Both the position numbers and the translations under genes were made by a program. The notes beneath the pieces were generated by a model. That model ran no database searches. It was given only the letters and a program-made list of their open reading frames with translations, and was not told the origin of the DNA. This document shows positions 1 through 64,000 of a DNA stretch of 64,000 bases, piece after piece; positions within the stretch are counted from its first letter, which is position 1; each line of letters opens with the position of its first letter. The stretch is from Ostreococcus lucimarinus (taxonomy: Eukaryota): the NCBI GenBank assembly GCA_000092065.1, contig CP000586.1. One strand, written 5' to 3'.

Positions 1-69
1 AGCGTCGAGCTCAGCGCGCCGCGCATCAACCGCGATCGTTTCCTCGTTCGTTATCGTCGCGTCGACGCT

Positions 70-90
70 GAATCGAATCGAATCGAATCG
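70..90. repeat. (GAATC)n pentanucleotide microsatellite, about 4 copies
   Basis: Direct reading: gaatcgaatcgaatcgaatcg just upstream of the first gene. Confidence 0.8.
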
Positions 91-228
91 AGCTTTTCGC
101 GCGCGCTCGCGTCGCGCGCGCTCGCGTCGCGCCGTCGTCGCGCGCGTTCGCGACTCGAGTCGCGGTCGCGCGCGTCGGTCTCGCTCTTCGCGCGCGCGCG
201 TCGCGGTGTCGCGCCACTGCTCGACGCG

Positions 229-981
229 ATGCCGACGACGACGACGACGACGCGCGCGCGCGCGACGACGGCGCCGCGCGCGCGCGCGAAGACGATCGGC
301 CGCGCGACGACGCGCGATGGGACGACGCGGTGCGGCGCGACGCGCGCGCGCGACGCGCGCGACGACGCGGTGTCGCGAAGACGCGCGCTGGCGCTCGCGT
401 GCGGCGCGGTCGTCGCGCGGCCGATCGTCGCGCGCGACGACGCGGCGCGCGCGATGTTCAACGCGGACCTGGATAAACCCATCGAGGACGGGCCGCGCGC
501 GATCGCGACGACGCTCGCGGCGAAGGCGGCGCTCGCGGACGTGCTGGCGCAGAACGACTTGTTTAGGGACACGTGCGAGGCGCCGGTGTTCGCGTGCGAT
601 TTGAGCCAGTTGAACGTGAAGACGTCGAGCCGGGTGAGCGGACCGCTGCGACGGTCGTTGCCGACGCTGAGCGAGATGTACGGGGCGGACCCGTACGCGG
701 TGGATTCGGTGCTGCAAAACGTTTCGACGCTCGAGGCAATTTTTAAAGCCAACAACGCGAGAGTGAAGGTGGATTTCAAGGGAGGGCCGGAGATGATTGG
801 GTTGATTAATCAAGGGTTGGAGGAGTTGTATAACGATTTGCCCGCGGATGCGCTCGCGGCGGGACGGGCGGTTTTCGAGGCGTGCGATTTGGCGGTCGAC
901 GCCACGGCGGAGGGAGATTTGGAGTGCCGCATCGCTCGCGCGGTGTCGCAGAACAAGCGTCCGAGCGGTGGGCAGTCTTAG
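229..981 (+). CDS. Hypothetical protein, probably organelle- or thylakoid-lumen-targeted
   Basis: 250-aa ORF with ATG at 229. It starts with poly-Thr encoded by (ACG)n, then an S/T/R/A-rich presequence and an SRRRALALACGAVVARPIVA twin-arginine-like hydrophobic segment. I recognise no catalytic family. Confidence 0.35.
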   Translation: MPTTTTTTRARATTAPRARAKTIGRATTRDGTTRCGATRARDARDDAVSRRRALALACGAVVARPIVARDDAARAMFNADLDKPIEDGPRAIATTLAAKAALADVLAQNDLFRDTCEAPVFACDLSQLNVKTSSRVSGPLRRSLPTLSEMYGADPYAVDSVLQNVSTLEAIFKANNARVKVDFKGGPEMIGLINQGLEELYNDLPADALAAGRAVFEACDLAVDATAEGDLECRIARAVSQNKRPSGGQS

Positions 982-1087
982 ATTTTTGGGGTAAGCAGCA
1001 TTCGTAGGCGTAGTGATGATGTTATTTTTGTTTAATATTTTGTTTTATTCGAATGCCTCAATCGACGAGCGCTCTTCAATCGACCCG

Positions 1088-2587
1088 CTACGCGACGGTA
1101 TAACTCGGCTTTGACAAATTGATGACCGTCGACTTGACCTTTGTCATGACGTTGATGCTATTGGTGATGCCTTGACTGCCGATGCCGGAGTCCTTAACGC
1201 CCTGAAACGGAAAATGGTCGGGCCCGCGCGCCGGCGGACCGTTGATTTGCACCGTGCCCGTTTCCATGGCGTCAGCCATCTGAATGGCGCGGTCGATGTC
1301 CTTTGTGAAGACGCATCCTTGCAAACCGAATCTCGACTTGTTTACGAGTTCGAGTGCTTCGGCGTCAGATTTGACGCGCACAACGGGGAGCACGGGACCG
1401 AACGGTTCTTCCCAGCAAATTTTCATATCGTGCGTGACGTTGTCGATCAAAAGAGGCCAGATCAAGTTGTCCTCTCGCCGCCACTCTTGGCAAAGCCTCG
1501 CGCCTTTGCTCTCTGCGTCGACGACCAAGGATTGAATGAAATCGGCTGAGCTCTTTGACACGACCGCAGTGATCGTGGCGTCGTCTTCTGGTTGACCAAC
1601 AGTCATCTTTGCGATTTGTGCGTTCACCTTGCTAAGCAATTCATCGGCTACTTCTTCGAACACGGCGACGAGTTTCACCGCCGTACATCGTTGGCCGCTG
1701 TACGAGAAACCACCCTTCACGATGCTCTTCGCCGCTAAGTCCAAGTCGGCGTCGGGTAAGACGATGCAAGCGTCTTTACCGCCTAGTTCCGTTTGCAAAG
1801 CCACCATGCCCGCCTTTTGGGCGACGCGGATCCCAGTCTCGCCGCCCGTGAACGAAATCGCGTTGACTTCGGGATGCGTCGTGAGGTAGTCGCCGATTTC
1901 CCCGCCTCTTCCAGTCACCGCCTGGACGGTCCCGGCGGGAAATCCAGCCTTGAGGAAGCACTGAATCATGTGCAAAGTCGCCGTGCACCCTTGCGTCGGT
2001 GGCTTCACCACCACCGTGTTCCCCGCGATGAGCGCCGGCGCGATCTTTGAAACGCACAGGTTCACGGGGTAGTTGAAGGGCGGTATGCACAGGATGATCC
2101 CCACCGGAACCTTGCTCGCCATGCACAGCTTAGTGCGGTCGTTCCCCGGAAAACTATCGCTCATCAAAAGTTTCCCCTCCCCGAGCAATCTCACCCCCTC
2201 CTCGGCCGTGTAGTCGATTAAGTCAGCCGAGCGTTCTACCTCCACGCGCGCGTCCTTCGCCCCCTTCGCGACTTCCAAAACCAACGCCTCCGCCATCTCT
2301 CCCGCGTTCTCTCGCATCAGCGTCGCCGCTCGATGCAACAGCGCCGCTCTCGCGTGCAACGGCGTCCTCTGCCACGTCCTCTGCGCCTCTCGCGCCTTCG
2401 CGAACACCTCGTCCACCTCGCTCGTCGTGCACGCCTGAAACCGATTCGCCGGCGCGTTCGCCTTGCTCGGATTCAGCGCCTCGCACGTCGATCCCGACGC
2501 CGACGTCCGCCACGTCCCATCGACGCTGTATCGCATCGCCCGCGTCGTCGCGTCCCGCACGTCGTCGTAGAAGCGCGCCGTCGACAT
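1088..2587 (-). CDS. GAPN: Non-phosphorylating NADP-dependent glyceraldehyde-3-phosphate dehydrogenase (GAPN; aldehyde dehydrogenase family)
   Basis: The C-terminal 499 aa of the 807-aa minus ORF align along their whole length with plant GAPN (MSTARFYDD..., PPFNYPVNL, ELGGKDACIV, FSYSGQRCTA, EEPFGPV, ...KPSYTVA). An ATG (cat at 2585-2587) begins MSTARF. An upstream ATG at 2875 would add a 96-aa R/A/T-rich possible transit peptide. The upstream 300 aa of the ORF are low-complexity and I reject them. Confidence 0.85.
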   Translation of the reverse strand: MSTARFYDDVRDATTRAMRYSVDGTWRTSASGSTCEALNPSKANAPANRFQACTTSEVDEVFAKAREAQRTWQRTPLHARAALLHRAATLMRENAGEMAEALVLEVAKGAKDARVEVERSADLIDYTAEEGVRLLGEGKLLMSDSFPGNDRTKLCMASKVPVGIILCIPPFNYPVNLCVSKIAPALIAGNTVVVKPPTQGCTATLHMIQCFLKAGFPAGTVQAVTGRGGEIGDYLTTHPEVNAISFTGGETGIRVAQKAGMVALQTELGGKDACIVLPDADLDLAAKSIVKGGFSYSGQRCTAVKLVAVFEEVADELLSKVNAQIAKMTVGQPEDDATITAVVSKSSADFIQSLVVDAESKGARLCQEWRREDNLIWPLLIDNVTHDMKICWEEPFGPVLPVVRVKSDAEALELVNKSRFGLQGCVFTKDIDRAIQMADAMETGTVQINGPPARGPDHFPFQGVKDSGIGSQGITNSINVMTKVKSTVINLSKPSYTVA

Positions 2588-3059
2588 CCTCCTCGCGCGT
2601 CCCTCGTCCGGCGGCGCGCTCGCGACGACGCCCCGCGCGTCGCGCGTCGCGAGCGTCGCCGAGCGCGCGCGCGCGAGCGTTCGTGCGATGCGCGCGCGCG
2701 TCGACGCCGTCGTCGCCGTCGTCGTTCGCGCGTCGGCGCGCCGTTCGCGTCGACGTTTGACGATCGAGAGGGGCCTCGCGACGAAAAAGCGCGCGGGACG
2801 AAAACCGTAACTCTGACCGAGACGCGTCTCGTGCGGCAAGGTCAAGGAATCTTTCGAATGTCGTACGTACGTCATGCAGTCTTTGGCTTGCGAGCCTTTT
2901 TTGGTCTTATTTACTCGCGATCGACGCGATGGACGCGACGGCGCGACGCGACGGTAACAACGAGCGCGCGATGAAAAAACGGCTGGAGAAACGCACGATT
3001 CGTGGAAACGCGAAACGACGCGCGGGAGAGCGCGGCGGCGCGGGAGAGCGAGATCGACG

Positions 3060-4445
3060 ATGAAGACGGTGGCGAGAAAAACGTCGGTGTGGTCGAACGC
3101 GCTCGCGGCGAGCGCGACGGTCGCGGACGCGACGACGGCGAGGGACGACGCGCGCGCGAAGGGTGCGAGTTTTGAGGCCCGAGGGGAGGACGAGGAGGCG
3201 CGCGTGCGACGGGCGGCGAGCGAATTGCGGGTGAAGTTGCTCGATGAGATCGTCAGAGGGGCGGCGAAGCGCGAGCCGAGCGATGAAGACGGGGTGAGGG
3301 GGTCGGAGGATGCGGACGCGCGACGAGCGAGACGCGCGGGGCGAGACGCGTTTCTCGCGGCGACGGCGAAGGATGGAGACGAAGACGAGGACGCGATCGC
3401 GCGGATGCGCGCGGCGGTGAATTTCGTCATGGGATTTTGCGCGGAGATTTTGCAACCGAGCGATGACGGCGGTTCGCCGGCGGTGATGCCGCCGCTCGGG
3501 ACGCACGTCATTCTACGCGCCGACGTCGAGGCTGAAGGCGAGCGAAGCGTGTACTTTCAAGAGCAATGTTCTTACGATTTCGACGAAATACGCACCGCGG
3601 ATCACTTCATCGACTATGAACGACAGTTTGTTCACGCGAGCGCCAAGGTTCAAACCGCGCCGCGGGTGTCAACATCCGGGTCTGTGATCGACGTCCACTT
3701 CGATTTGCCGAAGCCGAGCGACAGTTCGACCACGAACAATATTCGAGAAGGGAACTTTGTCGAAGTGCGCGGATGCTCTGGCCACCCGGATTACTTGGGA
3801 CGGCGAGGCGAATGCAACAACAGTGGGGAAGTGTTTGAGTTCAATTTACCGTCGCTTCGCATCTCTGGTCTCGGTCGAGCGTACCCCGTCGCCGAAATCG
3901 TAGGCGAAGTGACTGTTCGAGGTTGTACGTCGGGATTGAAAACGTCGCTAAAGTTTCGACCGTTCGACGTGGAAACGTCGCCGTCGTTTCGAAACATCGT
4001 CAGCGGAACCATGGTTCGAAATAACACCGAGGTCAAACGATTGATTCTCGGCACTTGGGACACGCGGGTGTTGCTCGGCTGCATTTGCGAGGATCGTGAC
4101 TCGCTCGACGACGTCTTGCACGCCGCGAGAGATTTCAAAGTCCCTCCGTTGACGACGGCGACGGGAGTCCGAAGTTTACTCCAAGCTCTCGAATCACCCG
4201 GAAGTATGTCCAACAAAAGACTATGGCAAACCATCGTGGAGGCGCTGCGCGTGGCGAATTTACACGAGCCTGAACGCTCCGTCGTGCAAGAAGTGCTCGG
4301 CGAACCGGCGACGGCGACGCGCGAGAAAATTGAAGAGGGCTCGACGATGGCTTATGAGCTCGCGGTCATAGTGGCGAACTCGCCTCCGCCGGATGCACCG
4401 CCGCCTTTACCCAGATACTGGTCTCCGCGAACGAAAAAGAATTAA
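3060..4445 (+). CDS. Oxysterol-binding-protein-related (ORD-like) protein with a divergent fingerprint
   Basis: 461-aa ORF with ATG at 3060. The C-terminal half resembles the ORD beta-core (GEVFEFNLPSL, GEVTVRGCTSGLKTSLKFRPFD, NIVSGTMVRNNTEVKRLILGTWD versus OSBP GDHFEWN, GEIVIKNL..CKVNFIKAKYW, IEGTVFDRSGKAVHRLFGKW). The canonical EQVSHHPP motif is replaced by EQCSYDFD. Confidence 0.4.
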   Translation: MKTVARKTSVWSNALAASATVADATTARDDARAKGASFEARGEDEEARVRRAASELRVKLLDEIVRGAAKREPSDEDGVRGSEDADARRARRAGRDAFLAATAKDGDEDEDAIARMRAAVNFVMGFCAEILQPSDDGGSPAVMPPLGTHVILRADVEAEGERSVYFQEQCSYDFDEIRTADHFIDYERQFVHASAKVQTAPRVSTSGSVIDVHFDLPKPSDSSTTNNIREGNFVEVRGCSGHPDYLGRRGECNNSGEVFEFNLPSLRISGLGRAYPVAEIVGEVTVRGCTSGLKTSLKFRPFDVETSPSFRNIVSGTMVRNNTEVKRLILGTWDTRVLLGCICEDRDSLDDVLHAARDFKVPPLTTATGVRSLLQALESPGSMSNKRLWQTIVEALRVANLHEPERSVVQEVLGEPATATREKIEEGSTMAYELAVIVANSPPPDAPPPLPRYWSPRTKKN

Positions 4446-4447
4446 AA

Positions 4448-5359
4448 TTACACGTAGCGCCGAAGATTGCAAGCAAACCTTCCCTCTTTTCTCGCGGGTT
4501 GGATATCCACCACCTCCAAGCGACCTTTCCCGCGACACGAAACGACGTCTCCAGCGCTCAGATCGTACCGTCCCTTCTTCACCTCCTTCCAATTCACCTT
4601 GACGTCTCCAGATTCTACGTGCGCGACGAATTTCGATCTCGACATCCTAAATCCCGCGCTCCCGAGAGCGTCCAATCTCGTGCTAGACTCGGAGGAGAAA
4701 ATGTCCTCCACCTTTGGTTCGGGAACTTTTAACTCCGACGCGTCCACCTCGCGGGCTTCTACCTTCACCGTTCGCACCGAAGTCAACGCCGTGCTTAAAA
4801 ACTCAGCCATCTCGGGCGACACCATCACGTCGGCGCCCCGCTCTCCGGTGACGACGATGTCTCCGACTTTTTCTCGTTTAATGCCAGTTCCCAGAATTGC
4901 GCCTAAAAAATCTCTATGCGTCGCGGCGTCGAACATAAAATTCCCCTGCACCCTCAACACGCGCACGGTGTCGCGAATCTCCTCCTCATCGACGCTGTCC
5001 GCGCGCGCGATCGTCGCGCGTCGTCGCTCCGCGGACGCAAAGCCGCCCCACGCTCGAACTTCCACTTCGTCCCCACACACCGCGCGCACCGCGTTCTCCA
5101 CCGAATGCAGCGCGCCTGGGTCGAGAAACTCGATCGTCTCCACCGTCCATCGATCTCGCACGCGCTCGGCGCGCTCGACGGCGCGTTTGACGACGTCTCG
5201 GTGCTCGGGCTCGGCGTGACGCAAGATGACTTCGACGTCGAGCGGCGCCGCGCTCGGCGTCGAGATGCGCCGCGCGCGCGCGCGCGAAGTCGGCTGCGAC
5301 GTTCCCGCGCGAACGAGCGCGCGCGCGAGCGGGGCGTGGCGCGCGACGACGCCGCGCAT
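4448..5359 (-). CDS. S4 RNA-binding domain protein (YlmH-like, probably plastid)
   Basis: S4 domain RLDALGSAGFRMSRSKFVAHVESGDVKVNWKEVKKGRYDLSAGDVVSCRGKGRLEVV at the C-terminus. The ORF-track start at 5482 is GTG and overlaps the next gene. The first ATG (cat at 5357-5359) gives 303 aa with an R/A-rich presequence. Confidence 0.6.
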   Translation of the reverse strand: MRGVVARHAPLARALVRAGTSQPTSRARARRISTPSAAPLDVEVILRHAEPEHRDVVKRAVERAERVRDRWTVETIEFLDPGALHSVENAVRAVCGDEVEVRAWGGFASAERRRATIARADSVDEEEIRDTVRVLRVQGNFMFDAATHRDFLGAILGTGIKREKVGDIVVTGERGADVMVSPEMAEFLSTALTSVRTVKVEAREVDASELKVPEPKVEDIFSSESSTRLDALGSAGFRMSRSKFVAHVESGDVKVNWKEVKKGRYDLSAGDVVSCRGKGRLEVVDIQPARKEGRFACNLRRYV

Positions 5360-5426
5360 CTCGAAGTGAGGACGGACCGCGACGACGCCGGGACAACGCG
5401 CGATGATTACATTAAATAGTGATCGC

Positions 5427-6788
5427 TCACGACACGTTCGGGGCGGTGTTGAGACGAACGACGCAATCGTATACCTCAGCACCGAGACGCCGAGCGTTGA
5501 TCTCGCTCTTGACCATGGCTAAAGAGAGGACGTCCACGCCCGGTGACATGTACGAGGCGGCGTTCCAGTTGGATTCGAGCGAACGACCCATGCCGTCGAG
5601 GACGACGAGCCAATCGTTTTCGCGCACGCTGGCGCCGTTGACGTACGAAGCGAGATCTTGGGAGACCCTGGAAAAGTCGAGCAGGGTGGAAGTGGCGCCG
5701 GAGGGTAAGCATTGGACTCGGCCCTCGTCGACGAGCGCGCGCAGGGTGTCGTCGGATTTGACGCACGAGGACACGAACCGGCGCAATTCGTCAAACGTGA
5801 TGTCGTTCAACGCCGCGGTGGTGTTCGCCACGAGCGCGACGTGGGTGTCGGCGTTCAAGGATGCGAGGTAACGCGCCAAGAGAACCATGCCCATGGTGTC
5901 GGCGCCCGCGTTATCGCAGAAAATCAACACGCGCTTCCACGGCGCGCCGCTTCGCAAGCGCGCGTCGATTTCTTCAAAACTATCAAATTTCCACCCACTC
6001 TCCGGTCGTAACACCTTCTCCTGTGCCTTGGCAAACGTCGCAAACAGTTGGCTGGCGTCCAAGTTGAATCGTTTCTGCTCGTCCTCGGGGTAGTCGCACA
6101 CCGCCTGCTCGGTGTCGCAAAACGCCACGTTTTGCACCGCCGCCGCCGCGCCGGCGTCGAATAGATTACCCGCCAGCGCCGCTTCGATCACCAAACGCAA
6201 CCGCCCTCGCGCATCGCTCACACCATCCACCGCTCGACACATCTCCGGATACAACGCCAAACAAATCTCGTTCTCGTTCGCCTTCAACCCCATAAACATA
6301 TCCTCGAGCCCGCACGATCGAAGCAGGCGCTCCTTCTCCTCCACCATATCCATCAGCGTGTCCCCGACCCCTCGCGCGCTCGCCACGCCCTCGTCCCGCT
6401 CGATCGCGGATAATAAATATTTTTCGTACGCCCTCTCGAACGCCTCGTACTTTTCGATGTAGGACGCGTCTTCGTTCAGGTGCGCGCGCGTTCGCTCCGC
6501 GTTCGCCACGTGACTCGGAAACTGTCCGAGCAGCAGCGCCACCCACGCCTCGCGCGCGTCTCGCGAGCGCTCGCACGCGTCGCACACGCCCGGCGAGACG
6601 TGTGAGTACGCTTTATCGGCGCTCAGCAGCGGCAGCGGGGTCGTGCGCGCGTCGGTCGCGAGCGCTCGGGACTTTATCCAGCGAGCTCGGGACGGCGAAC
6701 TCGACGTCGACGACGCGCGGTGCGTCGCGCGTTCGCGTCCGTCGCGCGCGAGAGCGAGCGCGGAGGATTGGTTCGCGAGCGCGCGCAT
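5427..6788 (-). CDS. DUF89 / ARMT1-like damage-control phosphatase family protein
   Basis: 453-aa ORF with ATG at 6788. The conserved DUF89 core is VLIFCDNAGADTMGMVLLARYL, DVLSLAMVKSEINARRLGAEV, LVVLDGMGRSLESN. Confidence 0.7.
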   Translation of the reverse strand: MRALANQSSALALARDGRERATHRASSTSSSPSRARWIKSRALATDARTTPLPLLSADKAYSHVSPGVCDACERSRDAREAWVALLLGQFPSHVANAERTRAHLNEDASYIEKYEAFERAYEKYLLSAIERDEGVASARGVGDTLMDMVEEKERLLRSCGLEDMFMGLKANENEICLALYPEMCRAVDGVSDARGRLRLVIEAALAGNLFDAGAAAAVQNVAFCDTEQAVCDYPEDEQKRFNLDASQLFATFAKAQEKVLRPESGWKFDSFEEIDARLRSGAPWKRVLIFCDNAGADTMGMVLLARYLASLNADTHVALVANTTAALNDITFDELRRFVSSCVKSDDTLRALVDEGRVQCLPSGATSTLLDFSRVSQDLASYVNGASVRENDWLVVLDGMGRSLESNWNAASYMSPGVDVLSLAMVKSEINARRLGAEVYDCVVRLNTAPNVS

Positions 6789-6851
6789 GGTGACTCGCGA
6801 GGACGCGCGCGCGTGTGAGGCGAAGTCGGCGAGCGGGACGGCTTGGTGCTG

Positions 6852-7901
6852 CTATTGCAAAGCGCCGATGACTTGCTGGACCACGAGGCGCTTGATCGTG
6901 ATGGCGACTATGGCGAAAACCAGCGCCCAAGCGGTGGTATCGAGTTGTTGCTTCGTTTTCGCGAGCTCTTGCGCGCGGCGCGCGAGGCGATCTTCGCGTT
7001 CGGTTTCGTTCGGCGGCGTCACGGGTCGCGGCGGATCCTCGTCGTTCTCGTCCTCGCGCTCGTCCTCGCGCTCGTCCTCGCGCGCGACGTCTTCGGCGCG
7101 CATCGCGCGCGACGGTTCGACACCCACATCGTTCCCATCGTCCCCTTCGACCGTCGAGACGTCGTCCTCGGACGCGCGCGAGCGTAAACCACCCTCCGAA
7201 GTCGCTTCGTCTTCGACGTCGTCTTCGTTCGCGTCGTCGTCTTCGATCGCGTTCTCCGACCGCGCCCCACCCTCGCTCGCGCTCGCCCCATCGTCTCCCG
7301 CATCCTTCACCGATTCCATCGCCATCACCGCCTCCATCCTCGCCAGCATCCGTTCGTGCACGCTCGCGCTCAGCGCCCGTCGCTTTTCGTTTCCGTGCGC
7401 AAACGTCGGCTCGCTCGCTCGCCAGCTCGCCTCCGCCAGCTCTCGCCTGACGTCGTCGCTCCAATCCAGCGATCCCACCGCGCCCTCCGGCGGCGTCGGG
7501 AAAAACGCCCGCATCGCCGTCAGCGCCGCCCGTATCGACCAGCTCGGCTGCCACTGCTTCGGGTGATGCTGCGAGATGCTCAGGCAAATCTTCGTCCCCG
7601 TCTCGAATCGTCCGTTCGCCGTCAGCAGCACGAACGACGGCGGCTTGAACGGGTACTCCGGCGGCAGCAGTATCCGTCCGTGGTATATCCCGCGCTCGAA
7701 CGCCGTTCGCGGCGGTCCGAAGACGGCGAAGTGAAACTCGAAGATGTCATCCTCGCACGGCTCGGCGATGAACGCCTCGAGCGCCGTCGCCTCGGCGCGC
7801 AGTTCGCGGATCTCGCGCAGGATGCGCTTGACGCTCGGCGTGTTGGCGTTGAAGCGCGCCGCCGTCGAAGACGCGGACGACGTCGAGGCGTCGACGGACA
7901 T
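6852..7901 (-). CDS. UBC6: Ubiquitin-conjugating enzyme E2, UBC6/UBE2J type (tail-anchored)
   Basis: UBC fold ending in a C-terminal TM anchor (WALVFAIVAITIKRLVVQQVI), with the active-site context FETGTKICLSISQHHPKQWQPSWSIRAAL. I chose the ATG at 7901 (MSVDAS). An alternative ATG at 7952 would overlap the divergent neighbour's start. Confidence 0.75.
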   Translation of the reverse strand: MSVDASTSSASSTAARFNANTPSVKRILREIRELRAEATALEAFIAEPCEDDIFEFHFAVFGPPRTAFERGIYHGRILLPPEYPFKPPSFVLLTANGRFETGTKICLSISQHHPKQWQPSWSIRAALTAMRAFFPTPPEGAVGSLDWSDDVRRELAEASWRASEPTFAHGNEKRRALSASVHERMLARMEAVMAMESVKDAGDDGASASEGGARSENAIEDDDANEDDVEDEATSEGGLRSRASEDDVSTVEGDDGNDVGVEPSRAMRAEDVAREDEREDEREDENDEDPPRPVTPPNETEREDRLARRAQELAKTKQQLDTTAWALVFAIVAITIKRLVVQQVIGALQ

Positions 7902-7950
7902 CGACGCGCGGCACCGTGACGCGCGGGACGGTGCGACGCGAGCCGACGTC

Positions 7951-9204
7951 ATGGCGACCGCCGACGCGACCGCCGCGGCGCCGCGCGCGGTCGGGGAGAT
8001 CGTCCGCGGCGTCGTGCGCGCGGTGCGCGCGTTCGGGGTGTTCGTGCGCGTCGACGGCGACGACTCGGGGAAAGACGCGCTGATGCACCGGGACGACTGC
8101 GGGAACGACGCGACGTTCTCGCGCGACGACGACGACGAGGCGATAAAACACGCGCTGGAGTACTTTTATCCGGTCGGACATCGCGTGTGGGGGAAGGTGA
8201 CGAGCGTGAGGGAGGACGAGAGGAAGCCGGGGACGTGGAGGGTGGCGCTGGACGCGAGCGTCGTGGACCAGGCGACGGGGGAGGATTTAGATCCCACGGG
8301 AGCGAAGACGCGGGAAAAACGAGGCACGAGGGACGGTGATCGACGCGCGGGAGGCGCGGGGGCGGATGGTGGGGCGCCGAGGTTCGGGGGGGGCGGGGGG
8401 GGCGGCGGCGGACCGGCGTTTCATCCCGAGTTGCACAAGGTGTACAGAGGTAAGGCTCGAACGGTGAAACCGGTGGGGGTGTTCGTCGATATTCGAGGGT
8501 TTCGTCGCGGTGGATTAGTGCACCGGACGCAGATCTCGCAGTATTTGGACGTGCCCAGGGACGTGGATGACGAGGAAAAGATTCGCGTCATTTCCGGCGT
8601 CGTGGCGGAGGGCGACGACGTTTGGGTCAAGGTCGTGGACGTCGAGACCACGGACGGGGCGCCTCCTCGCGTGAGTTTATCGATGAAGAACGTGGATCAG
8701 GGCAACGGCGAGGATTTGGATCCGAACAACTTGAATTACGAACCGCCGTTTCGCGGCGGCGGCGGCGGCGGCGGCGGCGGGTATCGCCCCGTCGGCGCGG
8801 ATGCAGGGCAAACGGTGCAAGCGGGCGCGATCCGTTGGGGACATCACGCTGGCGATGTGAAACAATACGGCAGCGGCGGGAAGCAGTATGAACTTCTCCT
8901 CGAAGGCGAGGGAGACGTCATCGGCGGGAACGAGGACGCACCGCCCAGCGGTTTGAGATTCGGCACTGGTGACTTTGTCAGTCGACTTCGCGCCGCGGGT
9001 GGCTCGCCCACGCGCGTTCGCGATGGTAGCGATCGGGATTTAAAGAAACCGAAGAAGGAGAGGAAGGAAAAGAAGGAAAAGAAGGAGAAAAAGAGTAAAA
9101 AACACAAAAAGTCTTCGAGAAAGCGCAGTCGACGCGATTACTCGAGCGACGATTCGTCTTCGAGCGACTCGTATTCCCGCTCTCGTTCTCCACGACGACG
9201 ATAG
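7951..9204 (+). CDS. S1 RNA-binding domain protein with Gly tracts and a Lys/Glu/Ser/Arg-rich tail (candidate nucleolar or spliceosomal factor)
   Basis: Two S1-like domains (GEIVRGVVRAVRAFGVFVRVDG...; RGGLVHRTQISQY...GDDVWVKVVDVE). Poly-G runs are encoded by (GGC)n. The C-terminus is KKERKEKKEKKEKKSKKHKKSSRKRSRRDYSSDDSSSSDSYSRSRSPRRR. First ATG at 7951. Confidence 0.55.
   Translation: MATADATAAAPRAVGEIVRGVVRAVRAFGVFVRVDGDDSGKDALMHRDDCGNDATFSRDDDDEAIKHALEYFYPVGHRVWGKVTSVREDERKPGTWRVALDASVVDQATGEDLDPTGAKTREKRGTRDGDRRAGGAGADGGAPRFGGGGGGGGGPAFHPELHKVYRGKARTVKPVGVFVDIRGFRRGGLVHRTQISQYLDVPRDVDDEEKIRVISGVVAEGDDVWVKVVDVETTDGAPPRVSLSMKNVDQGNGEDLDPNNLNYEPPFRGGGGGGGGGYRPVGADAGQTVQAGAIRWGHHAGDVKQYGSGGKQYELLLEGEGDVIGGNEDAPPSGLRFGTGDFVSRLRAAGGSPTRVRDGSDRDLKKPKKERKEKKEKKEKKSKKHKKSSRKRSRRDYSSDDSSSSDSYSRSRSPRRR
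8752..8781 (+). repeat. (GGC)n trinucleotide repeat encoding poly-Gly
   Basis: cggcggcggcggcggcggcggcggcggg lies inside the S1-domain gene. A second G-rich run is near 8385-8410. Confidence 0.7.
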
Positions 9205-9296
9205 AATAGATGTTCGTAATAAATCAGATTCACGTTGAACTTTGCGTTGGTGCAGCTATTGCTACTTCGCACCATGCGTCCTAAACGCGCGTCCCA

Positions 9297-9992
9297 TCAA
9301 AGCTCTTGCTTGGCCGCTTTCTTCGCTTTCGACCTTCGCTCCTTCTTCTTGGGCGGTTCAACTCGTTTCGACTCCTTCTCTTCGTCGTCGTAGAAATCGT
9401 GATCTTTAGGCTCTTCCTCGGAGAAGTCAACGGATTCATCGCACGCCTTGGAGACGTTGCGACACAAAAACTCCTCGACGTTCGACTCCGCGTCCAATCT
9501 CTCCTCGAGCACGGCGGCCTGCAACGCCTCCTCCGACTCCTCGATCACGCGGTGGCAGTACCCTAGAATTTCCGTTTTCATCTGCTTCCCTCGCGCGTGA
9601 CGAATCTTCTTCACCGGATTCGGCGGGATTCGCCACCGATTCGTTTCCTCGTGGAGCTGATACTTTCCCACCCTGCTCGGCTCGTCGCAGACGCCGTCGA
9701 GCAGCTCGACGAACCGCAGCTCGCTCACTTTATACGAGATCCTCTTGCCGTATCGGCGCCCGCGCGAGTCCAATCGACCGCGCATGTCCACGACTTTCCC
9801 GTCCGCGCTCTCGGCGTCTTCGCGCAGGGCCTTGGCGAGGGATTTACCGACGGCGCGGCACGCGCTGCACTTCGCTTCGATGGCTTCGGCGGTCGACGAC
9901 GCGCGCGCGACGACGAGGGCGAGCGCGAGCGCGAGCGCGAACGCGCGCGCGCGGAGCGATCGCGATCTCGCGCGGGGCGCCGACGCGCGCAT
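9297..9992 (-). CDS. Canopy/DUF3456-like saposin-fold ER protein with signal peptide and C-terminal KQEL
   Basis: Signal peptide MRASAPRARSRSLRARAFALALALALVVARA. Six Cys lie in a CxxC...C...C...C...C arrangement (KCSAC, GVCDE, GYCHRV, FLCRNVSKAC). There is an acidic Lys-rich tail ending KQEL, a KDEL-like signal. ATG at 9992. Confidence 0.45.
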   Translation of the reverse strand: MRASAPRARSRSLRARAFALALALALVVARASSTAEAIEAKCSACRAVGKSLAKALREDAESADGKVVDMRGRLDSRGRRYGKRISYKVSELRFVELLDGVCDEPSRVGKYQLHEETNRWRIPPNPVKKIRHARGKQMKTEILGYCHRVIEESEEALQAAVLEERLDAESNVEEFLCRNVSKACDESVDFSEEEPKDHDFYDDEEKESKRVEPPKKKERRSKAKKAAKQEL

Positions 9993-10153
9993 GGTGTAAA
10001 CGCCGCAGCGCGCGGACGCGCGCGGACCAGAGAATGAGGGCTCGATCGAAGCATCTTGCGCGCGGAGACTAGGGGTACGTCGGAGATTGTACAACCGCGA
10101 ATGTATATTAAGAGCGTGCGGATACTTGCGTGCTACTGCTGATGCTAGAAAGG

Positions 10154-13100
10154 TTAAATATTTGCGTCGGGCGCAGACGCAGCCGCGCGGGCTCGCCGCG
10201 CGCGGAATCGACGCTGAAGTTTTAAGACGACGAGCATGACGCTCATGGAAATTGGCTTGCCGTCGAGATCAAACAATTCGTTCTCGTCGCCTTCTTCTGC
10301 GATTTCCATCTCGCGAATGGACGCAAAAGAGTCCCCGCGAAGTTCATCGGCGGCTTGTTCTTTGCGAGAAAGTTCTCTGACGAGAGTCGCTCTTCGACGG
10401 ACTTTGTTTCGAAGTCTCAAGAGAGAAGCCCGTTTGGCGTTTCTCCGATCCTCCTCGAGTTCGCGGCGAATTTCGAGCGGGAGGTAGTTGAGATCCACAC
10501 CCATAGCCTTGGCCGTAAAAGCCTGCAAGAGCTCGGTGTAATGAAGAAACCTCGACCCTCCTTGTAGATTGAGCGATCGAACGTGGTTGAGCATGCCCAA
10601 GTCAGTGACGCGCTTGCCCTTCAAACCCAATGGTTTTGGCGTGGCGAGAATGATGGCCTTTACGTCGATCGCGCTGACGAAACCGGTGAGATCTGGGTCG
10701 AACTTTTTCCAAACTCTGCGGAAAGCCTTGACGTCTTCAGGAGTCACGTTCTCATTCTCAGCTTCCTTTCTACTCATCGAATAGTTATCGAGCACGACAG
10801 CGATGAGTAAGTTGAGAATAATGAACGAAGAGAAAGCGACAAAGCTGACAAAGTAAACTGGAGCGACGGCGGTGCCGCAACACGTCCCGATGGCGCAATC
10901 GAAAGAAGCGTCGCAGTTTTTCTTGTTCATGCAATCATTCATGATCTCTTGCCACCCCTCGCCGGTCAACATCCGCAAAAGCGTGGAGAGGGAATTTCCA
11001 AAAGTTTTGAAGTTTGCGTGCCTATTGAGCGCTTCGCCATACGCGAGACGCCCGAAGACTTGTGTGCCTAATATGGCGTATATAAAAAACAGCAGCGCCA
11101 ACAACAGAGATATGTTGCCGAGCGCAGGAATTGTCATCACCAGCGTCTGGAACAACGTGTTCAATGATTTCCACTTTTTCACCATACGGAAAACTCTGCA
11201 GATGCGCAGAGCGCGGAACGCGCTAGATCCCGTTCCCGACTGCAAAATTGCACCCAAGATGGACGTTACGACGATGATAAAGTCGAACACATTCCAACCG
11301 GATGAAAAGTAACGTCGCGGGTACAGCGCGCCAATTTTCATCATCGCTTCAACTGCAAACGCAGCCGTGAAGATGTAGTTCAACACATCCAATGCAAACT
11401 TCTTTGAGGAGCTGTCGTGATCCGTCTCCGTCATGAGCACCACGGTGTTAATGAAGATGATAACCATGATGCTCGCATCAAATCTTGTGTCGTTGATCAA
11501 TTGGAAGAGCTTTGCGCGCCACTTTTGATGAGGCGGTCTTCTGAAAAATGATTGTCGAGCGGTGAAGTTCCTGTTGCGCTGCTGAGCAACCCACCTTGCC
11601 TGTGACTCGCTCATAATGGTGCGCGTCAGCGACGTCGTCGATATCTTCAAAAAGTTGTCGATGACGATACCGATGCACATATTGAACAAGAAGAAGTTCG
11701 ACAGAACGATAAAAATGAGGAAATACCACGTCGCGACTGGAGTACGATCTCGCACGGGCGCCACATCCGTGCCCACGGCGTCAGCTGCGTTGAACATAGT
11801 CACTGTCCACCCTTCGCCAGACGTCGTCTCAAACAACGTGAGCATTGCTCGTGGGAAAGAGTCAAAGTTGCTGTCAGCACTCTCCCAATCTCGAGTGACA
11901 TAAACCGCAGATGTGTAGCTGCCAGTGCATGCAGATTCGGTCGTTTTGGTGTAGTCGTTGCACGAAGACGTTATGACATCCCAAGTCCGCACACTCGTGC
12001 CGTTTGACCAAGAATCGACGCACGCCGATTTAGTGAGAATCGTGGGATCGGAGCAACTTTTAAACTTACCCATGAACAACGACATTCCTGCGATAGCAAA
12101 TATGATCCACACAATCAACGATACCAGAAGCACGTACACGAGACTCGGAAGCGATGCAATGAGCGCGTTGATTACCACTTTTAACCCTTGTACTCGCCCG
12201 AGAAGTCGAAGCGGTCGCAAAACGCGCAAAGTACGTAACGCACGAACCCATTTAAGATCCGCGCTGGATCCGAGACCCATACCGAGCAATCCGAAAAACA
12301 CGATAGTGCCATCGAGAACGTTCCACGGGTTCTTCAAGTACGAGTACTTATCGGCGTTGAACATGCCTAACGCGATCCACTTCATCAACAACTCCACCAC
12401 AAATGCAGAAGTGAAACAGTAATCAAGAATTTCTGCTCTCTCCTCAAAGTTTGGATTGTCCATATTCTCTGGCGTCTCCCAACACATGGTTATACTCGAG
12501 GCAATGATCAACATAAGAATGAACCAGTCAAATCGCCTGTCGTCCGCGATCGCGAAGCACGCTTTACGGACTGGGTGCGATGGCTTGAACAATCCAAAAA
12601 AGCTGCTTTGTTCAAACTTAGTGAGCGGAACTTTACTAAGCGCCCCTGGCTGCTTCTTCTGCATGTCCTTCGGACTCATAATGACGCTGGTTGTCTCAGC
12701 GCTACTTTCTTCCTCAATCATCTTTCTGGCTCGCTGCAATCTCAAATTTTCAACTTTAGCCGCTGCTTTTCTCTTCTCTCTCTTCAGCAATTCGTGGGCA
12801 AAATGTGCAAATCTCGTCGCAGTTTGGGATGGCTCATTATTTGCGCTATCATTCGACTCACGACTACGGACACTGTCCGATTTAGTCATTCGCATCCCAG
12901 CAAACACGCCAAAGATACTTTGTTTCTTCGCAGCCCTACTCTCTTGCAGTTGCTCTTGCAGGACTTCTTTGCGATTGTCAAAGTTGCTCAGCAAGATGGC
13001 GATGAGCGAGTTGAGAATGATAAAGTCGCCCAGAATGAGGACGACCACGAAATACAGAAGAGCGACTTTCGCGGTGGTGAACATGGTGTCATACATCACT

Positions 13101-15511
13101 AATGGCCAATCCTCGTGCGTGATGACTTGCACGACAGTAATAATAGCGTTGTTGAAGGTGTCAAAGTTCGACCGCGGCTTTGGGTCAATCTTACAGTAAT
13201 TGCCGCCAAAAAGTTGCATCCCGACGAGCGCAAAAATCAAAACAAATAGACACAAAATCGCTAGAAAACTCGATAAATCGACCAGAGTCTTCCAAATTGT
13301 TTTAAGCGTGCTCTGTAGAGACTGCCACGTTCGCATCAACTTGAGGATTCGGAAAACTCGGAGCGCGCGAAGGACGGTGAATTTTGACTTGCCTTCACCT
13401 CCATTCAAGCCGAGTTCAATACAAGACACGAGCACAATCCCCGCATCCAACCAATTCATGCGATCACGCACGTACTCAGGTATACCAAGCGCTACGACTT
13501 TAATCAATAATTCAAACATGAAAATCGCAGTAAACGCCAGATTCGCGTTTTCCAGCGCCTCTGAGTAACTGTTAGACATGCCGTCGTATTCCATCGCGAG
13601 CACGAGTGTGTTCAACAAAATACTGAAGTTGATGACCATGAAGAAAAAATCACCATCCACGAACTTCCGCGCACGTGGTTGTACGAAGTTCTTTATTCTG
13701 ACGAGTTGCGTTTTGATCCACTCGAGAGTTTGACTGCGTTTGTGGCGCACGACGGACGCGCTCATTGCTTCTCCTAACCCGTCATTCGTGGCACTTTCTG
13801 AGCGTGATAGCGCCTGGATAGCTCTTTCGAAGGTGGAGAAGCTCCCACTCGAGACTCTTTGCAACTCATCCATAATATTCGCGTCGTAAACCATGGTGAT
13901 GATGGCGAGTGCCAAGTTCAATATCACGAACGATCCAAAAAATATCACGGGCAGGAACCACATCACGACCGCAGGCGATACTGAATCTATGAGGTCTAAC
14001 ATCACGGGCGACCAATACTCGAGGGTTATCGTCTGGAAGATCACGAGCCAAGACCACCAGACGCTATCGAAACTCGCGTATCCATAGTTTGGATTTTCGT
14101 GATCTAAACACTCTTGGCCGCTGGGGCACTGCCACGCGGCTTGGGCGGTGGTTCCACATGCTTGATCTTCGTTCTTTTTCAGCAAAACTGCGTCACCAGA
14201 AGCGCGTTTGATGCATCGTACGTATTCTTGCGCCGTGTAACTCTCGCACGGCACGCTTGGCGGAAGTACATCGAAGCACCGTGTTCTCATCTTTCCGGCA
14301 AAGAACTGCACGCCAATGATACCGAAAATGCAGAAGAATAGCAAAAAGAATACAATCACGTTCGCAAGAAGTGGTAGAGACTTCAACATTGTCTCGATCA
14401 GCAATCGAAGCGATGGGAACATGCTAATCGTTCGCAGCGGACGCAGAATTCGCACTGTTCTTAAGGTGGACACGTTTGACCCCATATCGCCTGGCAGGAG
14501 GGCGACGACGGACACGATGACAATGCCAAAGTCCATCACGTTCCACGAGTCGCGTAAATACGCCCCCGAGTTTTTTGTATTCAATTTACCCACCACACCG
14601 AACGCTATCATCTTCAGCAACGCCTCGAGGGTGAATAAAATAGTGAACGTGAGTTCGCTCCGCTCCGCCGCGTCGTTCCTCGCCCCTCGCGTGGCAAACT
14701 GCCCGCACCCTCTACCCTCCAAGCGCTCGGGTTCGCTGAGGCACAGCAAAATCGTATTCGCAGCGATAATCAGCAGTACGATCCAATCAAACTCGTGTCT
14801 CTCGACGAGCTGAATGCAAAACTTGCGAATCGGGTTCTCCGCCCCGAACACCCCGAACGACTTTTCAGCGTAAATCTTCCCACTCACTCCCACGACTAAG
14901 CTATCCTCGCCCTCGATCGACGCATTTCCCGACGCTGACTCTTGCCTCGCCGCACTCACGTTCGCACTTCGTTCTTTCCCACTCTTCGTGTGTTCGCCCA
15001 AGCGATGATAAATGTCCACCAATTGTTCGCCTCGTTCGTCTCGCTCGCCGTCGTCGTCGCTTGAGTGGGAATCTCTCGCCCCGTCCCGATCGATGCCGTA
15101 ATACGATCCATCATCACCATCACCCTCATCGTCGGAATCGTCGCTCGAGCACGGCGCCGGTCCCGCGCGCGTCGCCGCTCCCGCGCGCCGCGTTTCGTCC
15201 TCCGTCTCGCGCTCGCCGCTCGAATTCCCATCGCTCGAATCCGCGCTCCCGTGTCGCATCACCAGCTCCGCGAACGCGACGGACGACAGCGACGCCCCCC
15301 CGCTCGCGCGTCTTCGTCCCTCGCGCGCGTTTTGCGACGCATCGCGCGCGACGAACGCACCGATCGTCCCCGCGCGTCGTGCCTCCGAATTCGCGTTCGC
15401 GTCGTCGTCGTCTTCATCGCGCGCCCTCGCGCCGCCGCGCGCGTCGCGCCGCCGCGTCGGCGCGTCGCCGGAGTCCGACTCCACGCCCCACCGGCTCGGC
15501 GCCATCGGCAT
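10154..15511 (-). CDS. Four-domain voltage-gated cation channel, Cav-like (EEEE selectivity filter)
   Basis: Four repeats of S1-S6 with R/K-spaced S4 segments (e.g. VRALRTLRVLRPLRLL). The pore loops are TLEYW, THEDW, SGEGW and TGEGW, each with a Glu at the selectivity position. There is a C-terminal IQ-like LKLQRRFRARRAR. The ORF-track start at 15646 is GTG. The first ATGs are at 15511 and 15505, so the start is uncertain. Confidence 0.9.
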   Translation of the reverse strand: MPMAPSRWGVESDSGDAPTRRRDARGGARARDEDDDDANANSEARRAGTIGAFVARDASQNAREGRRRASGGASLSSVAFAELVMRHGSADSSDGNSSGERETEDETRRAGAATRAGPAPCSSDDSDDEGDGDDGSYYGIDRDGARDSHSSDDDGERDERGEQLVDIYHRLGEHTKSGKERSANVSAARQESASGNASIEGEDSLVVGVSGKIYAEKSFGVFGAENPIRKFCIQLVERHEFDWIVLLIIAANTILLCLSEPERLEGRGCGQFATRGARNDAAERSELTFTILFTLEALLKMIAFGVVGKLNTKNSGAYLRDSWNVMDFGIVIVSVVALLPGDMGSNVSTLRTVRILRPLRTISMFPSLRLLIETMLKSLPLLANVIVFFLLFFCIFGIIGVQFFAGKMRTRCFDVLPPSVPCESYTAQEYVRCIKRASGDAVLLKKNEDQACGTTAQAAWQCPSGQECLDHENPNYGYASFDSVWWSWLVIFQTITLEYWSPVMLDLIDSVSPAVVMWFLPVIFFGSFVILNLALAIITMVYDANIMDELQRVSSGSFSTFERAIQALSRSESATNDGLGEAMSASVVRHKRSQTLEWIKTQLVRIKNFVQPRARKFVDGDFFFMVINFSILLNTLVLAMEYDGMSNSYSEALENANLAFTAIFMFELLIKVVALGIPEYVRDRMNWLDAGIVLVSCIELGLNGGEGKSKFTVLRALRVFRILKLMRTWQSLQSTLKTIWKTLVDLSSFLAILCLFVLIFALVGMQLFGGNYCKIDPKPRSNFDTFNNAIITVVQVITHEDWPLVMYDTMFTTAKVALLYFVVVLILGDFIILNSLIAILLSNFDNRKEVLQEQLQESRAAKKQSIFGVFAGMRMTKSDSVRSRESNDSANNEPSQTATRFAHFAHELLKREKRKAAAKVENLRLQRARKMIEEESSAETTSVIMSPKDMQKKQPGALSKVPLTKFEQSSFFGLFKPSHPVRKACFAIADDRRFDWFILMLIIASSITMCWETPENMDNPNFEERAEILDYCFTSAFVVELLMKWIALGMFNADKYSYLKNPWNVLDGTIVFFGLLGMGLGSSADLKWVRALRTLRVLRPLRLLGRVQGLKVVINALIASLPSLVYVLLVSLIVWIIFAIAGMSLFMGKFKSCSDPTILTKSACVDSWSNGTSVRTWDVITSSCNDYTKTTESACTGSYTSAVYVTRDWESADSNFDSFPRAMLTLFETTSGEGWTVTMFNAADAVGTDVAPVRDRTPVATWYFLIFIVLSNFFLFNMCIGIVIDNFLKISTTSLTRTIMSESQARWVAQQRNRNFTARQSFFRRPPHQKWRAKLFQLINDTRFDASIMVIIFINTVVLMTETDHDSSSKKFALDVLNYIFTAAFAVEAMMKIGALYPRRYFSSGWNVFDFIIVVTSILGAILQSGTGSSAFRALRICRVFRMVKKWKSLNTLFQTLVMTIPALGNISLLLALLFFIYAILGTQVFGRLAYGEALNRHANFKTFGNSLSTLLRMLTGEGWQEIMNDCMNKKNCDASFDCAIGTCCGTAVAPVYFVSFVAFSSFIILNLLIAVVLDNYSMSRKEAENENVTPEDVKAFRRVWKKFDPDLTGFVSAIDVKAIILATPKPLGLKGKRVTDLGMLNHVRSLNLQGGSRFLHYTELLQAFTAKAMGVDLNYLPLEIRRELEEDRRNAKRASLLRLRNKVRRRATLVRELSRKEQAADELRGDSFASIREMEIAEEGDENELFDLDGKPISMSVMLVVLKLQRRFRARRARAAASAPDANI

Positions 15512-15809
15512 CGCGCGCGGCGCGCGCGCGCGTCGTCGTCTGTCGGCCGGGGCGGCCGGTCTCGTGTCGCAGCGGTAAAAAACACGGACCACGTCGCGCA
15601 TCGGATCGCGTCGCGACGCGCGTCGCGGCGTCGCGCGCTCGCGCACTCGCGCGCGCGCGAACGCGCGGAACGACGCGGGAGAGGCGTTTACACCGCGCGA
15701 AGACGCGCGAGACGCGCGAAAGCGGCGCGCGAAACGGTGAAGACGAACGAGTCGAACGAATCTCCGCGCGGGTGGTTGAAAACGCCGCGACGAGGACGAG
15801 GCGCGCGCG

Positions 15810-16658
15810 ATGACGACGCCGCGCGCGCGAACGGAGCGACGGGAGGGATCGCCGCGACCGTCGACGGCGCAGAGTGAGGCGAATCAGCGAACGCCGCACG
15901 GAGGAAGGGCGCTGTCGGAGGCGTACTTCGCCACGGGGGCGACGGCGTTTTTGGAGCGAGCGCTGACGCGACGCACGGGGGCGCACGCGGCGACGACGGT
16001 CGGGACGTTTCATCGAGGAAAACGAGGGAAGGGGGGGGTGAGAAGACGACTGGGAGGTGCGACGACGTCGACGGTGGGCGATGCGCGCGGTCACGGGGGC
16101 GGGGCGCGGGAGGTGGTGCGCGTGCGATGGGACCCGGAGAATCCGTACGCGGCGACGTTCGGCGAGCTGTTGGACGTGTTTTGGGATAGTCACGATCCCA
16201 CGCACGCGCCGATCGATGATTTGCACGCGAGCGTGGTTTTTGTGACGAGCGAAAGCCAGCGTGAGGAGACGCTGCGGAGCATCGAACAGAAGACCGACGC
16301 GTATCGCGACGCGGACGTGCTCACGCGCATGGAGTCGGCCGTCGACTACAGATTTACGGAGGCGCCGGAGCGATTTCAAAGAAGGTTGCAGCGCGCGAGC
16401 GAAGACGAGGGCAGTAGAGAGGGATCGATGCGAAACGGCGGCAGCGCGCGATCGTCGATGGATGAGCGCGGGAGCCCGAATGGAAGTACGAGCGAAGCAT
16501 CGCAAAGCACGGATGCACCGCAAAGAACGAGAACTCTTTTGGGTTCGGTGAACGCGACGCTTCATTGGGCGGTGGATTGGACGAAAGTGATCGCAGTGCA
16601 CGGGGCAGCGTATTTAGTTCGAGGCGGCGCCGAAAACGAGCGCAAGACTCCGAGATGA
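15810..16658 (+). CDS. Peptide methionine sulfoxide reductase A (MsrA)-like protein lacking the catalytic cysteine
   Basis: The MsrA fold is recognisable (EVVRVRWDPENPYAATFGELLDVFWDSHDPT versus [28 protein letters not shown]). The GCFWG active-site motif reads ATGATAF here, and the downstream GNDHGTQYRSAI block is also diverged. The true start is probably internal. Confidence 0.55.
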   Translation: MTTPRARTERREGSPRPSTAQSEANQRTPHGGRALSEAYFATGATAFLERALTRRTGAHAATTVGTFHRGKRGKGGVRRRLGGATTSTVGDARGHGGGAREVVRVRWDPENPYAATFGELLDVFWDSHDPTHAPIDDLHASVVFVTSESQREETLRSIEQKTDAYRDADVLTRMESAVDYRFTEAPERFQRRLQRASEDEGSREGSMRNGGSARSSMDERGSPNGSTSEASQSTDAPQRTRTLLGSVNATLHWAVDWTKVIAVHGAAYLVRGGAENERKTPR

Positions 16659-16737
16659 TTTCTAGAACTTTTGGAATGACATCACAACGACTTTGACGCG
16701 CTACGCACTCTCACTACGACGCACTCGCACTCTCATT

Positions 16738-19700
16738 TTATATCGCGACGGATCGAACTTGTTCGAGCTTCTTTAGAATTTCGCCCGGCGTACGATCCAT
16801 TTCTTCCGCGATTCTCCGTTGAACGTCAGCCGGTAAAGCGCCGAACTGCTCGCACAAGTCACCGTCGATGACATTTTTGACCGGCGCGTAGTACGACCGG
16901 AATGCCATGTGGTCGCGCCCGACTATGGATGGCGCTTCCTGGCGCATGTGCATTTCTAAATGAGTGAAGAACTCGATCTCCGATCGAGAGCTGAACGGTA
17001 ACAAACATCCGATACCGCCCATGAAAGTGCCGTACATGATGATCTCGATCCCTCCCGGTTGTAGTGCGCCCTTCGTGAGCGCGCACACCGTCTCCCCGAT
17101 GTATGTTTGCGCAGAGGTTTCAGACTTGTTCGGCGCACCGTTCAATACACCTTGCGAATAAATGTTCTTACCGCCTGTGGGGTCATCGTCCATGTCCTCA
17201 CTGACATCCTTCGGTAGGCGATTGACGAAAATATTCCCAAACTTATCCGCACCGGCGAGTGTATCGTAATCTAAAGGCAGCGTCGCCGTGATGTATCGCG
17301 GCTTCGTGTCGTCGGCAAAGATGTATATACTACCCTCATCCGCCTTGTACTTGACGTAGTGAATAGACTCCTGCACGTCACCGACGTATATTCTATCTCC
17401 CGCCGCGTGCAGAGTGGTGATGAAGTTTGGAAAGTTCCTGTTCTCAACCTTGCGCAAGAGTTTCTTCTTACCGTAGTCGTAAATGCGCAACGAATTGTTC
17501 ACGCCCGCCAGCAGGTGACCTTTGTATCCACACAACGCCCCGACCGGACCATCCGTCGGGGTGGAGTGCACCAAATTGAGCGTCCTACCATCGTTACCGT
17601 ATCTGTACAAATGGATGAAACCACCATCGCAGTTGCGCGGCGCAAACGTGAGGTTCACCGCCGTACCGACGGCAAGGAGTAACTCATTCGGGCCTGTCAG
17701 GAAGACGTGGCACAAACTGAGCGCGGCTTCACTCTTGTGTAGCTCCAGCACGAACGTCGATTTCGCCTCCTTAGGATCGACGATTCGTACGCACGCCGCC
17801 CACGTTCCAGGCGAGCTCTTCGGCGCGCCAAACTGTTCGACGGGTAGCATCTTTGCTTCCTCCTCGTCTTCGTCGTTCGTTTCGGGCGCTTCGTCTGCGG
17901 GCGTTGCTTCGGGACCTTCGCGTTCGCCGACTGGAACCGTGCACTGGTCACTTTCGATCAGCGCAACCATCTTCGTATCAGGATTGGCGCTCATCGCGCG
18001 CGGAGTGTAACGGAGCTTGACCGTGGTCTGGTTGAAGTTTTCGCCCAAACGCTCGATGCTCGCGATGCGTAACGTCTGGTTTGAAATCGCCACGACGCCT
18101 TCGGGGCATTGCTCGCTGTTGAACGAACACACCTCTTCCAGCGGGACGTACGAAATTGGTGCGAGCACGAACGTTCCCTTTTCAGAGTATCCCAACCAAG
18201 GTCGAGATGACAACGCGACGAGAGCCGGAGCGCCACGAACGCTTGTACGAACAAGCTTCGGCGCACGAGCGCCTAAAAAGCGCATGCGCATATCACTCAG
18301 TTGTCCAGAAACTTGATCAATCGTCGCACGTATCAAAACGCCATTCGCCATGCCCACATTGAGCAACAAACCACCTTGAGTGGACTCCGTACCCGCGGTT
18401 TGGAGGACCAACAAGCTGGACGGCGCCGAGCCCTTGAGCGCTTGCACGGCTAACGTTTGCAAGCAGTCATCCGGGTTGAGGCTCATGACGCGCACGGTGC
18501 CGTCGTACGAACCCATGGCGAGGAATCTATTTCTCAGCGCACCCTCAGGAACCGGACCGATATCCAAACACGCAATGTCGCCGCTAGTCTCCAGCTTTTC
18601 AACTTCAATGAGTTGACCGGCCGAATCTAACTCAAAGTAAATCACTTCGCCGCCGGTGAGCGCGATGACAACTTGCTTGCTGTTGCACGTGCACTTTGAG
18701 ATTTGCTTGCGTCCAGGAGTGCGCCACTCATTGATGCGCTTATCCGCCTTGATGTGGCGCAAACCGCCCGGATGAATCTGAAGTAAAGATTCATCGCTCA
18801 TGAGACACGCCTGAAGCGTCGTCGTAGTTCCTAAAATCCCGCTGTCGTTCACTTCACTGACGGTGTCTCCGATGGACAATACCAGCGTTGCGTTCAAGAA
18901 CGAGACGATGATATACGAATCATACTCTTCCGACGAGCTCTTCTTCACCGTGAAGATGGCGTTCGGCTGGCCCGGAAGTGGGCTCATCGCCAATTCGTTC
19001 ATGGCGATGCCTTGCCGCAAAATGCGAAGCGATGAACGAGCGCCAGTTCCGCAAAGCGTGTACAATTGTGGCATTTCCTCTTCCGTCAAGTTGTGTGCCT
19101 GCATGTCTAGCACAGGACACAAACTATCTATAGTATCGATCGTGTATAAGTTGGTCAAAGGTCGCGGGTCGAAGAATACGGGCTCGTAGCCTTCCTCCGT
19201 TTCCATGAGCGATGCCGAGCTGCTTTCAACCGCGTCATCGTCGCCAATGCCGGCAAACTGATACAGCGCGTGATTTCCGAATTCACTCGCCGCGAACAAG
19301 AAACCAGTCTTCAACACGCACAAGCTTACACACGGGGGAATAGTGTCAAAATACTTCACTTTGACTTCACTCACTGTTTCCCCGGAGTAGTCGATGGTGA
19401 GTTTGTAAATGTCCCCGTACTCTGACTGCGCCAAAAAGAAGAAAGAATTCTTCGATCTGTGGCTCGCGGAGGACACAATCAACACCCCTCGATCAGCCGC
19501 CAAAGAATTTCGACGCGGGATCACCGCCCGAACTTCGTCGTGGTTCTGATGTCTGTAAATGACAAAGTTTTCGCAGCACACCAAGACACCACCCGGACCG
19601 TCGCTTCCGCCTGGCACGGGAATCAAATGGTTTGCGCCGTTATCGATCGGCTCGCTCCACTTGCGTACGACGTGGTTCAAACCTAAATCGAGTTCGTAGT

Positions 19701-20328
19701 ACGTCAAATGCTTCTGCGCCTCCGCCACGGCTTCGCCACTCGGGTCTGCGTCCGCATCGCCGTAGTCCAACTCGATCGCCGCGAAAATCGGATTGTCCAA
19801 TCCGCAATCTAACGCGCACATGTGAAACACGATCGTGTGCGACTTATTCGCCTCAAGCGGTGATGAAATAGTCAAGTTTGCCTCATTATCTCTGTTCATC
19901 ACGTACACCAGCTTATTCTTCTCCACCGCGCCCAGACAAATGGCTCGCCCCTTTGGGTCCGCGCACAAAAACTGCCCCGGCACGATCCTTCGGCATCCCG
20001 TCTTCCCATACGTCTCCTGATGCACCTTCACGAACGCATTCTTTTCCTTATCAAACTGCAGCACCACCACCCGACCGCTGTCGCTTCCGAGGACGAGATA
20101 ATCTCGATTCGCTCCCGCCAGGCGCAGCGTCGCGATCGACCGCGCGATCCCGAACGCCTCCACGCTCGTCACGCTCTGCACCCGTCCGCTCTCATCCGGT
20201 CGCAGCAGCTCGACGACCTTATTTCGCAGCACCACGATCTCCTGCGCCTTGCTCGCGCTGAAGTTTCCGTACACCGCGGCGTTGATTCCGCTCGACTTCT
20301 GCAGCGTGAGATTGTACAAGTGCACCAT
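16738..20328 (-). CDS. SF3B3: Splicing factor 3B subunit 3 (SF3b130/SAP130, Rse1)
   Basis: 1196 aa. MVHLYNLTLQKSSGINAAVYGNFSASKAQEIVVLRNKVVELLRPD closely matches human SF3B3 MFLYNLTLQRATGISFAIHGNFSGTKQQEIVVSRGKILELLRPD, and the CPSF_A/beta-propeller architecture runs throughout. ATG at 20328. Confidence 0.95.
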   Translation of the reverse strand: MVHLYNLTLQKSSGINAAVYGNFSASKAQEIVVLRNKVVELLRPDESGRVQSVTSVEAFGIARSIATLRLAGANRDYLVLGSDSGRVVVLQFDKEKNAFVKVHQETYGKTGCRRIVPGQFLCADPKGRAICLGAVEKNKLVYVMNRDNEANLTISSPLEANKSHTIVFHMCALDCGLDNPIFAAIELDYGDADADPSGEAVAEAQKHLTYYELDLGLNHVVRKWSEPIDNGANHLIPVPGGSDGPGGVLVCCENFVIYRHQNHDEVRAVIPRRNSLAADRGVLIVSSASHRSKNSFFFLAQSEYGDIYKLTIDYSGETVSEVKVKYFDTIPPCVSLCVLKTGFLFAASEFGNHALYQFAGIGDDDAVESSSASLMETEEGYEPVFFDPRPLTNLYTIDTIDSLCPVLDMQAHNLTEEEMPQLYTLCGTGARSSLRILRQGIAMNELAMSPLPGQPNAIFTVKKSSSEEYDSYIIVSFLNATLVLSIGDTVSEVNDSGILGTTTTLQACLMSDESLLQIHPGGLRHIKADKRINEWRTPGRKQISKCTCNSKQVVIALTGGEVIYFELDSAGQLIEVEKLETSGDIACLDIGPVPEGALRNRFLAMGSYDGTVRVMSLNPDDCLQTLAVQALKGSAPSSLLVLQTAGTESTQGGLLLNVGMANGVLIRATIDQVSGQLSDMRMRFLGARAPKLVRTSVRGAPALVALSSRPWLGYSEKGTFVLAPISYVPLEEVCSFNSEQCPEGVVAISNQTLRIASIERLGENFNQTTVKLRYTPRAMSANPDTKMVALIESDQCTVPVGEREGPEATPADEAPETNDEDEEEAKMLPVEQFGAPKSSPGTWAACVRIVDPKEAKSTFVLELHKSEAALSLCHVFLTGPNELLLAVGTAVNLTFAPRNCDGGFIHLYRYGNDGRTLNLVHSTPTDGPVGALCGYKGHLLAGVNNSLRIYDYGKKKLLRKVENRNFPNFITTLHAAGDRIYVGDVQESIHYVKYKADEGSIYIFADDTKPRYITATLPLDYDTLAGADKFGNIFVNRLPKDVSEDMDDDPTGGKNIYSQGVLNGAPNKSETSAQTYIGETVCALTKGALQPGGIEIIMYGTFMGGIGCLLPFSSRSEIEFFTHLEMHMRQEAPSIVGRDHMAFRSYYAPVKNVIDGDLCEQFGALPADVQRRIAEEMDRTPGEILKKLEQVRSVAI

Positions 20329-20565
20329 CGTTCAGCGCCCCGTTCGGTGCGTCCCCGCGCGCGTCGTTCGGTGCGTCCCCGCGCGGACGTTCACCCGTCG
20401 CGCGTTCGCGTCCGCGCGCCGAGGCTTGCGGCGATCGAGCGTCGCGCGCGTCGCAATGCGGTCGGGCGCATCCGATTTGTGACCTAGGCAAAGGCGGCTC
20501 GCCGCTCGACACAGCGCGACGCGCGTCTCCGACGCGCGCGCGCGAGCGAACGCGTCGAGACGGCG
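20329..20565. promoter_or_regulatory. Putative bidirectional promoter between SF3B3 (minus) and the RMND1-like gene (plus)
   Basis: 237-bp spacer between divergent verified ATGs. No motif was identified. Confidence 0.3.
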
Positions 20566-21840
20566 ATGTCGCGCGTCGTCGCGCGCGCGCTGGCGAGCGG
20601 CGGGCGATGCGCGCGCGCGACGACGATGGATGCGCGCGCATGGCTTTACGCGTCGACGACGGGACGCGTTCAAACGCGCGCGCCGGGGGCGATCTCGGCA
20701 ATCGCAGCGGTGCGAGAGGTGATGTGGACATCGAACGCGACGTACGCGACGCTGGCGAGGGATAAGCCCGGGAAAGGGAAGCGACAAGGGACGAATTATG
20801 GGATGGGGGACTCCATCTTGAAGCGCGGCGGCGGCGACGCGCGAGGGGAGCCGGGACGCGAACGAAGCGCGGTGAAGGGAGTGATGGATGTCGTGGGGGA
20901 TGAAAATGATGTTGTCGTGGACGCGGATGATTCGGGAGGCGTGCCGGCGGAGGGGACGAGCGCGTATGATTACATGTTGCCCGTGCGCGCGTACTACGTA
21001 GGGAGTACAATCGACGTGCGTGCGTTGGCGAAGCAAATGCCGGCGTATCCGAAAGAGTTTAATCGCGAAGGAGTGATCATACGAATGTCGCCGAAGAAAG
21101 TGGCAGAGTTACCGAGCATCGATGGCGACGCCCCGATACCGCCGGAGATGTTGAGTCGGTATTTGGTGGTGTTTAAGTTCGGGAGCGTGGTGTTTTACAA
21201 CATGGGGCACAAGGAGCGGGAGGAGTGTTTAAAGCTCGCGAGATCGTTCACGTCGACGCCTCTGGCGGTGCCAATGACGGATGATTATCGAGTCGTTGTC
21301 AGACCGACGCTCACGGACTGGGCGAGCCTAGAAAGCGATCATATTGTTCTGAAGAGGATGGATATAAACAACATTAGTGTCATCTCGAGCGTGCTGGCAC
21401 AAACTGTCGCGCTGGAACACTACGAGCAAAAAGTGGACGGGATGGTTGAGATTTTTAGTAAATTGAACAAGAGCACGGAGTTGACAGGGGACCTGAACAT
21501 TAGCAAGAAGCGCTTGTTCTCGTTAGTCGCCGAGAACAACAACACGCTGACGGAGTTAATTACGAAACTCGGTTTGTTGGGACGCTCCGACACCGCTTGG
21601 CAATACGCGCAGTATAATATTGTCTGGGAAGGCTTGCGTCAGGATTTCGAGCTCGAAGATAGGTTTCAAGATTTGGATTACAAGCTCAATCTCATTCAAA
21701 CCCAAGTGAAATTCTATTTGGAGATTCTACAGAATCGAAAGAGCGACGCGCTTGAGTGGATCATCATCGTACTCATTTCACTCGAGATTTGCGTCTCGCT
21801 GTACGACATGGCGGACAAAATTCCCCCAATTCCATGGTAG
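20566..21840 (+). CDS. RMD1: RMD1/RMND1 family (DUF155) protein, probably mitochondrial
   Basis: DUF155 core VRAYYVGSTIDVRALAKQMPAYPKEFNREGVIIRMS...YLVVFKFGSVVFYNMGHKEREECL...ISSVLAQTVALEHYE, with a C-terminal TM and an N-terminal R/A-rich presequence. Confidence 0.8.
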   Translation: MSRVVARALASGGRCARATTMDARAWLYASTTGRVQTRAPGAISAIAAVREVMWTSNATYATLARDKPGKGKRQGTNYGMGDSILKRGGGDARGEPGRERSAVKGVMDVVGDENDVVVDADDSGGVPAEGTSAYDYMLPVRAYYVGSTIDVRALAKQMPAYPKEFNREGVIIRMSPKKVAELPSIDGDAPIPPEMLSRYLVVFKFGSVVFYNMGHKEREECLKLARSFTSTPLAVPMTDDYRVVVRPTLTDWASLESDHIVLKRMDINNISVISSVLAQTVALEHYEQKVDGMVEIFSKLNKSTELTGDLNISKKRLFSLVAENNNTLTELITKLGLLGRSDTAWQYAQYNIVWEGLRQDFELEDRFQDLDYKLNLIQTQVKFYLEILQNRKSDALEWIIIVLISLEICVSLYDMADKIPPIPW

Positions 21841-21886
21841 CTGTTGTTGTAAATTATTTGAGCCACCGGCACGGTATATGTGTAAC

Positions 21887-23134
21887 TTAGTACTGCCGCG
21901 CCAAAAAGTCTTCGAGCTCCCTGTCCGCGGCAGCGTCGGCAATTTCGTCTGCGTTTGACCCTTTCCTTTTGACCTGCTTCGCCGGCAAATTTGATCGAAA
22001 CATGATAGGTTTTCCTGTCTTTTTATGAGCCGGCGCGCGCGCTCGTTCGAGCGAGCGCTGAAACCTCAACTCTTGCTCACGCTTTTGTTGACGTGCGCGT
22101 TCCTCTCGAGCCAAACGCCTACGCTCCTTTTCCTTTCGCTTTTCCAAATCAGCGACGATGTCTGGCGGTAACGTATCGATCGTCGCGAAATACTCTTCCA
22201 TTTTTGCTTCGATATTTGTCAACATTTGCAAAACGCTGATGCTCGGGTCGTAGTCAAACCCACAATCGACGTAGACTTCTGTGACACGCTTGGTCAATTC
22301 CTTCAGCTCGTTCTCGATCTCGTCTTCGTCGCCCGTATCGCCGCTCGTGAGCTGCTTTGACAATCGCTCGCCCTTACGTTCCTCCGCGTCGATTGCTTCT
22401 TGTAGTTGCTGGATTTGTTCGCGCAATGCGGTCATCTCCGTCTCCATTCGCGTCTTCGTGCTGGTGTGTTTAGATTGGACGGTTTGAAGCATCTCCTCCG
22501 CCTCTCGAACGCTCTGAATGAGAAACAAATTTTGTTCCTCCAACGCCGCAAAGGCGCGCAAAAGCTGCTCAGGCTGCGTGAAATACATCGGCGCATTGTC
22601 TTTCGCGTGCTGTTCGAACCACTCGCTCGGCGTCAACGCGTCCAAAAACTCCTTATACTTGTAACATTCCTTCAACTTTTCCTCCTTTCGATTCAGCTCT
22701 TGCGTCGCGCTCGCGATGTCGTTTTGCAAGCGTTTCATCTCCTTCATCTTTTCATGTTTCGCCCGCGCCTCGCGCTCCGCCGCGCTCACCGCTTCGCGCA
22801 CTTTCGCATCGTTATCCTTCAAAAATTCATCGAACCGCGCGTGATCCTCCTCGAGCATGCTCTCAGATTTCTTCAACGCCTCCTCCCGTCTCGCCGCCTG
22901 CGCCTCGAGCTTTCCAATCTCCTTCAACTTGTTATCGATGTCCATCTGCACCAAGAATATCTCCCGTTTCCGCGCCACGAACGCGCGCACCGATTCTCTT
23001 CCGTCCACTCGCGTCGTCTTCACCGCGCGCGCCGTCGCGCTCTCGCCGGGCACGATCGCGCGCGCGTCTCCGTCCACGCGCGCGATCGACGTTTCGTGTC
23101 CCCGTCCCGCGACCGTCCCGCTCGCGCGCGCCAT
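21887..23134 (-). CDS. DUF4200 coiled-coil protein (CFAP100/CFAP73/CCDC42-like, flagellar-associated)
   Basis: DUF4200 signature start REIFLVQMDIDNKLKEIGKLE followed by a long coiled coil. ATG at 23134. Confidence 0.5.
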   Translation of the reverse strand: MARASGTVAGRGHETSIARVDGDARAIVPGESATARAVKTTRVDGRESVRAFVARKREIFLVQMDIDNKLKEIGKLEAQAARREEALKKSESMLEEDHARFDEFLKDNDAKVREAVSAAEREARAKHEKMKEMKRLQNDIASATQELNRKEEKLKECYKYKEFLDALTPSEWFEQHAKDNAPMYFTQPEQLLRAFAALEEQNLFLIQSVREAEEMLQTVQSKHTSTKTRMETEMTALREQIQQLQEAIDAEERKGERLSKQLTSGDTGDEDEIENELKELTKRVTEVYVDCGFDYDPSISVLQMLTNIEAKMEEYFATIDTLPPDIVADLEKRKEKERRRLAREERARQQKREQELRFQRSLERARAPAHKKTGKPIMFRSNLPAKQVKRKGSNADEIADAAADRELEDFLARQY

Positions 23135-23324
23135 CGCGCGTCGTCCGCCGCGCGCGCGCGCGAACGCGCGTCGTCGTCGCGCGCGTCGTCCGAGTCGTGC
23201 GCGCGTCGTCGTCGCGCGTCGTCGCGGTCGTCGCGCGTCGCGCGGCTATTTTTGACGACTCGACGAATGTCACCATCGCGATTCGCGATGTCACCGACGC
23301 CCGCACACGACGACGCCGCGCGCC

Positions 23325-26300
23325 ATGTCGCGCGTCGACGGTGGCGCGCGCGCATCGCGCGTCGACGGCGGCGCCCGCGCGGCGCGCGCGCGGCCCGGCG
23401 CGCGCGCGCGCGCGAGAACGCCGGCGGCGACGGCGACGTCGCGCGCGCGTCCCGACGCCCGCGCGCGCCGCGCGCGCGCGCGCGACGTCTCGCGATGCGC
23501 CGCGCGAGACGTCAAGTTTTGCATCGATCGCGGCGGCACCTTCACGGACGTCTACGCGGAGATCCCGCGCGAGGGCGACGCGGGAGAGGTGGCGTTCGTG
23601 ACCCTGAAGCTGCTGAGCGAGGACCCGGCGAACTACGCGAGCGCGCCGAGGGAAGGCATACGACGCGTGCTGGAGACGGTGCACGGACGAGAGATAAAAA
23701 GAGATGAAAAAGTACCGACGGAAAGGATCGAATGGATACGCATGGGGACGACGGTGGGGACGAATGCGTTGCTGGAGAGAAAAGGCGCGGCGACGGCGTT
23801 GGTGACGACGCGCGGATTCGGAGACTTGTTGGCGATCGGAAATCAGGCGAGACCGGATATATTCGATCTCGCGATCGAGCGACCGGGGGCGTTGTACGAG
23901 CGCGTCGTGGAGGTGGACGAACGCGTGCGAGTTTTAGGGGAGGGGGAGCGCGCGCGAGGCGCGAGCGTCGTCGGCTCGACGGGGGAGACGGTGGAGATAT
24001 TGAAACCTTTGGATGTGGAGTCGCTTCGCCCGCGGTTGCGGGCGCTTTTAGACGACGGTATCACGTCTATATCAGTCGTGCTCTTGCATTCGTACACGTT
24101 CGATGAGCACGAACGCGCAATCGGCGCGTTGGCGCGCGAGATGGGATTCCAGCACGTCGCGTTGAGCAGCGCGCTCGTGCCGATGGTGCGCGCTGTGCCG
24201 CGAGGGCACACTGGGTCGGTCGATGCGTACTTGACGCCGTGCATTAGAACGTATATCGACTCCTTTCTGGACGGTTTCGACGAAGGCTTGCGCGACGTCA
24301 AGGTTAGTTTCATGCAATCGGACGGCGGGCTCACGCCGGCGGACAATTTTAGCGGCTATCAAGCCATTTTGAGTGGTCCCGCCGGTGGAGTCGTTGGGTT
24401 CGCTCTCACGACGAGCGCGGCGTTACGCGACGATGGCGACGACGGACGAACACCCATCATAGGCTTCGACATGGGTGGTACGAGCACGGATGTCAGTCGT
24501 TACGATCCGCGGGGCGGGTACGAACAAGTCACAGAGACGACGACGGCGGGCGTCACAGTGCAAGCGCCGCAATTAGATATCACGACCGTCGCCGCCGGTG
24601 GTGGTTCAGCCCTAACATTTCGTTCGAGGACGTTTTACGTTGGCCCAGAAAGCGTGGGATCTCAACCAGGTCCGGTGTGTTATCGCAAAGGAGGCGCGCT
24701 CGCCGTCACAGATGCGAACTTGGTCCTCGGGCGCATCCTCCCAGAATATTTCCCAAAGATATTCGGCCCGAACGAAGACGAAGCGCTGGACTATGAATCC
24801 TCTTACAAGGCATTTGAAGAAGTCACGGCGCGTATCAATGCCGAGACCGGAGAGAGTTTATCGGCTGAAGAGGTTGCGATGGGATTCTTGCGCGTCGCCA
24901 ATGAGGCAATGTGTAGGCCGATTCGCGAAATCACGGAGAGCAAAGGGTACGAAATTTCATCCCACGTTCTGGCCGCTTTCGGCGGTGCTGGACCGCAGCA
25001 CGCATGTGCAATCGCGCGCGATCTGGGAATGTCTACCGTCTTTGTACACAGATTTTGTGGTATTCTCTCGGCATACGGCATGGGCCTTGCCGACGTCGTC
25101 GCCGAGTCACAAGCTGCGTGCGCTGCGAAGTATGAAGACGCACAAGGATTGAAGCGAGCGATGGACGATATGATAGCACTGAAAGAAAAAGTGATATCGC
25201 AGCTCATTTCAGACGGACAGTTCGAAGCGAGTGCGGTGCGATGCGAATGCTTTCTCAATTTGAGATACGATGGCTCCGACACGGCTATGATGGTGCCCGA
25301 ACCAGACGATGGCGACTATGCGAAGGCATTCCGTGAACGCTTCGTGCGCGAGTACGGATTCGATTTAAAAGGGCGAGCATTACTGATAGATGACGTACGC
25401 GTGCGCGGAGTCGCGAATAACTCGCTGCTTACGCGCTTGCCCATCGCGTGCTGCAAACCGGGTGAAAAGCCGATTGCGAACACGAAAACGCGCGTCTACT
25501 TTGAGAACCTTGGTTGGTGCGAGACGCCGGTGTTTCAATTTGAAAGTTTGCTCGGTGGAATGTCCATTGAAGGACCTGCGATCATCATGAATGGGACATC
25601 GACGTGCGTGATTGAGCCGATTTGCGTCGGTCACGTGACAACGTACGGCGACTTGAAAATCACGGTGCCAAACGTCAAAGAGCAAAATGAAACCGTCGAA
25701 GCCGATTACTCTCGTGCCGATGCTATTTTGATTTCGATCTTTAGCAACAGATTTATGGGCATAGCCGAGCGCATGGGCCGAACGTTGCAACGCACAAGCG
25801 TGTCGACGAACATCAAGGAGAGGCTCGATTTTTCGTGCGCCATTTTCGGGCCAGACGGCGGACTTGTCGCGAACGCCCCGCACGTTCCGGTGCACTTAGG
25901 CGCAATGTCCTCGACCGTTTCTTGGCAACTCGAACACTGGGGATTTGACGGTTTGCACGAAGGCGACGTTCTTGTGACCAATCATCCACGTGCAGGTGGT
26001 AGTCACTTGCCTGACATCACCGTGGTCACGCCTGTATTCCGAGACGGGAGAATCGTGTTCTTCGTCGCCTCGCGAGGACATCACGCCGATGTCGGCGGTG
26101 CGACTCCAGGATCGATGCCACCATTTTCAAAAACAATCGCAGACGAAGGTGCCGCCATAAAAACGTTCAAACTCGTCGATCGTGGCGTGTATCAAGAGGA
26201 AGGCATAATCAAACTGCTGACAAAGCCAGATACTGGCAGTCGCGGTACGCGCAAGCTTGCCGATAACTTGAGCGATTTGAGCGCACAAGTTGCAGCGAAT

Positions 26301-27314
26301 CAGCGAGGCATTTCACTTTTGAACGAACTAATTGACGAGTGTGGGCTGGGTCAGGTACAGGCGTACATGAATCACGTACAAGACAACGCTGAGCTTGCTG
26401 TTCGCGACATGTTGAAAACTGCGGCGCAAAACGTCATTGACAATGCCACTCGTCTGGGCGCACAAGTGAACGGCGATAAAGTTACTCTCAGAGCACTCGA
26501 TAAAATGGACGACGGAAGCGAGGTGTGCTTGACGTTGACTCTTGACGCTGCCCATGGTACTGCTGATTTCGATTTCTCCGGCACGTCTCCCGAAGTGTCA
26601 GGAAATTGGAACGCGCCGCCGGCGGTGACAAACGCGGCGGTTATTTACAGCATTCGTTGTCTCGTCAAACAAGAAATTCCACTAAATCAAGGTTGTTTGA
26701 AACCAGTGACGATATCCGTGCCCAACGGATGCTTTCTTTCGCCCTCTGAGGATGCGGCCGTCGTCGGCGGAAACGTCCTCACGTCTCAGCGTGTGACAGA
26801 TGTCTGCCTCGCCGCATTCGGGGCTTGCGCGAACGCCCAAGGATGCATGAATAATTTGACGTTTGGCGATGATAACTTTGGGTATTATGAAACCATCGGT
26901 GGTGGCGCGGGTGCGGGGCCAGACTTTAACGGTGCTTCCGCGGTTCAGTGTCATATGACGAACACAAGAATTACAGATCCAGAAATTTTGGAGCGGCGAT
27001 ATCCAGTCATATTGCGCGAGTTCTCTATTCGTCAAGGCTCTGGCGGTGATGGAAATACGAAAGGTGGCGATGGAATCGTTCGTGAACTTGAGTTCCTGAA
27101 AGATGTCACCGTGAGTGTGTTGTCTGAACGGCGTATTTTTGCCCCAAAAGGTTTGGCGGGAGGCAACGACGGCGCACGCGGAGTAAACTCGCTGCGTCGC
27201 GTGAACGGCGAAGTTGTTGATTTAGGAGGTAAAAATTCCGTGCAAGTCTCCGCAGGCGACGTGTTAAGGATAGAAACGCCAGGCGGGGGTGGATATGGCA
27301 CGAAAATGAGTTGA
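23325..27314 (+). CDS. OPLAH: 5-oxoprolinase, ATP-hydrolysing (fused hydantoinase A/B)
   Basis: 1329 aa. FCIDRGGTFTDVYA matches the OPLAH N-terminus FAIDRGGTFTDVFA. HyuA and HyuB domains run throughout (DMGGTSTDVS, GGGSALTF..., VTNHPRAGGSHLPDITVVTP). ATG at 23325. The N-terminus has a tandem SRVDGGARA x2. Confidence 0.9.
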   Translation: MSRVDGGARASRVDGGARAARARPGARARARTPAATATSRARPDARARRARARDVSRCAARDVKFCIDRGGTFTDVYAEIPREGDAGEVAFVTLKLLSEDPANYASAPREGIRRVLETVHGREIKRDEKVPTERIEWIRMGTTVGTNALLERKGAATALVTTRGFGDLLAIGNQARPDIFDLAIERPGALYERVVEVDERVRVLGEGERARGASVVGSTGETVEILKPLDVESLRPRLRALLDDGITSISVVLLHSYTFDEHERAIGALAREMGFQHVALSSALVPMVRAVPRGHTGSVDAYLTPCIRTYIDSFLDGFDEGLRDVKVSFMQSDGGLTPADNFSGYQAILSGPAGGVVGFALTTSAALRDDGDDGRTPIIGFDMGGTSTDVSRYDPRGGYEQVTETTTAGVTVQAPQLDITTVAAGGGSALTFRSRTFYVGPESVGSQPGPVCYRKGGALAVTDANLVLGRILPEYFPKIFGPNEDEALDYESSYKAFEEVTARINAETGESLSAEEVAMGFLRVANEAMCRPIREITESKGYEISSHVLAAFGGAGPQHACAIARDLGMSTVFVHRFCGILSAYGMGLADVVAESQAACAAKYEDAQGLKRAMDDMIALKEKVISQLISDGQFEASAVRCECFLNLRYDGSDTAMMVPEPDDGDYAKAFRERFVREYGFDLKGRALLIDDVRVRGVANNSLLTRLPIACCKPGEKPIANTKTRVYFENLGWCETPVFQFESLLGGMSIEGPAIIMNGTSTCVIEPICVGHVTTYGDLKITVPNVKEQNETVEADYSRADAILISIFSNRFMGIAERMGRTLQRTSVSTNIKERLDFSCAIFGPDGGLVANAPHVPVHLGAMSSTVSWQLEHWGFDGLHEGDVLVTNHPRAGGSHLPDITVVTPVFRDGRIVFFVASRGHHADVGGATPGSMPPFSKTIADEGAAIKTFKLVDRGVYQEEGIIKLLTKPDTGSRGTRKLADNLSDLSAQVAANQRGISLLNELIDECGLGQVQAYMNHVQDNAELAVRDMLKTAAQNVIDNATRLGAQVNGDKVTLRALDKMDDGSEVCLTLTLDAAHGTADFDFSGTSPEVSGNWNAPPAVTNAAVIYSIRCLVKQEIPLNQGCLKPVTISVPNGCFLSPSEDAAVVGGNVLTSQRVTDVCLAAFGACANAQGCMNNLTFGDDNFGYYETIGGGAGAGPDFNGASAVQCHMTNTRITDPEILERRYPVILREFSIRQGSGGDGNTKGGDGIVRELEFLKDVTVSVLSERRIFAPKGLAGGNDGARGVNSLRRVNGEVVDLGGKNSVQVSAGDVLRIETPGGGGYGTKMS

Positions 27315-27353
27315 TTGTGATGAAGAATTGTTTTATAAAAATACATGTCGGGG

Positions 27354-28748
27354 TTACTCCGGAAGCGCCGTGCCTCGTTCCAGATTCGCCTTGATTTCCT
27401 TCGAGTATTTGTCGTAACTCTTCGCGAGCATTTTGTTGAACCGGTCGTTTCTGACGTTGATACCGTCGACGTCCTTTGCGGCGTGAGTCTTTTTTTCATG
27501 CGCCTCGGTTCTCTTGCGTTGCGCTGCGGAGATGCCTTGGGCTAAACGATCAATCGCATCTTGTGACGGCTTGTTCGTGTTGTGGTAAATGCTATCCGCA
27601 CCGCGATAAAAGTCCGGCACGCGCGCTTTTTGCGCTTCGTAATCACTCATATCGATTACCGCGTTGGCTCGCTCTCGTTCGTAGTTGGCGTATTGGCGCT
27701 CGGCGCTAAACTGTCCGGCGTCGCTGGGATCATACGTCTGCTTCTTTTTCCCTTTCTTACGACTCGCCTGTTCCATCGTCGCAGTGAGATGAATGGCGTT
27801 CGGATCGATACCTTGCTTCACTAGTGAGTCCGTGCGAGACTTATTCGAAGCTTCTCGAATCTTCCGCTTCTGTGCGTTGGCGTATTCGTCCGGCGCGTCG
27901 ACGCGCTTCTTCTCCTCCACCACCGCCGCCTGATTTTTCTTTCGTCCTTCGTTCAGCTTGAGCCGCAACTCGAAAAGCTTGCGCTGCTTCGCAGACATTC
28001 CAGCCGTAGGATCGACTGCGTCCGCACCTAAATGTTCCTCCACTACACCACCCGTCGCCGCGGCGCGCGCGGCCAAGGCTTCGGCCTCTGCCGCCGACTC
28101 CTTCAGGCGCCGCGCGGAAGCCGCGTCGGGGTTCTCTGCGCCCACCATTCGCGCTTCTTTATCCGCCAACCGCCTCTCAGCCGCTGCTTTAGCTAAGATT
28201 TCTTTACCAGCCTCCGTGAGTTCCTCTTCCTCGATCAGTTCCGCCGCGATCTCCCCGCACTCGACGATTTTCACCGTCTCCCTCGTCTTGCCCGACTTGG
28301 ACCCGCACGCCTCCACTCGTCGCACGACGTCCATCCCATCCACCACCGATCCGAACACGACGTGTTTCCCATCTAACCAAGGCGTGTCTCCGGTGCATAT
28401 AAAGAACTGCGATCCATTCGTGTGCGGTCCGGCGTTCGCCATGGACAACGTCCCCGCCCCCGCGTGCTTGAGCGTGAAATTCTCATCCCGAAATTTCGGC
28501 CCGTACACCGATTCCCCTCCCGTGCCGTCGTGATTCGTGAAGTCCCCGCCCTGAATCATAAAGTTCGGTATCACTCTGTGGAACGTGCTGTCGGCGTACG
28601 ACAGCCTGTGTCCGCGCTCGTTCGCGCAGAGCTGTCGGAAATTCTCACAGGTTTTCGGCACGACGTCGCTTCGGAGCTCAATCGTGATCCTCCCGACGCG
28701 TTCGCGACCGATCGCGACGTCGAAAAAGACGCGCGGCAGCGGCGACAT
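27354..28748 (-). CDS. Cyclophilin (PPIE-type PPIase domain) fused to splicing factor SYF2
   Basis: N-terminal CLD domain ([34 protein letters not shown]...[20 protein letters not shown]...[22 protein letters not shown]). The C-terminal 250 aa are collinear with human SYF2 ([17 protein letters not shown], ...[33 protein letters not shown] versus [33 protein letters not shown]). It is one continuous ORF. The first ATG is at 28748 (cat 28746-28748); the track start at 28841 is GTG. Confidence 0.8.
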
Positions 28749-28885
28749 CGCGTTCGCTTCGGCGCTCGGCGCGACTGAACCTCGCGCGCGCGTCGCTTTG
28801 ACGCGCGTTCGGTGCGCGGCGACCGCCGCCACGAGTGACACGCCATAACGCGCCGCACCGCGCGCGCCGCGCGTCGTTCGTCGCC

Positions 28886-29488
28886 ATGGGTAAAAATCGC
28901 TTGAAAACCAAGCAATTCGCCGCGGTGAAGCGGATGATTAACCCGAAAGACATCGCCAAGCAGCGCAAAGGCGCGGACAAGTCGGGCGAATCGAACAAGC
29001 GGAAAAACAGAGACGAAATCAAACTCAAACGCGTCGAAACGCAGTCGAGCGCGCTGTTCGGGAAGTACAACGCGCTGCTGAAGCCGCCGTATAACGTCAT
29101 CGTCGATACGAACTTCATAAACTTCAGCATCAAGAATAAGATCGATCTGATGAAAGGGATGATGGATTGCCTGTACGCGGAGTGCGTGCCGCACATCACG
29201 GATTGCGTCATGGCGGAGCTGGAAAAGCTTGGACAAAAGTATCGCGTCGCGCTGCGAATCGCGAAAGATCCAAGATTCGAACGGTTGCCGTGCTCGCACA
29301 AGGGAACGTACGCGGATGATTGCATATGCGAGAGGGTGCGACAACATCGATGTTACATCGTGGCGACGTGCGACACGGATTTAAAGCGACGCATTCGGAA
29401 AATTCCAGGGGTGCCGATCATGTTCATGGGGAATCATAAGTACACCATCGAGCGATTGCCGGACGCGGGTGGGATCGGGAACTCGTGA
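28886..29488 (+). CDS. FCF1: rRNA-processing PIN-domain protein FCF1/UTP24
   Basis: [17 protein letters not shown]...[63 protein letters not shown]...[12 protein letters not shown] is near-identical in pattern to yeast Fcf1. The track start at 28835 is GTG and the ATG is at 28886. Confidence 0.85.
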
Positions 29489-29583
29489 GCGAGTTGGACG
29501 TCGTTTCGAGTAGCTTAGCTTTTGTACATCATCGTGTGATAACATCGTCGAGCGGGCGGTTGGCGCGCGCCACTGCGAGCCGC

Positions 29584-30480
29584 ATGTTCCGAGACGACGA
29601 CGACGACGGCGAACGCGCGCGCGAGGCCGCCGTCATGCGCCAGCGCGCGTATCTCGCCGAGCTCGACGCGCAGTTGGCACATAAGCGCGAGTTGGCGCGA
29701 CGAGACGCCGTCTTCGGCGACGCCGCGCCACACATCCATCGCTCGCACGAATTTCAATATCGCGCGGCGTCGGCGTCGTTATATTCGGACGACGGCGAGA
29801 ACAGACGATGGGAGAAGACGAGGGAATTGGCGTCGTCGCGAAGCGTGGCGCCGCGCGGGATGGTTCGCGAGAACGACGACGACGGTGGCGCTGAGGCGGC
29901 GGAGCGAGAGTGCCGACGAGAGAAGGCGCAGCTGCGAGAGGCGTTGGAGCGGCAAATCGAAGCGAAGCGACTTGAGCGCGAGCGCGAGCGCGCAGCGCGG
30001 GCTCGAGCGGAGGAAGAGGAAGAACGCCGTTTGCGCGAAGAGCAAGCCGAGTTGACTCGACGGTTTGAACGACGTCGGCGGTTCGGTTTGGCGGATGGTT
30101 TAGCGGATGATTTGCACGACGCGTCGTTGAGCGCGAGCGAGGGTGGTTCTGGCGCATCCGGCGCGACAAACGTCATGAATGCGGCTTCGAATGGTGATGC
30201 GTTCGAGTTTATCAAAGTAGAGTCGACGTTCGTGGAGTTGTCGCGAGACGACGAAGAATCCGACGCCGACGAAAAATCAAAGCCGCCGGAGGTCATTCAC
30301 TCGCCGCCGCCGCGGCAGCTCACGGTGGTGGAAACAGTGATGACGGAACCGGCGAAACCGTCTCCGGCGAACAAGACAGAAGACGAAAGTGATGACGACG
30401 AACCATTACTGCGCCAAGGATCTGTGAAAGCCATGGCGAAAATGTGGGATACGCCGGTGAAGTCAAAACGAGCTCCGTAG
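29584..30480 (+). CDS. Hypothetical charged/coiled-coil protein
   Basis: ORF with first ATG at 29584 (the track start at 29485 is GTG and overlaps the FCF1 stop). It has an E/R-rich coiled segment (EKAQLREALERQIEAKRLERERERAARARAEEEEERRLREEQAELTRRFERRRR) and an acidic tail. No family recognised. Confidence 0.3.
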   Translation: MFRDDDDDGERAREAAVMRQRAYLAELDAQLAHKRELARRDAVFGDAAPHIHRSHEFQYRAASASLYSDDGENRRWEKTRELASSRSVAPRGMVRENDDDGGAEAAERECRREKAQLREALERQIEAKRLERERERAARARAEEEEERRLREEQAELTRRFERRRRFGLADGLADDLHDASLSASEGGSGASGATNVMNAASNGDAFEFIKVESTFVELSRDDEESDADEKSKPPEVIHSPPPRQLTVVETVMTEPAKPSPANKTEDESDDDEPLLRQGSVKAMAKMWDTPVKSKRAP

Positions 30481-30602
30481 CATAGAATTAGCGATCAAAC
30501 GAACGACTCACTACTGACTAGCATGTGTAAATTACAACGACCGAACTGGAAACGAAGCTATCGCGAGCGTGACATCGAGTCCGGCGCGACTTCATGACGC
30601 TC

Positions 30603-31826
30603 TCAATTCTCTCGCTCGCAAGTGCAATGCGGGCAGTTGTGCAGCTTTTCGTGAATGTAGCAATCGCAAGCGAAGCAAAACACGTTAGAACACTGCTCAC
30701 ACTTGGATGCTGGATCTGTTTGCTTGATAAGCGCGAGGCATGCTTTACACTCCAACACCTCCTTCGCTGAAGCCTCGTCGCGCGTGTACTCCTTGAACGG
30801 GGCGACGGGAAACAGGTGATGGTACGATCGCGCGAGATGTGGTGACGACACGAGCGTCAAACGACACACCGCACACTGCGAAGGAAGTTCATCGATTCTC
30901 CCAGAGCACCTAGGACACACGTATTCACCCCCCGTTCCGACCACGAGCGCGTCCTTACTCAAGTGCTTCTTTTGCGGAAATCCCATTTGTACCAAGCTCG
31001 ACTTCGTCGCGTCTTCGGGGAGCGGCGGCGGCGGTGCGTGCGCCATGATTAAATCATCCAAATGGTCGGCGTTTAAGCTCACCCCGTACGTTCCTCCAGT
31101 CTCCTCTGTCAGCCGTCGACTGACGTGAAGCTCCGCCGCCACGGCGACGACGCTCACGCGCACCTTGGCCGCCTTCGTCGCCGCGATCTCTGTCCACACA
31201 TTTCCAGGATCACACGTCGACAACGAACTCACGATATAGAGCACCTCACGACTTCCGTACGACGGAATCGATTTCAACGACGTCCTCGCGACGTTTAGCG
31301 TATTTTGCAAACTAAAATCCCCGCTCGCGTCCAGCGCGTTTCTCAGCGCCGCCGCGTGCGCCTCCGGACTCCCGCTCAGCTCCGTCAACCGTTCGGCCAC
31401 CCCATTCCTCGCGACGATGATCCCCAACTGCGATAGCGGATTCTGATTGAAATATTCCCGTATGAACGACGTCGCGCACTGTCCGACCACGCTCAACCGG
31501 TTCGGTCGAAAGTCTTCCTCGTTCGCCGCCCGCGACAGATCGACCACCACGTACGTGAACCGAATCATTCCCTTCGCCGCTCCCGCGCTCGTCGCGAGCG
31601 CCGCCATCTTCGCGCGCCGTTCGCGCGCCTTGGCCGTCTGCGCCTCGCTCGTGACGCGCAGGCGTCCCGTCACCGGGTCTTCCTCCAAGTCTTCCCACGC
31701 CCGTTCGCTCTGGTACTTCTTCTCCCACGCGCGCAGCGCGCGCTGGGCGTCCTCCGCGTCGACGTCGTCGTCGTCATCGTCTCCGTTCGCGCCCTCGGCG
31801 CCGTACGCGGCTTCAACCGACGTCAT
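30603..31826 (-). CDS. GTF2H2: General transcription factor IIH subunit p44 (SSL1)
   Basis: N-terminal vWA domain, then a C4 zinc finger (YVCPRCSGRIDELPSQCAVCRL) and a C-terminal C1-like finger (CEQCSNVFCFACDCYIHEKLHNCPHC). ATG at 31826. Confidence 0.85.
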   Translation of the reverse strand: MTSVEAAYGAEGANGDDDDDDVDAEDAQRALRAWEKKYQSERAWEDLEEDPVTGRLRVTSEAQTAKARERRAKMAALATSAGAAKGMIRFTYVVVDLSRAANEEDFRPNRLSVVGQCATSFIREYFNQNPLSQLGIIVARNGVAERLTELSGSPEAHAAALRNALDASGDFSLQNTLNVARTSLKSIPSYGSREVLYIVSSLSTCDPGNVWTEIAATKAAKVRVSVVAVAAELHVSRRLTEETGGTYGVSLNADHLDDLIMAHAPPPPLPEDATKSSLVQMGFPQKKHLSKDALVVGTGGEYVCPRCSGRIDELPSQCAVCRLTLVSSPHLARSYHHLFPVAPFKEYTRDEASAKEVLECKACLALIKQTDPASKCEQCSNVFCFACDCYIHEKLHNCPHCTCEREN

Positions 31827-32076
31827 CGCGCGCGTCTATGCGGCAGACGGCGACGGCGAGAGCGAAACAATCGGCGAATGACGGGCGCGCAGTCCGCGTC
31901 GAACGCGTTCAAGGTGCGCGCGATCGCGCGATGCGTCGCGACGCGCGGGCGTCGCGCGCGCGCGCGCGCTCGACGCGCGCGCTCGACGCGCGACGCGGCT
32001 TTCGGCGCGAATTCCAATCGAAATTGAACCAATCGCATCGAGACTGACGCGCGCGCTCGACGCGCTCGACGCGCAG

Positions 32077-32685
32077 GTCGTGCTCCTGGGCGAGGGACGC
32101 GTTGGAAAGACGTCATTGCTGCTGCGGTACGTCGAGAACACGTTCTCGGAGACGCAGACGCCGACGGTGCAGGCGACGTATCTGAGCAAGAGAGTCGCGC
32201 TGGAAAACGACGGCGCGGCGACGCTCAACGTGTGGGATACGGCGGGACAAGAGCGGTTTCACGCGCTCGGACCGATATATTATCGCGATGCGGACGCGGC
32301 CGTGTTGGTGTACGACATCACGGATAGCGATTCGTTCGATAGGGTGAAGAGTTGGGTGAAGGAGTTGAGACAAATCGCCGGGAGCGAGATTTCGCTGGCG
32401 GTGTGCGCGAATAAGAGCGATTTGGAACGGGCGAGAAAGGTGTCGCAGAGCGATGGGGAGACGTACGCGAAGAGTATTGGGGCGGCGTTCTTTAGTACGA
32501 GCGCGAAGGCGGATAAGGGCGTGGCGCAGGCGTTCATGAGCGTGGCCACGGCGTTGGACGCGAAGCGAGGCAAGTCGGCGGCGGGCGGCGGCGGCGCGGG
32601 CACAAAGACGAGCGGTGTCGGTCGAAGTCGGTCGTTGAAGATTGCGGAGGAAGAGATGAAACCGCGCGGTGGCGATTGCTGCTAA
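32077..32685 (+). CDS. RAB21: Rab21-type small GTPase, exon 2 to stop (the 5' exon carrying the ATG was not identified)
   Basis: VVLLGEGRVGKTSLLLRYVENTF...WDTAGQERFHALGPIYYRDADAAVLVYDITD...CANKSDLE...TSAK...GGDCC aligns well with human RAB21. There is no in-frame ATG for more than 100 nt upstream (the track start is GTG at 32080). gcgcag|GTCGTG at 32074-32077 looks like a 3' splice acceptor. Confidence 0.75.
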   Translation, partial: VVLLGEGRVGKTSLLLRYVENTFSETQTPTVQATYLSKRVALENDGAATLNVWDTAGQERFHALGPIYYRDADAAVLVYDITDSDSFDRVKSWVKELRQIAGSEISLAVCANKSDLERARKVSQSDGETYAKSIGAAFFSTSAKADKGVAQAFMSVATALDAKRGKSAAGGGGAGTKTSGVGRSRSLKIAEEEMKPRGGDCC

Positions 32686-32736
32686 GATTACTGCGGACTC
32701 TATTTAATCCAACACTAGCCTACGTAGACACCAGAA

Positions 32737-33792
32737 CTAAAAGATGTTCCACATCGCGACGGTGCCGTCTCGAGACGTGCTCACTAAAAACGAATCATCG
32801 GGAGCGAACAGAACGTCCGTCACCGTGGCGTCGTGATACTTCAACACCGCTAACAGTCGACCTTTCGACCTCGCTTTGTACTCGAACACGCGGATCTTGC
32901 CGTCCCAACAACCACACGCGACGATTTTGCCATCGCGGCGAATTGAACACGCGCTCACGCCCGGTTGCTTGCTCGATGCGCTCACGACATCCGTGTACGG
33001 GCCGTGCGTACGGAGGACGCGCACGTTCACTTCAGATTTCGTCACGAACTCGATGGCGTAGCGCACCAGCACGCCGTCGGCACCGCCCGTGACGGCGCCC
33101 TCTCCGCCCGCGTCGACGTCGACGCACAGCGCCGTCTCCCCGTGCGCGCGTCTCCTAAACACAATCTCCCCGACCCCACTCTCGAAATTCAACGCCCAAA
33201 GAATGACCGTTCCATCCTCGTACCCCGCCAGCAAGTGCGTCGAGCGCACGAACCGCACACACATGACGACGCCGATTTTGGGATCGTCGTCGTCGTCCTC
33301 CGAGCCAACCGCCGGCGTCCCGCACGCGACGTTCCCATTCGACGCCCGCATCACCACGATCGTCCCTCGCGCGTCCCCGGCGAACGCGATGAGATCATCA
33401 CAATCGCTCGCGACTCGACAGAATCCGTGCACGCGCGTGTACACCGCGCGTTCGACCATCTCCGTCGCGTCGCCGTCGTCGCCGTCGCCGCGACGCCAAA
33501 ACTTCAACGACCCATCCTTCCCTTGCGTCACCCGCATCGCTCGCGACGACGTCGACGCGTCACCGGTCGTCCTGATCGCGACGTCGCGCATGGCGAGCAC
33601 GCCCGACGCGGGCGCGTGCGCCTGTCGTCGTCCGACTGCGCGGCGCGTCGTCGTGTCCCACGTCACGATGACGCCGTCGGCGTCGCCGGTCTCGAGCGCG
33701 CGCGCGCCGCGACGGGCGTCGAACGACGCGCACTGCGCGTCCGTCGCGTGCGCGCGCAAAACGACGGGATCGGGCGGGGGATTAGGCGGCAT
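32737..33792 (-). CDS. WD40-repeat protein (GNB1L-like)
   Basis: 351 aa with repeated GH...WD-like blades (VIVTWDTTT, GSLKFWRR, GTVILWALNF, GKIRVFEY, GTVAMWNIF). ATG at 33792. Confidence 0.6.
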   Translation of the reverse strand: MPPNPPPDPVVLRAHATDAQCASFDARRGARALETGDADGVIVTWDTTTRRAVGRRQAHAPASGVLAMRDVAIRTTGDASTSSRAMRVTQGKDGSLKFWRRGDGDDGDATEMVERAVYTRVHGFCRVASDCDDLIAFAGDARGTIVVMRASNGNVACGTPAVGSEDDDDDPKIGVVMCVRFVRSTHLLAGYEDGTVILWALNFESGVGEIVFRRRAHGETALCVDVDAGGEGAVTGGADGVLVRYAIEFVTKSEVNVRVLRTHGPYTDVVSASSKQPGVSACSIRRDGKIVACGCWDGKIRVFEYKARSKGRLLAVLKYHDATVTDVLFAPDDSFLVSTSRDGTVAMWNIF

Positions 33793-33869
33793 GGAGTGAC
33801 GCGCGCGACGCGGCGGTTGGAGAAGGGAGCGACGGCGAAACTAAGAAAGCAAAGCTGGAACTAAACGCG

Positions 33870-34712
33870 CTACAGCGCGCGAACGACGGCTCGAGCGATT
33901 TGTGAAGGCTTGGAAAAGTGCGAGACGGCGCTGGGGAAATCGAACGGCGCGACCGGGGAACCGCTCGGGGAAATGGAGACGCGCGCGACGGCTTCGGATT
34001 TGACGGTCCACTTACTCGTCAATGCGCTCGGACGCCGCCAAGGCGGAATGTCCAAACCACTCTCGCGGAAAGAGTTGATCATGTGCGTCGACATGAAGAA
34101 GACAATTTCGCTCAGCTGCGCGTACGTGCCGACGAAGGCTGTGGGCATGGACTCCACGAGGCGCGCGTACTGCGCGGTGGCCCGGCCGACGACAAAGTGC
34201 GAGCGCAAGTTGGGCTCGATGATGATGCGCTCGTCCGCAGACGCGTACGCTAGAGCGTGTGCATCGCTATCGCCAATAAGCACGCTCGGCGGTAACCAAA
34301 GGAACGAGTGATTGAGCTTTTTCAAGGCGTCGCTGACGTCACCTTCGCGCGGCGTCTCGCTCGTCGCCCGCTCGAGTCGACCAAACTTCACCGGATCGTT
34401 TTCGCGCAGCTTCATCATCAACTCCTCTAAACCACTTTCGCGCACGTGTGAAACGCGCGAATCATCCTTGAACGCGTCTAAACCAATCTCTCGGACCGCC
34501 CACTTCAACGCCTTGAGCGTGCGATACGCCTCCTCGCCCCTGGGCGTGCACAAAAGTCGAGCGGTGCGAACGACGACCGCCGACACGTCGAACCCGACCG
34601 TCGTCGCGCCATCATCGCGACGCGGCGTGCGATCGCGCTCGAAATCCATCGCGTCTTCCTCGAAGAGCATATCGAATTCCATGTCCCCCATCGACGGCGC
34701 CGGTTGATTCAT
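33870..34712 (-). CDS. DUF506 (PD-(D/E)XK-like, plant-lineage) family protein
   Basis: ERIIIEPNLRSHFVVGRATAQYARLVESMPTAFVGTYAQLSEIVFFMSTHMINSFRESGLDIPPWRRPSALTSKW matches the DUF506 core. I chose the ATG at 34712 (MNQPAPSMGDMEF). The longer ORF to 34961 adds an R/A-rich segment. Confidence 0.6.
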   Translation of the reverse strand: MNQPAPSMGDMEFDMLFEEDAMDFERDRTPRRDDGATTVGFDVSAVVVRTARLLCTPRGEEAYRTLKALKWAVREIGLDAFKDDSRVSHVRESGLEELMMKLRENDPVKFGRLERATSETPREGDVSDALKKLNHSFLWLPPSVLIGDSDAHALAYASADERIIIEPNLRSHFVVGRATAQYARLVESMPTAFVGTYAQLSEIVFFMSTHMINSFRESGLDIPPWRRPSALTSKWTVKSEAVARVSISPSGSPVAPFDFPSAVSHFSKPSQIARAVVRAL

Positions 34713-35200
34713 CGTCCCGCGCTCGCGCGCGACGGCCGCCGTCTCGACGACGTCGCGTCGTTTCGAGAATATTCTAAGATTATTCCACCCGTCCGCGCGC
34801 GTCGCGTCGCCGATCGCGCGCGCGCGCGCGTCTCCGCGCGCGCGCGAGCTCGACGAACGCGCGTTCGCGCTCGCGCCGCGTCCCGCGTCCCGCGCCGCGC
34901 GCGTCGCGTCGCGTCGTGACGCCGTCGCCGCGCGCGTCGCGTCGAGAATACTAAACGTCACTTTAAATCCGTGTTTTCAGCAAGTCTTGAAAGACGTTCG
35001 CCGCCGGCGCGGCGCGCGCGCGCGAGTCCGCGACGCGCGCGCGCGTCGCGTCCGACGTCGCCGACGTCGCCGATCGAAGGCCGGGACTAGGATCGACGCG
35101 CGCGCGACGCGCGCGGGCCAAGGCGCGGCGGCAGACGCGCGAGGCGACGCGAGAGGAGGCCGAGCGCAGCATTCGATTCGAGCGGCGCGGCGCGCGGTCG

Positions 35201-35779
35201 ATGGCTGGTGGTGAAACGCCCGCGACGAGGGCGAAGCGCACGCGCGAGGAAAACACGCCGTCGCCGAAACCGAAGCCGGCGTACGACCCGGCGTTCGAGG
35301 TTGAGGTGGATCGGGGAGACGCGGGAGGGGCGACAACGTCGACGGGCGCGGCGACGGAGGAGGAGTATTCGGACGAGGGGCGATCGACGCGCGAGGGATC
35401 GGTGGACGAACGCGCGGGACCGTCGAAACCGGATTATTATCAGATTTTGGGCGTCGCGTTCGACTCGACGGAGGGCGAGATTCGAAGAGCGTATTTGAAG
35501 AGCGCGCTTCGATTTCATCCGGACAAGCACGGCGATACGTTGGAGGCGAAGCGACGGTTTCAAGAGATTGGTGAGGCGTATCACGTGTTGAGCGACCCCG
35601 GGCGTAGGACGGAGTACGACGACGCGGCGGAGTATTACGTCGACGACTTTGGCGTCGAGGAGTATTTGTTGAGGTTCCGCACCTTTGTGCTCACGTCGCA
35701 AGGTTTGAGCATCGGCTCTTATTTGGGCGACGAAGAAGACGAGGTGCACGAAGAAATATTAGAATTTCTTCGCGGTTAA
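35201..35779 (+). CDS. DnaJ (J-domain) protein
   Basis: J domain DYYQILGVAFDSTEGEIRRAYLKSALRFHPDKHGD...RRFQEIGEAYHVLSDPGRRTEYD with the HPD motif present. ATG at 35201. Confidence 0.7.
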   Translation: MAGGETPATRAKRTREENTPSPKPKPAYDPAFEVEVDRGDAGGATTSTGAATEEEYSDEGRSTREGSVDERAGPSKPDYYQILGVAFDSTEGEIRRAYLKSALRFHPDKHGDTLEAKRRFQEIGEAYHVLSDPGRRTEYDDAAEYYVDDFGVEEYLLRFRTFVLTSQGLSIGSYLGDEEDEVHEEILEFLRG

Positions 35780-35806
35780 GGAAGACGGCAGCGCGCGCCG
35801 AAGAAG

Positions 35807-36388
35807 ATGCAGGTCGAAGTTCAGAAGCGCGCCCGCTCGGCGTGCACGACGTTCAAGGCGTTGAAGAGCGAATGGGACGAAGTGCGCGGCGAGGCGCAGG
35901 ACGCGATGACGGTTTTCGCGAACGCAAACTTAGAGTTGCGCACCGTGGATGATTTGTCGTTCCCCGAGACGTTGTCGGAAGTCGACGTGCGAGAGGCGTT
36001 GCGGGCGAAGCGAAACGCGGCGTTCGAAGCGGCGGACAAGCGTCTGGACGAGCGCCGAGCGGACGTCGAGGAGATACGTCGAGACTTTGAAAAGCTCGCC
36101 AACGTGGAAAAGTATTTCGCATCGTCGATCGTGGATTACCCGGATGACGGCGCGTTGTTTCGCACGATGACGTTCAAGAGCTTTCGGCGCGCGTTTTCCG
36201 CCGTCGCGCAAACGTTTGTGGACGATTTAAAAGCCAAGGAGAAGATTATGGACAAGCTTTCGGCGACGAAGGACGATCGGAGCGCCGCGTTGGTGTTGAT
36301 TTCTGCGTTTGCGCTCGATCCACTGATTGAGCAAGACTTACTAGACGAGTTCGAGTCCCTCGTATTGAAGAACGAGCTCGGAGGGTGA
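35807..36388 (+). CDS. Hypothetical protein, in frame with the upstream DnaJ ORF across a single TAA
   Basis: 193-aa ORF with ATG at 35807. It is in the same frame as 35201..35779 and separated from it only by TAA at 35777-35779. No family recognised. Confidence 0.3.
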   Translation: MQVEVQKRARSACTTFKALKSEWDEVRGEAQDAMTVFANANLELRTVDDLSFPETLSEVDVREALRAKRNAAFEAADKRLDERRADVEEIRRDFEKLANVEKYFASSIVDYPDDGALFRTMTFKSFRRAFSAVAQTFVDDLKAKEKIMDKLSATKDDRSAALVLISAFALDPLIEQDLLDEFESLVLKNELGG

Positions 36389-37056
36389 GCGCACTAGGCG
36401 ACGCTCGAGCGTCCGTCGCGTCGACCGACTGAACGCGAAAGCACCCTCGATAACATCGCAGCGCTCGACGTGGCGTGATTTAGACATTTCTTTGTAAAAA
36501 CGACGATGAAAACAAAAAGTGAGTGACCGAATACGGCAAGACCTCGAAAACAATGGACGCTCTCGAGCGTTTGAAGAGCGAAATGGCGAGGGGACATCGA
36601 GCCCAAAGAGAGGGACGAAAAAGCGACGCTCGACGCTCAGGCCAAGGCGCTCCTCGAGAACGCGAAGCGACTTATCGACGCACTAGGCCTGATTGCTCAC
36701 AATCATATAAGGTATAGCTCGCATCGAGCCGAAAAAGGCGGCGGCGCGGGTGCGTTCCAGGTGGACAGAACAACCGCGCTGCGCGCGAAAGACGTGCGGT
36801 ACGTGTGGGAAGTCGTGCTTCCTTACGTTCGTAGTGGCCGAACGTTGGTGGCATGGCGGACGGTGTTGAGCAAAAAGACAGAGAACGCGGACATTTCGTA
36901 CGCGGATACGAGCTCACGGGGGCGGCATTGGTTTGTTCCGACCGTCGGGTGTGACGGCGAAAGTTACGGGTTCCCACGGACAATCGGGTATGGGATGCAG
37001 TAAAATAAAATAAAAAATAGTCGGTAAATGATGGGGAAAAAAAGTCTACGGTGTGA

Positions 37057-37128
37057 TGCTGAATAGGAGGTTCGAACTCCTGATCGCCTCCTTACTAAAG
37101 AGGCGCCTTACCACTTGGCCAATTCAGC
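37057..37128 (-). tRNA. trnT-AGU: tRNA-Thr (anticodon AGU)
   Basis: Minus-strand 72-nt cloverleaf. Acceptor GCTGAAT/ATTCAGC (7 bp), D-arm GCC-AAGTGGTAA-GGC, anticodon stem CCTCT/GGAGG, loop TTAGTAA (anticodon AGT), T-arm AGGAG-TTCGAAC-CTCCT, discriminator A. Confidence 0.8.
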
Positions 37129-37226
37129 TCGCGGACTGATCGACCGAAATCGGCCACAGTACGAATCACTACGACCCAAATGACGCTAAACGTCCTGGAG
37201 TCGAGCCGAGCCGTGTGTTCGCGCGA

Positions 37227-37817
37227 ATGTTACAGTCCGACGTTACGGTTCGCCGCGCGGCCGCGCGACCTCGTCCCGTCCCTCGTCGTCTCGTCGCACA
37301 CGCGCGCGCGATGGCGTCCGCGTCCGCGCGCGCGTCGCACATGCGTCGAAACTCCTCCCTCCAGGACGTTCGCGCCTTCGTCAAGCACTTTCCCGAGCAT
37401 CTGAGCTGGCGCGCGCAGCGCGAGTCGTTCGCGCACGAGGCGATGCAGTACGCGCTGTGGATCCCGTTCGCGATCGGGGCGTACGCGATGCACCTGCGCA
37501 CGCTTTCGTACTTGTTCGCGACGTGGTTCGTACTGGGTGAGATGATGCTGGTGTACACGCACGAGGCGCACCGGAAAGTCCTTCGCGGACTGCGCTGGTG
37601 GCACATCGCGATCGGCATCGGCGCGGGCGTGCTGTACCGAGGCGCGCCGCTGGTGGGGACGTTCGGACGGTTCGTCGTGGATTACGTGTTTTGGGGAGTG
37701 ATAGCCATGGCGTGCGTGTTTCCGTTGGTGCCGAAGACGTTTCGCGCGGACGTGCCGGATTTGGTGTACATGTTGGGATTCTTGCGGAAACCGACGGAGG
37801 GGCGCAAGAGCGCGTAG
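37227..37817 (+). CDS. Hypothetical multi-pass membrane protein
   Basis: Hydrophobic segments (YALWIPFAIGAYAM, FATWFVLGEMMLVY, WWHIAIGIGAGVLY, YVFWGVIAMACVFPLV). The track start at 37215 is GTG, with ATGs at 37227 and 37311. Confidence 0.35.
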   Translation: MLQSDVTVRRAAARPRPVPRRLVAHARAMASASARASHMRRNSSLQDVRAFVKHFPEHLSWRAQRESFAHEAMQYALWIPFAIGAYAMHLRTLSYLFATWFVLGEMMLVYTHEAHRKVLRGLRWWHIAIGIGAGVLYRGAPLVGTFGRFVVDYVFWGVIAMACVFPLVPKTFRADVPDLVYMLGFLRKPTEGRKSA

Positions 37818-37875
37818 ACGACGCGCCGTCGAACAATTAATTGTCTAGCCTATGAAATGTAGTACCACAATGTCG

Positions 37876-40617
37876 CTATGCGCCGGCGAGAAGCTCTTCG
37901 ACGCGCTTTCTTTTCAACTTTTCCGTGATTTCATCCAACAGAAACCCATCCATGAGTGCGTTGACGTCGGAAATCGTCCCCTCGACGCGATGGTCCTTGA
38001 CTCGACCTTGCGCGAAGTTGTACGTTCGAATCCGTTCGCTTCGATCACCCGTACCGATCAACGAGCTTCGCAGCTCGCTTCGCTCTTTCGCCATCTTCTC
38101 GCGCTCTAAGTCGTACAATCGCGCCTTGAGCACGCTGAACGCCTTGGCTTTGTTCTTGTGCTGGCTTCGCTCGTCTTGGATCACGACTTGGATCCCCGTC
38201 GGCGCGTGCGTGAGGCGAACCGCGGAGTTGGTGGTATTGACGTGCTGACCACCAGCGCCGCTGGCGCGCATGGTGTCGATGCGAACATCCTCCTCTTTGA
38301 TGTCCATCTCCACCTCTTCCGCATGCGGAAGCACCGCGATGGACGCTGTGCTCGTGTGCACTCTGCCTTGCGTCTCCGTCTCGGGCACGCGCTGCACGCG
38401 ATGGACGCCGGATTCAAACTTCAACCTCCCAAATACGCCTTTGCCTAGAATTTCAGCGCTCGCTTCTCGAACGCCCTTACCATCGGTCTCACTCACGTTC
38501 AACGTATCGAACCTCCAACCGCTCTTTCTCGCGTGTAAGGCATACATGCGGAACAGCTCGGCGGCGAAGAGCGCGGCTTCGTCGCCGCCCGCGCCGGCGC
38601 GAACCTCTAAAATCGCGCCCCGATCGTCTGCGTCGTCGTGAGGCAAGAAAAGCAGCTGCAGCGCTAGCTCTTGATCGGGTAAATCGATGTCAACGGCGCG
38701 CAGCTCCTCGCGCGCGAGCTCGGCAAGCTCTTTAGAATCACCCCCGCTCGACGCGTCTCGCACCAATTCCTCGAGAGACGCCTTTTCGGCGCGAAGCTTT
38801 TTGACGACTTCATACTGCTCCGCGATGGGTTCAATTCGGCTGAGTTCCTTGTTTGCTTCGACAACGCGATCGATATCGACGCCTTGGCGCGAGATGAGCG
38901 CGATCAATTCCTCTCGTCGCCGCAGCGCGGCTTCGCCTCTTTCCTCCAAGGCGTCCGTCGAAGACGTCGAAGACGAGTACGACCTCGTTCCGGCCATCGC
39001 GCGCTCGAGCGTCGATCCGACGCGCACGAGCCGAGCTTCTCGGAATTTTGGCGCGATCATTTGCATACCAATGGGTAAGCCGCTCGCCCTCGAGCGCCCA
39101 GCGGGCATGGACATCGCGGGTAAACCCGCGAGCGATGCGGGCACCGTCATGACGTCGGCGGCGTACGTTTGCGCCGGACTCAGTGCCTCGACGTCGGAAA
39201 GTTTTGGTGCCGTCGACACGCTGGATGGTGTGAGCAACACATCTACGCCACCGCCTTCGCCGCCGAACACGTTTGTAAAGTCGTCCGACACCAATCTTCG
39301 AACCTTTTGCGCCTTTTCAAAGTATTCCGCCGCGCGCGCGCTGCTCAGGGCAAACGCGCCGACTGTGACGCGGCGACGAACCTCGTCGCCGAAACCCAAG
39401 CTTCGCGCCTTCGCGATGGCGCTTTGAAACTCTTCAGCAAGATATTCTTCTCGCGAAAGGTCACGCGTGAGGTCACCGTAGCGCATACCGTCGTAACGTG
39501 CGAGATTACTCGACGCCTCGGCCGGGGCGAGGACGTAGTAACACGGCAACGCCGCCTCGGTGTGCGGCATGTTGACGCGCACAATTTCCGCCCCGAGCGC
39601 CTCCATCGCGCGCACCATTTCGTTCCACGCGTCATACACTTCTTGAGTCAATTCGCTCACCGCGTATTCCTCTGGAACGCCCACGCGCAAGCCCTTCAAA
39701 GATGCTGCTTTTGGCGTCGTCTCGTCGACGAATTCGAGCGCCGCCGCGTCTAAATCCTCGCACCGCGCCACCGTCGTCGCGTCCAGGGCGTCCTCGCCCT
39801 GAATCGCCGCGAGCACGACCCCAGCATCACTCACCGTCCGCGCTAAAACCCCCACCGTGTCCAACGAGCTACAATACGACACGAGACCGAACCTACTCAC
39901 CCTGCCGTACGTCGGCTTCAATCCGACCGCGCCGCAATACGCCGCGGGCAATCGCACGCTCCCCCCCGTATCGCTTCCGAGCGCGTAAAACGCCGAACCG
40001 TTCACAACCGCCGCCGCGGACCCCCCGCTCGACCCCCCGCTCGACCTTTCGCCGTCCGACGACGTCGGATTCAGCGTCGTCTGCCCCGACGTCCGCGTGT
40101 GACTCCCCATGCCGAACTCGTCCATGTTCGTCTTCCCAATCAACACCCCCCCCAGCGCGCGCAACCGCGCGATCGCCGTCGCCTCGATCGGCGATTCGTA
40201 CCCCTCCAAAATCCTCGATCCCGCGCTCGTCGTCCCGACGTTCGCGCACAGATTATCCTTCGCCGCGAACGGGACGCCGTCGAGCGCGCTCGCTCGCCGC
40301 CTCGCCTCCCCATCCGCCTCGCCTTCCGTCTCGCCCCGCTCTCGCCGCGCGTCCGACGCGCGCGCGTCCGCCAGCGCGCGTCTCGCGTGCGCGTCTCGCG
40401 ACGCGGCGCTCCCGACGAACGCGCGCGACGTGAGCGCGTCCGCGTCGACGCGACGCGCGCAGTGCGAGAGCAGGTCGACCGCGGTCAGCGCGCGCGCGTC
40501 GAGCGCGCGCGCGGCTTCGGCGACGGTGCGCGGCCACGACGCCGCGGACGTGGACGCGGTCGCGTTCGAGCGCGCGCGCGCGACGCCGCGCGCGGCGCGT
40601 CGCGCGTGGACGCGCAT
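37876..40617 (-). CDS. gatA-prfA: Glu-tRNA(Gln) amidotransferase subunit A (GatA) fused in frame to peptide chain release factor 1 (RF1)
   Basis: A complete GatA (GVPFAAKDNLC...GKTNMDEFGMGS...GGSSGGSAAAV...GSDTGGSVRLPAAYCG...GLPIGMQMIAPKFREARL) and a complete RF1 (EVRAGAGGDEAALFAAELFRMY...RASGAGGQHVNTTNSAVRLTHAPTGI...RIRTYNFAQGRVKDHR) lie in one uninterrupted frame. I chose the first plausible ATG at 40617 (cat 40615-40617). The ORF-track extension to 41265 overlaps a plus-strand gene. Confidence 0.8.
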   Translation of the reverse strand: MRVHARRAARGVARARSNATASTSAASWPRTVAEAARALDARALTAVDLLSHCARRVDADALTSRAFVGSAASRDAHARRALADARASDARRERGETEGEADGEARRRASALDGVPFAAKDNLCANVGTTSAGSRILEGYESPIEATAIARLRALGGVLIGKTNMDEFGMGSHTRTSGQTTLNPTSSDGERSSGGSSGGSAAAVVNGSAFYALGSDTGGSVRLPAAYCGAVGLKPTYGRVSRFGLVSYCSSLDTVGVLARTVSDAGVVLAAIQGEDALDATTVARCEDLDAAALEFVDETTPKAASLKGLRVGVPEEYAVSELTQEVYDAWNEMVRAMEALGAEIVRVNMPHTEAALPCYYVLAPAEASSNLARYDGMRYGDLTRDLSREEYLAEEFQSAIAKARSLGFGDEVRRRVTVGAFALSSARAAEYFEKAQKVRRLVSDDFTNVFGGEGGGVDVLLTPSSVSTAPKLSDVEALSPAQTYAADVMTVPASLAGLPAMSMPAGRSRASGLPIGMQMIAPKFREARLVRVGSTLERAMAGTRSYSSSTSSTDALEERGEAALRRREELIALISRQGVDIDRVVEANKELSRIEPIAEQYEVVKKLRAEKASLEELVRDASSGGDSKELAELAREELRAVDIDLPDQELALQLLFLPHDDADDRGAILEVRAGAGGDEAALFAAELFRMYALHARKSGWRFDTLNVSETDGKGVREASAEILGKGVFGRLKFESGVHRVQRVPETETQGRVHTSTASIAVLPHAEEVEMDIKEEDVRIDTMRASGAGGQHVNTTNSAVRLTHAPTGIQVVIQDERSQHKNKAKAFSVLKARLYDLEREKMAKERSELRSSLIGTGDRSERIRTYNFAQGRVKDHRVEGTISDVNALMDGFLLDEITEKLKRKRVEELLAGA

Positions 40618-40651
40618 CGATCGAGCGAAGACGAGACGGTTGCGGCACACA

Positions 40652-41365
40652 ATGACGCTCGGCGTCGCGCGCGCCGCGGCGCCGTCGCGCGCGCGCGCCG
40701 CGGTCGCGCGCGGTCGTCGCGCGGTCGTCGCCGCGCGTCGTCGCTCGGCCGTCGCGCGCGCGATCGTCGCGCGTCGCGCGCGCGAGGTCGTCGAAGTCGA
40801 CGCCGAAGTCGACGGCGGGCGAACGAACGCCGCGCGAACGACCGTGGCGCTCGCGCTGACGCTCGCGCTGACGCTCGCGACGCCGCACGCGGCGCGCGCG
40901 AGGGAGTTCTTCCCGCAGTCGCCGCCCGACGACCCGATCGAGCCGTTCAGCGTGTTCGGGACGGTGGAGAAGGCGTTCAGCGTCGCGGTGCTCGACGAGA
41001 GTGGGTCGAAAATCGTGGCGAGAAAACGCGGCATGAGCGTGAAGTCGTGCGTGAACGTGGTGCCGGCGTCGAGACAGGGGCCGAGAGGACCGCCCGAGGC
41101 GCTGAGACCGTCGGCGTGCGCGGAGGCGGAGGCGCTGGGGGAGATTCGGGAGCAGCGGGACATGTTGAAGGCGTGCGCGCCGGCGTGCAAGGCGTCGTGC
41201 TCGAGGGCGATCGCGGAGTACGACGAGGGACAGAGGAAGACGACGGGATTTGGGTTAGATGCCAAGGCAAAGGAGCGAGTGTTGAAAGCGTGCGTCGTGA
41301 CGTGCGGGAAGGATTGCGAAAAGGCGGGAAAGTCGTACGATTACATCATACCGTTTCGATTTTGA
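40652..41365 (+). CDS. Small Cys-rich protein with presequence and hydrophobic signal-like segment
   Basis: ATG at 40652. R/A-rich presequence, then TVALALTLALTLATPHAARA, then eight Cys including paired CxxxC motifs (CAPAC, CVVTC). Ends YDYIIPFRF. Confidence 0.4.
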   Translation: MTLGVARAAAPSRARAAVARGRRAVVAARRRSAVARAIVARRAREVVEVDAEVDGGRTNAARTTVALALTLALTLATPHAARAREFFPQSPPDDPIEPFSVFGTVEKAFSVAVLDESGSKIVARKRGMSVKSCVNVVPASRQGPRGPPEALRPSACAEAEALGEIREQRDMLKACAPACKASCSRAIAEYDEGQRKTTGFGLDAKAKERVLKACVVTCGKDCEKAGKSYDYIIPFRF

Positions 41366-41421
41366 TTGGCGTCGCGCGCGCGGATTCTAGAAGCGTTGTA
41401 AATCTATTAATATGCGTTGAT

Positions 41422-44345
41422 CTAAGGTTCGCGAGACGATTCGCTGGACGCTGAAAACTCCGCGAGCGCGGCAGCGTACGCCTCTTTCGCCGTCTTGGCA
41501 TCGCTCTCGTACTTGGCTTTGCGTTCTGGATCGAGCGAGGCCCACCGCTCGCCGAGCGCCTTGGCGACTTCGCCGACTTTAAAGGTTGGATTTTCCGCCT
41601 TGACTGACGCGCGTTCGTCCGCCGAGAACGCGAAAAAGGCCGTGAGCGGTTTTTTCATTCCTGGAACTTCCACCTTGGGCTTCGGCGCCTTCTTTGCCTT
41701 TGGATATTTGGCTTCCTTCTTTGCCTCTGGCTCCTTCTTCGGCTTTGGTTCCTTCGCCTTCTTCGGCTCCTTTTTCGCCTTGGTCTTTTTCGAAGCGTAT
41801 CGACCGCGCGTGCGCGGTGGGCGCTCGGCTTTTTTGCGCAACAATTCGACAGCTTCGTCGATATCGACGTTTTCGACCGCACCGACGCGCTTCAATACGG
41901 TTTTCCCGATGGATGCTCTGAGAACTTCGCCGGCGACTTCGGACGCGACGTACCAACCAAATGGGCCAATGTTGAGCGAAACGGGCGCCTGCGTCACCGG
42001 ATGCACACCAAGCACTTTGGGGTATTCAAACATCCCGATGGCTTCCGCGAGAGTGATCTTGTTGACGTCCTTGCCGATGTTTGCCACTCCGACGCGACGA
42101 GGTGCAGGCGGTTTCTTCGGTTTCTTTGCCTTCTTCCCATCCTCTGCCGGCGTCGCCGCCGCGAGCTCTTGAACGCCGAGTTGTAAATATGGGCCATAAG
42201 GACCAAGTCGGAGAGAAATTTCTTTTCCGGTCGCTGGATCAACGCCAAGCACCTTGGGATACATCACTGCGTCGGGATCTTCGACGGTGGCGACGAAATC
42301 TGGATCATCCGTGTCGCTCACGATGGCGCCTCGAATCGGATGCAACGGGTGCGTGAAGCCGCATTCAGGGTAGCGACTGCACCCAATGAATCCACCAGCT
42401 TTTGATGGCTTTAAACCAAGTCTGCCAATTTTACAGCTCGGGCATCTCCGTGCTTCGCTCACGACGTCGTCGGAATCGCTTAATTCGGCGACTTGATCCG
42501 GGTTGATGTGCACGTGGCCGTCATACGTCGCCTCGCCGAAGAGATGCTGCCCGAGCTTCTCATCGAGAGCGTCGATGACTTCGCTCACGCGCAGCTCCGA
42601 AAGCGACGATATTTTATCCCTAAACGGCGTCCACCACTCCTCGAGTAACGGTTTCCATTGTACTTGTTCGCTCGTGATGTCGTCAAGCTTGTGTTCCAAA
42701 TCCGCCGTGAAGCCGTAATCGACGTACGTCTCAAAGTAATTCGTGAGAAACGCAGAGACTAGACGACCGCGAGTCGTGGGAACGAGTGCGGCACCTTGCT
42801 TTGCGACGTACTCACGCTGCGCGAGCACCTTTAAAATCGGTGCGTACGTGCTCGGTCGCCCGATGCCTCGTTCTTCGAGCGCCTTGACGATGGAACCATC
42901 CGTGTAGCGAGGCGGCGGCGACGTTTTGTGCTCTGTCGCCTCGCACCCGAGACTCTCACCGTCAGTTTTCACAGACAAACCTTCGCCTTCACCAAGAATA
43001 GGTAACCACGCGTCGTCTGAAGGTGGCGCAGCTTCGGGTCTGGACGTTCGATACGCCGCAAGGAATCCCGGAAACTTGAGCCTGTGTCCGTTCGCCTTGA
43101 GCTTTAAGTCGTTCTCTGCGGAGGCAATTTCAGCCGCTATGCGATCGGTAAGCGCAGGTGACATTTGTGACGCCATAGTGCGCGCCCAAATCAACGCATA
43201 AAGTCTCGCTTCATCGCTGCCTGGTCCTATTTGCCGCGCAACTTGCGCGGGAAGCCGTCCAGCCTTGGTAGGTCGAATCGCTTCGTGCGCCTCTTGCGCA
43301 TTCTTTTGCTTCTTCTTAAAGTATCTGGGCGATTCAGGCACGTACTCATCACCAAAAAGCTCACCAGCGGTCGTACGCAAGCTTTCAATCGCATGTGGGG
43401 CGACGTACGTGCCATCTGTGCGCATGTACGTAATCAAACCTTCGCCCGTGCCCGCGCCCTCGTACAGTCGTTGCGCCGCCGACATCGTCCTCGACGCACC
43501 GAAACCGAGCTGCTTGTTCGCTTCCTGCTGCATCGTCGACGTCGTGAACGGTGGTCCACTCGTACGCTTGGCTTCGCTGTGCTTCACCTCCACCACCCGC
43601 AGCGTATCGCATTCTCGCACGCGCTTGGCGTACGCCTCGGCTTCGTCGTTCGAAGCGATGGTAAACTTTCCAAGCTTAGCGCCATCGACGTGCGTCAAAG
43701 CGGCGTCAAACGTAGAGCCGTCTTTTGAACTTAAACTCGCCTTCACCGTCCAATACGGCTCGCTCACGAACGCCTCCACCTCTTCCTCTCTTTCGCACAC
43801 TAATCGCAGCGCCACGCTCTGCACGCGACCCGCGGACAGGCTCACGCTCGACGGCAACTTACGCCACAGTAGCCCAGAGAGCGTGAATCCGAATAGATAA
43901 TCCAGCGCGCGTCGCGCCATGTACGCATCAACCATCGGAACGTTAATGTCCCGCGGAGAACCCACCGCGTCGAGCACCGCTGTTTTCGTAATCTCCCCAA
44001 ACGTCACGCGCTTGACGTCCAAGTCGTCGCGCAACAATTTCTTCTCCCGAAGCACCTCGAGCAAGTGCCACGAGATAGCCTCACCCTCTCGGTCTGGATC
44101 CGTCGCGAGCAGCAGCACATCCGTCTTCTTCAACGCCTCCGTGATGTCTCGCATCGCCGCCTTTTGCCTCGACGTCGACGTCCACGTCATCGCGAACGAT
44201 TCCTCCGGCCGCACGCTTCCCTGTTTATTCACCAGATCACGCACGTGCCCGTAGCTCGCCAGCACTTTCGCGTTCGCACCCAAATACTTCTCGATCGTCT
44301 TCGCCTTGGCCGGAGACTCGACGATCATGAGCGTCCGTTTCCCGT

Positions 44346-44385
<40 letters not shown>

Positions 44386-44604
44386 GCCGCTCGCGACCGC
44401 GCGCGCCGTCGCCGCCGTCTTCGTCGTCTCGCCCCATCCACCCTCGCGTCCTCCCCACGCGATCCCGCGCGTCGCGCGCGCGCCGACGCTCGCGACGAGC
44501 CGTCGCACGCCGCCCGCGCGCGCGCGCGCCGTCCACATCGCCGCCGACGACTGCGAATTCCCAACCGACTCCGCGCGCGACGCCGCGGCGCCACTCGCGC
44601 GCAT
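41422..44604 (-). CDS. topA: DNA topoisomerase I, type IA (bacterial TopA-like, organelle-targeted) with a C-terminal HMG box
   Basis: TOPRIM start RTLMIVESPAKAKTIEKYLG, Topo IA core, Zn-ribbon CPSCKIGRLGL...CSRYPECGF, then a Lys-rich linker and an HMG box (KKPLTAFFAFSADERASVKAENPTFKVGEVAKALGERWASLDPERKAKYESDAKTAKEAYAAALAEF). Candidate ATGs are at 44820, 44766, 44604 and 44538. The first two overlap the divergent SEC12 start, so I chose 44604. Confidence 0.85.
44345..44384. repeat. (CGT)n/(ACG)n trinucleotide repeat encoding a 12-residue poly-Thr tract
   Basis: cgtcgtcgt... x13 lies inside the topoisomerase presequence. Similar (ACG)n tracts are at 232-251, 54001-54037 and 57153-57182. Confidence 0.85.
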
Positions 44605-44764
44605 CAACCGCGCCCGCGGACGCGCGCCGCGCGCGGCGACCTCCCCGCGCGTCGCCGCCGCGCGCGGCGCCGCTCGTCCGCGCGGTGCGCGCGCGCGAAT
44701 GCGGCGAACGTCGCGACGCGCGTCGATTCGCGACTCGCCCGAACATCGCGACGCGCGCGCCGCC

Positions 44765-46114
44765 ATGTTCGACCGCGCGAGCGCGCGCGCGCGGCGCGCG
44801 AAGAAGTACGGCCAGCCCATCTACGCCGGCGCGTGGCTGGACGATCGCACCGCGCTCCTCGCCGGGGGCGGCGGGAAGAAGTCGAGCGGGATTCCGAATC
44901 GAATCTTGATCGCGTCGTGCGAGCGTGGCCCGCACGGAACGACGCTGGCGGACGCCGAGGCGTGGACGCACACGGACGAAGACGCGCCGCAGCGGCTGGC
45001 GGTGCACCCGGGGCGCGAACACGTGGTGTGCGCGTTCGGGGGGACGCTGGGGGTGTTTCGAGCGCGGCGAGGCGCGAACGACGGCGCGGACGAGGGCGCG
45101 TCGTCGTCGGGAACGAACGGGGAGGCGCGGTGGACGATCGAATCGTGCGCGAGCGCGTTGGGACTGCCGAATCGCGTGCACGTGACGCCGGATGAGCGGG
45201 AGATTAAGTGCGCGGCGTTCGACGCGGAGGGCGCGCGGTTGGCGCTGGGATTGGAGAGCGGGGAGGTAAAGATTCTAGCGTGGCCGTCGTTGGAGGTGGA
45301 GAAAGAGCTCGGGGCGCACGAGAAAGGGGCGGTGACCGATATCGCCTGGGCGCCCGACGGCGATGGGCTGTTGACGACGTCGGCGGAGAACGCGACGGCG
45401 AGTAACATCGGTCGCGGCGCCGCGGTGTGGAGCGTCGAGCGCGGCGAACGCGTGCTGACGTTGTTCGACGAGTCCATCGTGAAGAAGAGCGGGGTGCGGA
45501 ACGTGGTGTTTCGCGGCGCGGCGTACGGCCGAGGCACGAACGCGTCGACGAGCGTGGCGTGGACTGGGGTGAATCTAGACGGCGAAGGTTGGGTGGTGAA
45601 GTGGGACGTCGCCACGTGGAAAGTCATCAGCAAGGCGCGAGTGTTCAAAAGCGAGCCCATCTCCGGGTTCGCGGTGAACGCGCAGGGTACGCTCATCGCC
45701 GTCGGAAGCTCCGAAGGCGAAGTAAAAGTCGTGGACGCGCAAAAGTTTACGCTCATTAAACCGGTGAAGAAGGCGCACATGATTTTCGTCACCACCATGG
45801 CGTGGAATCCCAAAGGAAACGTCGTCCTCTCGGGCTCCGCCGACGCCAGCGCTTTGGCGACGAAGATCGAAAAGCAGTCATGGACCTTGCGTTTGGTGCT
45901 CTGGTTCACCGTGTTCGTGATGTTGATCGTCGGCTGGATAACGTTGCTGTCGACAATCTTCCCCGACCCGCTCGCGCGCGCGCTCGAAGACGGCGATTAC
46001 GCCCGCGCCGCGCAAGCCGTCGCCGACTATTTCAGCGAGACCAAGATCCCGGCCGCGACGTTAGAAACGATCGAGGACGCCGTCGCCGGCGTCTCCGCCC
46101 GCGACGAGCTTTAG
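44765..46114 (+). CDS. SEC12: SEC12/PREB-like WD40 guanine-nucleotide exchange factor with C-terminal TM anchor
   Basis: KYGQPIYAGAWLDDRTALLAGGGGKKSSGIPNRILI resembles the Sec12 N-terminus ([21 protein letters not shown]). WD blades follow, then TM WTLRLVLWFTVFVMLIVGWITLL. The only in-frame ATG ahead of the conserved start is at 44765. Confidence 0.6.
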   Translation: MFDRASARARRAKKYGQPIYAGAWLDDRTALLAGGGGKKSSGIPNRILIASCERGPHGTTLADAEAWTHTDEDAPQRLAVHPGREHVVCAFGGTLGVFRARRGANDGADEGASSSGTNGEARWTIESCASALGLPNRVHVTPDEREIKCAAFDAEGARLALGLESGEVKILAWPSLEVEKELGAHEKGAVTDIAWAPDGDGLLTTSAENATASNIGRGAAVWSVERGERVLTLFDESIVKKSGVRNVVFRGAAYGRGTNASTSVAWTGVNLDGEGWVVKWDVATWKVISKARVFKSEPISGFAVNAQGTLIAVGSSEGEVKVVDAQKFTLIKPVKKAHMIFVTTMAWNPKGNVVLSGSADASALATKIEKQSWTLRLVLWFTVFVMLIVGWITLLSTIFPDPLARALEDGDYARAAQAVADYFSETKIPAATLETIEDAVAGVSARDEL

Positions 46115-46184
46115 GTTCGCGCTCCTTCGTCGTCGCGTCGCGCGCTGCGATACAAATACAATCTAATCCGGTCCCGCCGTTCGT

Positions 46185-46385
46185 CTACTTCCCCTCTCGC
46201 GTCTCGCTCGCGATCTCCTCCACGCTTCGCTCCAGCGCCTCGATCTTCTCCTGCATCTCGTCGATCTTCGTGATGATCGCGTCCGACATCGTCTGGAACC
46301 GTCCCTGCATCTGTTCGAGCAGCCCCTGCGTGAACGTCGCCAGCGCCTCGCTCGTCATCGCGTCGTCGCCGGCGTCGCGCGTCAT
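46185..46385 (-). CDS. HSBP1: Heat shock factor-binding protein 1 (HSBP1)
   Basis: [46 protein letters not shown] versus human [42 protein letters not shown]. I chose the ATG at 46385; alternatives are 46421 and 46358. Confidence 0.7.
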
Positions 46386-46624
46386 CGCGTCGCCTCGCGT
46401 CGGCGCGCTTCGCGTCGACATGCCGTTCGCGCGCGCGTCGCGATCGCGTCGCGATCTCCGCCGCGCGCGCGTCGCGACGACGTCCGTCGCCGCGCGAGGG
46501 TGTTCGCCAAACGAGGGTCGCGACGGCCCCGCGGACACCCGATCGCGCCGCCGACGGATCGATCGAACGATGGCGCGATCGCGCGCGATCGGCGCCGCAC
46601 CGCGCGACGCGAAGCGCTTCGACG
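46386..46624. promoter_or_regulatory. Putative bidirectional promoter between HSBP1 (minus) and MDH (plus)
   Basis: About 240-bp spacer between divergent start codons. Confidence 0.25.
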
Positions 46625-47632
46625 ATGTTCGCTCGAGCGCTGCGACGCGCGTCGAACGATGCGATCGCGCGAACGCGCGCGCGCGGATACAAAGTCGCCG
46701 TCCTCGGCGCGGCGGGCGGGATCGGCCAGCCGTGCGGGTTGCTCATGAAGATGAATCCGCTGGTGACGGAACTGGCGCTGTACGACATCGCGGGCACGCC
46801 GGGCGTCGCGGCGGACGTGTCGCACGTGAACACGGCGGCGCAGACGAAGGGATACGCCGGAGATGGTGAGCTCGGGGCGGCGCTGAAGGACGCGGACGTG
46901 GTGATCATTCCGGCGGGCGTGCCGCGAAAGCCGGGGATGACGCGGGACGACTTGTTCGCGATCAACGGAGGGATCGTGAAGGGACTCGTGGAGGCGATCG
47001 CGGATAACTGTCCGAACGCGATGATTAATATGATCTCGAATCCGGTGAACTCGACGGTGCCGATCGCGGCGGAGGTGTTGAAGGCGAAGGGCAAGTACGA
47101 CGCGAGAAAGCTCTTCGGGGTGACGACGCTGGACGTGGTGCGAGCGAAGACGTTCTACGCGGAGAAGGCGGGCTTGGAGACGGCGAAAGTGGACGTCCCC
47201 GTCGTCGGCGGTCACGCTGGAATCACGATTTTGCCGTTGTTCTCTCAAGCGACGCCCAAGGCGAGCAACTTGTCCGAGGCGGATATCGACGCGTTGACCA
47301 AGCGCACGCAAGACGGCGGTACCGAAGTCGTCGCCGCCAAGGCTGGTAAGGGCTCTGCCACGCTTTCTATGGCGTACGCGGGCGCTTTGTTCGCCGACGC
47401 GTGCTTGCGCGCCAAGAATGGCGAAGCCAACATCGTCGAGTGCACGTACGTCGAGTCTAAGATCACCGACGCCGCGTTCTTCGCCTCCAAGGTGACGCTC
47501 GGCCGCGATGGCGTCGACACCATCCACGGTCTCGGTTCTCTCACCGCGTACGAGCAAGCCAACCTCGACGCCATGATCCCGCAGCTTCAAGGCGAGATCA
47601 AGAAGGGTATCGACTTTGTCAAGGGCGCGTAA
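46625..47632 (+). CDS. MDH: Malate dehydrogenase, NAD-dependent (mitochondrial/glyoxysomal type)
   Basis: [58 protein letters not shown]. 335 aa with a short [11 protein letters not shown] presequence. ATG at 46625. Confidence 0.95.
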
Positions 47633-47742
47633 ACGAAGCGCTCTCCGCTTCTCAAACAATTTTGTTATTGACCGAATATTCTCATCAATGCAACGAATGC
47701 ATGCTATGCACTATTTTCTATCCGCACCGTCGCGCGCTGCGC

Positions 47743-48303
47743 TCAAACGACGTACAAGTACAGCTTGTTAAACGCCGAAGAATCGACGCCGCCCGCCGCT
47801 CGCTCGCGCGAGCTCGCGAAACTCTCCACGCGCGTCAACTTCTCCCCCCACGTCTCCTCGGGCATCTTGAACAAGTACGTCACCACCCTCGACCCTGGTT
47901 TCAGTTCTTTCAGCAATTTCGCCCCCAACTTCGCGTTTCCCTTGGGCAAGAGATACGAAAACACCACCGTCGCCTCGCTCGCGCTCGCGTCGAACGCGGA
48001 CGCCTCCTCGACGCGCACTAAATCCTTCTTCAACAGCGCGTTCGCGCGCGCCGCGCGTTCGCGCGCGACGGCGCACGCGCCGGGATCAATCTCGATCCCC
48101 ACGCTTCGTGCGCCGCGTTCGAGCGCCGCGGCGACGCACACGCGACCGTCGTTACACCCGAGGTCGTACACGATGTCATCGGGCGAGACGTCGGCGAACG
48201 CCAGCGCGCGCGTCACCATGAGGTCTGGAGTGGCGGATATCGGGCCGAGATCATCGGGTTCATCCATGCGCTCGCGACGACGCGCGGTGGTCGCGTCGGT
48301 CAT
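47743..48303 (-). CDS. Small class I SAM-dependent methyltransferase
   Basis: Motif I DIVYDLGCNDGRVCVAAA, motif post-I SVGIEID, motif II-like TVVFSYLLP. ATG at 48303. Confidence 0.6.
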   Translation of the reverse strand: MTDATTARRRERMDEPDDLGPISATPDLMVTRALAFADVSPDDIVYDLGCNDGRVCVAAALERGARSVGIEIDPGACAVARERAARANALLKKDLVRVEEASAFDASASEATVVFSYLLPKGNAKLGAKLLKELKPGSRVVTYLFKMPEETWGEKLTRVESFASSRERAAGGVDSSAFNKLYLYVV

Positions 48304-48428
48304 GGCGCGACGACGACGACGACGACGCGAAGTGCGGGCGCGGCGCGGCGGTTGGAGCGGAATCGACTGCGGTATGAAAACAACAACACGAAATTTTGAC
48401 TAGTTTGTGCTCGCGCGTCGCGGGGAGA

Positions 48429-50969
48429 TCACCAGTTGAATTGTAACTCGTGCGTACCCTCGGTGGCGCCTAGATCGATCGAGAGCGCGCCGGTGCGCGG
48501 GTCGAAATCGGGCGAGACGGCTCGCCCGTCGACGTGGACGGATGTCGGCGCCCGCGAGGCGTAACACGCGAGCTCGCCGAGACCGTACGCGGTCACGTTT
48601 GCGGATCTTCCGTTCATGTCTATGCGTAATATGGATCCTCCACCGTTGTACATCGCGGTCAGACCTATGGCGGCGAATTTGATGTCGCCTTGCTCGAGGA
48701 GTTCGGCGATGGTGTAAATTTCCCAATCCTTGTGCATGAGCATGATGGACGTGCACTCCTTCAAGCGCAGGATTTCAATGCGCCGGTTGCGATGGGAACG
48801 GACCACAAACGATGCACCCTGCGTCGATCGATCGGCGATACCTTCAACGTCTCGTGGACACAGTTCCGCGAGCGTGGCGGAGATTGGTTTCGGCAGACTC
48901 GCGAACTGATTCGTGGCGCGCGACCACGAGGCGCCTTGAATGTTGAACACGCCGATCACTGAGTTCACAAAGTTGCGGTTCCACACCTTGAGCGCCGTTC
49001 GACCATCGCGAGTGACGTCTCTGAACAGGCAATCGCGGGTTGGACGACCCGCCTGGCGGCATCGAAGTACTCTACCGGATGGGAACACGAGCTGATGGAG
49101 AATCTCAAAGTCGTGCTTACCCGGATGATCGCTCACGTACACCGGACACCCACCGATCGCGCGCGTCGCGGCGTGTAATGCACCGGCTACGTGCTGACTC
49201 TGAAACATGTCCCAATCGGGCAACACAATCTCGCCCATGAAGATGGAGTTGTACACCACGTTGGCGATGTGCACCGTGTGGCTCGCTTCGTTCGCCGGGT
49301 AAAAGTCGTCGCTCGCTCTCGCCAACGCGCTCGACTTGAAGTTATAAATGTTCTCCGTGGAGTGACACATACAGTTGATGATGCCATTATCGGGGAAATG
49401 CGCCCGCACGGACTCTTCCAACGCCGCGTGCACGCGCCTGGCAAATGCGGGACCGCCGCCGTTTTTGTACCCCAACGCGCCGATGACGGCTTGCGCGTCC
49501 ACCTTGACGCCATCAACGTCCGACGCGGAGAGATAATCGTGCGTGACGACGTAAAAGTGCGCCAAAGTATCGGGACTAGGCACTCCGACCCCGCCCACGG
49601 TGAGCGGATCCCACGCCTGGGACGGTTCCACGGTCAACACTCCCGGCGTATGCTTGGGATACTTCATCACCGATCCGTACTTCGCTACGTTTTCCTCATC
49701 CGGATGAATACCACCCCAATACCCGAGCAACGCGTGCCAACAGTACACGTACTCCACCCCAAACTCGGTCTTGATCTTACGAACCACTTTAGCGAGCCCA
49801 TCCACGGACTCGGCTTCGGGAAGAAGGTCCAACTGCGACGGTCGCGCGCTCGCGCCTGCTAATTTTCTACGGAAAAATTTTGGCAGTACGCGCTGGGATA
49901 AAGTCCTCGACATCCCGCTACCGATGACGTGCAGCTTTTGAAACTTGTGATTCGCCTTGACGGCGTACACGCGATGATTAAAGTGACTCATGCTCGACAC
50001 CACCACCTTGACGGTGTGATAAAAGACGTAATTCATCAACAGCCTAAAAATGTGCCACGTGAGGGATCGAAAACGACTGGCGTGCAAGCGGCTCCAGTAA
50101 AACGACGCCGCCATCGCCGCCAACACGCCGGGCGGCGGCGAGGCCGACGTCGTCGGTGGAGGCACGACCACCGCGTTCGAGTCGGGAACCGTCTTATCCT
50201 TCTTGCTCACCTTGCGATAACTCTTATCCGGCAGCACGCTCTGCCAACCGTCGTCGATGATCACGAATCGCGCCGGCGCCCCACCGTCCCGCAGCGTCTG
50301 CACGCCTTGTTCGATCCCATCCGGCGTGACGTCGGTATAAAACGCATCCCACGTGCACCACCCGAACACGTCCACCGTCTCCGGCAACTTTTTATCCTCC
50401 AGCAACTCAAACGTTCCCAACATCGTCCGCGTCTCCGCCATCGCTCGTCGAATCGCCTCGTACGGCGATTTCGCGCACGCCATCACCATCACGTTATCCA
50501 CCTCGATCGCGTTCTCCTCCTCGCAGTTACTTTCAACGATCATCCACACCTCTCCCTTCGCGTTTCCCTCCAGCGTCGTTCGAAAGTGCGCCCCGCTCGT
50601 CGGCAGCGCGCACGCGTACCCCGCGCCGTCGCCCAGTTCCATGAGCGCGAACTGCGTCTCCGCTCGCACGTCCTCGCCTCCGTGTCCCCACGTCGGCGTC
50701 ATCCACCACAGTTTACACCGCGCGCTCGCCACGAACGCCGTCGCGCACATCTCTCCGCACAGCTTGACGCGGTGTCGCGACCGCGCGCGATCGGCGCGCA
50801 GGTGAAACGCGACGCAGTCGCCGAGTCCGTCGACTTCGTCGCGCGCGCGCGTCCCGCGACGCGCGCTCGCGCCCGCGCGCGCGCACGCGACGTGCGGGCC
50901 GAGCTCGCGGAACACGTCGACGTCGCCGTCGACGACCGCGACGGCGTCACCGCGGACGTCGACGCGCAT
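48429..50969 (-). CDS. Raffinose synthase / galactinol-sucrose galactosyltransferase family (GH36)
   Basis: FRCKLWWMTPTWG, FGWCTWDAFY, VKVDAQ..., FMGEIVLPDWDMFQS are typical of the raffinose/stachyose synthase family. I chose the ATG at 50969 (MRVDVRGD). The ORF extension to 51227 is R-rich. Confidence 0.85.
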   Translation of the reverse strand: MRVDVRGDAVAVVDGDVDVFRELGPHVACARAGASARRGTRARDEVDGLGDCVAFHLRADRARSRHRVKLCGEMCATAFVASARCKLWWMTPTWGHGGEDVRAETQFALMELGDGAGYACALPTSGAHFRTTLEGNAKGEVWMIVESNCEEENAIEVDNVMVMACAKSPYEAIRRAMAETRTMLGTFELLEDKKLPETVDVFGWCTWDAFYTDVTPDGIEQGVQTLRDGGAPARFVIIDDGWQSVLPDKSYRKVSKKDKTVPDSNAVVVPPPTTSASPPPGVLAAMAASFYWSRLHASRFRSLTWHIFRLLMNYVFYHTVKVVVSSMSHFNHRVYAVKANHKFQKLHVIGSGMSRTLSQRVLPKFFRRKLAGASARPSQLDLLPEAESVDGLAKVVRKIKTEFGVEYVYCWHALLGYWGGIHPDEENVAKYGSVMKYPKHTPGVLTVEPSQAWDPLTVGGVGVPSPDTLAHFYVVTHDYLSASDVDGVKVDAQAVIGALGYKNGGGPAFARRVHAALEESVRAHFPDNGIINCMCHSTENIYNFKSSALARASDDFYPANEASHTVHIANVVYNSIFMGEIVLPDWDMFQSQHVAGALHAATRAIGGCPVYVSDHPGKHDFEILHQLVFPSGRVLRCRQAGRPTRDCLFRDVTRDGRTALKVWNRNFVNSVIGVFNIQGASWSRATNQFASLPKPISATLAELCPRDVEGIADRSTQGASFVVRSHRNRRIEILRLKECTSIMLMHKDWEIYTIAELLEQGDIKFAAIGLTAMYNGGGSILRIDMNGRSANVTAYGLGELACYASRAPTSVHVDGRAVSPDFDPRTGALSIDLGATEGTHELQFNW

Positions 50970-51225
50970 GGCGCGAGCGCGCGCGCGCGAGTGACGCGTC
51001 GTTCTCGGCGTCGGCGCGTCGCGCGAGTCCGCGATTCGGAACACCGCGACGACGGTCCGTCGGTCGCCGATCGACGCGCGCGCCCGCGTCGTCGCGCGCG
51101 CGTCGGCGGGCGCGCGACGACGCGCGGCGCGCGCGCGCGACGAAACGCGGCACGCGCGGACGCGACGACGCCGAGAACGACGCGCGACGACGCGCGACGA
51201 CGACGACGCGAAAAAACGCGACGAC

Positions 51226-51846
51226 ATGCTCGAGCGACTGCAGCGCGAGCTCGACGCGGCGGAGCGGCGGTTGGCGAGCGAACGGCGCGCGGAGGAGGCG
51301 AGCGCGGCGCGATTGGCCGAGACGACGCGAGACGTCGAGCGACGGCGGATCGAGCGCGACGACGCGAAGGCGGCGCGGGACGAGGCGATGGCGGCGCTGG
51401 CGGAAGCGCGCGAGGAGCTCGACGCGCTGGAACGGGCGAAACGCGCGGAGGACGAGGCGATGGTGGAGGTGATGAAGATGATGGACGAGCGACGCGCGCG
51501 CGACGACGACGCGCGACGCCGACGACTCGACGAGACGAGAGCGGCGATCGAGTTCGAGTTCGACGCGCGCGCGATGATGAGAGAGCATCGAACGTCGCTG
51601 GAACTTTCGGATGAGATCTACGAGCGCTCGAAGGGGCTCGAGGGCGTCGGGCCGTGGCGGGACTTTGATCTCGGCGACGTCCCGGACGATTTGGTCGAGA
51701 CGATCGCGCGCGTCGTCGACGCGCGACGAGAGAACGACGCCATTCGCGACGAGTTGCTCGCCAAGGGCGCCGACGCCAACTACGCCGCGTTTAGAGACGA
51801 GCTCGAGCGCATGCGCGCGAGCGATCGTCCGGGGTCTGACGTCTGA
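51226..51846 (+). CDS. Hypothetical coiled-coil protein
   Basis: 206 aa with ATG at 51226. E/R/A-rich heptad-like sequence, no family recognised. Its first 40 codons lie opposite the rejected R-rich N-terminal extension (50970..51227) of the raffinose synthase ORF rather than its chosen CDS. Confidence 0.3.
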   Translation: MLERLQRELDAAERRLASERRAEEASAARLAETTRDVERRRIERDDAKAARDEAMAALAEAREELDALERAKRAEDEAMVEVMKMMDERRARDDDARRRRLDETRAAIEFEFDARAMMREHRTSLELSDEIYERSKGLEGVGPWRDFDLGDVPDDLVETIARVVDARRENDAIRDELLAKGADANYAAFRDELERMRASDRPGSDV

Positions 51847-51949
51847 GACGATTCTTTGTAAACTCGGCGCCGGTGCCCGCATCGCTCGCGCTCGGCGCCT
51901 CGATCGCCCCATTCCGTCGCGCCGTTCCGTCGCGCGCGCGCGCGCGGAC

Positions 51950-52546
51950 ATGGACGTCCACTTCGTCTACGTTTTAGAGTGCGAGCACGACGCGTACTAC
52001 GTCGGCGTCGCGAGATCCGTCGCCGAGCATCGCGCCGGCGTCGGATCGACGTGGACCCGAATCCATCCACCGCGTCGCGTCGCGCGCGAAATCGCGTTCG
52101 CGTCGCGCGCGAGCGCGCTGGAGGGCGAGGACGTCGAGCTGAAACGGATGATGCTGCGCCACGGCGTCGATGCGGTCCGCGGCGGGAGTTACGTGTGCCC
52201 GAATCTGACTCGGGAGCAACGCGCGGCGTTGGACGGCGAAATCGCGCATCGCGAGGGGCGGTGCCTGCGATGCGGGAGACGAACGCACGTCGCGAGGGAT
52301 TGTTTCGCGCGCGCGCACGTGAATGGGTACGCGCTGAGCGCGCCGGAGGGATCGAGATCGCCGAATAGAGATGGACGATCGGCGGTGCGCAGGTGCGCGC
52401 GGTGCGGACGGGCGAGTCACTCGGCGCCGTCGTGTTTCGCGAAGTTTGACATCGACGGAGAACGCCTTTTTTGGGGCGAGCGGCGATCGAACGCGGAGTC
52501 GTCGTCGTCGGAGTACGAGAGCGCGGAAGAGACGTTCATGATGTAG
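51950..52546 (+). CDS. GIY-YIG (SLX1/YhbQ-like URI domain) nuclease with two CCHC zinc knuckles
   Basis: MDVHFVYVLECEHDAYYVGVARSVAEHRAGVGSTWTR...RVAREI...VRGGSY resembles the COG2827/SLX1-type GIY-YIG domain. Two CX2CX4HX4C knuckles follow (CLRCGRRTHVARDC, CARCGRASHSAPSC). ATG at 51950. Confidence 0.55.
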   Translation: MDVHFVYVLECEHDAYYVGVARSVAEHRAGVGSTWTRIHPPRRVAREIAFASRASALEGEDVELKRMMLRHGVDAVRGGSYVCPNLTREQRAALDGEIAHREGRCLRCGRRTHVARDCFARAHVNGYALSAPEGSRSPNRDGRSAVRRCARCGRASHSAPSCFAKFDIDGERLFWGERRSNAESSSSEYESAEETFMM

Positions 52547-52734
52547 TGGCGGTAGTGGTAGCGCGTAGAAGTAGGTATCTCTAGGTTGTGTTATTATTAA
52601 ATCAAAAACAATCAAAGAATCTAAAAGAATATCTGTTCGCGCCGCGCAAACCGCGCGGCGGGAACGGTTTGTATCGTTGTACAAAGGGAAAATCTTGGAA
52701 AATGGTTAAGATAGACCGATGCGTGACGCGCAAG

Positions 52735-53999
52735 TCAATCGCGCGCGTCCAGCTTGTAATCATCGGATCCGTCGGATCCGTCCGATCCATCGGCTTCGTG
52801 CTTCACGCCGGCGTCCGATCTGGCGCCGCCGTGCGTCTGCGTCGACGTCGGGTGGGCGTTGTTGGTCATGAAACCGCTCATACCCACCATCGGTGGGGCA
52901 TTTTGAGCGCCCATGTATCCCATCGCCGCTGCCTGCATGATCGACGCAAAATACGGACCAAACTGTTCGGGCGTGCCGTACGGCATCGCGTACGGGCCTG
53001 GATTCGCGAGCTTGGCCGTCGGAATCTGTCTGCCTCCTAAAGACGAAAACGCGCTCTTCTTAGCGTCGTTCGCCTCAGCTAAATCTTTACTAGCTGCTAA
53101 ACTGTCTCCGCCAGCACCCTTAGAATCATCAACCGGGCTATCTTTACCCTTCGTCCTCTTGCTATTGACCGCGGGCGCGCTCGGCTCGGCGGCGCCATCC
53201 GTGGATGTCGCCGCGCTCATGGCGTTTGCGTTTTGTCGCCACATGTTGGTCAAAAAGTTGATGTAGTTAATGAACTGCTGGGGATTACTCATTTGAGGAG
53301 GATTCTGCGCTCCAGCTGCGGGGTTCGACATGCCCACGTACGGATTCATCATGTGCTGAACCGGAAACAATCCCGGCTGCGCAAACATGCCGGCGCCCGG
53401 AGGTACGCCAAAGTAACCCGCGCGCAAATCGTGCTGCAAGCTCGTTTGCATTTTATCTGAAGCCACGGATAACACAGCCGCGACCGCCGCAGAGGAGGAT
53501 GCGTTAGCGATGTGTTCGGCTTGAGTCGCCGACCCCATCATATTTTGCGCCGTCCCAGTGCTCTTCCCCTCTCCGCTTCCGCCGCTCGGTTGCTGGCTCG
53601 TCGCCTTCTTCGGGTACGGGTGGTCGGGCTTCTTCTTCGGACGCGCCGGCGGGATCTTCAGGTTCAAATCCGGCGAAACGCTCCTTCTACTCTTCTTACT
53701 TCCAGAAGTCGAACCACGGGCACCGCGCCGTTTGCTCGAGTCGCCTTGCGACCCCGCCGGGGCGTCGCTTCCGCTCGCCGAACCTCGCGCGGCTTGTTCT
53801 TTTTGCAACTTGGAAAAAAACTTTTGCGCGTGCGACCGAATCTGGACCGCCGTCTTCGTCCCGATGTGTTCCTCAATCTTCCTCCACGCCCTCCCGTACT
53901 TTTTCAACGATTCAACGAACAACGCGTGCTCCTCATCGCTCCACTTTTCCCGTTTCTTCGTAATCGTATACGGCTTGCGCACCTTCACCGGCGCGCCCT

Positions 54000-54038
<39 letters not shown>

Positions 54039-54150
54039 GGTAGCTCATCGCCGTCTGCGCCTCACCCCGCTTTCTTCCATCGTGCTGCGCGCTCTCATCG
54101 TTCCCCGCGTCACCACCATCACCCGTCGTCTTCGACCCCGACCCGCTCAT
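52735..54150 (-). CDS. MYB-related transcription factor, CCA1/LHY/RVE (SHAQKYF-class) type
   Basis: Single MYB/SANT repeat KVRKPYTITKKREKWSDEEHALFVESLKKYGRAWRKIEEHIGTKTAVQIRSHAQKFFSKL, a poly-Thr tract from (ACG)n, and a Q/P/G/M-rich C-terminus. I chose the ATG at 54150 (MSGSGSK). Confidence 0.8.
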
Positions 54151-54644
54151 CGCGCGCGCGTCGCGTCGGTCCCCCGTGCCCTGCCTCGGAATCGCCCCGC
54201 GGACAATCACCCCCCGCGCGTTCGCGCGCGACCGTCGCACCCTACCGATGACGCGACGATCGCGACGCGCGTAAACTCAACCGAACCCTCGCACGCGCTT
54301 CTTCGCGCGAATCGCGTCGCCGCGTCCCTCGCGCGCGCGCGTCGACGCCCCGACGAATCACCCCGTCGCGCGTCGCGCGAATCGAATCGCGCGTCGCGCG
54401 CGCTCGCCCGCGCGTCGCGTCGCCTCGCCCGCGCGCGCGTATCGACGCGCGTAAATCAACGCGCGCGCGTCCCGCGCGCGCTCGCCGAGCCTCGCGTCGC
54501 CGCGCGCGTCGCGTCGTCGCGTCTTTCGCCGCCGCGCGCGCGCTTTTTCGCGTCGAAAAAGCGACGCGCGTCGACGACCCTAAACCGTCGCCGCTTTTTC
54601 GTGCTTTTTCGCTTTTTCTCGTGTTCAACGCGTTTTAACCCCAT

Positions 54645-55826
54645 ATGCGCGTCCGCACGCGCGCGCGAGATCTCGAAGATCTCGAGATCTCGCGCCCGCG
54701 CGCTTTTGATGGCTTTCGAACGCGCCTTAAAGCGACCCGCCGACGCGAGATCGCGGAAATATCTTTAGGGATATTTTGGATGTGTGTCCGTTTGTCCGAA
54801 GATCTCCACACGCACACAGAGCGGATGCGTTTTCTTCGCCGCATCGCGCGCCGCGCCATGTGGACGTGCCTCGACGCGTCGTGGTCGACGCGCGCGGGCG
54901 ACGCGGGCGCGGGCGCGGGCGACGCGACGACGCGCGATGCGGTCGGCGACGGCGCGGGCGCGGCGCGCGCGGCGGTGCGAAGCGTCGGGGCGATGATTCC
55001 TCGGGACGTGCTCGAACGGTGCGCGACGTTCGGCGCGCGAGGCGCGGCGAGCGGCGACGCGAGCGACGCTCGCGCGCGGCGCGCGGTGCGTCGAGTCGTG
55101 CGCGCGCTGGGGCAGGGGAGCGACGCGAAGGCGCGCGCGGTGGTGGCGGCGATGGCGGACGCGGCGAACGAGTGCGCGGCGAAGACGGTGCTGCCGAGAC
55201 GGGCGGACGAGGTGATCGAGACGTTGCGCGCGGTGGCGAGGTGCGGGGACGATTTCTCGCGAGCGATGGTGCCAGGGTCGGGGTGCGCGCTGTTGGACGC
55301 GATGGATGGGGGGAAAGCGCTGATGACGGCGAGGCGAAACGCGGACGTCGCGACGGCGTATTTCGAGGCGTTGGCGAGCGCTTTAGGGGTCGAGAACGAA
55401 CGCGCGATGGGGTTGTTTCGCGCGCTGGCGACGGTGAACGTGTTTGAGCACGACGATCGGCCGACTGTGTTCGGCGTGATGGATGTTTTTCAAGGGTTGG
55501 CGTGCTCGGCGTCGGCGCAGTCCGCCGTCGCCGTGGCGGCGGCGTTGGAGAAGAGCGGCGCTTTAGGCGATTTCATCGCTCGGGCGTTCGTCACCATGGC
55601 CGCGCGCGAGGACGACGCGGACGCCATCGATGTGGCGATGTCGAGACGATTCTTCGCGTTCGTGATTTTCGTGTTACGCGCGAGGAGTGAACGATTTCAA
55701 GCGCTCGCGTTCGCCGGCGTGGAAAGCGCGGCGACGCCCGTCGTCGCGCGATTGTGTCTGTCTCGCGCGGGATCGGAGCCCAACGCCGCGGCGCTGTACC
55801 AAGAGATCAAGCGTCGCGAAAGGTAG
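54645..55826 (+). CDS. Hypothetical Ala-rich protein
   Basis: 393-aa ORF with ATG at 54645 and internal ATGs. No family recognised; an alpha-helical Ala/Arg-rich composition that codon bias alone could partly inflate. Confidence 0.3.
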   Translation: MRVRTRARDLEDLEISRPRAFDGFRTRLKATRRREIAEISLGIFWMCVRLSEDLHTHTERMRFLRRIARRAMWTCLDASWSTRAGDAGAGAGDATTRDAVGDGAGAARAAVRSVGAMIPRDVLERCATFGARGAASGDASDARARRAVRRVVRALGQGSDAKARAVVAAMADAANECAAKTVLPRRADEVIETLRAVARCGDDFSRAMVPGSGCALLDAMDGGKALMTARRNADVATAYFEALASALGVENERAMGLFRALATVNVFEHDDRPTVFGVMDVFQGLACSASAQSAVAVAAALEKSGALGDFIARAFVTMAAREDDADAIDVAMSRRFFAFVIFVLRARSERFQALAFAGVESAATPVVARLCLSRAGSEPNAAALYQEIKRRER

Positions 55827-55874
55827 AGTAACGATAGACTTAGGAACCATAGGTAGTTATTATTTATTGAGACA

Positions 55875-57143
55875 TCAGATACAGTTGAACTCGTCCGCGG
55901 CTAACGACACGTTCGTGTCTCTTCCAAAAATAGCGAGCGTTGCTTCCACCGATCCGTCGTCGTTTCTGGCGACTATGTGACCTTTAAACCCTTTAAACGG
56001 ACCAGTGTGCACTTCCACGCGATCGACCGAACCCGACGCTTCCTCGCGCGACGCCACCGGACGCATGTCCCCGGCGTCGGCTTCGTCGGCTTCGTCGCCG
56101 CGCTCGGCGCGCATGACCTCCTTCGCCTGCTCTCTGGCCTTTTCCGCCTCGATGTCCGCCTCGGTTTTCACCACCGGCAGACACCTTTCGATCATGCGTG
56201 GAATTTGATCGTCCATCGTCAACGGCGTGTTCAGCTTTTCGTACTTCTTCTTGCCGAACCTCGAGCTTCCCCCCGTGGCGAACCCTCGAACCGATCGCAA
56301 ATCGTCAAAGGCGTCCATGAGCTCTTGCGTCAGCGCACATCGCACCAAGACGTACCCCGGCTGAAGCATTTCAATCATGTCCTCTTCCTCGACCATTTGA
56401 CACAACTCCAGCTCGCTCTTCCCCACCGCATCCTCCTCGGCGACGTAGAAACCGTCCGCCGGCACGCGCGGCACCCACGCGACGACTTCGCCTTGCCCTC
56501 GCGTCAGTTTCGTCCCATTCAGCGCCAAAATCGCCGCCTTGGCCTGATTCTCCCGCGTTTCGGGCACCTCTAACATGTACCATCCCTCCCCCGTCGCCGC
56601 TTCCGACATCGCGCGCTGCACCAGGAATTCTCTCTGCACCACGCTCGCGCCCGCCTCCTTCATCGCCTCCACCTCGCGCGTCGTCGCCGCGATGCTCATC
56701 CCCAGGTGTCTCTTCGCCTCCGTCGCTCGCATCGCTCGCGGCACCCCGCCTCGTTTTTCTCTCCTCGCCGCGCGCCGTTCCTCGAGCGCGCGCGCGTTCG
56801 CTTCCTCCGCTTCTCGTTCCGCGCGCGCGTCTCGCTCGAACGCCTCGCGCGGCGACGCCCCCGCGTCCTCCTCCGCCCACGCCCTCTTCACCCGCGCCGC
56901 GAGCTCCGCCTTCTTCCCGCGCACCGGCAGTTCGAGCGCGCGCAGGATTTCCTTCAGTTCCGTCGCCTTGAGCGCGTCCAGGTCCGGGCGCGCGTCGTCG
57001 ACGGCGCGCGCGACGACGCGGACGCGACGCACCGGCGGCGGCGGCGTTCGCGCGACGTCCGCGCGCACCATCGCGCGCGGCGTCGCGGCGCGTCGCGACG
57101 CGACGCGAGGCGGCGCCATCGCGGTCGTCATCGCGGTCGTCAT
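55875..57143 (-). CDS. nusG: NusG-like transcription factor (NGN + KOW) with N-terminal SAP domain, probably plastid
   Basis: SAP motif LDALKATELKEILRALELPVRGKKAELAARVKRAW. NGN-like WYMLEVPETRENQAKAAILAL...PGYVLVRCALT. The KOW-type C-terminus VEVHTGPFKGFKGHIVARNDDGSVEATLAIFGRDTNVSLAADEF resembles E. coli NusG [42 protein letters not shown]. The track start at 57209 is GTG. First ATG at 57143. Confidence 0.7.
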   Translation of the reverse strand: MTTAMTTAMAPPRVASRRAATPRAMVRADVARTPPPPVRRVRVVARAVDDARPDLDALKATELKEILRALELPVRGKKAELAARVKRAWAEEDAGASPREAFERDARAEREAEEANARALEERRAARREKRGGVPRAMRATEAKRHLGMSIAATTREVEAMKEAGASVVQREFLVQRAMSEAATGEGWYMLEVPETRENQAKAAILALNGTKLTRGQGEVVAWVPRVPADGFYVAEEDAVGKSELELCQMVEEEDMIEMLQPGYVLVRCALTQELMDAFDDLRSVRGFATGGSSRFGKKKYEKLNTPLTMDDQIPRMIERCLPVVKTEADIEAEKAREQAKEVMRAERGDEADEADAGDMRPVASREEASGSVDRVEVHTGPFKGFKGHIVARNDDGSVEATLAIFGRDTNVSLAADEFNCI

Positions 57144-57220
57144 CGCGCGCGCCGTCGTCGTCGTCGTCGTCGTCGTCGTCTCGATGTGACGCCGTGCGCC
57201 GCGTCGCACACGCCGCCGCC

Positions 57221-59029
57221 ATGGCGCGCGCGAACGCGCGCGCGCGGCGCGCGGACGACGACGACGATAAGTACGTCAAGGCATCGTCCGCGCGCGGCGT
57301 CGCCGCGGCGTCGACGCGCGCGCCCGCGTTCGCGAGTCCGCCGACGCACCGACCGTCGGCGAAGATGTTCGACGACGACGACGTCGCCCCGCGGAGCGTG
57401 AGCGCGCGCGCGACGCCCGCGCGCGACGACGGCGACGATGGCGATCGACGCGACGCGAGCGCGCGGCCGGCGCGGTTGAATTTCGACGACGAGGGCGTGC
57501 GAGGGGCGCTGGATAGACTGGCGTTTTCAAACTCGGTGGCGCAGGTGACGGACGCGTTCAGCGAGGTGCTGAACGACGCGAGCGATGAGGTGAACACGTA
57601 CGCGAGCAAAGCGGCGGAGACGCTGGCGAGATTTCAAGCGGCGCAGTTCGCGATGCAGTTCAATCCGATCGAAAGTGGGCTGAGCATGAAGCCGACGTAC
57701 GTGAAGGTGCCGGCGCAGACGGTGGAGGAATTGAAATTTTGGGAAAACGAAGATTTGCGGGCGTTGAAGATGAAACATTTAGAGGAGAAGCAACAGATCT
57801 TGGCGGAGAACGCGGGAATGCGAGCGTTGCTCGGGGATGAGGATTTTAGCGAGGCGATACAGGGGCTTCGTGAGACTGAGGACGGGGTGAATCGAGCGTT
57901 GTTGCTCGCGGCGGTGGAAGAGATTACGAATTTAAAGACGCGCGTGTCCGTCTTAGAGACGGAGGCGGCGAAGCAAAAGGTGAGCTCGAGTGGGTACGGT
58001 GGTATCACGTCCATGCTCGGCGGCGGCGGGTCCGGGGTGGACGCGGCACAGATGCAAAAATTGACGAGGGAGTTGGCGCGATTGGAAGAAAACAATTCGC
58101 GCATGACGTGGATGCTCGGCGAGAAGGAAAAGCAAATCAAAGAGGTTCGCGCGAAGTACACCGAAAGCGCCGCGTACGCGTTGCAGGAGAAACTGCAAGA
58201 GTGCATGGAAGTGCTCGAGGTGGCGTCGAATCTTCAAGGCGAACAATTGCAGTATCTGGAACAGCACGCGCTCTCCAAGCTCGAACTTTTGGACGACCAA
58301 ATCGCAGACATCCAAGTCCTGGCCGAGTCGAAGACCGAGCACCTGGCGCAGCTCCGAACGATCATGAAGCGATTCTTCATCGACGGAGACGAAGGGTCGG
58401 TGGACGTGCTCACATCCTTGACCGGCTTCCCCGCAGACGAAGGAAGGAAGCTCGTGCAGGCGCGACAATCCAGAAGCTTGACGGGCTTTCTCACGATGAT
58501 TGGCACCAAACTCACGCCCGCGGTGAACGCGGGCGTGAGCGCTGTGAACGCCGCGTCATCGATGATCGTCGCATGCGCGCCGCCGACTTCGAGCGCGACG
58601 AGTTCGGACGACGCCCTGAAAACGCTCGGCGTCGAAGACGACGACGAGAGCGCCGAGCAACCGACGACGCCGCCGGCGCCCGAGGAGACCTCCGCGCCGG
58701 AGAAAGACGCCCCGAAAGAGCGAGCGCCGGCACCGGCGCCGCCGACGAATGAAGTCACCGCCATCGCGCCGAAAGTCGAACCCGAACGACGCCGCCCGTC
58801 GCGCGCGGCGAAAAAGAAATCAACCGGTTTCGCCGGCTTTGACGATCCGGCGCTCGAAGCCAAGGCGCAAGCGGAGCGCGCGAAATCCCGCCAACCACTC
58901 CCCCAACCCAAACTCACCAAAGCCGCGGCGCGCGAGCGAGCGAAGCGCGCGCACCCCCCCCAAGACGCCCCCGGGGAGGGTTTCGCCGGTTTCGGCGACG
59001 ACCCGGACGCGTCGTCGGACGACGATTAG
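57221..59029 (+). CDS. Long coiled-coil protein (golgin-like), hypothetical
   Basis: About 600 aa. The N- and C-terminal regions are low-complexity and acidic with a D-rich tail, and the central region is heptad coiled coil. The track start at 57194 is GTG, with ATG at 57221. Confidence 0.4.
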   Translation: MARANARARRADDDDDKYVKASSARGVAAASTRAPAFASPPTHRPSAKMFDDDDVAPRSVSARATPARDDGDDGDRRDASARPARLNFDDEGVRGALDRLAFSNSVAQVTDAFSEVLNDASDEVNTYASKAAETLARFQAAQFAMQFNPIESGLSMKPTYVKVPAQTVEELKFWENEDLRALKMKHLEEKQQILAENAGMRALLGDEDFSEAIQGLRETEDGVNRALLLAAVEEITNLKTRVSVLETEAAKQKVSSSGYGGITSMLGGGGSGVDAAQMQKLTRELARLEENNSRMTWMLGEKEKQIKEVRAKYTESAAYALQEKLQECMEVLEVASNLQGEQLQYLEQHALSKLELLDDQIADIQVLAESKTEHLAQLRTIMKRFFIDGDEGSVDVLTSLTGFPADEGRKLVQARQSRSLTGFLTMIGTKLTPAVNAGVSAVNAASSMIVACAPPTSSATSSDDALKTLGVEDDDESAEQPTTPPAPEETSAPEKDAPKERAPAPAPPTNEVTAIAPKVEPERRRPSRAAKKKSTGFAGFDDPALEAKAQAERAKSRQPLPQPKLTKAAARERAKRAHPPQDAPGEGFAGFGDDPDASSDDD

Positions 59030-59087
59030 CTCAACGCGTAACGTTTGACATTAAATTAAAAATCGCGTCGACGTCCCGCCCGTCCCA

Positions 59088-59519
59088 TCACGCCGCGCGC
59101 GCCCTCGCCTCCGCCTCCACCGCGACCTCCCTCGCGTCCGCCGCCGCCGCGCGCGCCCTCGCCTCCGCCTCCGCCTCCGCCTCCGCCTCCGTCTCCGTCT
59201 CCGCCTCCGCCTCCGCCTCTGCCGCGCCCTCCGCGCGCTCGCCCTCCTCGCCCGTCATCGGTCCGTAATACTCCGGATCGCGCAGCATGCACTCCCGCAG
59301 CGCCGACGTCGTCTCGAAGCACGTCTCCACGAAATCCTCGTCCCGCGCCTTGGCCGCGTCCACGCACGCCTCCCACGCCGCGAACGCCGCGCGGCACGAC
59401 CCGCCCTTCATGTACTTGCAGAATCCGCACGTCTCCTCCTCCTCCTCGTCCTCGTCGCGCGCGTCGCTCGCGCGCGGCGCGTCGCTCGCGTCGCCCGCCG
59501 GTGCCGTCGCCGTCGCCAT
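59088..59519 (-). CDS. GCK-domain protein with acidic (EA)n tail
   Basis: CGFCKYMKGGSCRAAFAAWEACVDAAKARDEDFVETCFETTSALRECMLRDPEYYGPM matches the plant GCK domain (CGFC.FMKGGGC...). ATG at 59519. Only the C-terminal 143 aa of the 465-aa ORF are accepted. Confidence 0.65.
   Translation of the reverse strand: MATATAPAGDASDAPRASDARDEDEEEEETCGFCKYMKGGSCRAAFAAWEACVDAAKARDEDFVETCFETTSALRECMLRDPEYYGPMTGEEGERAEGAAEAEAEAETETEAEAEAEAEARARAAAADAREVAVEAEARARAA
59161..59220. repeat. (GCCTCC)n hexanucleotide repeat encoding (EA)n/(ET)n on the minus strand
   Basis: gcctccgcctccgcctccgcctccgcctccgtctccgtctccgcctccgcctccgcctct lies within the GCK-domain gene tail (EAEAEAETETEAEAEAEAEA). Confidence 0.8.
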
Positions 59520-59582
59520 CCCGCGGCCGCGCCCGCGCGCGCGTCGCCGTCTGCCGCACTCGTCGACGCGCGACGTCGAATC

Positions 59583-62500
59583 ATGACGACGCGCGCGGAC
59601 GCGTGCGCGCGGCTGCTCGACGACGCGGCGCGAGCGACGACGGACGACGACGCCGTCGACGCGCTCGCGCGCGTCGCGGCGATCGCGAGCGCGAGCGCGA
59701 GCGCGAACGACGCGGCGGAGGCGAGCGCGCTGACGGCAATCGTCGAGCGGGTGATCGAATTCGGACGCGCGGATAACGCGACGACGCGGAGAAGCGCGGC
59801 GAGCGCGTGCGAAACGCTGGGGAAGGCGCGCGAGGGATGGCTGGGGGCGTGCGCGCGCGCGCTGGGGGAGATGACGCGGGATGAAGACGCGGGGACGGCG
59901 AAGCGGGCGAGCGCGGGCGTCGGCGCGCTGTTTCGAGAGGCGTTGATCGTGAGCGCGGTGAAGGGAAACGCGACGCGAGTGGTGAAGACGGTGAAGGACG
60001 CGTGGAGCGCGGCGAGGGAGGCGATCGAAGGCGCGAGCGCGGTGGCGGTGGATGAGAGCGCGAACGAAGGGACGCGGATGGCGTGCGCGAAGACGACGGA
60101 GACGGCGATCCTGGCGCTCGCGGGCGAGGGTTGGGGATCGAACGTCGTGAAGCCGGGGCACAAGACGCTGAATTTGGAGGAGATGATGGCGGATGCGGTC
60201 GCGCTGTCGGAAAAATTGCAGGAGGCGCTGCGAAATTTGAGCGAAGGGGCGAAACCGACGGGACCGCTGGCGCTCGTGCTCGTGGCGGCGTTGGGGAAAT
60301 TGAGCGTGAAGAAGGCTGAGCTCGCCGCGGGGTGCACGCCGGTGCTCATCGCGTACGCGAAAGCGCACGCCGTGCGAGAAAAAGCTGAGATCGAGGCCAA
60401 CGAGCGGGCGTCGGCGGCGACGGCGAGCGTTAGTAAAGAGTTGAAGAACGTGTTGCTCGACGTGTTGCGCAACGGCCCGACGCAAGCCGTCGAGGGTGGG
60501 ATGATGAATGAAATTTCCACCATCTGTAGAGATCTAGGCGCGGGCGAAGCCGTCGACAGCGCGCTTCGTCACCGCGAGCGAACGAGTCGAGGGGAACCGC
60601 TCGGGGAAAAGCGCGCGAGCTTTTTGACCCCAATCGGCGGCGGTTTCAAGCGCGCGCGTCTGCGCGAACAAGTCCCGCCGCCGCCTCCACCGCAAATCGT
60701 GGCGGCGCCGATGACGGAACCGGGAATCCTGCATCAAATTTTAGTCACGCTCGCGGCTTTGGTGAATAGCGCCGATCGCTCCATGCTCGATGCCTTCATC
60801 ACGCAGCTGGCGCCGCCGGCTTTGGCGGATGCGATTCTCGCCAATCTCAACCACTTGCCGCCGGCGAGCCAGTACTACCTCGCTGGTCGCGGGGCGAACG
60901 CGCCGAGGCCGCCGCCACCGCCGCCCATCTCGACGATGGTTACCGTGCCGGAGCCACCCGAGGAACCGGCGGAACCGCTATCGGTCGTGATCAAGGTTGA
61001 CGACCTCGACGCCGAGGTCGCCGAGGCGTTTAGACTCGAAGCCATTCAGCGCATGCTCGCGGTTGGAAGTTCCGTGGCAGAGTACGGTGGGGCGGAGAAG
61101 GTCACTCTCGCTGGCCCGCTTCGCAGCTCATTGCTCGCCCGCTTAGCCGCGTCCGGGGCTGCAAAGTCAGCCGGCGCTTCGCTGGAAGAAGAGACGATGG
61201 CCATCGCGTCCGCGCTGCTCTTCACAGCCGAAGGCGGTGGTGTGTACGAGACAGAGGGTGTGAACATGCTCATGAAATGGCTCACGACACTGTATGCGCA
61301 AGAAGTTGCGTTTGAGTTTAGCTACGTGCCGTACGATCAGGCGATTTCTGCAGCCATAGAGTGTTTGACGCGCGGCGTCGCCGGGGCGACGTCCACGACG
61401 GCGATGGCGAGCGGGGCGAAGAAGCCGCTCTCACAGCTGTTGTGCGACGTGCCTTCGTTGCCGGGGGTCGTGTGGCGCGCTATCCGCGTGATGTGTAGAT
61501 TAGAGGAAGGTGATGAGACGGCGCAGTACCCGACGACGGAAGAAACCGTCGTCCTCGTGCTCGGCGTTTTGCAAGACATCATTTTGGAGCGGCCTCCAGC
61601 CCGGGACGAGGCGTTGGAGGTTTGCCTGGCGTGTGCGATGCAAGACGACGACGCCGTGCGCGGAAAAGCGATCCGTCTAATCGCTAATCGGTTACACCCG
61701 GTCAAGCATCTCACCGAACGCATCGAAGCGTACGCCAAGGATGGTCTCGAGCGCGGTCGGGAATTGGGCAAAAAGGCGCTCGTCGAAGCCAAGGCGCTCG
61801 TCGAAGCCGAGGCGAAAGTCAAAGAGGAGCAAGATGCGGCCAAGGCAGCGGCGGAGGAAGATGCGCCCGAAGACGATGCGATGGAGACAGGAACGGAAGC
61901 AAAGACGCTGGAGACGGAAGTAGAAGAAGAGCAGGTGGACCACATAGCGAAAGCCGCAGACTCCGCCGTCGGCCCGATGTTGCTGTATTGCGCTCTCTGC
62001 GCCAGAAATCTGAAGCTCTTAACCGGATTGTTCGAGGCGTACGCGACGCTCGAGCCAGAGATTCAGCTTGCGTTGCATCGACCGGTGAACGGCTTAGCGC
62101 GCGCGTGCGGACCAAACTGTTTGGAGCTTTGCGAAATCATCGCCTCGCCGCCGGAGGGTTCGCTTTCCCTCGCGGTGCAGTGCTTGAATACGCTCGCTTC
62201 CGTCGCCGTCGTTCCGGCACCCTCGACTTTGCTCAACGCGGCGGAGTCGCTGTGTGCCTCTCACGATGGCGATGTCAAATACCTCGCGCCACTCGTGTGC
62301 TCGTTCGACGAAGAACGAGTGCGCGATTTGCTCCCGCAGTTTATTCACGCCTCGAGCGAAATATTTGCGTCGGTTTTGGACACCATCTTGTCCGTGCCCG
62401 AAGAGGAGGCGGTGCTCAGCCCCGTCGCCATTCTCATCGCCGTGCACGAAGTTCAGGTTGGTCAAGCGGGCGTCACGCTCAAGCAGCTCGTGGATGCTTG

Positions 62501-62894
62501 TTCGGTGTGCTTCGATCGCCCGGACGTATTCACGCCGCAGGTGCTCGCCACGGCGCTTCAGCAAATGGTCGAGTTCACGCCGTTACCACTGCTCTTCATG
62601 CGCACCGTCATCCAAGCGGAAACCATCGCTCCGCAGCTCAAGGAATTTACCCTCGGCTTGCTACGCACGCTGATCAACCGTCAAGTGTGGAAGATGGACC
62701 AAAAGATTTGGGAAGGTTTCCTCCGATGCCTCAAGCGCGCGGCGCCGCAGTCGTTCCCGCTCATGGTCGAGCTCCCCGCTCCCGTCTTCGGCGACGTCTT
62801 GCAGAAATTCCCCGCGCTCAAGGACAATTTGCGTCAATTCGCCGCCAAGTCGTCCGTCCCGAAAGCGATCGCCGCCGTGTTAAACGAGCCCTAG
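59583..62894 (+). CDS. SYMPK: Symplekin (mRNA 3'-end processing scaffold)
   Basis: 1103 aa with HEAT-like N-terminal repeats. The C-terminal symplekin domain RQVWKMDQKIWEGFLRCLKRAAPQSFPLMVELPAPVFGDVLQKFPALKDNL matches metazoan [31 protein letters not shown]. ATG at 59583. Confidence 0.8.
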   Translation: MTTRADACARLLDDAARATTDDDAVDALARVAAIASASASANDAAEASALTAIVERVIEFGRADNATTRRSAASACETLGKAREGWLGACARALGEMTRDEDAGTAKRASAGVGALFREALIVSAVKGNATRVVKTVKDAWSAAREAIEGASAVAVDESANEGTRMACAKTTETAILALAGEGWGSNVVKPGHKTLNLEEMMADAVALSEKLQEALRNLSEGAKPTGPLALVLVAALGKLSVKKAELAAGCTPVLIAYAKAHAVREKAEIEANERASAATASVSKELKNVLLDVLRNGPTQAVEGGMMNEISTICRDLGAGEAVDSALRHRERTSRGEPLGEKRASFLTPIGGGFKRARLREQVPPPPPPQIVAAPMTEPGILHQILVTLAALVNSADRSMLDAFITQLAPPALADAILANLNHLPPASQYYLAGRGANAPRPPPPPPISTMVTVPEPPEEPAEPLSVVIKVDDLDAEVAEAFRLEAIQRMLAVGSSVAEYGGAEKVTLAGPLRSSLLARLAASGAAKSAGASLEEETMAIASALLFTAEGGGVYETEGVNMLMKWLTTLYAQEVAFEFSYVPYDQAISAAIECLTRGVAGATSTTAMASGAKKPLSQLLCDVPSLPGVVWRAIRVMCRLEEGDETAQYPTTEETVVLVLGVLQDIILERPPARDEALEVCLACAMQDDDAVRGKAIRLIANRLHPVKHLTERIEAYAKDGLERGRELGKKALVEAKALVEAEAKVKEEQDAAKAAAEEDAPEDDAMETGTEAKTLETEVEEEQVDHIAKAADSAVGPMLLYCALCARNLKLLTGLFEAYATLEPEIQLALHRPVNGLARACGPNCLELCEIIASPPEGSLSLAVQCLNTLASVAVVPAPSTLLNAAESLCASHDGDVKYLAPLVCSFDEERVRDLLPQFIHASSEIFASVLDTILSVPEEEAVLSPVAILIAVHEVQVGQAGVTLKQLVDACSVCFDRPDVFTPQVLATALQQMVEFTPLPLLFMRTVIQAETIAPQLKEFTLGLLRTLINRQVWKMDQKIWEGFLRCLKRAAPQSFPLMVELPAPVFGDVLQKFPALKDNLRQFAAKSSVPKAIAAVLNEP

Positions 62895-62984
62895 TCGTCT
62901 TGTAACGCAACGTCCCGAACGCTTGGAGTTACCCTAATCGCCGATCGACGCCTCACATTTCGCCGCGTCGAAATCGTCCTCGCC

Positions 62985-63251
62985 ATGGCGTCCGCCGCGG
63001 ATCGATTGAACATCACGTCTCAGCTCGAGCACTTGCAGTCTCGACACGTCGGCACGGGCCATCCCGACGCCACGCGACACGAATGGGCGGTGAACATTCA
63101 TCGCGATTCCTACGCGTCGTACGTCAGTCATCACCCGATGGCGATGTACTTCGCCGTCGCCAACGGCGAGAGCGTGGGACGGATGAAGTACGAGTTCACG
63201 CAGAAGATGTTGCTTCCGTGTGGGCTGCCGCCGGATCTCGAGGAGGAGTGA
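62985..63251 (+). CDS. SF3B5: Splicing factor 3B subunit 5 (SF3b10)
   Basis: DRLNITSQLEHLQSRHVGTGHPDATRHEWAVNIHRDSYASYVSHHPMAMYFAVANGESVGRMKYEFTQKMLLPCG matches human SF3B5 DRYTIHSQLEHLQSKYIGTGHADTTKWEWLVNQHRDSYCSYMGH along its whole length. ATG at 62985. Confidence 0.9.
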   Translation: MASAADRLNITSQLEHLQSRHVGTGHPDATRHEWAVNIHRDSYASYVSHHPMAMYFAVANGESVGRMKYEFTQKMLLPCGLPPDLEEE

Positions 63252-63529
63252 GTTGGGTGGAATGAAGCGCGGGATCGTCGTCGGAGGCGATCGCTCGCTC
63301 GGGCGGGGGAGTTAGTCGATTAGATTGTTAGAGAAGGCTTTGTGAATAAGTAATTTGTGTAATCATTATGAGTTAAGAGGGACGTGAACGCGTGAAGCTA
63401 TGAGCTCGCGCTCGCGCGCGGTGCGCGAAGTCGGTTCTTCTCCCCGGCGAAACCGAAACGGTCGTCGACGCGAATGGAAAATCAACGCGTGAAATCCTCG
63501 TGTGAAAAGTGTCCAGACTCGGTCGTCGA

Positions 63530-64000
63530 CTACATGCCGACGACGCGCATAACTTGCGAAGATCGACCACCACGGCACATGGCGATGGAGCCGACGATGA
63601 CGGCGATGACGGCGACGACGAACGAAACCGCGGCGAGCGCGAGGGTGCGCTCGTCGGCGGCGTCGTCGTTGCCCGTCTTCGCCGCGAGTTCAGTTTTGAG
63701 GGCGGCGACGGACGCTTCGAGAGCGGCGATGTTCTTCTTGAAGAGCCCGCGCTCGTAATCGGCGTACGTTTGACGCTTATAGCTGAAAGTGTGAACGCCC
63801 ATCCCGACGTTTGTGGCGGGCGCCGACGCGCCTGATGAGTCGACAAAAGTCCAAATCGGGGCGGCCACAGCGCTTGTGAAGTGGGAAGTGACGGCGTCTC
63901 GGACTGCAGCGGCGAGAGCTCCGGGAAGCGGGTAGAAGTAGAAATCCGTAATCTTGTCTTGAATAGCGGAGCTGAGCATGTACTCGACGAACGCAAGCAC
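63530..64000 (-). CDS. Partial ORF running off the window end; hypothetical tail-anchored protein
   Basis: The minus-strand ORF reaches the window edge, so the N-terminus is missing. C-terminal TM LALAAVSFVVAVIAVIVGSIAM. No family recognised. An alternative overlapping frame at 63373..63996 was rejected. Confidence 0.25.
   Translation of the reverse strand: MLAFVEYMLSSAIQDKITDFYFYPLPGALAAAVRDAVTSHFTSAVAAPIWTFVDSSGASAPATNVGMGVHTFSYKRQTYADYERGLFKKNIAALEASVAALKTELAAKTGNDDAADERTLALAAVSFVVAVIAVIVGSIAMCRGGRSSQVMRVVGM

Follow-up and report, generated by a model that had tools for sequence, protein, structure and literature searches.

The stretch of Ostreococcus lucimarinus DNA analyzed here (the window, 64,000 nucleotides) carries a reading frame in which a cyclophilin domain is followed by the splicing factor SYF2. 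This raises three linked questions. Is the fusion a genuine single gene? To which kind of cyclophilin does its N-terminal half belong? And is the combination peculiar to this alga, or is it the property of a wider family?

Gene structure and domain content

The cyclophilin-SYF2 gene runs from 28748 to 27354 on the minus strand as one uninterrupted ORF of 464 codons plus stop; the ORF list and the translation place its first ATG at 28748-28746 and its stop at 27356-27354. The original prediction had the coordinates right, as well as the single ORF from the first ATG. It left the strand unstated, and its length of 465 comprises 464 amino acids and the stop. All peptide motifs that it quoted are present in the translation. 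An upstream in-frame GTG extends the mechanical ORF to 495 codons, and the start MSPLPRVF is common to the relatives in our alignment. The features of the locus are collected in Table 1.

Table 1. Features of the cyclophilin-SYF2 locus and its flanks, in positions of the window
Feature	Coordinates	Strand	Extent and basis
Complete CDS, cyclophilin-SYF2 fusion protein	27354..28748	-	464 aa + stop; no intron needed; both Pfam domains complete
Cyclophilin (Cyp_ABH-type PPIase) domain, aa 1-167	28248..28748	-	PF00160 at aa 11-165 (28254-28718)
Inter-domain linker, aa 168-244	28017..28247	-	Composition, per-region identity, AF2
SYF2-homologous region, aa 245-464	27357..28016	-	PF08231 at aa 313-457 (27378-27812); conserved N-terminal and C-terminal motifs
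aa 348-413, counterpart of Chlamydomonas Syf2 441-510, the larger modelled C* segment	27510..27707	-	Hand-counted alignment and PMC11833078, Appendix Table S2
aa 431-445, counterpart of Chlamydomonas Syf2 529-543, the second modelled segment	27414..27458	-	Hand-counted alignment and PMC11833078, Appendix Table S2
Divergent spacer, this ATG to the ATG of the Fcf1/PIN-domain gene (28886, plus strand)	28749..28885	.	137 bp; presumed shared promoter
Convergent spacer, AT-rich, stop of the 5-oxoprolinase-like gene (27314, plus strand) to this stop	27315..27353	.	39 bp; sequence, ORFs, neighbour Pfam

Profile searches returned both halves complete. PF00160 (Pro_isomerase) matched aa 11-165 over profile positions 4-158 of 159 (E = 5e-50, 170 bits), and PF08231 (SYF2) matched aa 313-457 over positions 3-154 of 154 (E = 1e-29, 104 bits). 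These were the only two Pfam families matched in the 464-aa protein, and an RRM was not found among them. Homology to SYF2 reaches beyond the Pfam model PF08231. Human SYF2 aligned over residues 31-242 of 243 with aa 252-461 (E = 1.6e-21), and C. elegans syf-2 (27-234 of 234) and S. pombe syf2 (4-229 of 229) aligned with the C-terminal half. Since all three alignments are nearly complete, the C-terminal half is collinear with full-length SYF2, and as judged by its sequence the region aa 245-464 (220 residues) is a full-length SYF2 homologue. Chance cannot account for matches of this strength. Two residues within aa 431-445, N434 and N438, are invariant across 32 family members. The domain order put forward originally, a cyclophilin followed by a full-length-collinear SYF2 with no RRM, thus agrees with the Pfam matches and with the human, C. 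elegans and S. pombe alignments.

The linker between the two domains has 77 residues (aa 168-244) and is rich in Ala and Glu (24 A, 18 D+E and 10 K+R). Among relatives at the Ostreococcus level, identity was 72-82% in the cyclophilin domain, 54-61% in the linker, 78-85% in the region of the SYF2 N-terminal motif and 67-78% in the SYF2 Pfam region. The linker contains a semi-conserved motif, and across Mamiellophyceae-like sequences at 35-61% identity its frame was always kept, without stops. An AlphaFold2 run on a 32-sequence alignment gave a mean pLDDT of 73 and a pTM of 0.41. It returned the cyclophilin beta-barrel at aa 1-167 (pLDDT mostly 80-92), linker helices at 179-199 and 207-231 followed by an interruption at 232-244 where pLDDT falls below 50, and then long SYF2 helices at 253-311 (pLDDT 84-91) followed by shorter ones. 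The low confidence at 232-244 and the pTM of 0.41 suggest that the two domains would have no fixed packing against each other.

The spacer that separates the gene from its divergent Fcf1 neighbour is presumed, from the sequence, to be a shared promoter of the two genes. The tight packing of genes fits an intron-poor picoalga, and the GC content of the window is about 60%. Within the 64-kb window, tblastn detected no second SYF2, no second cyclophilin and no PPIE-like RRM.

A single gene of a published family

In the assembly collection, 24 contigs that were read encode a product identical over all 464 aa, and the index has it in 31 blocks. None of the contigs read had a stop or a frameshift in the fusion ORF, in keeping with the single protein proposed at the outset. 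The six listed places of the identical product correspond to six different samples (five ENA assemblies, including Tara, and one Logan run). In 6/6 of them the gene order was Ssl1/TFIIH, a 331-aa unknown, Fcf1, cyclophilin-SYF2 and a 1329-aa 5-oxoprolinase-like gene.

Dozens of protein clusters, with identities of 32-78%, share the fused PF00160 and PF08231 architecture. It was kept in collinear form in more than 30 diverged relatives, and alignments of 14 and of 32 members were collinear from end to end. The O. tauri protein (P0293, CEF98346.1/XP_022839218.1, 471 aa) is 72% identical and collinear; it is grouped in the P0009 cluster, and P0009 itself is 70% identical. Full-length collinear identity was 45-47% for Volvox, Trebouxia, Haematococcus and Symbiochloris, and 35-37% for Tetrahymena and Polyplicarium. 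Fused proteins with a species name come from Volvox reticuliferus (519 aa), Haematococcus lacustris, Trebouxia sp., Symbiochloris irregularis, Tetrahymena malaccensis and the gregarine Polyplicarium, and Mamiellophyceae-like metagenome proteins are fused as well. The best match in the PDB, 8xi2_M (563 aa, "PPIase cyclophilin-type domain-containing protein"), covered both halves end to end (E = 1.5e-101). Given that identical products came from six samples, and that numerous species as well as a PDB entry have the same architecture, there is next to no probability that a lost stop, a frameshift or a chimeric join produced the fusion as an artefact of assembly or sequencing. The fusion is a real single gene.

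A real ORF might still give rise to a free cyclophilin and, independently, to a free SYF2 if transcription or translation also started internally at Met251. The SYF2 homology begins exactly at this residue, which Ostreococcus, Volvox, Trebouxia and Symbiochloris all retain, and the annotation of Volvox carteri has a 218-aa SYF2 (P0201) that begins at its equivalent. The same position is, however, Leu in Chlamydomonas, in Haematococcus and in the Micromonas-like P0068 and P0075, which means that no start there can be obligatory. The linker, moreover, is in frame without stops and holds a conserved motif, and at only 77 residues it leaves no non-coding spacer for a promoter. The fused protein of Polyplicarium is encoded by a Trinity transcript, and V. 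reticuliferus is annotated as fused at 519 aa. In judging transcripts we left out the Tara-labelled cluster members, which look like contig gene calls by the strand, start and stop fields of their headers. Taken together, these observations make two separate products very improbable, and a single fused polypeptide is the reading that we retain.

Candidates for unfused SYF2 genes were considered one by one. Four SYF2-only metagenome matches (P0184-P0186 and P0189) start inside the C-terminus of the cyclophilin (MFGAVVEGMDVVRRIE...CG...) and were rejected as truncated calls of the fusion. The 218-aa V. carteri model was likewise not accepted as an unfused gene; it is probably truncated, since V. 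reticuliferus has the fused form. In the streptophytes, SYF2 was unfused in both species sampled; where the fusion has its cyclophilin, Typha P0202 and Closterium P0223 bear N-terminal extensions unrelated to it. The fusion appears, from the sequences at hand, to be general among the sampled chlorophytes (Mamiellophyceae-like, Chlorophyceae and Trebouxiophyceae).

The architecture had not been recognized as a standard one. It is in fact published. Krücken, Greif & von Samson-Himmelstjerna (2009; Parasit Vectors 2:27, PMC2713222) list "Cyps with SYF2 domain" as 1 of 16 cyclophilin subfamilies; its proteins open directly with Cyp_ABH, show little conservation in the middle and have SYF2 close to the C-terminus. 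Their apicomplexan hosts are Toxoplasma, Plasmodium, Babesia and Cryptosporidium muris (for example TgCyp66.2, PyCyp74, PfCyp80.9 and BbCyp57.3), and the members from outside the apicomplexans are Tetrahymena XP_001019212 (CSY1), Paramecium XP_001423850 and Ostreococcus tauri CAL53491 (PMC2713222). The Gene deFuser paper of 2011 (PMC3143110) named the Tetrahymena gene CSY1 and repeated the O. tauri exception. A 2024 review noted the SYF2 region in PfCyP81 and PvCyP65. The O. lucimarinus protein has the same domain order as this subfamily, and its sequence would place it there: Cyp_ABH is N-terminal, PF08231 is C-terminal, and the protein is collinear over its full length with recognized members. 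Most apicomplexan members are longer (508-677 aa) than the 464 aa found here with a compact 77-residue linker. The locus holds nothing more unusual than an orthologue within this fusion family, whose published members already included one from the sister species O. tauri.

The cyclophilin half

The residues that in CypA are catalytic or contact CsA are kept in 12 of 12 cases: R58, F63, M64, Q66, A104, N105, A106, Q114, F116, W124, L125 and H129. In human CypA, whose reference sequence was confirmed against PDB 1AK4, they are R55, F60, M61, Q63, A101, N102, A103, Q111, F113, W121, L122 and H126. The cyclophilin domain is predicted to be an active PPIase.

The best single-domain matches in the PDB were PPIF, PPIE and PPIA, and the domain is on this basis assigned to the ABH type. 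Within that type it had been predicted to be PPIE-like, an assignment that the comparisons did not sustain. Identity over the cyclophilin domain was much the same to human PPIE (62.1%), PPIA (60.7%) and PPIF (63.6%) and to C. elegans CYP-3 (62.4%). The references were checked against the PDB; PPIE, PPIA and CYP-3 were exact, and the wild-type PPIF and the first-listed PDB chain, 3qyu_A, disagree at a single residue (K to I). By PDB score, PPIF (238 bits) ranked above PPIE (222-232 bits; 232 for C. elegans PPIE and 223-225 for human PPIE) and PPIA (224 bits). A neighbor-joining bootstrap tree, built from a small reference set and poorly resolved, contained no supported grouping with PPIE. Certain support values of this tree look unreliable after re-rooting, and all that we take from it is a lack of evidence for affinity to PPIE.

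A second set of characters points elsewhere. Most fusion members, among them those of O. tauri, Volvox, Chlamydomonas, Tetrahymena and Polyplicarium, contain a divergent loop of 7-8 residues (xKSGKxLH) together with a GGES motif. Both characters are seen in C. elegans CYP-3 and are missing from PPIE, PPIA and PPIF. A divergent loop is typical of plant cytosolic cyclophilins. The O. lucimarinus protein departs from its relatives at this point: O. tauri and most other members keep the 7-8 residues, whereas here the loop is cut to a remnant of 2 extra residues.

These data bear on the suggestion that the domain is a PPIE orthologue in which the RRM was exchanged for SYF2. The local motifs LRSDVVPxTxENFRxLC and GDFTNH-GTGG do resemble human PPIE. 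The apicomplexans, moreover, have the SYF2 fusion yet lack PPIE-like cyclophilins (PMC2713222), and PPIE and SYF2 both lie near SYF1 in human spliceosomes, so that a functional replacement is conceivable. Identity to PPIE does not, however, exceed that to PPIF or CYP-3, the orthologues bear a loop and a GGES motif that PPIE lacks, and in the maximum-likelihood tree of Krücken and coworkers (PMC2713222) the SYF2-Cyps form a Cyp_ABH subfamily of their own, set apart from PPIA, PPIE and PPIF, which cluster with S. pombe Cyp1. An exchange of this kind is quite improbable. With all identities between 61 and 64%, no supported grouping in the tree, and the loop and GGES motif both pointing to divergent-loop cyclophilins, orthology to PPIE was rejected. 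PPIE is at most a functional analogue that belongs to a separate family.

A proposed tethered cyclophilin at the spliceosome and its known counterparts

How might such a protein act? By homology, the SYF2 half would dock it into the NTC-related part of the activated and catalytic spliceosome. The cyclophilin domain, which probably stays attached in the mature protein, would be tethered to SYF2 by the Ala/Glu-rich linker of about 77 residues, predicted to be partly helical and partly disordered. Such a tether would create a high local concentration of cyclophilin near the neighbors of SYF2, and the domain could there isomerize or bind proline-containing segments of spliceosomal proteins during remodelling. 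We consider it very probable that this cyclophilin-fused SYF2 gene encodes a spliceosome-anchored SYF2 that carries a predicted active, flexibly tethered cyclophilin. The original proposal that the fusion links two spliceosome-associated activities is supported.

Comparable recruitment is known from other spliceophilins, which use an RRM (PPIE, PPIL4), a U-box (PPIL2) or WD40 repeats (PPWD1). Human spliceosomes show SYF2 in contact with PPIL1 and place PPIE beside SYF1, AQR and ISY1; judged by these positions, the SYF2 neighborhood already uses cyclophilins. The family can be read as a natural Rosetta-stone fusion, and as such it argues that SYF2 or its immediate surroundings are where a CypA-like cyclophilin works.

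A broader proposal would make the fusion the sole SYF2 gene throughout the Chlorophyta, beyond the O. tauri case to which the literature confines it, with the streptophytes unfused, trace it to a single origin with the alveolate fusion, and regard it as a built-in substitute for PPIE where the RRM-cyclophilin is absent. We hold this combination to be unlikely. If it were true, the fusion would be a rare genomic character that links or separates deep lineages, and it would amount to a Rosetta-stone prediction of a cyclophilin-SYF2 partnership. The proposal concerns the family and not this locus.

The closest structural counterpart is the Chlamydomonas reinhardtii protein found as the best PDB match. 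Chain M of 8XI2, the C* spliceosome (EMBO J 2024, PMC11833078), is entered as "Syf2" (Cre01.g037400, A0A2K3E769). It has the same architecture as the O. lucimarinus protein, and it is direct evidence that the SYF2 part of such a fusion occupies the spliceosomal position of Syf2. The chain is modelled only at 441-510 and 529-543, and its cyclophilin domain is invisible (PMC11833078, Appendix Table S2). The structure paper passes over the cyclophilin half of its "Syf2" without remark: the word "cyclophilin" is absent from it, and PPIE is entered as "not observed" (PMC11833078). Because the domain is invisible and unmentioned there, 8XI2 is not proof of a cyclophilin domain on the spliceosome-bound protein. 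The Chlamydomonas protein exceeds that of O. lucimarinus by 99 residues, most of them in the linker, retains the full divergent loop and has Leu where O. lucimarinus has Met251.

Three further systems can be set beside the fusion. Stand-alone SYF2, also known as p29 or GCIP-interacting protein (human SYF2, yeast Syf2, C. elegans syf-2), shares two conserved motifs with the SYF2 half of the fusion and, unlike it, has no cyclophilin domain. In rice, the single-domain cyclophilin OsCYP20-2 binds OsSYF2 in yeast two-hybrid and pull-down assays (Ge et al. 2020, PMC7483694); this pair is the separate-gene counterpart of the fusion. PPIE/Cyp33, finally, is likewise a Cyp_ABH catalytic domain that a second module brings to the NTC/SYF1 neighborhood of the spliceosome. 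Its domain order is the opposite, its partner is an N-terminal RRM, it is without the divergent loop, and its sequence is no nearer to the fused domain than that of PPIF or CYP-3.

Divergent loop of the cyclophilin domain

Alignment of the cyclophilin–SYF2 fusion protein with its relatives revealed that the "divergent loop" of the cyclophilin domain is shortened to ERGHRLSY, and it is also short in two relatives, P0008 and the Micromonas-like P0075. In contrast, O. tauri and the relatives P0002 and P0006 retain the complete loop insertion of 7–8 residues. This distribution indicates repeated losses of the loop among closely related picoalgae. In P0068, a Micromonas-like metagenome relative, the alignment showed that the conserved cyclophilin SMANAG motif is split at aa ~ 99–130 by a 32-residue insertion, VRPAPSPTRRALHPIHPSADLTSLLPNSNRSQ. 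Most likely, this insertion is an in-frame intron of a Micromonas-like contig that was translated by a prokaryote-style gene caller.

Methionine at the start of SYF2 homology

The SYF2 homology of the fusion protein starts exactly at a methionine, Met251. Ostreococcus, Volvox, Trebouxia and Symbiochloris retain this residue; Leu takes its place in Chlamydomonas, in Haematococcus and in the Micromonas-like relatives. The SYF2 annotation of Volvox carteri (P0201, 218 aa) has the Met251 equivalent as its first residue. A free SYF2 isoform starting at Met251 is possible in some species.

Features of the fusion protein and of other ORFs in the window
Feature	Position	Strand	Basis
Four-repeat voltage-gated-type cation channel, 1830 codons	10154-15646	-	Ion_trans x4, E 5e-234
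Met at start of SYF2 homology (aa 251 of fusion protein)	27996-27998	-	alignment
Shortened cyclophilin "divergent loop" (aa 44-52 of fusion protein)	about 28593-28619	-	alignment
Charged low-complexity ORF, 331 codons	29485-30480	+	ORF list
Amidase + class-I peptide release factor ORF, 1129 codons, uninterrupted	37876-41265	-	ORF + domain search
Type IA DNA topoisomerase with C-terminal HMG box	41422-44820	-	domain search

Other ORFs in the window

In the 1129-codon ORF, a GatA-like Amidase domain (PF01425, aa 317–746) leads straight into a class-I peptide release factor region, whose PCRF and RF-1 domains span aa 791–1093, and no stop separates the two parts. Its sequence could reflect a genuine fusion joining two proteins of organellar translation, or two adjacent genes could lie in frame by chance. 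The sole Met close to the Amidase/PCRF junction is M757. The topoisomerase ORF contains Toprim, Topoisom_bac, a Zn ribbon and C-terminal repeats, and its HMG box is at aa 1056–1122. The cation-channel ORF sits within a low-GC stretch (0.47–0.52 at 10–14 kb versus about 0.60 elsewhere), the only one in the window.

The product of the 331-codon ORF is highly charged, rich in Arg, Glu and Asp, and had no match to Pfam. The GTG start chosen by the gene caller is 4 bp within the end of the PIN-domain gene Fcf1, and the position of the ORF was kept in all six places shown for contigs encoding the exact fusion protein.

The Chlamydomonas orthologue

The structure paper on the Chlamydomonas C* spliceosome gives PPIE as "not observed" and nowhere mentions the cyclophilin domain of chain M (PMC11833078). 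Chain M (PDB 8XI2), modelled at residues 441–510 and 529–543 only, is a 563-aa cyclophilin–SYF2 fusion, named just "Syf2" (PMC11833078).

Follow-up and report, generated by a model that had tools for sequence, protein, structure and literature searches.

A single reading frame for GatA and release factor RF1 in Ostreococcus and Bathycoccus, a candidate composite organellar precursor

Composite mitochondrial precursors and the Ostreococcus lucimarinus locus

The closest described parallel to the gene reported here is the yeast and fungal Arg5,6 precursor, in which N-acetylglutamate kinase and N-acetylglutamyl-phosphate reductase are encoded together. In yeast, the mitochondrial processing peptidase (MPP) splits the precursor at an RSY (R-2) motif in its interior, which has been mapped experimentally and is conserved at the junction across species carrying this fusion (PMC8734313). 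MPP motifs also occur at the junctions of the Atp25, Etp1, Rsm22-Cox11 and rice RPS14 precursors (PMC8734313), and several composite precursors include mitoribosome-associated factors (PMC5063612, PMC8734313). Among the composite precursors in the literature searched, none came from a green alga, and neither GatA nor a release factor was part of any of them.

The gene described here lies on the minus strand of the window, i.e. the whole 64 000-nucleotide stretch of O. lucimarinus contig CP000586.1 that was analysed, and its features are listed in table 1. It resembles Arg5,6 in combining one (putative) presequence and two complete enzymes in one ORF, and in having a short junction with an R-2 motif, which literally reads RSY in both. 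The two differ in that the Arg5,6 enzymes act one after the other in a single pathway, whereas GatA and RF1 act at different steps of translation. Moreover, cleavage of Arg5,6 is experimentally established, whereas that of GatA–RF1 is predicted, the internal presequence-like stretch being weak. With S. cerevisiae Atp25 (Rsf plus the Atp9 mRNA stabiliser), S. pombe Rsm22-Cox11, Etp1 and rice RPS14-SDHB the locus would share the fusion of unrelated mitochondrial proteins that are separated after import, although those cases concern other protein pairs and other lineages.

Table 1. Coordinates of the GatA–RF1 reading frame and its parts in the window.
Feature	Residues	Positions	Strand	Basis or remark
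Whole ORF, GatA–linker–RF1	1-913	37876..40617	-	stop codon 37876-37878
Targeting-peptide-like segment, MRVHARRAARGVARARSNATASTSAAS	1-27	40537..40617	-	charge, low pLDDT, position before GatA
GatA body, amidase-signature enzyme	28-541	38995..40536	-	Pfam Amidase 386 bits; TIGR00132 462 bits
Amidase signature GGSSGGS	194-200	40018..40038	-	invariant in alignments A1 and A2
Junction Met codon	541	38995..38997	-	not conserved
Linker, AGTRSYSSSTSST	A542-T554	38956..38994	-	between GatA last helix and RF1 helix 1
Candidate MPP R-2 cleavage motif (R-x↓Y-S)	R545-S546-Y547	38977..38985	-	conservation and Arg5,6 likeness
RF1 body, mitochondrial/alphaproteobacterial-type class I release factor	555-913	37879..38955	-	PRK00591 match
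PxT stop-codon recognition tripeptide	P745-E746-T747	38377..38385	-	P745 and T747 invariant
GGQ peptidyl-tRNA hydrolysis motif	G789-G790-Q791	38245..38253	-	invariant in A1

The two halves of the reading frame

Translation of the ORF yields 913 codons plus a stop, with zero internal stops, and a layout of a complete GatA (aa ~28-541), ~13 further residues and a complete RF1 (aa ~555-913). Pfam recognizes Amidase at aa 101-530 (2.5e-115), PCRF at 575-760 and RF-1 at 767-877. Translation, Pfam and NCBIfam thus bear out what the sequence-only reading had proposed, namely that a complete GatA and a complete RF1 occupy one stop-free frame, and all the motifs it quoted (GGSSGGS, GGQ, PET and RIRTYNF) are present. 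The 5' ATG at 40617 is credible, with the orthologues starting at an equivalent place and a divergent plus-strand ORF beginning at ~40652.

The N-terminal 18 aa carry a net charge of +6 and no acidic residue, have a hydrophobic moment of 0.50 and constitute the most basic amphipathic 18-aa window of the entire protein, as judged from charge and hydrophobic-moment windows. The targeting-peptide-like segment as a whole has pLDDT below 50 in a poor AlphaFold2 model and, in the comparison of orthologues, lies ahead of the conserved WP(R/T)T with which mature GatA begins. The presequence ends of several orthologues carry a motif of the R-x-Y type (RRSY·ATWP, QRAY·SNVP, SR(A/T)L·ST.HWP, RRF·SG).

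Concerning the GatA half, TIGR00132 (gatA) is the top NCBIfam match, covering profile positions 48-464 of 466; its score of 462.2 bits is slightly below the curated equivalog cut-off of 481.1, the next amidase family reaching 240 bits. Among solved structures, the closest relatives are all GatA (3al0/2gi3, 345 bits; GatA chains 325-345), other amidases scoring ~150 bits or less. Residues K120, S196 and S220, which we take from established family knowledge to be the Ser-cisSer-Lys catalytic triad, fall in invariant columns of both A1 and A2. Stand-alone GatAs end 3-20 residues past the invariant L537-E538, so the GatA half is complete to its natural C-terminus. Compared with stand-alone organellar GatA (plants, algae, fungi, bacteria), it is alike in its full length, signature, catalytic residues and natural C-terminus, with 42-51% identity, and differs in having RF1 attached at that C-terminus. 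Land plants have no organellar GlnRS, which is why GatCAB serves their organelles (PMC11670086). The window contains neither the GatB nor the GatC gene.

The RF1 half matches prfA (PRK00591) with 425.8 bits, above the cut-off of 400, over profile positions 6-345 of 347, as opposed to only 265 bits for prfB. The stop-codon recognition tripeptide reads PET, PAT or PQT in the orthologues; a PxT tripeptide, as opposed to SPF, marks the RF1 specificity for UAA/UAG. The nearest stand-alone relative is the RF1 of Micromonas (60% identity), followed by alphaproteobacterial RF1s (53-56%), e.g. from Magnetospira and alphaproteobacterial MAGs; no cyanobacterial RF1 occurs among the named matches in the best 120. 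Solved relatives include RF1 (307 bits) and human mtRF1a (264 bits). Judging from the ranked matches, the RF1 half is of a mitochondrial (alphaproteobacterial-type), not plastid, lineage. The earlier view that both halves are organellar translation proteins, encoded in a genome of Mamiellophyceae, is supported. Like the stand-alone RF1s of the mtRF1a type, of Alphaproteobacteria and of Micromonas, this half has PxT, GGQ and all RF1 domains; unlike them, it is embedded behind GatA and lacks its own start codon and presequence. The presequence of a stand-alone Micromonas-like RF1 contains a motif of the same type as the R-x-Y site, RGSF·ASTS, and a Ser-rich stretch comes after it.

UGA serves as a stop codon in the mitochondria of Ostreococcus and Bathycoccus although these have no mitochondrial RF2 (PMC3472500). 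We found no mechanistic tie between this puzzle and the fusion, the RF1 half having canonical PxT and GGQ and nothing RF2-like, and note the two as a coincidence.

Distribution, genomic context and database records

The two-domain ORF occurs in 16 clusters at 90% identity, down to 45% identity. When 1.84 billion representative proteins were searched exhaustively, it was confined to three clusters at 50% identity, each of them Bathycoccaceae-like, and no fusion was found outside the Ostreococcus/Bathycoccus family. Two candidates for more distant fusions in the HMMER table (P0372 and P0404) turned out to be stand-alone RF1s with ordinary presequences. Single-exon fused CDSs are annotated in O. 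tauri (L011, 5001-7577) and Bathycoccus prasinos (L017, 5001-7805). The fusion lies there at a syntenic locus, the shared neighbourhood comprising Topo IA-HMG, a small divergent gene, the fusion, DnaJ and PDDEXK_6; the architecture and synteny that the earlier reading proposed to look for in other Mamiellophyceae thus exist. O. tauri is genetically tractable.

In Micromonas, RF1 is stand-alone. There is no GatA beside it in either M. commoda CP001576.1 or one Micromonas-like metagenome contig, its neighbours being a cNMP-binding or unannotated gene on one side and a cation ATPase on the other. An origin of the fusion from genes still adjacent in Micromonas was accordingly discarded.

A missed stop or a frameshift at the junction, introduced by sequencing or assembly, would also create a continuous frame. 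However, identical or near-identical ORFs are present in JGI, ENA, Logan and NCBI assemblies of many samples, and the same ORF recurs in independent genome projects covering three genera or clades. Since dozens of assemblies, produced independently, and three annotated genomes agree, the worry about a sequencing error falls away, and we assign such an artefact a practically negligible probability. In a search for mRNA-like contigs encoding the exact protein, those retrieved all looked genomic or metagenomic, spanned several genes and had no poly(A).

The ORF is 100% identical to the public cluster P0001, and its aa 1-539 equal NCBI XP_001418458.1 from O. lucimarinus CCE9901. The latter is flagged 'partial' and ends at residue 539, where no stop codon exists; this reference annotation is wrong or incomplete, having been cut artificially. 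Fused models are public for O. tauri (CEF98353.1/XP_003079853.2, which is UniProt A0A090N3M0) and for B. prasinos (CAL6391480.1), OUS48467.1 is a further one, and an IMG product is named 'GatA subunit/peptide chain release factor 1'. The O. tauri entry is labelled as a release factor at NCBI and as GatA at UniProt. The architecture, presumed undescribed in the sequence-only reading, has therefore been sitting in databases; our literature searches, however, found no paper linking GatA with RF1 or discussing the fusion, and the survey of Ostreococcus and Bathycoccus release factors by Duarte et al. (2012) leaves it unmentioned.

The junction and the fate of the product

An AlphaFold2 model computed from a 14-sequence alignment is poor (mean pLDDT 61.5, pTM 0.52) and was used solely to place secondary-structure boundaries around the linker. 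It puts the last helix of GatA at residues 527-544 and helix 1 of RF1 at 554-576, with pLDDT below 50 for residues 544-554. The segment DALEERGEAALRRREEL aligns with the N-terminus of the stand-alone Micromonas RF1 and is helical in the model, i.e. it corresponds to RF1 helix 1. The linker, previously put at 25 aa, hence shrinks to ~13 aa, the remainder already being this helix. We distinguished 25 linkers of 10 lengths (20-33 aa when counted from E538 to the RF1 helix-1 anchor), all in frame and stop-free. The dN/dS of the linker is 0.28-0.44 as compared with 0.07-0.22 in the domains, and its GC3 is 0.77 as compared with 0.75 for the whole ORF. On the evidence of the kept frame, the dN/dS and the coding-like GC3, the linker is probably translated.

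These observations bear on the idea that GatA and RF1 are made as two separate proteins, with RF1 arising from a promoter or start inside the gene (Met541 or a non-AUG codon) or the halves being parted by a splice or termination event, the open frame being incidental. An ATG does lie exactly at the junction in O. lucimarinus, as had been noted, the NCBI model for this species stops GatA at residue 539, and GC-rich DNA easily keeps frames open, stops being expected at an estimated ~3% per codon. However, most lineages lack Met541, which the O. lucimarinus group shares with only a few others; it is missing in O. tauri and in lineages P0004, P0007, P0009 and P0011, and in O. tauri, P0004, P0009 and P0011 the first Met past the junction is found only inside the PCRF domain of RF1. 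An RF1 initiated at the next Met would lose domain 1 together with any targeting signal. Since the junction Met is not conserved, its proposed use as the start of a separate RF1 is unlikely. The NCBI model is partial and lacks a stop codon at its end, linkers of at least 10 lengths are invariably in frame with a dN/dS below 1 and coding-like GC3, and the fusion is annotated as a single-exon CDS in both O. tauri and B. prasinos. We thus hold separate synthesis to be quite improbable.

Between E538 and L574, Y547 is the sole column conserved at 90% or more in A1. Every distinct junction variant has R-x-Y/F or R-x-x-Y followed by S, T, A or H. The position of the Arg relative to the Tyr wobbles between -2 and -3 (RASY, RKMFY), the nearest Arg in lineage P0005 is part of an alternative RLF·AS site, and the O. 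tauri equivalent is Y/T after RRT. The candidate motif falls within the segment predicted by the poor AlphaFold2 model to be unstructured, between the last helix of GatA and the first of RF1. The MPP consensus has R at -2/-3, an aromatic residue at +1 and then S/A/T (PMC8734313). An internal presequence-like stretch was stressed as necessary by Friedl et al. Crude 18-aa windows over residues 518-547 contain 1-2 acidic residues and have a net charge of only +2 to +3 and a hydrophobic moment of 0.15-0.39, making the stretch upstream of RSY only weakly presequence-like. The R-x-Y conservation could also have a reason other than cleavage.

Separation after import is favoured by the presence of a conserved R-x-Y motif of the MPP type in an otherwise freely evolving linker, and we lean, with modest confidence, towards the gene product being a composite organellar precursor that is cleaved after import. 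We infer translation as a single polypeptide, import and MPP cleavage at the R-x-Y site. The fusion would have arisen by a single ancestral event before the split of Ostreococcus and Bathycoccus, in extremely compact genomes, with RF1 losing its start and most of its presequence while retaining the presequence cleavage site. Gene fusion was reportedly named as a compaction mechanism in the O. tauri genome (Derelle 2006). The precursor, arranged as an N-terminal targeting peptide, GatA, a flexible linker and a mitochondrial-type RF1, would be made entirely in the cytosol and imported via the GatA presequence, and matrix MPP would then cut at the conserved R-x↓Y-S (R545-S546↓Y547). Removal of the Tyr by an Icp55-type activity may follow, giving an RF1 neo-N-terminus at Y547 or S548, (Y)SSSTSSTDALEER. 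The freed GatA, which is the glutaminase subunit of the Glu-tRNA(Gln) amidotransferase GatCAB, would join GatB and GatC, and the freed RF1 would terminate at UAA/UAG on mitoribosomes.

The product may instead be a stable bifunctional protein of ~100 kDa, with RF1 permanently tethered to GatA and hence to GatCAB; such a tether could bring termination and the supply of Gln-tRNA(Gln) to one place or under joint control, or it could merely be tolerated. The continuous ORF kept across the Ostreococcus–Bathycoccus divergence, the intact catalytic motifs in both halves, the likeness of the short, flexible, S/T-rich linker to many inter-domain linkers and the weakness of the presequence-like character before RSY all agree with it. 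It leaves unexplained, however, why the one conserved feature of the linker is an R-x-Y-S/T site of the MPP type. GatA and RF1 are not known to be linked functionally or physically, the PDB contains no solved chain that spans both halves, and a 55-kDa appendage in GatCAB might hinder docking of RF1 in the ribosomal A site. The absence of any other lineage with the fusion among the 1.84 billion representatives speaks against a general functional coupling. We consider a stable fusion possible but rather unlikely. The original proposal of a Rosetta-stone coupling of Gln-tRNA formation to termination fares poorly for similar reasons, there being no demonstrated link, no independent recurrence having been found, and the R-x-Y site suggesting separation.

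Targeting adds a further consideration. The chloroplast has no MPP, and entry of the precursor into it, if it occurs, would bypass this peptidase. It is rather unlikely that the protein stays uncleaved, or is cleaved only in mitochondria, with the result being a GatCAB with a tethered release factor or a mitochondrial-type RF1 carried into chloroplasts via a dual-targeted GatA. If true, a tethered or chloroplast-carried RF1 would mean that organellar translation was rewired specifically in this lineage.

With its split naming, the O. tauri entry illustrates how one of GatA and RF1 can be miscounted when organellar translation factors are surveyed or orthology tables compiled. If the favoured cleavage after import is true, the gene would encode a green-algal composite organellar precursor, extending a class so far known mainly from fungi and rice RPS14, and would be the first one found with a release factor or a GatCAB subunit. 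The notion of 'MPP as tailor' would then reach the green lineage, and the compaction of picoeukaryote genomes could be seen to delete a start codon and a presequence, leaving just the processing site.

Complete GatA and RF1 halves in a single reading frame

Translation bears out the claim of the sequence-only reading that one stop-free frame runs through both GatA and RF1, and all the motifs quoted in that reading are found in the fused protein. When compared with NCBIfam models, the protein matches gatA (TIGR00132) with 462 bits over profile positions 48–464 of 466, and prfA (PRK00591) with 426 bits (curated cut-off 400 bits) over positions 6–345 of 347. The residues L537–E538 are invariant in the alignment and stand-alone GatA proteins from other eukaryotes and bacteria finish 3–20 residues beyond them, while DALEERGEAALRRREEL matches helix 1 of the stand-alone Micromonas RF1 in alignment. 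This indicates that both proteins are complete within the fused ORF and that the linker comprises only about 13 residues (A542–T554); a length of 25–30 residues is too great, since DALEERGEAALRRREEL already belongs to RF1 helix 1. Taken singly, each half is genuine, the first as a GatA and the second as an RF1 of mitochondrial type.

Features of the fused gene and its upstream neighbours
Feature	Position	Strand	Description
GatA–RF1 ORF	37876-40617	-	913 codons + stop; no internal stops (translation)
Amidase domain	aa 101-530 of fused protein		Pfam
PCRF domain	aa 575-760 of fused protein		Pfam
RF-1 domain	aa 767-877 of fused protein		Pfam
Met541 codon	38995-38997	-	junction Met
Small divergent ORF	~40652-41365	+	237 aa; no Pfam match
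Topoisomerase IA–HMG box ORF	41422-44820	-	1132 aa; Toprim, Topoisom_bac, Zn ribbon, C-terminal repeats, C-terminal HMG box

The ATG at 40617 is a sensible start, because the fused orthologues begin at the equivalent Met in the alignment and the extension to 41265, a longer in-frame start given by an ORF finder and rejected here, overlaps the divergent ORF. On both strands of 40250–41400 long ORFs occur in several frames, with 76–80% G+C around 40250–41000. The divergent ORF begins only ~35 bp from the GatA ATG, and gene predictions show a comparable small divergent gene at every orthologous locus of the fusion.

XP_001418458.1 from O. lucimarinus CCE9901 belongs to a public cluster with which the fused protein is 100% identical. 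This entry (compared with 38995–40617, minus strand), flagged ‘partial’ by NCBI, corresponds exactly to residues 1–539 of the fused protein; it stops GatA at the border of the domain although no stop codon exists there in the DNA, and so either lacks the RF1 half or leaves it to a separate model. IMG names the fused ORF ‘aspartyl/glutamyl-tRNA amidotransferase A subunit/peptide chain release factor 1’. The O. tauri entry CEF98353.1/XP_003079853.2 (858 aa) is a ‘Peptide chain release factor’ in NCBI and a chloroplastic/mitochondrial GatA in UniProt (A0A090N3M0); a second fused O. tauri entry is OUS48467.1 (899 aa), and that of Bathycoccus prasinos (CAL6391480.1, 934 aa) is an ‘unnamed protein product’. 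The architecture is already in the sequence databases, named inconsistently, and is mis-modelled in O. lucimarinus. It appears undiscussed in the searchable literature, where we found no paper on a GatA–RF1 fusion; a survey of organellar release factors covering O. tauri, Micromonas and Bathycoccus (PMC3472500) mentions neither the fusion nor GatA or amidotransferase.

Distribution and genomic neighbourhood

A word-indexed search recovered 16 clusters (at 90% identity) combining Amidase, PCRF and RF-1, down to 45% identity. Among 1.84 billion representatives at 50% clustering searched exhaustively with HMMER, only P0001 (1939 bits; the cluster of the window protein), P0013 (1151) and P0339 (726) carry both halves, and matches from 450 bits downward cover one half only; two that apparently extended into the GatA C-terminus proved to be ordinary stand-alone RF1s with presequences. 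The fused gene is present in O. tauri (locus L011), a 98%-identical relative (L012), three further Ostreococcus-like lineages (L014–L016), B. prasinos (L017) and a second Bathycoccus-like lineage (L002). Its flanks are constant across these loci and the window: the topoisomerase IA–HMG-box and small divergent genes border it at one end, DnaJ and PDDEXK_6 genes at the opposite end. The fusions are thus orthologous, and the fused state is ancestral in the Ostreococcus/Bathycoccus family. That it is an artefact we consider exceedingly improbable. No GatA lies near RF1 in Micromonas commoda (CP001576.1) or in a Micromonas-like contig, where RF1 is a separate gene with other neighbours.

The adjoining topoisomerase IA is of bacterial type; the same architecture adjoins the fusion in O. 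tauri, B. prasinos and metagenomic relatives, and is a further combination of several domains that this family conserves. Bathycoccus orthologues lack ~21 residues of GatA (the LTRDLSREEYLAEEFQSAIAK region, aa 381–401, ~39415–39477, minus strand) that are kept in Ostreococcus and stand-alone GatAs; AlphaFold2 confidence is low over residues 370–426.

Affinities of the RF1 half

The closest stand-alone relatives of the RF1 half are Micromonas RF1s (~60% identity), followed by alphaproteobacterial ones (53–56%); PDB matches include bacterial RF1 (307 bits) and human mtRF1a (264 bits), and the PxT (PET) and GGQ motifs are intact. This is RF1 of the mitochondrial type. Since plastid RF1 is reported to occur throughout the species that carry plastids (PMC3472500), a separate plastid RF1 presumably exists alongside it. 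Duarte et al. reported that Ostreococcus and Bathycoccus mitochondria have UGA stops with no mitochondrial RF2 encoded (PMC3472500). These are the two fusion-bearing genera; since the decoding motifs in the RF1 half are those of a canonical RF1, we found no mechanistic link and note the overlap as a coincidence.

Micromonas-like stand-alone RF1s carry a classical presequence, MRRALATIAADAARRARGSF/ASTS (the slash marking the presumed cut position), then a Ser-rich stretch and helix 1. The M. commoda model (CP001576.1, locus L008, 7401–8000; 366 aa, beginning MTPALERRLE) has no presequence and appears to be N-terminally truncated: the frame is open upstream, the in-frame stretch begins MALRRAFGAAARS, and it holds MALRRAFGAAARSVASSRDAT, which looks like the real presequence-bearing start. 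In the RF1-like proteins P0220 (481 aa, JGI contig) and P0340 (477 aa) the PCRF/RF-1 core is duplicated internally, with the segment around YESGVHRVQRVP occurring twice; assembly may have produced chimeras here, or the tandem duplications may be genuine.

The linker as a putative processing site

Junctions of 157 fused proteins comprise 33 distinct strings. Distinct linkers number 25, of ten lengths (20–33 residues from E538 to the RF1 helix-1 anchor), all in frame and stop-free. In several cases the length differs through Thr/Ser runs that are polymorphic inside one clade. Estimates of dN/dS (Nei–Gojobori, divergent pairs) are 0.10–0.22 for GatA, 0.07–0.14 for RF1 and 0.28–0.44 for the linker, the 98%-identical pair having only three linker changes, and GC3 is 0.77 in the linker vs 0.75 in the whole ORF; the linker thus behaves as weakly constrained coding sequence. 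Poly-Thr (T5 to T10; TTTVTTTTVTT) and poly-Ser runs vary in frame inside single 90%-identity clusters (P0011/P0177/P0178/P0184 and P0015/P0201/P0204), amounting to a coding microsatellite directly after the conserved R-x-Y.

Y547 is the sole column at least 90% conserved between E538 and L574, and all junction variants show R-x-Y/F or R-x-x-Y with S/T/A/H coming next (RSY/SS, RRTY/TT, RRSY/ST, RRLY/ST, RASY/ST, ARGY/ST, KRGY/AT, RRMY/ST, RKMFY/ST, RRSY/HS, and RLF/AS in the P0005 lineage), the position of Arg relative to Tyr shifting between lineages. [quoted passage not shown] In several fused orthologues the same motif type closes the presequence at the N-terminus, directly ahead of the conserved mature GatA start (e.g. 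RRSY/ATWP, QRAY/SNVP, SRAL/STTHWP, RRF/SG). AlphaFold2, in a model poor overall (mean pLDDT 61.5), predicts a low-confidence coil at 544–554, exactly over the motif, between helices 527–544 and 554–576. The N-terminal 18 residues are the most basic amphipathic window of the protein (net +6, no acidic residue); the stretch upstream of the linker motif is weakly presequence-like (net +2 to +3, acidic residues present).

We lean towards the fused product being an imported precursor that MPP would cut in the linker into free GatA and free RF1, the most economical account. The RF1 gene would have come to stand directly behind GatA in an ancestor shared by Ostreococcus and Bathycoccus; the GatA stop, the RF1 start and most of the RF1 presequence would have been lost, and the presequence cleavage site together with the S/T-rich N-terminus of mature RF1 would have been kept as the linker. 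The GatA presequence would drive import and MPP would cut at R-x↓Y. Weak points of this reading are the shifting position of Arg and the faintly presequence-like character of the stretch ahead of the site. The main rival, a stable 100-kDa bifunctional protein, is allowed by the data but less likely: under it, a processing-site motif as the linker's single conserved feature has no explanation, and recurrence in other lineages lends it no support. Separate expression of RF1 from the same locus is unlikely. The junction Met suggested as an alternative RF1 start does exist: Met541 occurs in the O. lucimarinus group, with a nearby Met in cluster P0012 and Bathycoccus; O. tauri and clusters P0004, P0007, P0009 and P0011 have none between the junction and the PCRF interior, where a start would yield a product lacking domain 1 and a targeting signal. 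As a conserved mechanism it is unlikely.

By mechanism, the predicted cleavage places GatA–RF1 closest to the Arg5,6/Atp25 class of composite mitochondrial precursors, with which it shares an MPP motif at the junction. Friedl et al. showed that MPP splits yeast Arg5,6 at an internal ‘RSY’ (residues 523–525) into Arg6 and Arg5, with Icp55 trimming predicted thereafter (PMC8734313); the linker variant in the window is RSY/SS. MPP motifs also occur at the junctions of Atp25, Etp1, Rsm22-Cox11 and rice RPS14 (PMC8734313; PMC5063612). Introducing no new principle, the GatA–RF1 case is nonetheless neat, cheap to test and corrects the annotation.

What the first reader, a model, noticed from the sequence alone, without database searches (positions are those of the whole stretch)
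41422..41900. Bacterial-type topoisomerase IA carrying a C-terminal HMG box after a Lys-rich linker
After the TopA core, Zn ribbon and C-terminal repeats, the protein continues into a KKxK-rich linker (KKTKAKKEPKKAKEPKPKKEPEAKKEAKYPKAKKAPKPK). A canonical HMG box follows (KKPLTAFFAFSADERASVKAENPTFKVGEVAKALGERWASLDPERKAKYE...). An HMG box would add architecture-specific, bent-DNA binding to an organelle-targeted topoisomerase, which would suit nucleoid association. This domain combination is unusual.
Basis: partly seen in the sequence, partly recalled or inferred. Interest (0 to 1): 0.5.

Follow-up and report, generated by a model that had tools for sequence, protein, structure and literature searches.

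The report
Algal organelle-type topoisomerase I with HMG box
A green-alga (Ostreococcus-type) nuclear gene encodes a bacterial-style DNA topoisomerase I that really does end in a eukaryotic HMG-box DNA-binding domain, and the fusion is conserved across green algae, sits unremarked in public databases, and probably anchors the enzyme on organelle DNA.

Summary
One uninterrupted ORF (window 41422-44820, minus strand, 1132 aa) carries Toprim, the TopA core, one Zn ribbon, two C-terminal repeats and a disordered Lys-rich linker. It ends in an HMG box (PF00505, 68 bits, E 8e-19; AF2 pLDDT 86-96; 1.1-1.4 A rmsd to HMG-D and HMGB1 box B).

It is one gene. The frame stays continuous in more than 20 relatives, two assembled transcripts span both parts, and the Met before the box is not conserved. 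The box is under purifying selection (dN/dS 0.07-0.21, no indels).

The fusion is not unique to this window. It occurs in O. tauri (XP_003079855.2), in a sister Mamiellophyceae-like clade with two tandem boxes, and in Cymbomonas and Volvox. It also occurs in an unnamed alga with three boxes and a probable diatom with four.

The Lys-rich linker resembles the basic tail of the closest bacterial relatives (Alphaproteobacteria). Only the HMG box is the eukaryotic addition.

Organelle targeting is inferred, from an Arg/Ala-rich, fast-evolving N-terminal extension and published localisation of plant and red-alga TOP1. It was not shown here.

No paper I could search describes the architecture. My verdict is a new variant of a known kind, of moderate interest.

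The parts
41422..44820 (-). Whole ORF, 1132 aa plus stop codon (41422-41424): TopA-HMG fusion gene with no intron needed. The real start is probably M73 (44604) or M95 (44538).
   Evidence: The first ATG overlaps head-to-head the conserved start (44765, + strand) of the neighbouring WD40 gene. The 99%-identical P0001 starts at the Met equivalent to M73.
44341..44820 (-). N-terminal extension upstream of the Toprim domain (aa 1-160): putative organelle targeting peptide, including a run of 12 Thr.
   Evidence: Of the 163 residues before the VESPAKA motif (numbering from the ORF's first ATG), 32 are R, 39 A, 2 K and 7 D+E. AF2 pLDDT is about 29. dN/dS is about 1, with many indels between species.
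43993..44334 (-). Toprim domain (aa 163-276), with invariant E168 and D241/D243/E245.
   Evidence: Pfam 69 bits; invariant columns in a 48-sequence alignment.
42643..43947 (-). Type IA topoisomerase core (aa 292-726), with catalytic Tyr465 in GLITYMRTDG.
   Evidence: Pfam 380 bits. Y465 and R467 are invariant. The motif aligns with GYITYMRTDS of M. smegmatis TopA 6pcm (417 bits).
42337..42450 (-). Single C4 zinc ribbon (aa 791-828; C793, C796, C814, C820).
   Evidence: Pfam 42 bits; the cysteines are invariant or nearly invariant.
41812..42258 (-). Two topoisomerase C-terminal repeats (about aa 855-1003; the second is 940-1003).
   Evidence: Pfam Toprim_C_rpt, 2 stretches. AF2 predicts beta-rich modules with pLDDT 80-90. 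They match the C-terminal repeats of M. smegmatis TopA.
41665..41802 (-). Disordered Lys-rich linker (aa 1007-1052; 19 K, 7 P, 6 E and 7 A in 46 aa).
   Evidence: composition; AF2 pLDDT below 50 over 1007-1048. It is indel-rich between species but always basic. It is positionally equivalent to the K/A/P tail of alphaproteobacterial TopA.
41455..41655 (-). HMG box (aa 1056-1122), HMGB/NHP6/Abf2 type, three helices.
   Evidence: PF00505 68-74 bits. The PDB sequence search puts HMGB1 box B and Abf2 box 1 on top. AF2 helices are 1061-1076, 1082-1094 and 1098-1128, pLDDT 86-96. Foldseek rmsd is 1.1-1.4 A to HMG-D and HMGB1. dN/dS is 0.07-0.21 with no indels.
41425..41454 (-). Short Ser/Glu-rich C-terminal tail (SASSESSREP).
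   Evidence: Ostreococcus-group orthologues also end in short S/E/D-rich tails.

Best explanation
This is a nuclear gene of an Ostreococcus-clade green alga. It encodes a catalytically intact bacterial-type (TopA) type IA topoisomerase whose closest bacterial relatives are alphaproteobacterial.

An N-terminal targeting peptide most likely sends the enzyme to the mitochondrion and/or the chloroplast. There it would relax negative supercoils and unlink replication and recombination intermediates of the multicopy organelle genome.

Its DNA-binding C-terminal region is modular. It has a Zn ribbon and two Topo_C repeats (ssDNA binding in bacterial homologues). A disordered Lys-rich tail follows that matches, in position and composition, the tail of its closest bacterial relatives. 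A single HMGB-type HMG box was then added in the eukaryote.

The HMG box is a non-sequence-specific binder of double-stranded DNA that prefers bent or distorted DNA. Together with the Lys tail, it would act as a flexible second anchor. That anchor would keep the enzyme on nucleoid DNA (higher affinity and processivity) and bias it towards bent, crossed or underwound DNA.

Shown here: the architecture, that it is one gene, its conservation and purifying selection, the fold, the catalytic residues and the bacterial affinity. Inferred: localisation, DNA binding by the box, and the tether/processivity role.
For: Architecture and fold.

Catalytic residues are invariant.

Single gene: the frame is continuous in P0001-P0015 and P0021 and in P0264, P0335, P0339, P0391 and P0448. 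MMETSP and Tara ORFs, both flagged complete (the MMETSP entry is named Transcript_1203), contain the TopA N-terminus and the HMG boxes. The Met before the box is replaced by L, P or V in orthologues. Synteny is conserved in three related loci.

Selection: dN/dS for the HMG box is 0.07-0.21 against 0.055-0.08 for the core and about 1 for the N-terminal extension.

The N-terminal extensions of 17 homologues are R/A/S/T-rich, with net charge +6 to +27 and almost no K, D or E.

The best 120 hits outside the algal group are all TopA without HMG. Every named one is alphaproteobacterial, mostly Rhodospirillales. The algal proteins form one group against them in 200/200 NJ bootstraps.

Basic tails are present in all bacterial relatives examined.

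Literature: AtTOP1 localises to chloroplasts and mitochondria by GFP, C. merolae TOP1 to the plastid, and O. lucimarinus TOP1 (id 41359) is predicted pt/mt (PMC4166229). Lys repeats in the Streptomyces TopA C-terminus stabilise the enzyme-DNA complex and give processivity (PMC5714199). HMG-box proteins organise organelle nucleoids: HBD1 in the Chlamydomonas chloroplast, and TFAM, Abf2 and Glom in mitochondria (PMC8157925).
Against: There is no localisation data for this protein and no targeting predictor was available. My amphipathic-helix test on the N-terminal extension was not significant.

The Lys-rich stretch could equally serve as a nuclear localisation signal, and most HMG boxes are nuclear.

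No biochemical evidence exists that the box binds DNA in this context or changes processivity.

Which organelle is involved is unresolved. The alphaproteobacterial affinity speaks to ancestry, not present location.

The bacterial sample in my tree held only alphaproteobacteria, so the origin was not tested against cyanobacteria.
Confidence: 0.6

Rival explanations
1. Substrate targeting rather than general tethering. The HMG box would recognise DNA crossings, four-way junctions or hemicatenanes. It would deliver the type IA enzyme specifically to recombination-dependent replication intermediates of organelle genomes, acting as a built-in equivalent of the structure-specific partners that Top3 uses.
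For: HMGB1 binds hemicatenated DNA loops tightly, and type IA enzymes process hemicatenanes and double Holliday junctions (PMC4370885). Yeast mitochondrial HMG proteins prefer recombination and replication intermediates (abstract of PMC4725248). The box is of the HMGB/Abf2 type.
Against: In that same paper E. coli topoisomerase I did not act on double-strand hemicatenanes. No binding data exist for this box. This reading is not exclusive of the tether model.
Confidence: 0.2
2. The protein works in the nucleus, or in both nucleus and organelle. The Lys-rich stretch would be a nuclear localisation signal and the HMG box a chromatin-binding module, giving the alga a bacterial-type relaxing activity on nuclear chromatin.
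For: The KKxK-rich segment and HMG box resemble nuclear HMGB/H1-like proteins. The closest named free-standing HMG boxes are nuclear types, DSP1-like and NHP6.
Against: All 17 homologues examined keep an Arg/Ala-rich, acid-poor N-terminal extension of 50-163 aa (measured from each ORF's first ATG) that evolves neutrally, which is typical of cleaved targeting peptides. The Lys tail is already present in the bacterial relatives, where no nucleus exists. Plant and red-alga homologues are organellar (PMC4166229). HMG boxes do work in organelles (PMC8157925).
Confidence: 0.12
3. Architectural role. The HMG boxes, one here and two to four in relatives, would make the protein a major nucleoid-packaging factor, a TFAM/HBD1 analogue, with topoisomerase activity as a coupled function.
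For: Tandem two-box arrangements like those of TFAM, Abf2 and HBD1 occur in the sister clade and in Cymbomonas, and there are three and four boxes in P0335 and P0391. Two boxes are what allows HBD1 to bend and bridge DNA (PMC8157925).
Against: The window protein has a single box. Packaging proteins are small and abundant, whereas a protein of about 115 kDa is unlikely to be stoichiometric with DNA. Nothing is known about its abundance.
Confidence: 0.06
4. Gene-model artefact. TopA and a small HMG-box gene would be separate genes that merely lie in one open frame in this assembly.
For: A Met (M1055) lies immediately before the box.
Against: That Met is not conserved; orthologues have L, P or V there. 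The frame is continuous in every orthologue from 30% to 99% identity, and assembled transcripts span both parts. There is no stop codon, and no space for a promoter in a 46-aa coding linker.
Confidence: 0.02

Closest known systems
Alphaproteobacterial DNA topoisomerase I (TopA), e.g. Caenispirillum, Azospirillum, Rhodospirillum rubrum
   Same: 45-50% identity over about 70-78% of the ORF, that is the Toprim-to-repeat core. Same order of Toprim, core, one Zn ribbon and two Topo_C repeats, and the same Lys/Ala/Pro-rich C-terminal tail.
   Different: No N-terminal extension and no HMG box. The bacterial protein ends 14-84 aa after the last repeat.
Organellar TOP1 (type IA) of plants and algae: Arabidopsis At4g31210 (chloroplast + mitochondrion), C. 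merolae CMI252C (plastid), O. lucimarinus 41359 (PMC4166229)
   Same: A nuclear-encoded, bacterial-type TopA with an N-terminal extension. O. tauri XP_003079855.2 is a 78%-identical orthologue of the window protein.
   Different: The published accounts do not mention an HMG box. I could not test whether At4g31210 or Cre10.g442850 carry one. Volvox africanus VaNZ11_007253 does.
Actinobacterial TopA with Topo_C repeats and a Lys-repeat tail (M. smegmatis 6pcm; Streptomyces coelicolor TopA, PMC5714199)
   Same: 6pcm is the best solved relative (417 bits). It shares non-zinc C-terminal repeats and a basic tail that stabilises the enzyme-DNA complex and confers processivity.
   Different: Different bacterial lineage, and no folded dsDNA-binding domain after the tail.
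Chlamydia trachomatis TopA with a C-terminal SWIB domain (mentioned in PMC4758235)
   Same: A bacterial-type TopA with a eukaryotic chromatin-type domain fused to its C-terminus.
   Different: A different added domain (SWIB, thought to mediate protein interactions). It occurs in a bacterium, acquired by horizontal transfer, rather than in a eukaryotic nuclear gene.
Organelle nucleoid HMG-box proteins: HBD1 (Chlamydomonas chloroplast), TFAM, Abf2p, Glom
   Same: The same HMGB-type box; Abf2 box 1 scores 43 bits with rmsd about 1.4-1.6 A. These show the domain can function inside DNA-containing organelles. Glom also combines a Lys-rich region with HMG boxes (own knowledge).
   Different: They are small proteins of about 20-25 kDa with two boxes and no enzyme domain. 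The window protein has one box on a topoisomerase of about 1060 aa.

Membership tests
Bacterial-type DNA topoisomerase I (type IA, TopA) | Toprim and type IA core domains above the curated Pfam thresholds | tested here: met
   PF01751 scores 69.4 bits (cut-off 23.1) and PF01131 scores 379.9 bits (cut-off 35.1). It matches TopA structures at 330-417 bits against about 78-86 bits for topoisomerase III.
Bacterial-type DNA topoisomerase I (type IA, TopA) | Catalytic Tyr and Toprim acidic residues (Glu, DxDxE) present | tested here: met
   E168, D241, D243, E245, Y465 and R467 are invariant in 48 sequences. The Tyr motif aligns with that of M. smegmatis TopA.
Bacterial-type DNA topoisomerase I (type IA, TopA) | C-terminal ssDNA-binding modules (Zn ribbon and/or Topo_C repeats) | tested here: met
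   PF01396 scores 42 bits with four conserved Cys, and PF13368 is found twice.
Bacterial-type DNA topoisomerase I (type IA, TopA) | Mg-dependent relaxation of negatively supercoiled DNA | not testable with these tools
   Needs a purified enzyme.
HMG box (PF00505), HMGB-type non-sequence-specific class | Profile match above the gathering threshold | tested here: met
   68.3 bits in the whole protein and 73.7 bits in the last 120 aa, against a cut-off of 25.4.
HMG box (PF00505), HMGB-type non-sequence-specific class | Three-helix L-shaped fold | tested here: met
   AF2 gives three helices, pLDDT 86-96 in the full model and 82 on its own. Foldseek gives TM 0.79-0.85 (normalised by target length) and rmsd 1.1-1.4 A to HMG-D and HMGB1 box B.
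HMG box (PF00505), HMGB-type non-sequence-specific class | Ser/Thr rather than Asn at the base-contacting position of helix 1, and a hydrophobic wedge residue (assignment of these positions from own knowledge) | tested here: met
   KKPLTAFFAFS aligns with KRPPSAFFLFC of HMGB1 box B and with KRPMNAFIVWS of SRY. The window has Thr where SRY has Asn, and the Phe-Phe pair is kept. Sequence-specific SOX/SRY/LEF boxes score lower, 28-32 bits against 43-47.
HMG box (PF00505), HMGB-type non-sequence-specific class | Binds and bends DNA | not testable with these tools
   Needs gel-shift or circularisation assays.
Organellar TOP1 (type IA) of photosynthetic eukaryotes | Nuclear-encoded gene | tested here: met
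   The window carries typical nuclear genes, including symplekin, a DDB1/CPSF160-type protein, a four-repeat ion channel and WD40. Synteny is shared with O. tauri contigs.
Organellar TOP1 (type IA) of photosynthetic eukaryotes | Cleavable N-terminal targeting peptide | tested here: inconclusive
   Composition and evolutionary rate fit and AF2 predicts disorder. The amphipathic-helix test was not significant, and no TargetP or PredAlgo was available.
Organellar TOP1 (type IA) of photosynthetic eukaryotes | Localisation in plastid and/or mitochondrion | not testable with these tools
   Only literature on homologues is available (PMC4166229).
Organellar TOP1 (type IA) of photosynthetic eukaryotes | Orthology with Arabidopsis At4g31210 | not tested
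TFAM/Abf2/HBD1-type nucleoid packaging proteins | Two tandem HMG boxes in a small basic protein | tested here: not met
   The window protein has one box on a protein of 1060-1132 aa. Relatives have two to four boxes but also on the full enzyme. It may work partly like them but is not a member.

The most novel reading that the evidence does not exclude
The TopA-HMG protein would be a core structural component of green-algal (and possibly diatom) organelle nucleoids. It would be a 'topoisomerase with built-in TFAM', in which the number of HMG boxes (1 to 4 between lineages) tunes DNA bending and bridging. Supercoil relaxation or decatenation would be physically coupled to compaction. This would fill the unexplained gap left by the absence of a TFAM-like packaging protein in green-lineage mitochondria.
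Probability: 0.12. Interest if true: 0.7.

Novelty: new variant of a known kind. Interest (0 to 1): 0.45.

Why it matters
Type IA topoisomerases are classified largely by their C-terminal DNA-binding modules, and a folded eukaryotic dsDNA-bending domain is not among those described. Two reviews of these C-terminal domains never mention HMG (PMC10969213, PMC9369019).

A conserved TopA-HMG fusion with 1-4 boxes is a natural experiment in how an endosymbiont-type (alphaproteobacteria-like) enzyme was re-equipped with host chromatin parts.

It also provides a concrete, genetically tractable candidate for linking DNA topology to nucleoid organisation in chloroplasts or mitochondria, because O. tauri can be transformed. 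It extends the recent finding that HMG-box proteins act in chloroplast nucleoids (HBD1).

It also matters for annotation. These proteins are labelled only 'DNA topoisomerase' or 'hypothetical protein'.

Tried and rejected
1. A word-indexed search with a profile of the C-terminal 215 aa returned only fragments and free HMG proteins and no new full-length fusions. The exhaustive profile search was needed. Even there, multi-box HMG proteins filled most of the top 150, so fusions with low total scores may have been missed.

2. I tested the separate-gene idea through the Met before the box. It is rejected because the Met is not conserved and transcripts span both parts.

3. A hydrophobic-moment test for a mitochondrial-type amphipathic presequence was not significant (12-14% of shuffles reach it from M73 or M95). 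It cannot separate mitochondrial from chloroplast targeting.

4. The first NJ script timed out. I redid it with numpy distances. That tree holds only alphaproteobacterial outgroups, so it does not test a cyanobacterial origin.

5. Eight full-text searches combining topoisomerase or type IA with HMG, Ostreococcus, Micromonas, green algae, nucleoid, At4g31210 and Cre10.g442850 found no description of the fusion. The supplement of the HBD1 paper, which lists algal two-HMG-box proteins, is not held.

6. dS between Ostreococcus species is near saturation (1.0-2.3), so the dN/dS values are approximate.
Full report
**1. The observation**

The minus strand of the window carries one uninterrupted ORF, 41422-44820, of 1132 aa.

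Pfam on the whole protein gives:
- Toprim, aa 163-276
- Topoisom_bac, aa 292-726 (380 bits, E 2e-113)
- Zn_ribbon_Top1, aa 791-828
- two Toprim_C_rpt stretches
- HMG_box PF00505, aa 1056-1122 (68.3 bits against a cut-off of 25.4, E 7.9e-19)

The last 120 residues alone give 73.7 bits.

In window coordinates the linker is 41665-41802, the HMG box 41455-41655 and the stop codon 41422-41424.

**2. Is the HMG box canonical?**

Among solved structures its best sequence matches are HMGB1 box B (43.5 bits) and box 1 of the yeast mitochondrial packaging protein Abf2 (43.3 bits). NHP6A, HMG-D and TFAM follow. The sequence-specific SRY, SOX and LEF boxes score lower, at 28-32 bits.

The segment KKPLTAFFAFS aligns with KRPPSAFFLFC of HMGB1 box B. 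It has Thr where SRY has Asn and keeps the Phe-Phe pair. That these positions distinguish non-specific from specific boxes is my own knowledge.

AlphaFold2 on the full protein gives pLDDT 86-96 over residues 1050-1127, with three helices at 1061-1076, 1082-1094 and 1098-1128. The domain folded alone gives pLDDT 82. Foldseek against the PDB superposes it on HMG-D and HMGB1 box B at 1.1-1.4 A over about 70 residues.

**3. One gene or two?**

The Met just before the box (M1055) could suggest an independent small gene. Several results argue against that:
- **Non-conserved Met.** It is replaced by L, P or V in orthologues.
- **Continuous frame.** TopA and the HMG box are in one frame in every relative found, from 99% down to 30% identity.
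- **Transcripts.** An MMETSP ORF (P0174, source name Transcript_1203) and a Tara ORF (P0224), both flagged complete, contain the TopA N-terminus and the HMG boxes.
- **Selection.** Codon comparison with two related loci (L001, and L002 from the O. tauri cluster) gives dN/dS of 0.07-0.21 for the box with no indels. The core gives 0.055-0.08 and the N-terminal extension about 1. The linker is indel-rich but always basic (dS is near saturation, so the values are approximate).
- **Synteny.** The order WD40 gene, TopA-HMG, small ORF, Amidase+RF1 ORF is conserved in three related loci.

**4. Organism and true start**

The 78%-identical cluster P0003 contains Ostreococcus tauri XP_003079855.2 / A0A090M290, annotated only as a type IA DNA topoisomerase. 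The other large ORFs in the window are ordinary nuclear eukaryotic genes. The window is therefore nuclear DNA of an Ostreococcus-clade alga.

The ORF's first ATG (44820) overlaps head-to-head the conserved start of the divergent WD40 gene at 44765. The real start is therefore probably M73 (44604), as in the 99%-identical P0001, or M95.

**5. The enzyme part**

The Toprim Glu (E168), the DxDxE motif (D241, D243, E245), the catalytic Tyr (Y465 in GLITYMRTDG) and R467 are invariant across 48 aligned sequences. The four Zn-ribbon cysteines are invariant or nearly so.

The best solved relative is M. smegmatis TopA 6pcm (417 bits), including its C-terminal repeats. Topoisomerase III scores only about 78-86 bits. 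This is a TopA-type enzyme and looks catalytically competent.

**6. Bacterial affinity and the linker**

Outside the algal group, the best 120 hits in two searches are TopA proteins without HMG. All the named ones are Alphaproteobacteria, mostly Rhodospirillales, at 42-50% identity.

In an NJ tree of 849 columns the algal proteins separate from 24 alphaproteobacterial sequences in 200/200 bootstraps. The one-box plus two-box Mamiellophyceae-like group has 199/200 support. No other bacterial phyla were in the tree.

All 35 bacterial relatives aligned end, at the position of the algal linker, in a 14-84 aa Lys/Ala/Pro-rich tail such as AKKAPAKK repeats. The 'KKxK-rich linker' therefore most likely corresponds to this pre-existing basic tail, and only the HMG box is the eukaryotic addition. 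This is an inference from position and composition; tails this simple cannot be aligned to prove descent. AF2 predicts the linker to be disordered, with pLDDT below 50 over 1007-1048.

**7. Distribution of the fusion**

| Group | HMG boxes | Evidence |
|---|---|---|
| Ostreococcus-group clusters (71-99% identity) | 1 | |
| Sister Mamiellophyceae-like group (42-49% identity, 1189-1388 aa) | 2 tandem | |
| Cymbomonas tetramitiformis KAK3242876.1 (fragment) | 2 | |
| P0264/P0413 | 2 | |
| P0335, an unnamed Ala/Gly-rich alga | 3 | |
| P0391 | 4, and no Zn ribbon | |
| Volvox africanus VaNZ11_007253 | 1, C-terminal | |

The contig carrying P0391 holds a silicon-transporter gene next to it. This suggests a diatom or another silicifying organism.

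The architecture is therefore widespread in Chlorophyta and perhaps beyond. I could not test land plants (At4g31210) or Chlamydomonas (Cre10.g442850).

**8. Targeting**

In 17 homologues the stretch before the Toprim domain is 50-163 aa, measured from each ORF's first ATG. It is rich in Arg, Ala, Ser and Thr, nearly free of Lys, Asp and Glu, and carries net charge +6 to +27. It is disordered in the model and evolves neutrally. All of this fits a cleaved organelle-targeting peptide.

According to the literature, AtTOP1 is in both chloroplasts and mitochondria by GFP, and C. merolae TOP1 is in the plastid. O. lucimarinus TOP1 is predicted pt/mt (PMC4166229).

My hydrophobic-moment test was not significant. 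Targeting remains an inference, and the organelle is unresolved.

**9. Mechanism**

The best-supported reading is a flexible second DNA anchor. The Zn ribbon and Topo_C repeats would handle single strands as in bacterial TopA. [quoted passage not shown] The HMGB-type box binds and bends duplex DNA without sequence preference. Together they would hold the enzyme on nucleoid DNA and bias it to bent or crossed segments.

HMG-box proteins are known to work in organelle nucleoids: HBD1 in the Chlamydomonas chloroplast, and TFAM, Abf2 and Glom in mitochondria (PMC8157925).

There are four rival readings:
- **Junction or hemicatenane targeting.** HMGB1 binds hemicatenated loops tightly (PMC4370885).
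- **A nuclear role.**
- **A packaging role.** This is more plausible for the relatives with two to four boxes.
- **A gene-model artefact.** This is effectively excluded.

**10. Comparison and novelty**

The closest known relatives or analogues are:
- alphaproteobacterial TopA (same core and tail, no HMG)
- the organellar TOP1 of plants and algae
- actinobacterial TopA with Lys repeats
- Chlamydia TopA with a C-terminal SWIB domain, another eukaryotic chromatin domain on a TopA (PMC4758235)
- the organelle HMG proteins

Two reviews devoted to type IA enzymes and their C-terminal domains contain no mention of HMG (PMC10969213 and PMC9369019). The HBD1 paper never mentions topoisomerase. Eight literature searches found no description of the fusion.

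The proteins themselves are already in public databases. I therefore rate this a new variant of a known kind: real, conserved and mechanistically suggestive, but a domain fusion of two well-understood modules, with its function still untested.

Noticed in passing
window 37876-41265 (-); L001 10032-12704; L002 10096-12672; L003 6226-8802: One ORF carries an Amidase/GatA-type domain (aa 317-746) followed by the PCRF and RF-1 release-factor domains (aa 791-1093). The same single ORF is called in three related Ostreococcus-clade loci. This looks like a conserved fusion of two translation factors that are probably organellar.
   Followed up: partly
window 44604-44820 (-) and 44765 (+): The first ATG of the TopA ORF overlaps head-to-head the conserved start of the divergent WD40 gene. 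The true TopA start is therefore probably M73 (44604) or M95 (44538), giving about 1060 aa rather than 1132.
   Followed up: yes
window about 44350-44385 (-), aa 146-157: There is a run of 12 consecutive Thr in the N-terminal extension. The 99%-identical metagenomic relative P0001 has 11, so the repeat varies in length.
   Followed up: no
L004 459-4736 and 5254-6624: A divergent TopA with four HMG boxes and no Zn ribbon (P0391) lies next to a silicon-transporter gene (PF03842). This suggests that a diatom or another silicifier carries the same kind of fusion, whether by independent origin or ancient descent.
   Followed up: partly
window 40109-41365 (+): A convergent neighbouring ORF ends 57 nt from the TopA stop. 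It has no Pfam match but a Cys-rich C-terminal region. A small ORF without Pfam hits occupies the same position in L001-L003.
   Followed up: no
window 10001-14000: GC falls to 0.47-0.52 against 0.57-0.68 elsewhere. The drop lies over a 1830-aa ORF (10154-15646, -) that encodes a four-repeat Ion_trans cation channel.
   Followed up: no
window 37057-37128 (-): This tRNA-Thr (anticodon AGT) is the only tRNA gene found in the window.
   Followed up: no

Follow-up and report, generated by a model that had tools for sequence, protein, structure and literature searches.

An open reading frame on contig CP000586.1 of Ostreococcus lucimarinus codes for a small protein that joins a nuclease domain of the GIY-YIG type to two zinc knuckles resembling those of retroviruses, which raises the question of where such a gene comes from and what its product does in an alga. 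A preliminary description, made from the sequence alone, had proposed either a domesticated mobile-element endonuclease or a small repair nuclease whose knuckles target single-stranded DNA or RNA. The window analyzed herein is the whole stretch of 64,000 nucleotides that contains the gene. In our best explanation, to which we assign a probability of roughly 60%, the gene is a resident member of a giant-virus–type family, its product belongs to a putative class of knuckle-guided nickases, and the allele found in the window is probably impaired. The domains themselves had already been annotated automatically; what is new is the size of the family and its viral home, the preservation of the gene order, and the finding that the catalytic arginine has been deleted in the reference allele.

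The gene and its product

The gene is a complete, single-exon coding sequence of 198 codons plus stop (51950–52546, plus strand) with an intact reading frame, and translation recovers the protein quoted in the preliminary description. By exact-sequence look-up, it corresponds to XP_001418231.1 (ABO96524.1; UniProt A4RYW2) of O. lucimarinus CCE9901. Databases label this entry variously as "predicted protein," as "predicted GIY-YIG superfamily endonuclease" (JGI), and as "CCHC-type domain-containing protein" (UniProt). A longer N terminus, taken from an in-frame upstream ORF (51611), was rejected because that ORF lies partly within the upstream gene and lacks a conserved start.

The upstream gene (51226–51846, plus strand) codes for a coiled-coil protein matching CUX1_N and ends 103 bp before the ATG, and a convergent gene for a Myb protein (52735–54240, minus strand) lies 188 bp past the stop codon. 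Because the flanking gaps are this short, further exons would not fit. A larger spliced gene with a RING exon is ruled out by these gaps together with the identical boundaries in the orthologues and in the NCBI model, and independent assemblies yield the same 198-aa product; the gene thus stands alone, as had been claimed. Its product is a two-module protein—a UPF0213/SLX1-like GIY-YIG domain, followed by a helix and then by two extended CCHC knuckles of the betaretroviral NC type (Table 1).

Table 1. Positions of the gene and of the elements of its product in the window
Feature	Position	Strand	Basis
Coding sequence, 198 aa plus stop	51950..52546	+	ORF translation and exact look-up; boundaries identical in independent assemblies
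GIY-YIG nuclease domain, residues 1–85	51950..52204	+	Key residues Y7 ("FVY"), Y17/G19 ("YYVG"), H27, E60, V76-R77-G78-G79-S80-Y81
Junction of the 12-nt in-frame deletion (P-D-R-V lost)	52018..52022	+	DNA alignment with the intact allele
Codon of E60, predicted metal-binding Glu (equivalent of I-TevI E75)	52127..52129	+	Invariant column; aligns with the Glu of BH0048
VRGGSY motif, signature of the subfamily	52175..52192	+	V76, R77, and G78 invariant; G79 and S80 at least 90% conserved
Connector helix, residues 88–102, from nuclease domain to knuckle 1	52211..52255	+	AF2 pLDDT ~86–90; also in the model of the intact allele
Zinc knuckle 1 with C-terminal extension, residues 101–136	52250..52357	+	zf-CCHC_5 positions 1–36 of 36
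Zinc knuckle 2 with extension, residues 146–177	52385..52480	+	Second zf-CCHC_5 stretch; alignment to 8c9m and 1cl4
Ser/Glu-rich tail, residues 178–198, low model confidence	52481..52543	+	pLDDT 45–60; conserved only among close Ostreococcus alleles

Architecture of the nuclease domain

Among solved structures, the best match of the N-terminal domain is to UPF0213 proteins, which bears out its initial assignment to the SLX1/YhbQ type. The single sequence finds BH0048 (1zg2) by phmmer at E = 6.8e-7 over residues 4–82, and a family profile of 37 members finds it at E = 1.1e-12 and EF2693 at E = 1.2e-10. Pfam PF01541, the profile by which the preliminary description had expected the domain to be recognized, remains below threshold on the 198-aa sequence alone (E = 0.19; 12.5 bits versus a cut-off of 22.6), so that in this respect the expectation failed, whereas the matches to UPF0213 uphold the assignment itself. 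The same profile detects 27 of 29 N-terminal domains of family members at E ≤ 0.01 and scores 40.6 bits in P0005, the orthologue from an Ostreococcus-like lineage. By these comparisons the domain is a genuine GIY-YIG domain despite its sub-threshold PF01541 score, and its closest relatives in sequence are bacterial UPF0213/YhbQ proteins, not SLX1 proper.

The AF2 models exhibit the fold of the superfamily, a three-stranded sheet with flanking helices, and have both Tyr, the His, and the Glu in place. In an alignment of 37 family sequences, the "GIY" and "YIG" residues are represented by Y7 (at least 90% conserved) and by Y17 and G19, which are invariant together with H27, E60, M68, G72, V76, R77, G78, C105, C108, and H113. 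Hence, the protein is a GIY-YIG superfamily member by fold and motifs, with the exception of an Arg that the allele of the window lacks. Position 75, directly before VRGGSY, is Ala in the window protein and Asn ("NVRGG") in most of the family; as this Asn is typical of GIY-YIG enzymes other than SLX1, the Ala is a point against our reading.

UPF0213/YhbQ proteins (BH0048, 1zg2; EF2693, 1ywl) have the motifs Y-x-G, R-x3-H, and G-x-G-x2-(Y/W)-T-R in common with the family. However, they are stand-alone bacterial domains of ~100 aa without knuckles, whereas the window protein is eukaryotic, comprises 198 aa, and carries two of them. The E-x14-N-V-R-G-G-S-Y end seen in the GIY-YIG/CCHC family is likewise absent from UPF0213 proteins.

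The zinc knuckles

Both CX2CX4HX4C knuckles of the preliminary description are exact: C105-x2-C108-x4-H113-x4-C118 (nt 52262–52303) and C149-x2-C152-x4-H157-x4-C162 (nt 52394–52435). Pfam zf-CCHC_5 (PF14787) matches them far above chance in two stretches that include all eight ligands (E = 7e-28; 96.5 bits versus a cut-off of 27), and the generic zf-CCHC model gives E = 0.81. Their description as retroviral holds as a likeness, but the type can be stated more precisely as the extended distal knuckle of betaretroviruses. The pattern C-x2-C-x4-H-x4-C-x3-(F/T)-(D/H)-x2-G-x2-L is common to both knuckles and to betaretroviral NC (MPMV 1cl4, HERV-K Gag 8c9m, MMTV 1dsv). Knuckle 2, CARCGRASHSAPSCFAKFDIDGERL, can be aligned residue by residue with HERV-K Gag 8c9m and MPMV NC 1cl4, and its tail KFDIDGERL is as in HERV-K/MPMV NC. 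In contrast to betaretroviral Gag, the Ostreococcus protein contains no capsid or matrix domains, and its knuckles are fused to a nuclease.

In knuckle 1, the ligands C105, C108, and H113 are joined by C118 at a conservation of at least 90%. The helix between the nuclease domain and knuckle 1 is well modeled by AF2 (pLDDT ~88–93), and a linker of ~15 residues with low confidence precedes knuckle 2. The C-terminal tail of the 198-aa protein is acidic and rich in Ser.

Loss of the catalytic arginine

Alignment with the DNA of the intact allele reveals that 12 nt (ccc gat cgc gtc), flanked by CGTC repeats, have been lost in frame at 52018–52022. This loss removes P-D-R-V and with it the Arg that is equivalent to R27 of I-TevI. 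Of the 37 aligned family sequences, 36 have this Arg at a distance of four residues ahead of the His; it is absent only in the window protein, which is also alone in lacking four residues of helix α1. Where the 202-aa alleles read GVARSVPDRVAEH, the window protein reads GVARSVAEH, and Ser23 now occupies the vacated position. The motif string quoted in the preliminary description, YYVGVARSVAEHRAG, conceals the four-residue deletion.

Catalysis in I-TevI, UvrC, SLX1, and Eco29kI depends on this GIY-YIG Arg. Positions 25–46 of the family profile align without gaps to residues 13–34 of I-TevI, such that the Y, G, R, and H of the family fall on Y17, G19, R27, and H31, and in the intact 202-aa allele the catalytic residues even have the same numbers as in I-TevI. 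The two alleles differ accordingly in their PF01541 scores, the 202-aa form passing with 23.4 bits and the 198-aa form failing with 12.5 bits. In the AF2 models, helix α1 spans nine residues in the intact allele (residues 24–32; block pLDDT 98, mean 85.5) versus five in the 198-aa allele (residues 25–29; block pLDDT 77, mean 79.4).

An assembly error as the cause of the deletion is ruled out. Four independent assemblies, 99.7 to 100% identical to the window, carry the deletion allele, three of them with 3 to 7 mismatches over ~3.2 kb, and the exact 198-aa protein is present on 15 contigs. The Arg is kept in all other orthologues and in most environmental alleles (202 aa). Within the 90% cluster of the window protein, most members are 202 aa long, and intact alleles are the more numerous among the members listed. 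An apparently broken second knuckle in another homologue (P0004) was set aside as a probable long-read indel artifact, its contig having 137 gap openings versus the window.

With the Arg and one turn of helix α1 deleted, the 198-aa copy is, judged from alignment and models, probably a strongly impaired nuclease. The CCE9901 allele is probably a binding-competent but cutting-deficient form, as sequence and analogy suggest. R22, one residue from the vacated Arg position, or the invariant R77 could partly rescue catalysis. S22R is ruled out as a compensating change because most intact alleles already carry R22.

Genomic setting and selection

The gene order raffinose synthase (minus), coiled-coil (plus), GIY-YIG/CCHC gene (plus), and Myb (minus) is kept in a relative whose DNA is 94% identical (L092) and in the Ostreococcus-like lineage of P0005, at 50% protein identity and a dS of ~1. 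The Ostreococcus copy has been fixed at this one chromosomal site since before these lineages split. With a GC content of 0.66 and a GC3 of 0.79, the gene resembles its neighbors. No second copy was found within the 64-kb window and no other O. lucimarinus protein among 46 homologues; the extra copies that the preliminary description had considered as a sign of mobility are thus lacking, and the locus is the same in three lineages. Since it is single-copy with kept neighbors, the gene is not mobile at present, nor does it lie within a larger integrated viral block. The libraries of phage, defense, and bacterial families (PHROGs, PADLOC, NCBIfam) returned no meaningful matches.

The overall dN/dS is 0.43 to 0.62; the nuclease domain and knuckle 1 are at ~0.35, and knuckle 2 is at ~0.9, the latter from few sites in a small sample. 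The gene is nuclear, resident in the host, and single-copy, and it evolves under moderate constraint. A dN/dS of 0.4 to 0.6 is relaxed for a core repair gene, which is a point against our reading.

The gene could instead be a decaying, effectively neutral relic, for instance of an old viral gene transfer, that is useless to the alga and in which the loss of the Arg marks a step of pseudogenization. The deletion in the reference allele and in several wild assemblies, the relaxed dN/dS, above all in knuckle 2, and the lack of a named O. tauri, Micromonas, or Bathycoccus orthologue among the homologue search results would be in keeping with such decay. However, the reading frame has stayed intact at the same locus across lineages separated by a dS of ~1, the nuclease domain and knuckle 1 are constrained, every other orthologue keeps all catalytic residues and both knuckles, and the intact 202-aa form makes up the majority of environmental alleles. 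We therefore regard a relic as unlikely. In O. tauri, a "GIY-YIG nuclease" (ostta16g00515) has been described as induced with repair genes under iron limitation; it could not be linked to the gene of the window.

A gene family of giant viruses

The 46 homologues of the first pass, which include proteins of the chytrid Entophlyctis helioformis and of Rhizophagus clarus, all carry between one and four knuckles behind a GIY-YIG domain. When 1.84 billion representatives of 50%-identity clusters were searched with a profile made from the N-terminal domain alone, 15,481 reached E ≤ 1e-3 and 6,868 reached E ≤ 1e-10, many with tandem domains; a second search yielded 5,772 or more proteins with E ≤ 1e-10. 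A scan of IMG/VR confirmed at least 501 loci, many from giant-virus metagenome-assembled genomes. Exactly one GIY-YIG domain with two knuckles is the commonest layout, found in 62 of 87 matching ORFs from 80 of these loci, and the viral ORFs are 30 to 37% identical to the Ostreococcus protein over residues 6–177. The GIY-YIG/CCHC family is very large and experimentally uncharacterized, with most members in giant viruses (Nucleocytoviricota) and scattered ones in cellular organisms.

Predicted structures agree with this picture. Foldseek matches viral models from Marseillevirus LCMAC202, Klosneuvirus, Terrestrivirus, Orpheovirus, Edafosvirus, Hokovirus, and Fadolivirus at E values of ~1e-11 to 1e-15, with 1e-13 to 1e-15 for A0A481YWZ4 (Marseillevirus LCMAC202), A0A1V0SKB8 (Klosneuvirus), and A0A2I2L4G4 (Orpheovirus), and four Yasminevirus proteins are among the top 14. 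Database annotators already label the viral group, in Orpheovirus as "GIY-YIG nuclease with Zinc finger domain," and on sequence and model similarity the window protein ranks as a full member. Both have the GIY-YIG domain with VRGGSY, the connector helix, and extended CCHC knuckles, of which the giant-virus proteins have one to three. In contrast, the viral genes are AT-rich, often multi-copy, and have variable neighbors, whereas the Ostreococcus gene is single, of host-like composition, and fixed in its surroundings.

Outside Ostreococcus, the closest homologue is P0006 (38% identity), which adjoins a tandem paralogue on a gene-dense contig of 190 kb that looks viral and most genes of which are without a Pfam match. 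In a neighbor-joining tree, which has no support values and a viral sample biased to one subfamily, the Ostreococcus sequences group together outside the main sampled viral group, so that the tree does not demonstrate viral ancestry. Giant-virus–type ancestry of a resident Ostreococcus gene is our best, putative reading; the gene may have come from a virus or may have gone to viruses. Of the domesticated mobile-element endonuclease proposed at first, domestication remains plausible, but the relatives are GIY-YIG/CCHC genes of giant viruses instead of Penelope-like elements.

The literature yielded no paper describing a family that combines GIY-YIG and CCHC knuckles, and retrovirus papers were the only ones in which zf-CCHC_5 was met. 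The 2006 classification of GIY-YIG proteins lists fusions to RING, MutS, ankyrin/LEM, and other domains but no CCHC fusion (Dunin-Horkawicz et al. 2006).

Proposed mechanism

By analogy with retroviral NC and other CCHC proteins, the knuckles would hold on to single-stranded DNA or RNA by its unpaired bases. A nick would then be made nearby by the one GIY-YIG active site, in which Tyr7, Tyr17, the Arg, the His, and a Glu-bound metal cooperate, as suggested by I-TevI, UvrC, and SLX1. The family would accordingly be made up of small nickases that select for single-strandedness or for DNA structure. Giant viruses have the genes in several copies, and there they could have a role in replication and recombination or act selfishly. 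In Ostreococcus, the gene is a fixed host gene, whose 198-aa allele would keep the nucleic-acid–binding knuckles and probably has lost the ability to cut.

The substrate might also be RNA rather than DNA, with the knuckles binding RNA as in retroviral NC and the GIY-YIG domain cutting it. The knuckles match not only those of retroviral NC but also the RNA-binding knuckles of Lin28 and of the TUT4/7 type, and the plant SLX1 homologue HIGLE reportedly cuts RNA. Nevertheless, nearly all characterized GIY-YIG enzymes cut DNA, to our knowledge, CCHC knuckles bind single-stranded DNA as well, and neighbors or partners in RNA processing are not evident. SLX1-like domains fused to an RNA methyltransferase are a further point in favor of RNA (Dunin-Horkawicz et al. 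2006). On balance, we consider an RNA nuclease improbable.

Mobility of the gene and its viral relatives

An active selfish gene, be it of the homing type or a free-standing mobile endonuclease, is suggested more by the viral relatives than by the Ostreococcus gene. The former occur several per giant-virus genome, as with the four Yasminevirus proteins, and GIY-YIG genes of chloroviruses are known mobile elements. Moreover, flanking genes are not conserved across the viral loci, the largest flank cluster comprising 11 of 80 loci and itself being a T5orf172-type nuclease; given the diversity of the viruses, this carries little weight. In Ostreococcus, on the contrary, the gene is single-copy both within the window and among the annotated proteins, has the same neighbors in three lineages and a host-like composition, and is surrounded by no intron, intein, or repeat structure within the window. 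Present selfish activity in Ostreococcus is thus largely refuted and very unlikely. I-TevI, a GIY-YIG enzyme that is encoded in an intron and attains site specificity via a long linker, a zinc finger, and a helix-turn-helix, differs in this regard, as the Ostreococcus gene is without an intron or signs of homing.

Comparison with SLX1 and other GIY-YIG designs

The protein has the R-x3-H and G-x-G-x2-(Y/W)-T motifs in common with the SLX1/UPF0213 branch, and it could therefore be imagined as the Ostreococcus orthologue of SLX1, the catalytic subunit of SLX1-SLX4, with knuckles in place of the RING. SLX1 has a C-terminal RING/PHD and works with SLX4; in the Ostreococcus protein, this place is taken by the two CCHC knuckles, which also sets it apart from plant HIGLE. 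As the preliminary description had noted, no RING/PHD is present, the Pfam search of the 198-aa protein returning none. Similarity to UPF0213 is stronger by about eleven orders of magnitude, SLX1 reaching a marginal E = 0.15, and the distribution of the family is viral and patchy instead of pan-eukaryotic. Furthermore, most family members have the C-terminal Asn, which is replaced by Ala75 in the window protein, and the SLX1 cluster is by definition without it (Dunin-Horkawicz et al. 2006). An SLX1 orthologue is hence highly improbable.

Penelope-like elements with GIY-YIG domains exist in the green lineage, yet the chance that the gene is the endonuclease domain of such an element after loss of its reverse transcriptase is close to nil: the general GIY-YIG fold is all that they share, the closest relatives are found among UPF0213 and giant-virus proteins, hundreds of viral genes have the same architecture without a reverse transcriptase, and none lies nearby, as the preliminary description had likewise found, the neighbors being ordinary host genes (raffinose synthase, coiled-coil, Myb).

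A GIY-YIG domain with a zinc-binding accessory module is in itself a familiar design, exemplified by I-TevI, SLX1, the Zn-ribbon genes of virophages, and plant ET factors. The GIY-YIG/Zn-ribbon fusions of virophages and polintons (Mavirus MV06, OLV1) and the ET factors follow it by adding a small zinc-binding nucleic-acid module, and the virophage genes also have the giant-virus setting in common with the GIY-YIG/CCHC family. However, the module is a C2H2 Zn-ribbon in virophages and consists of ET repeats in ET factors, as opposed to CCHC here, and the comparison is one of design only.

Implications

The combination of GIY-YIG with betaretrovirus-type CCHC knuckles ranks among the larger uncharacterized gene families of giant viruses. 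The CCE9901 sequence should be taken with caution as a representative of this family, and at the same time the natural Arg deletion in the reference strain offers a ready-made pair of a presumably active and a probably inactive allele. A more far-reaching reading, which we hold to be doubtful, is that a giant-virus–type nuclease was co-opted, that wild populations keep active (202-aa) and dead (198-aa) alleles of it, and that the locus takes part in the interaction of the alga with prasinoviruses or other DNA parasites. If true, this would amount to a polymorphism in antiviral defense or virus susceptibility of a eukaryote, based on a nuclease with betaretrovirus-type knuckles that reads single-stranded nucleic acid. 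As Ostreococcus is genetically tractable and has a single copy at a stable position, it provides a clean way to learn the function of the family.

Genomic surroundings of the nuclease gene

The gene for the GIY-YIG nuclease with two CCHC zinc knuckles is preceded on the same strand by the gene of a coiled-coil protein, and the two genes adjoin each other in all three Ostreococcus-like lineages. The domain matched by the coiled-coil protein, CUX1_N, is a recent Pfam family described as "CUX1-like N-terminal tRNA-binding arm." Further upstream lies a raffinose synthase gene, whose mechanically called ORF extends well upstream of the products on related contigs; since these are called at 844 to 855 aa, the true start is probably internal to the ORF. 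The alternating (CG)n run in front of the nuclease start codon is also kept in the contig that carries the intact allele.

On the other side, the nuclease gene is faced by a convergent gene encoding a single-Myb protein. This protein contains a SHAQKFF-type motif as well as a run of 11 threonines close to its N terminus, and it resembles a clock Myb of the CCA1/LHY type, apparently the one of Ostreococcus. Across the 64-kb window, no RNA genes were detected other than one tRNA-Thr. The GC content falls to 0.47 to 0.52 between positions 10001 and 14000, compared with a mean of 0.61 for the window.

Features around the nuclease gene and on related contigs (window positions unless a contig is named)
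Feature	Position	Strand	Remarks
tRNA-Thr (AGT)	37057-37128	-	
Raffinose synthase gene	48429-51227	-	mechanical ORF, 932 aa
Coiled-coil protein, 5' of nuclease gene	51226-51846	+	206 aa; Pfam CUX1_N, E=1e-7
Alternating (CG)n run	~51932-51947		immediately 5' of nuclease start codon
Single-Myb protein gene	52735-54240	-	convergent to nuclease gene; Pfam Myb_DNA-binding, E=1.7e-12
Orthologue P0004	L092:6001-6603		second knuckle without His; tail frameshifted
P0006 and tandem paralogue P0011	L089:10001-11923		P0011 with additional knuckles

Orthologue and viral relatives

The defects in the knuckle and tail of P0004, the orthologue from a close relative, are probably an artefact of long-read assembly and not true decay because its contig shows 137 gap openings against the window over 9.3 kb.

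P0006, the nearest homologue outside Ostreococcus, and its paralogue lie on a 190-kb metagenome contig with tightly packed genes, the majority of which have no Pfam match; this contig looks like a GC-rich giant virus. Among the IMG/VR viral loci with GIY-YIG/CCHC genes (L009-L088), the most frequent flanking family is a T5orf172-type, GIY-YIG-related protein (11 of 80 loci), which hints at a clustering of nuclease genes in giant-virus genomes.
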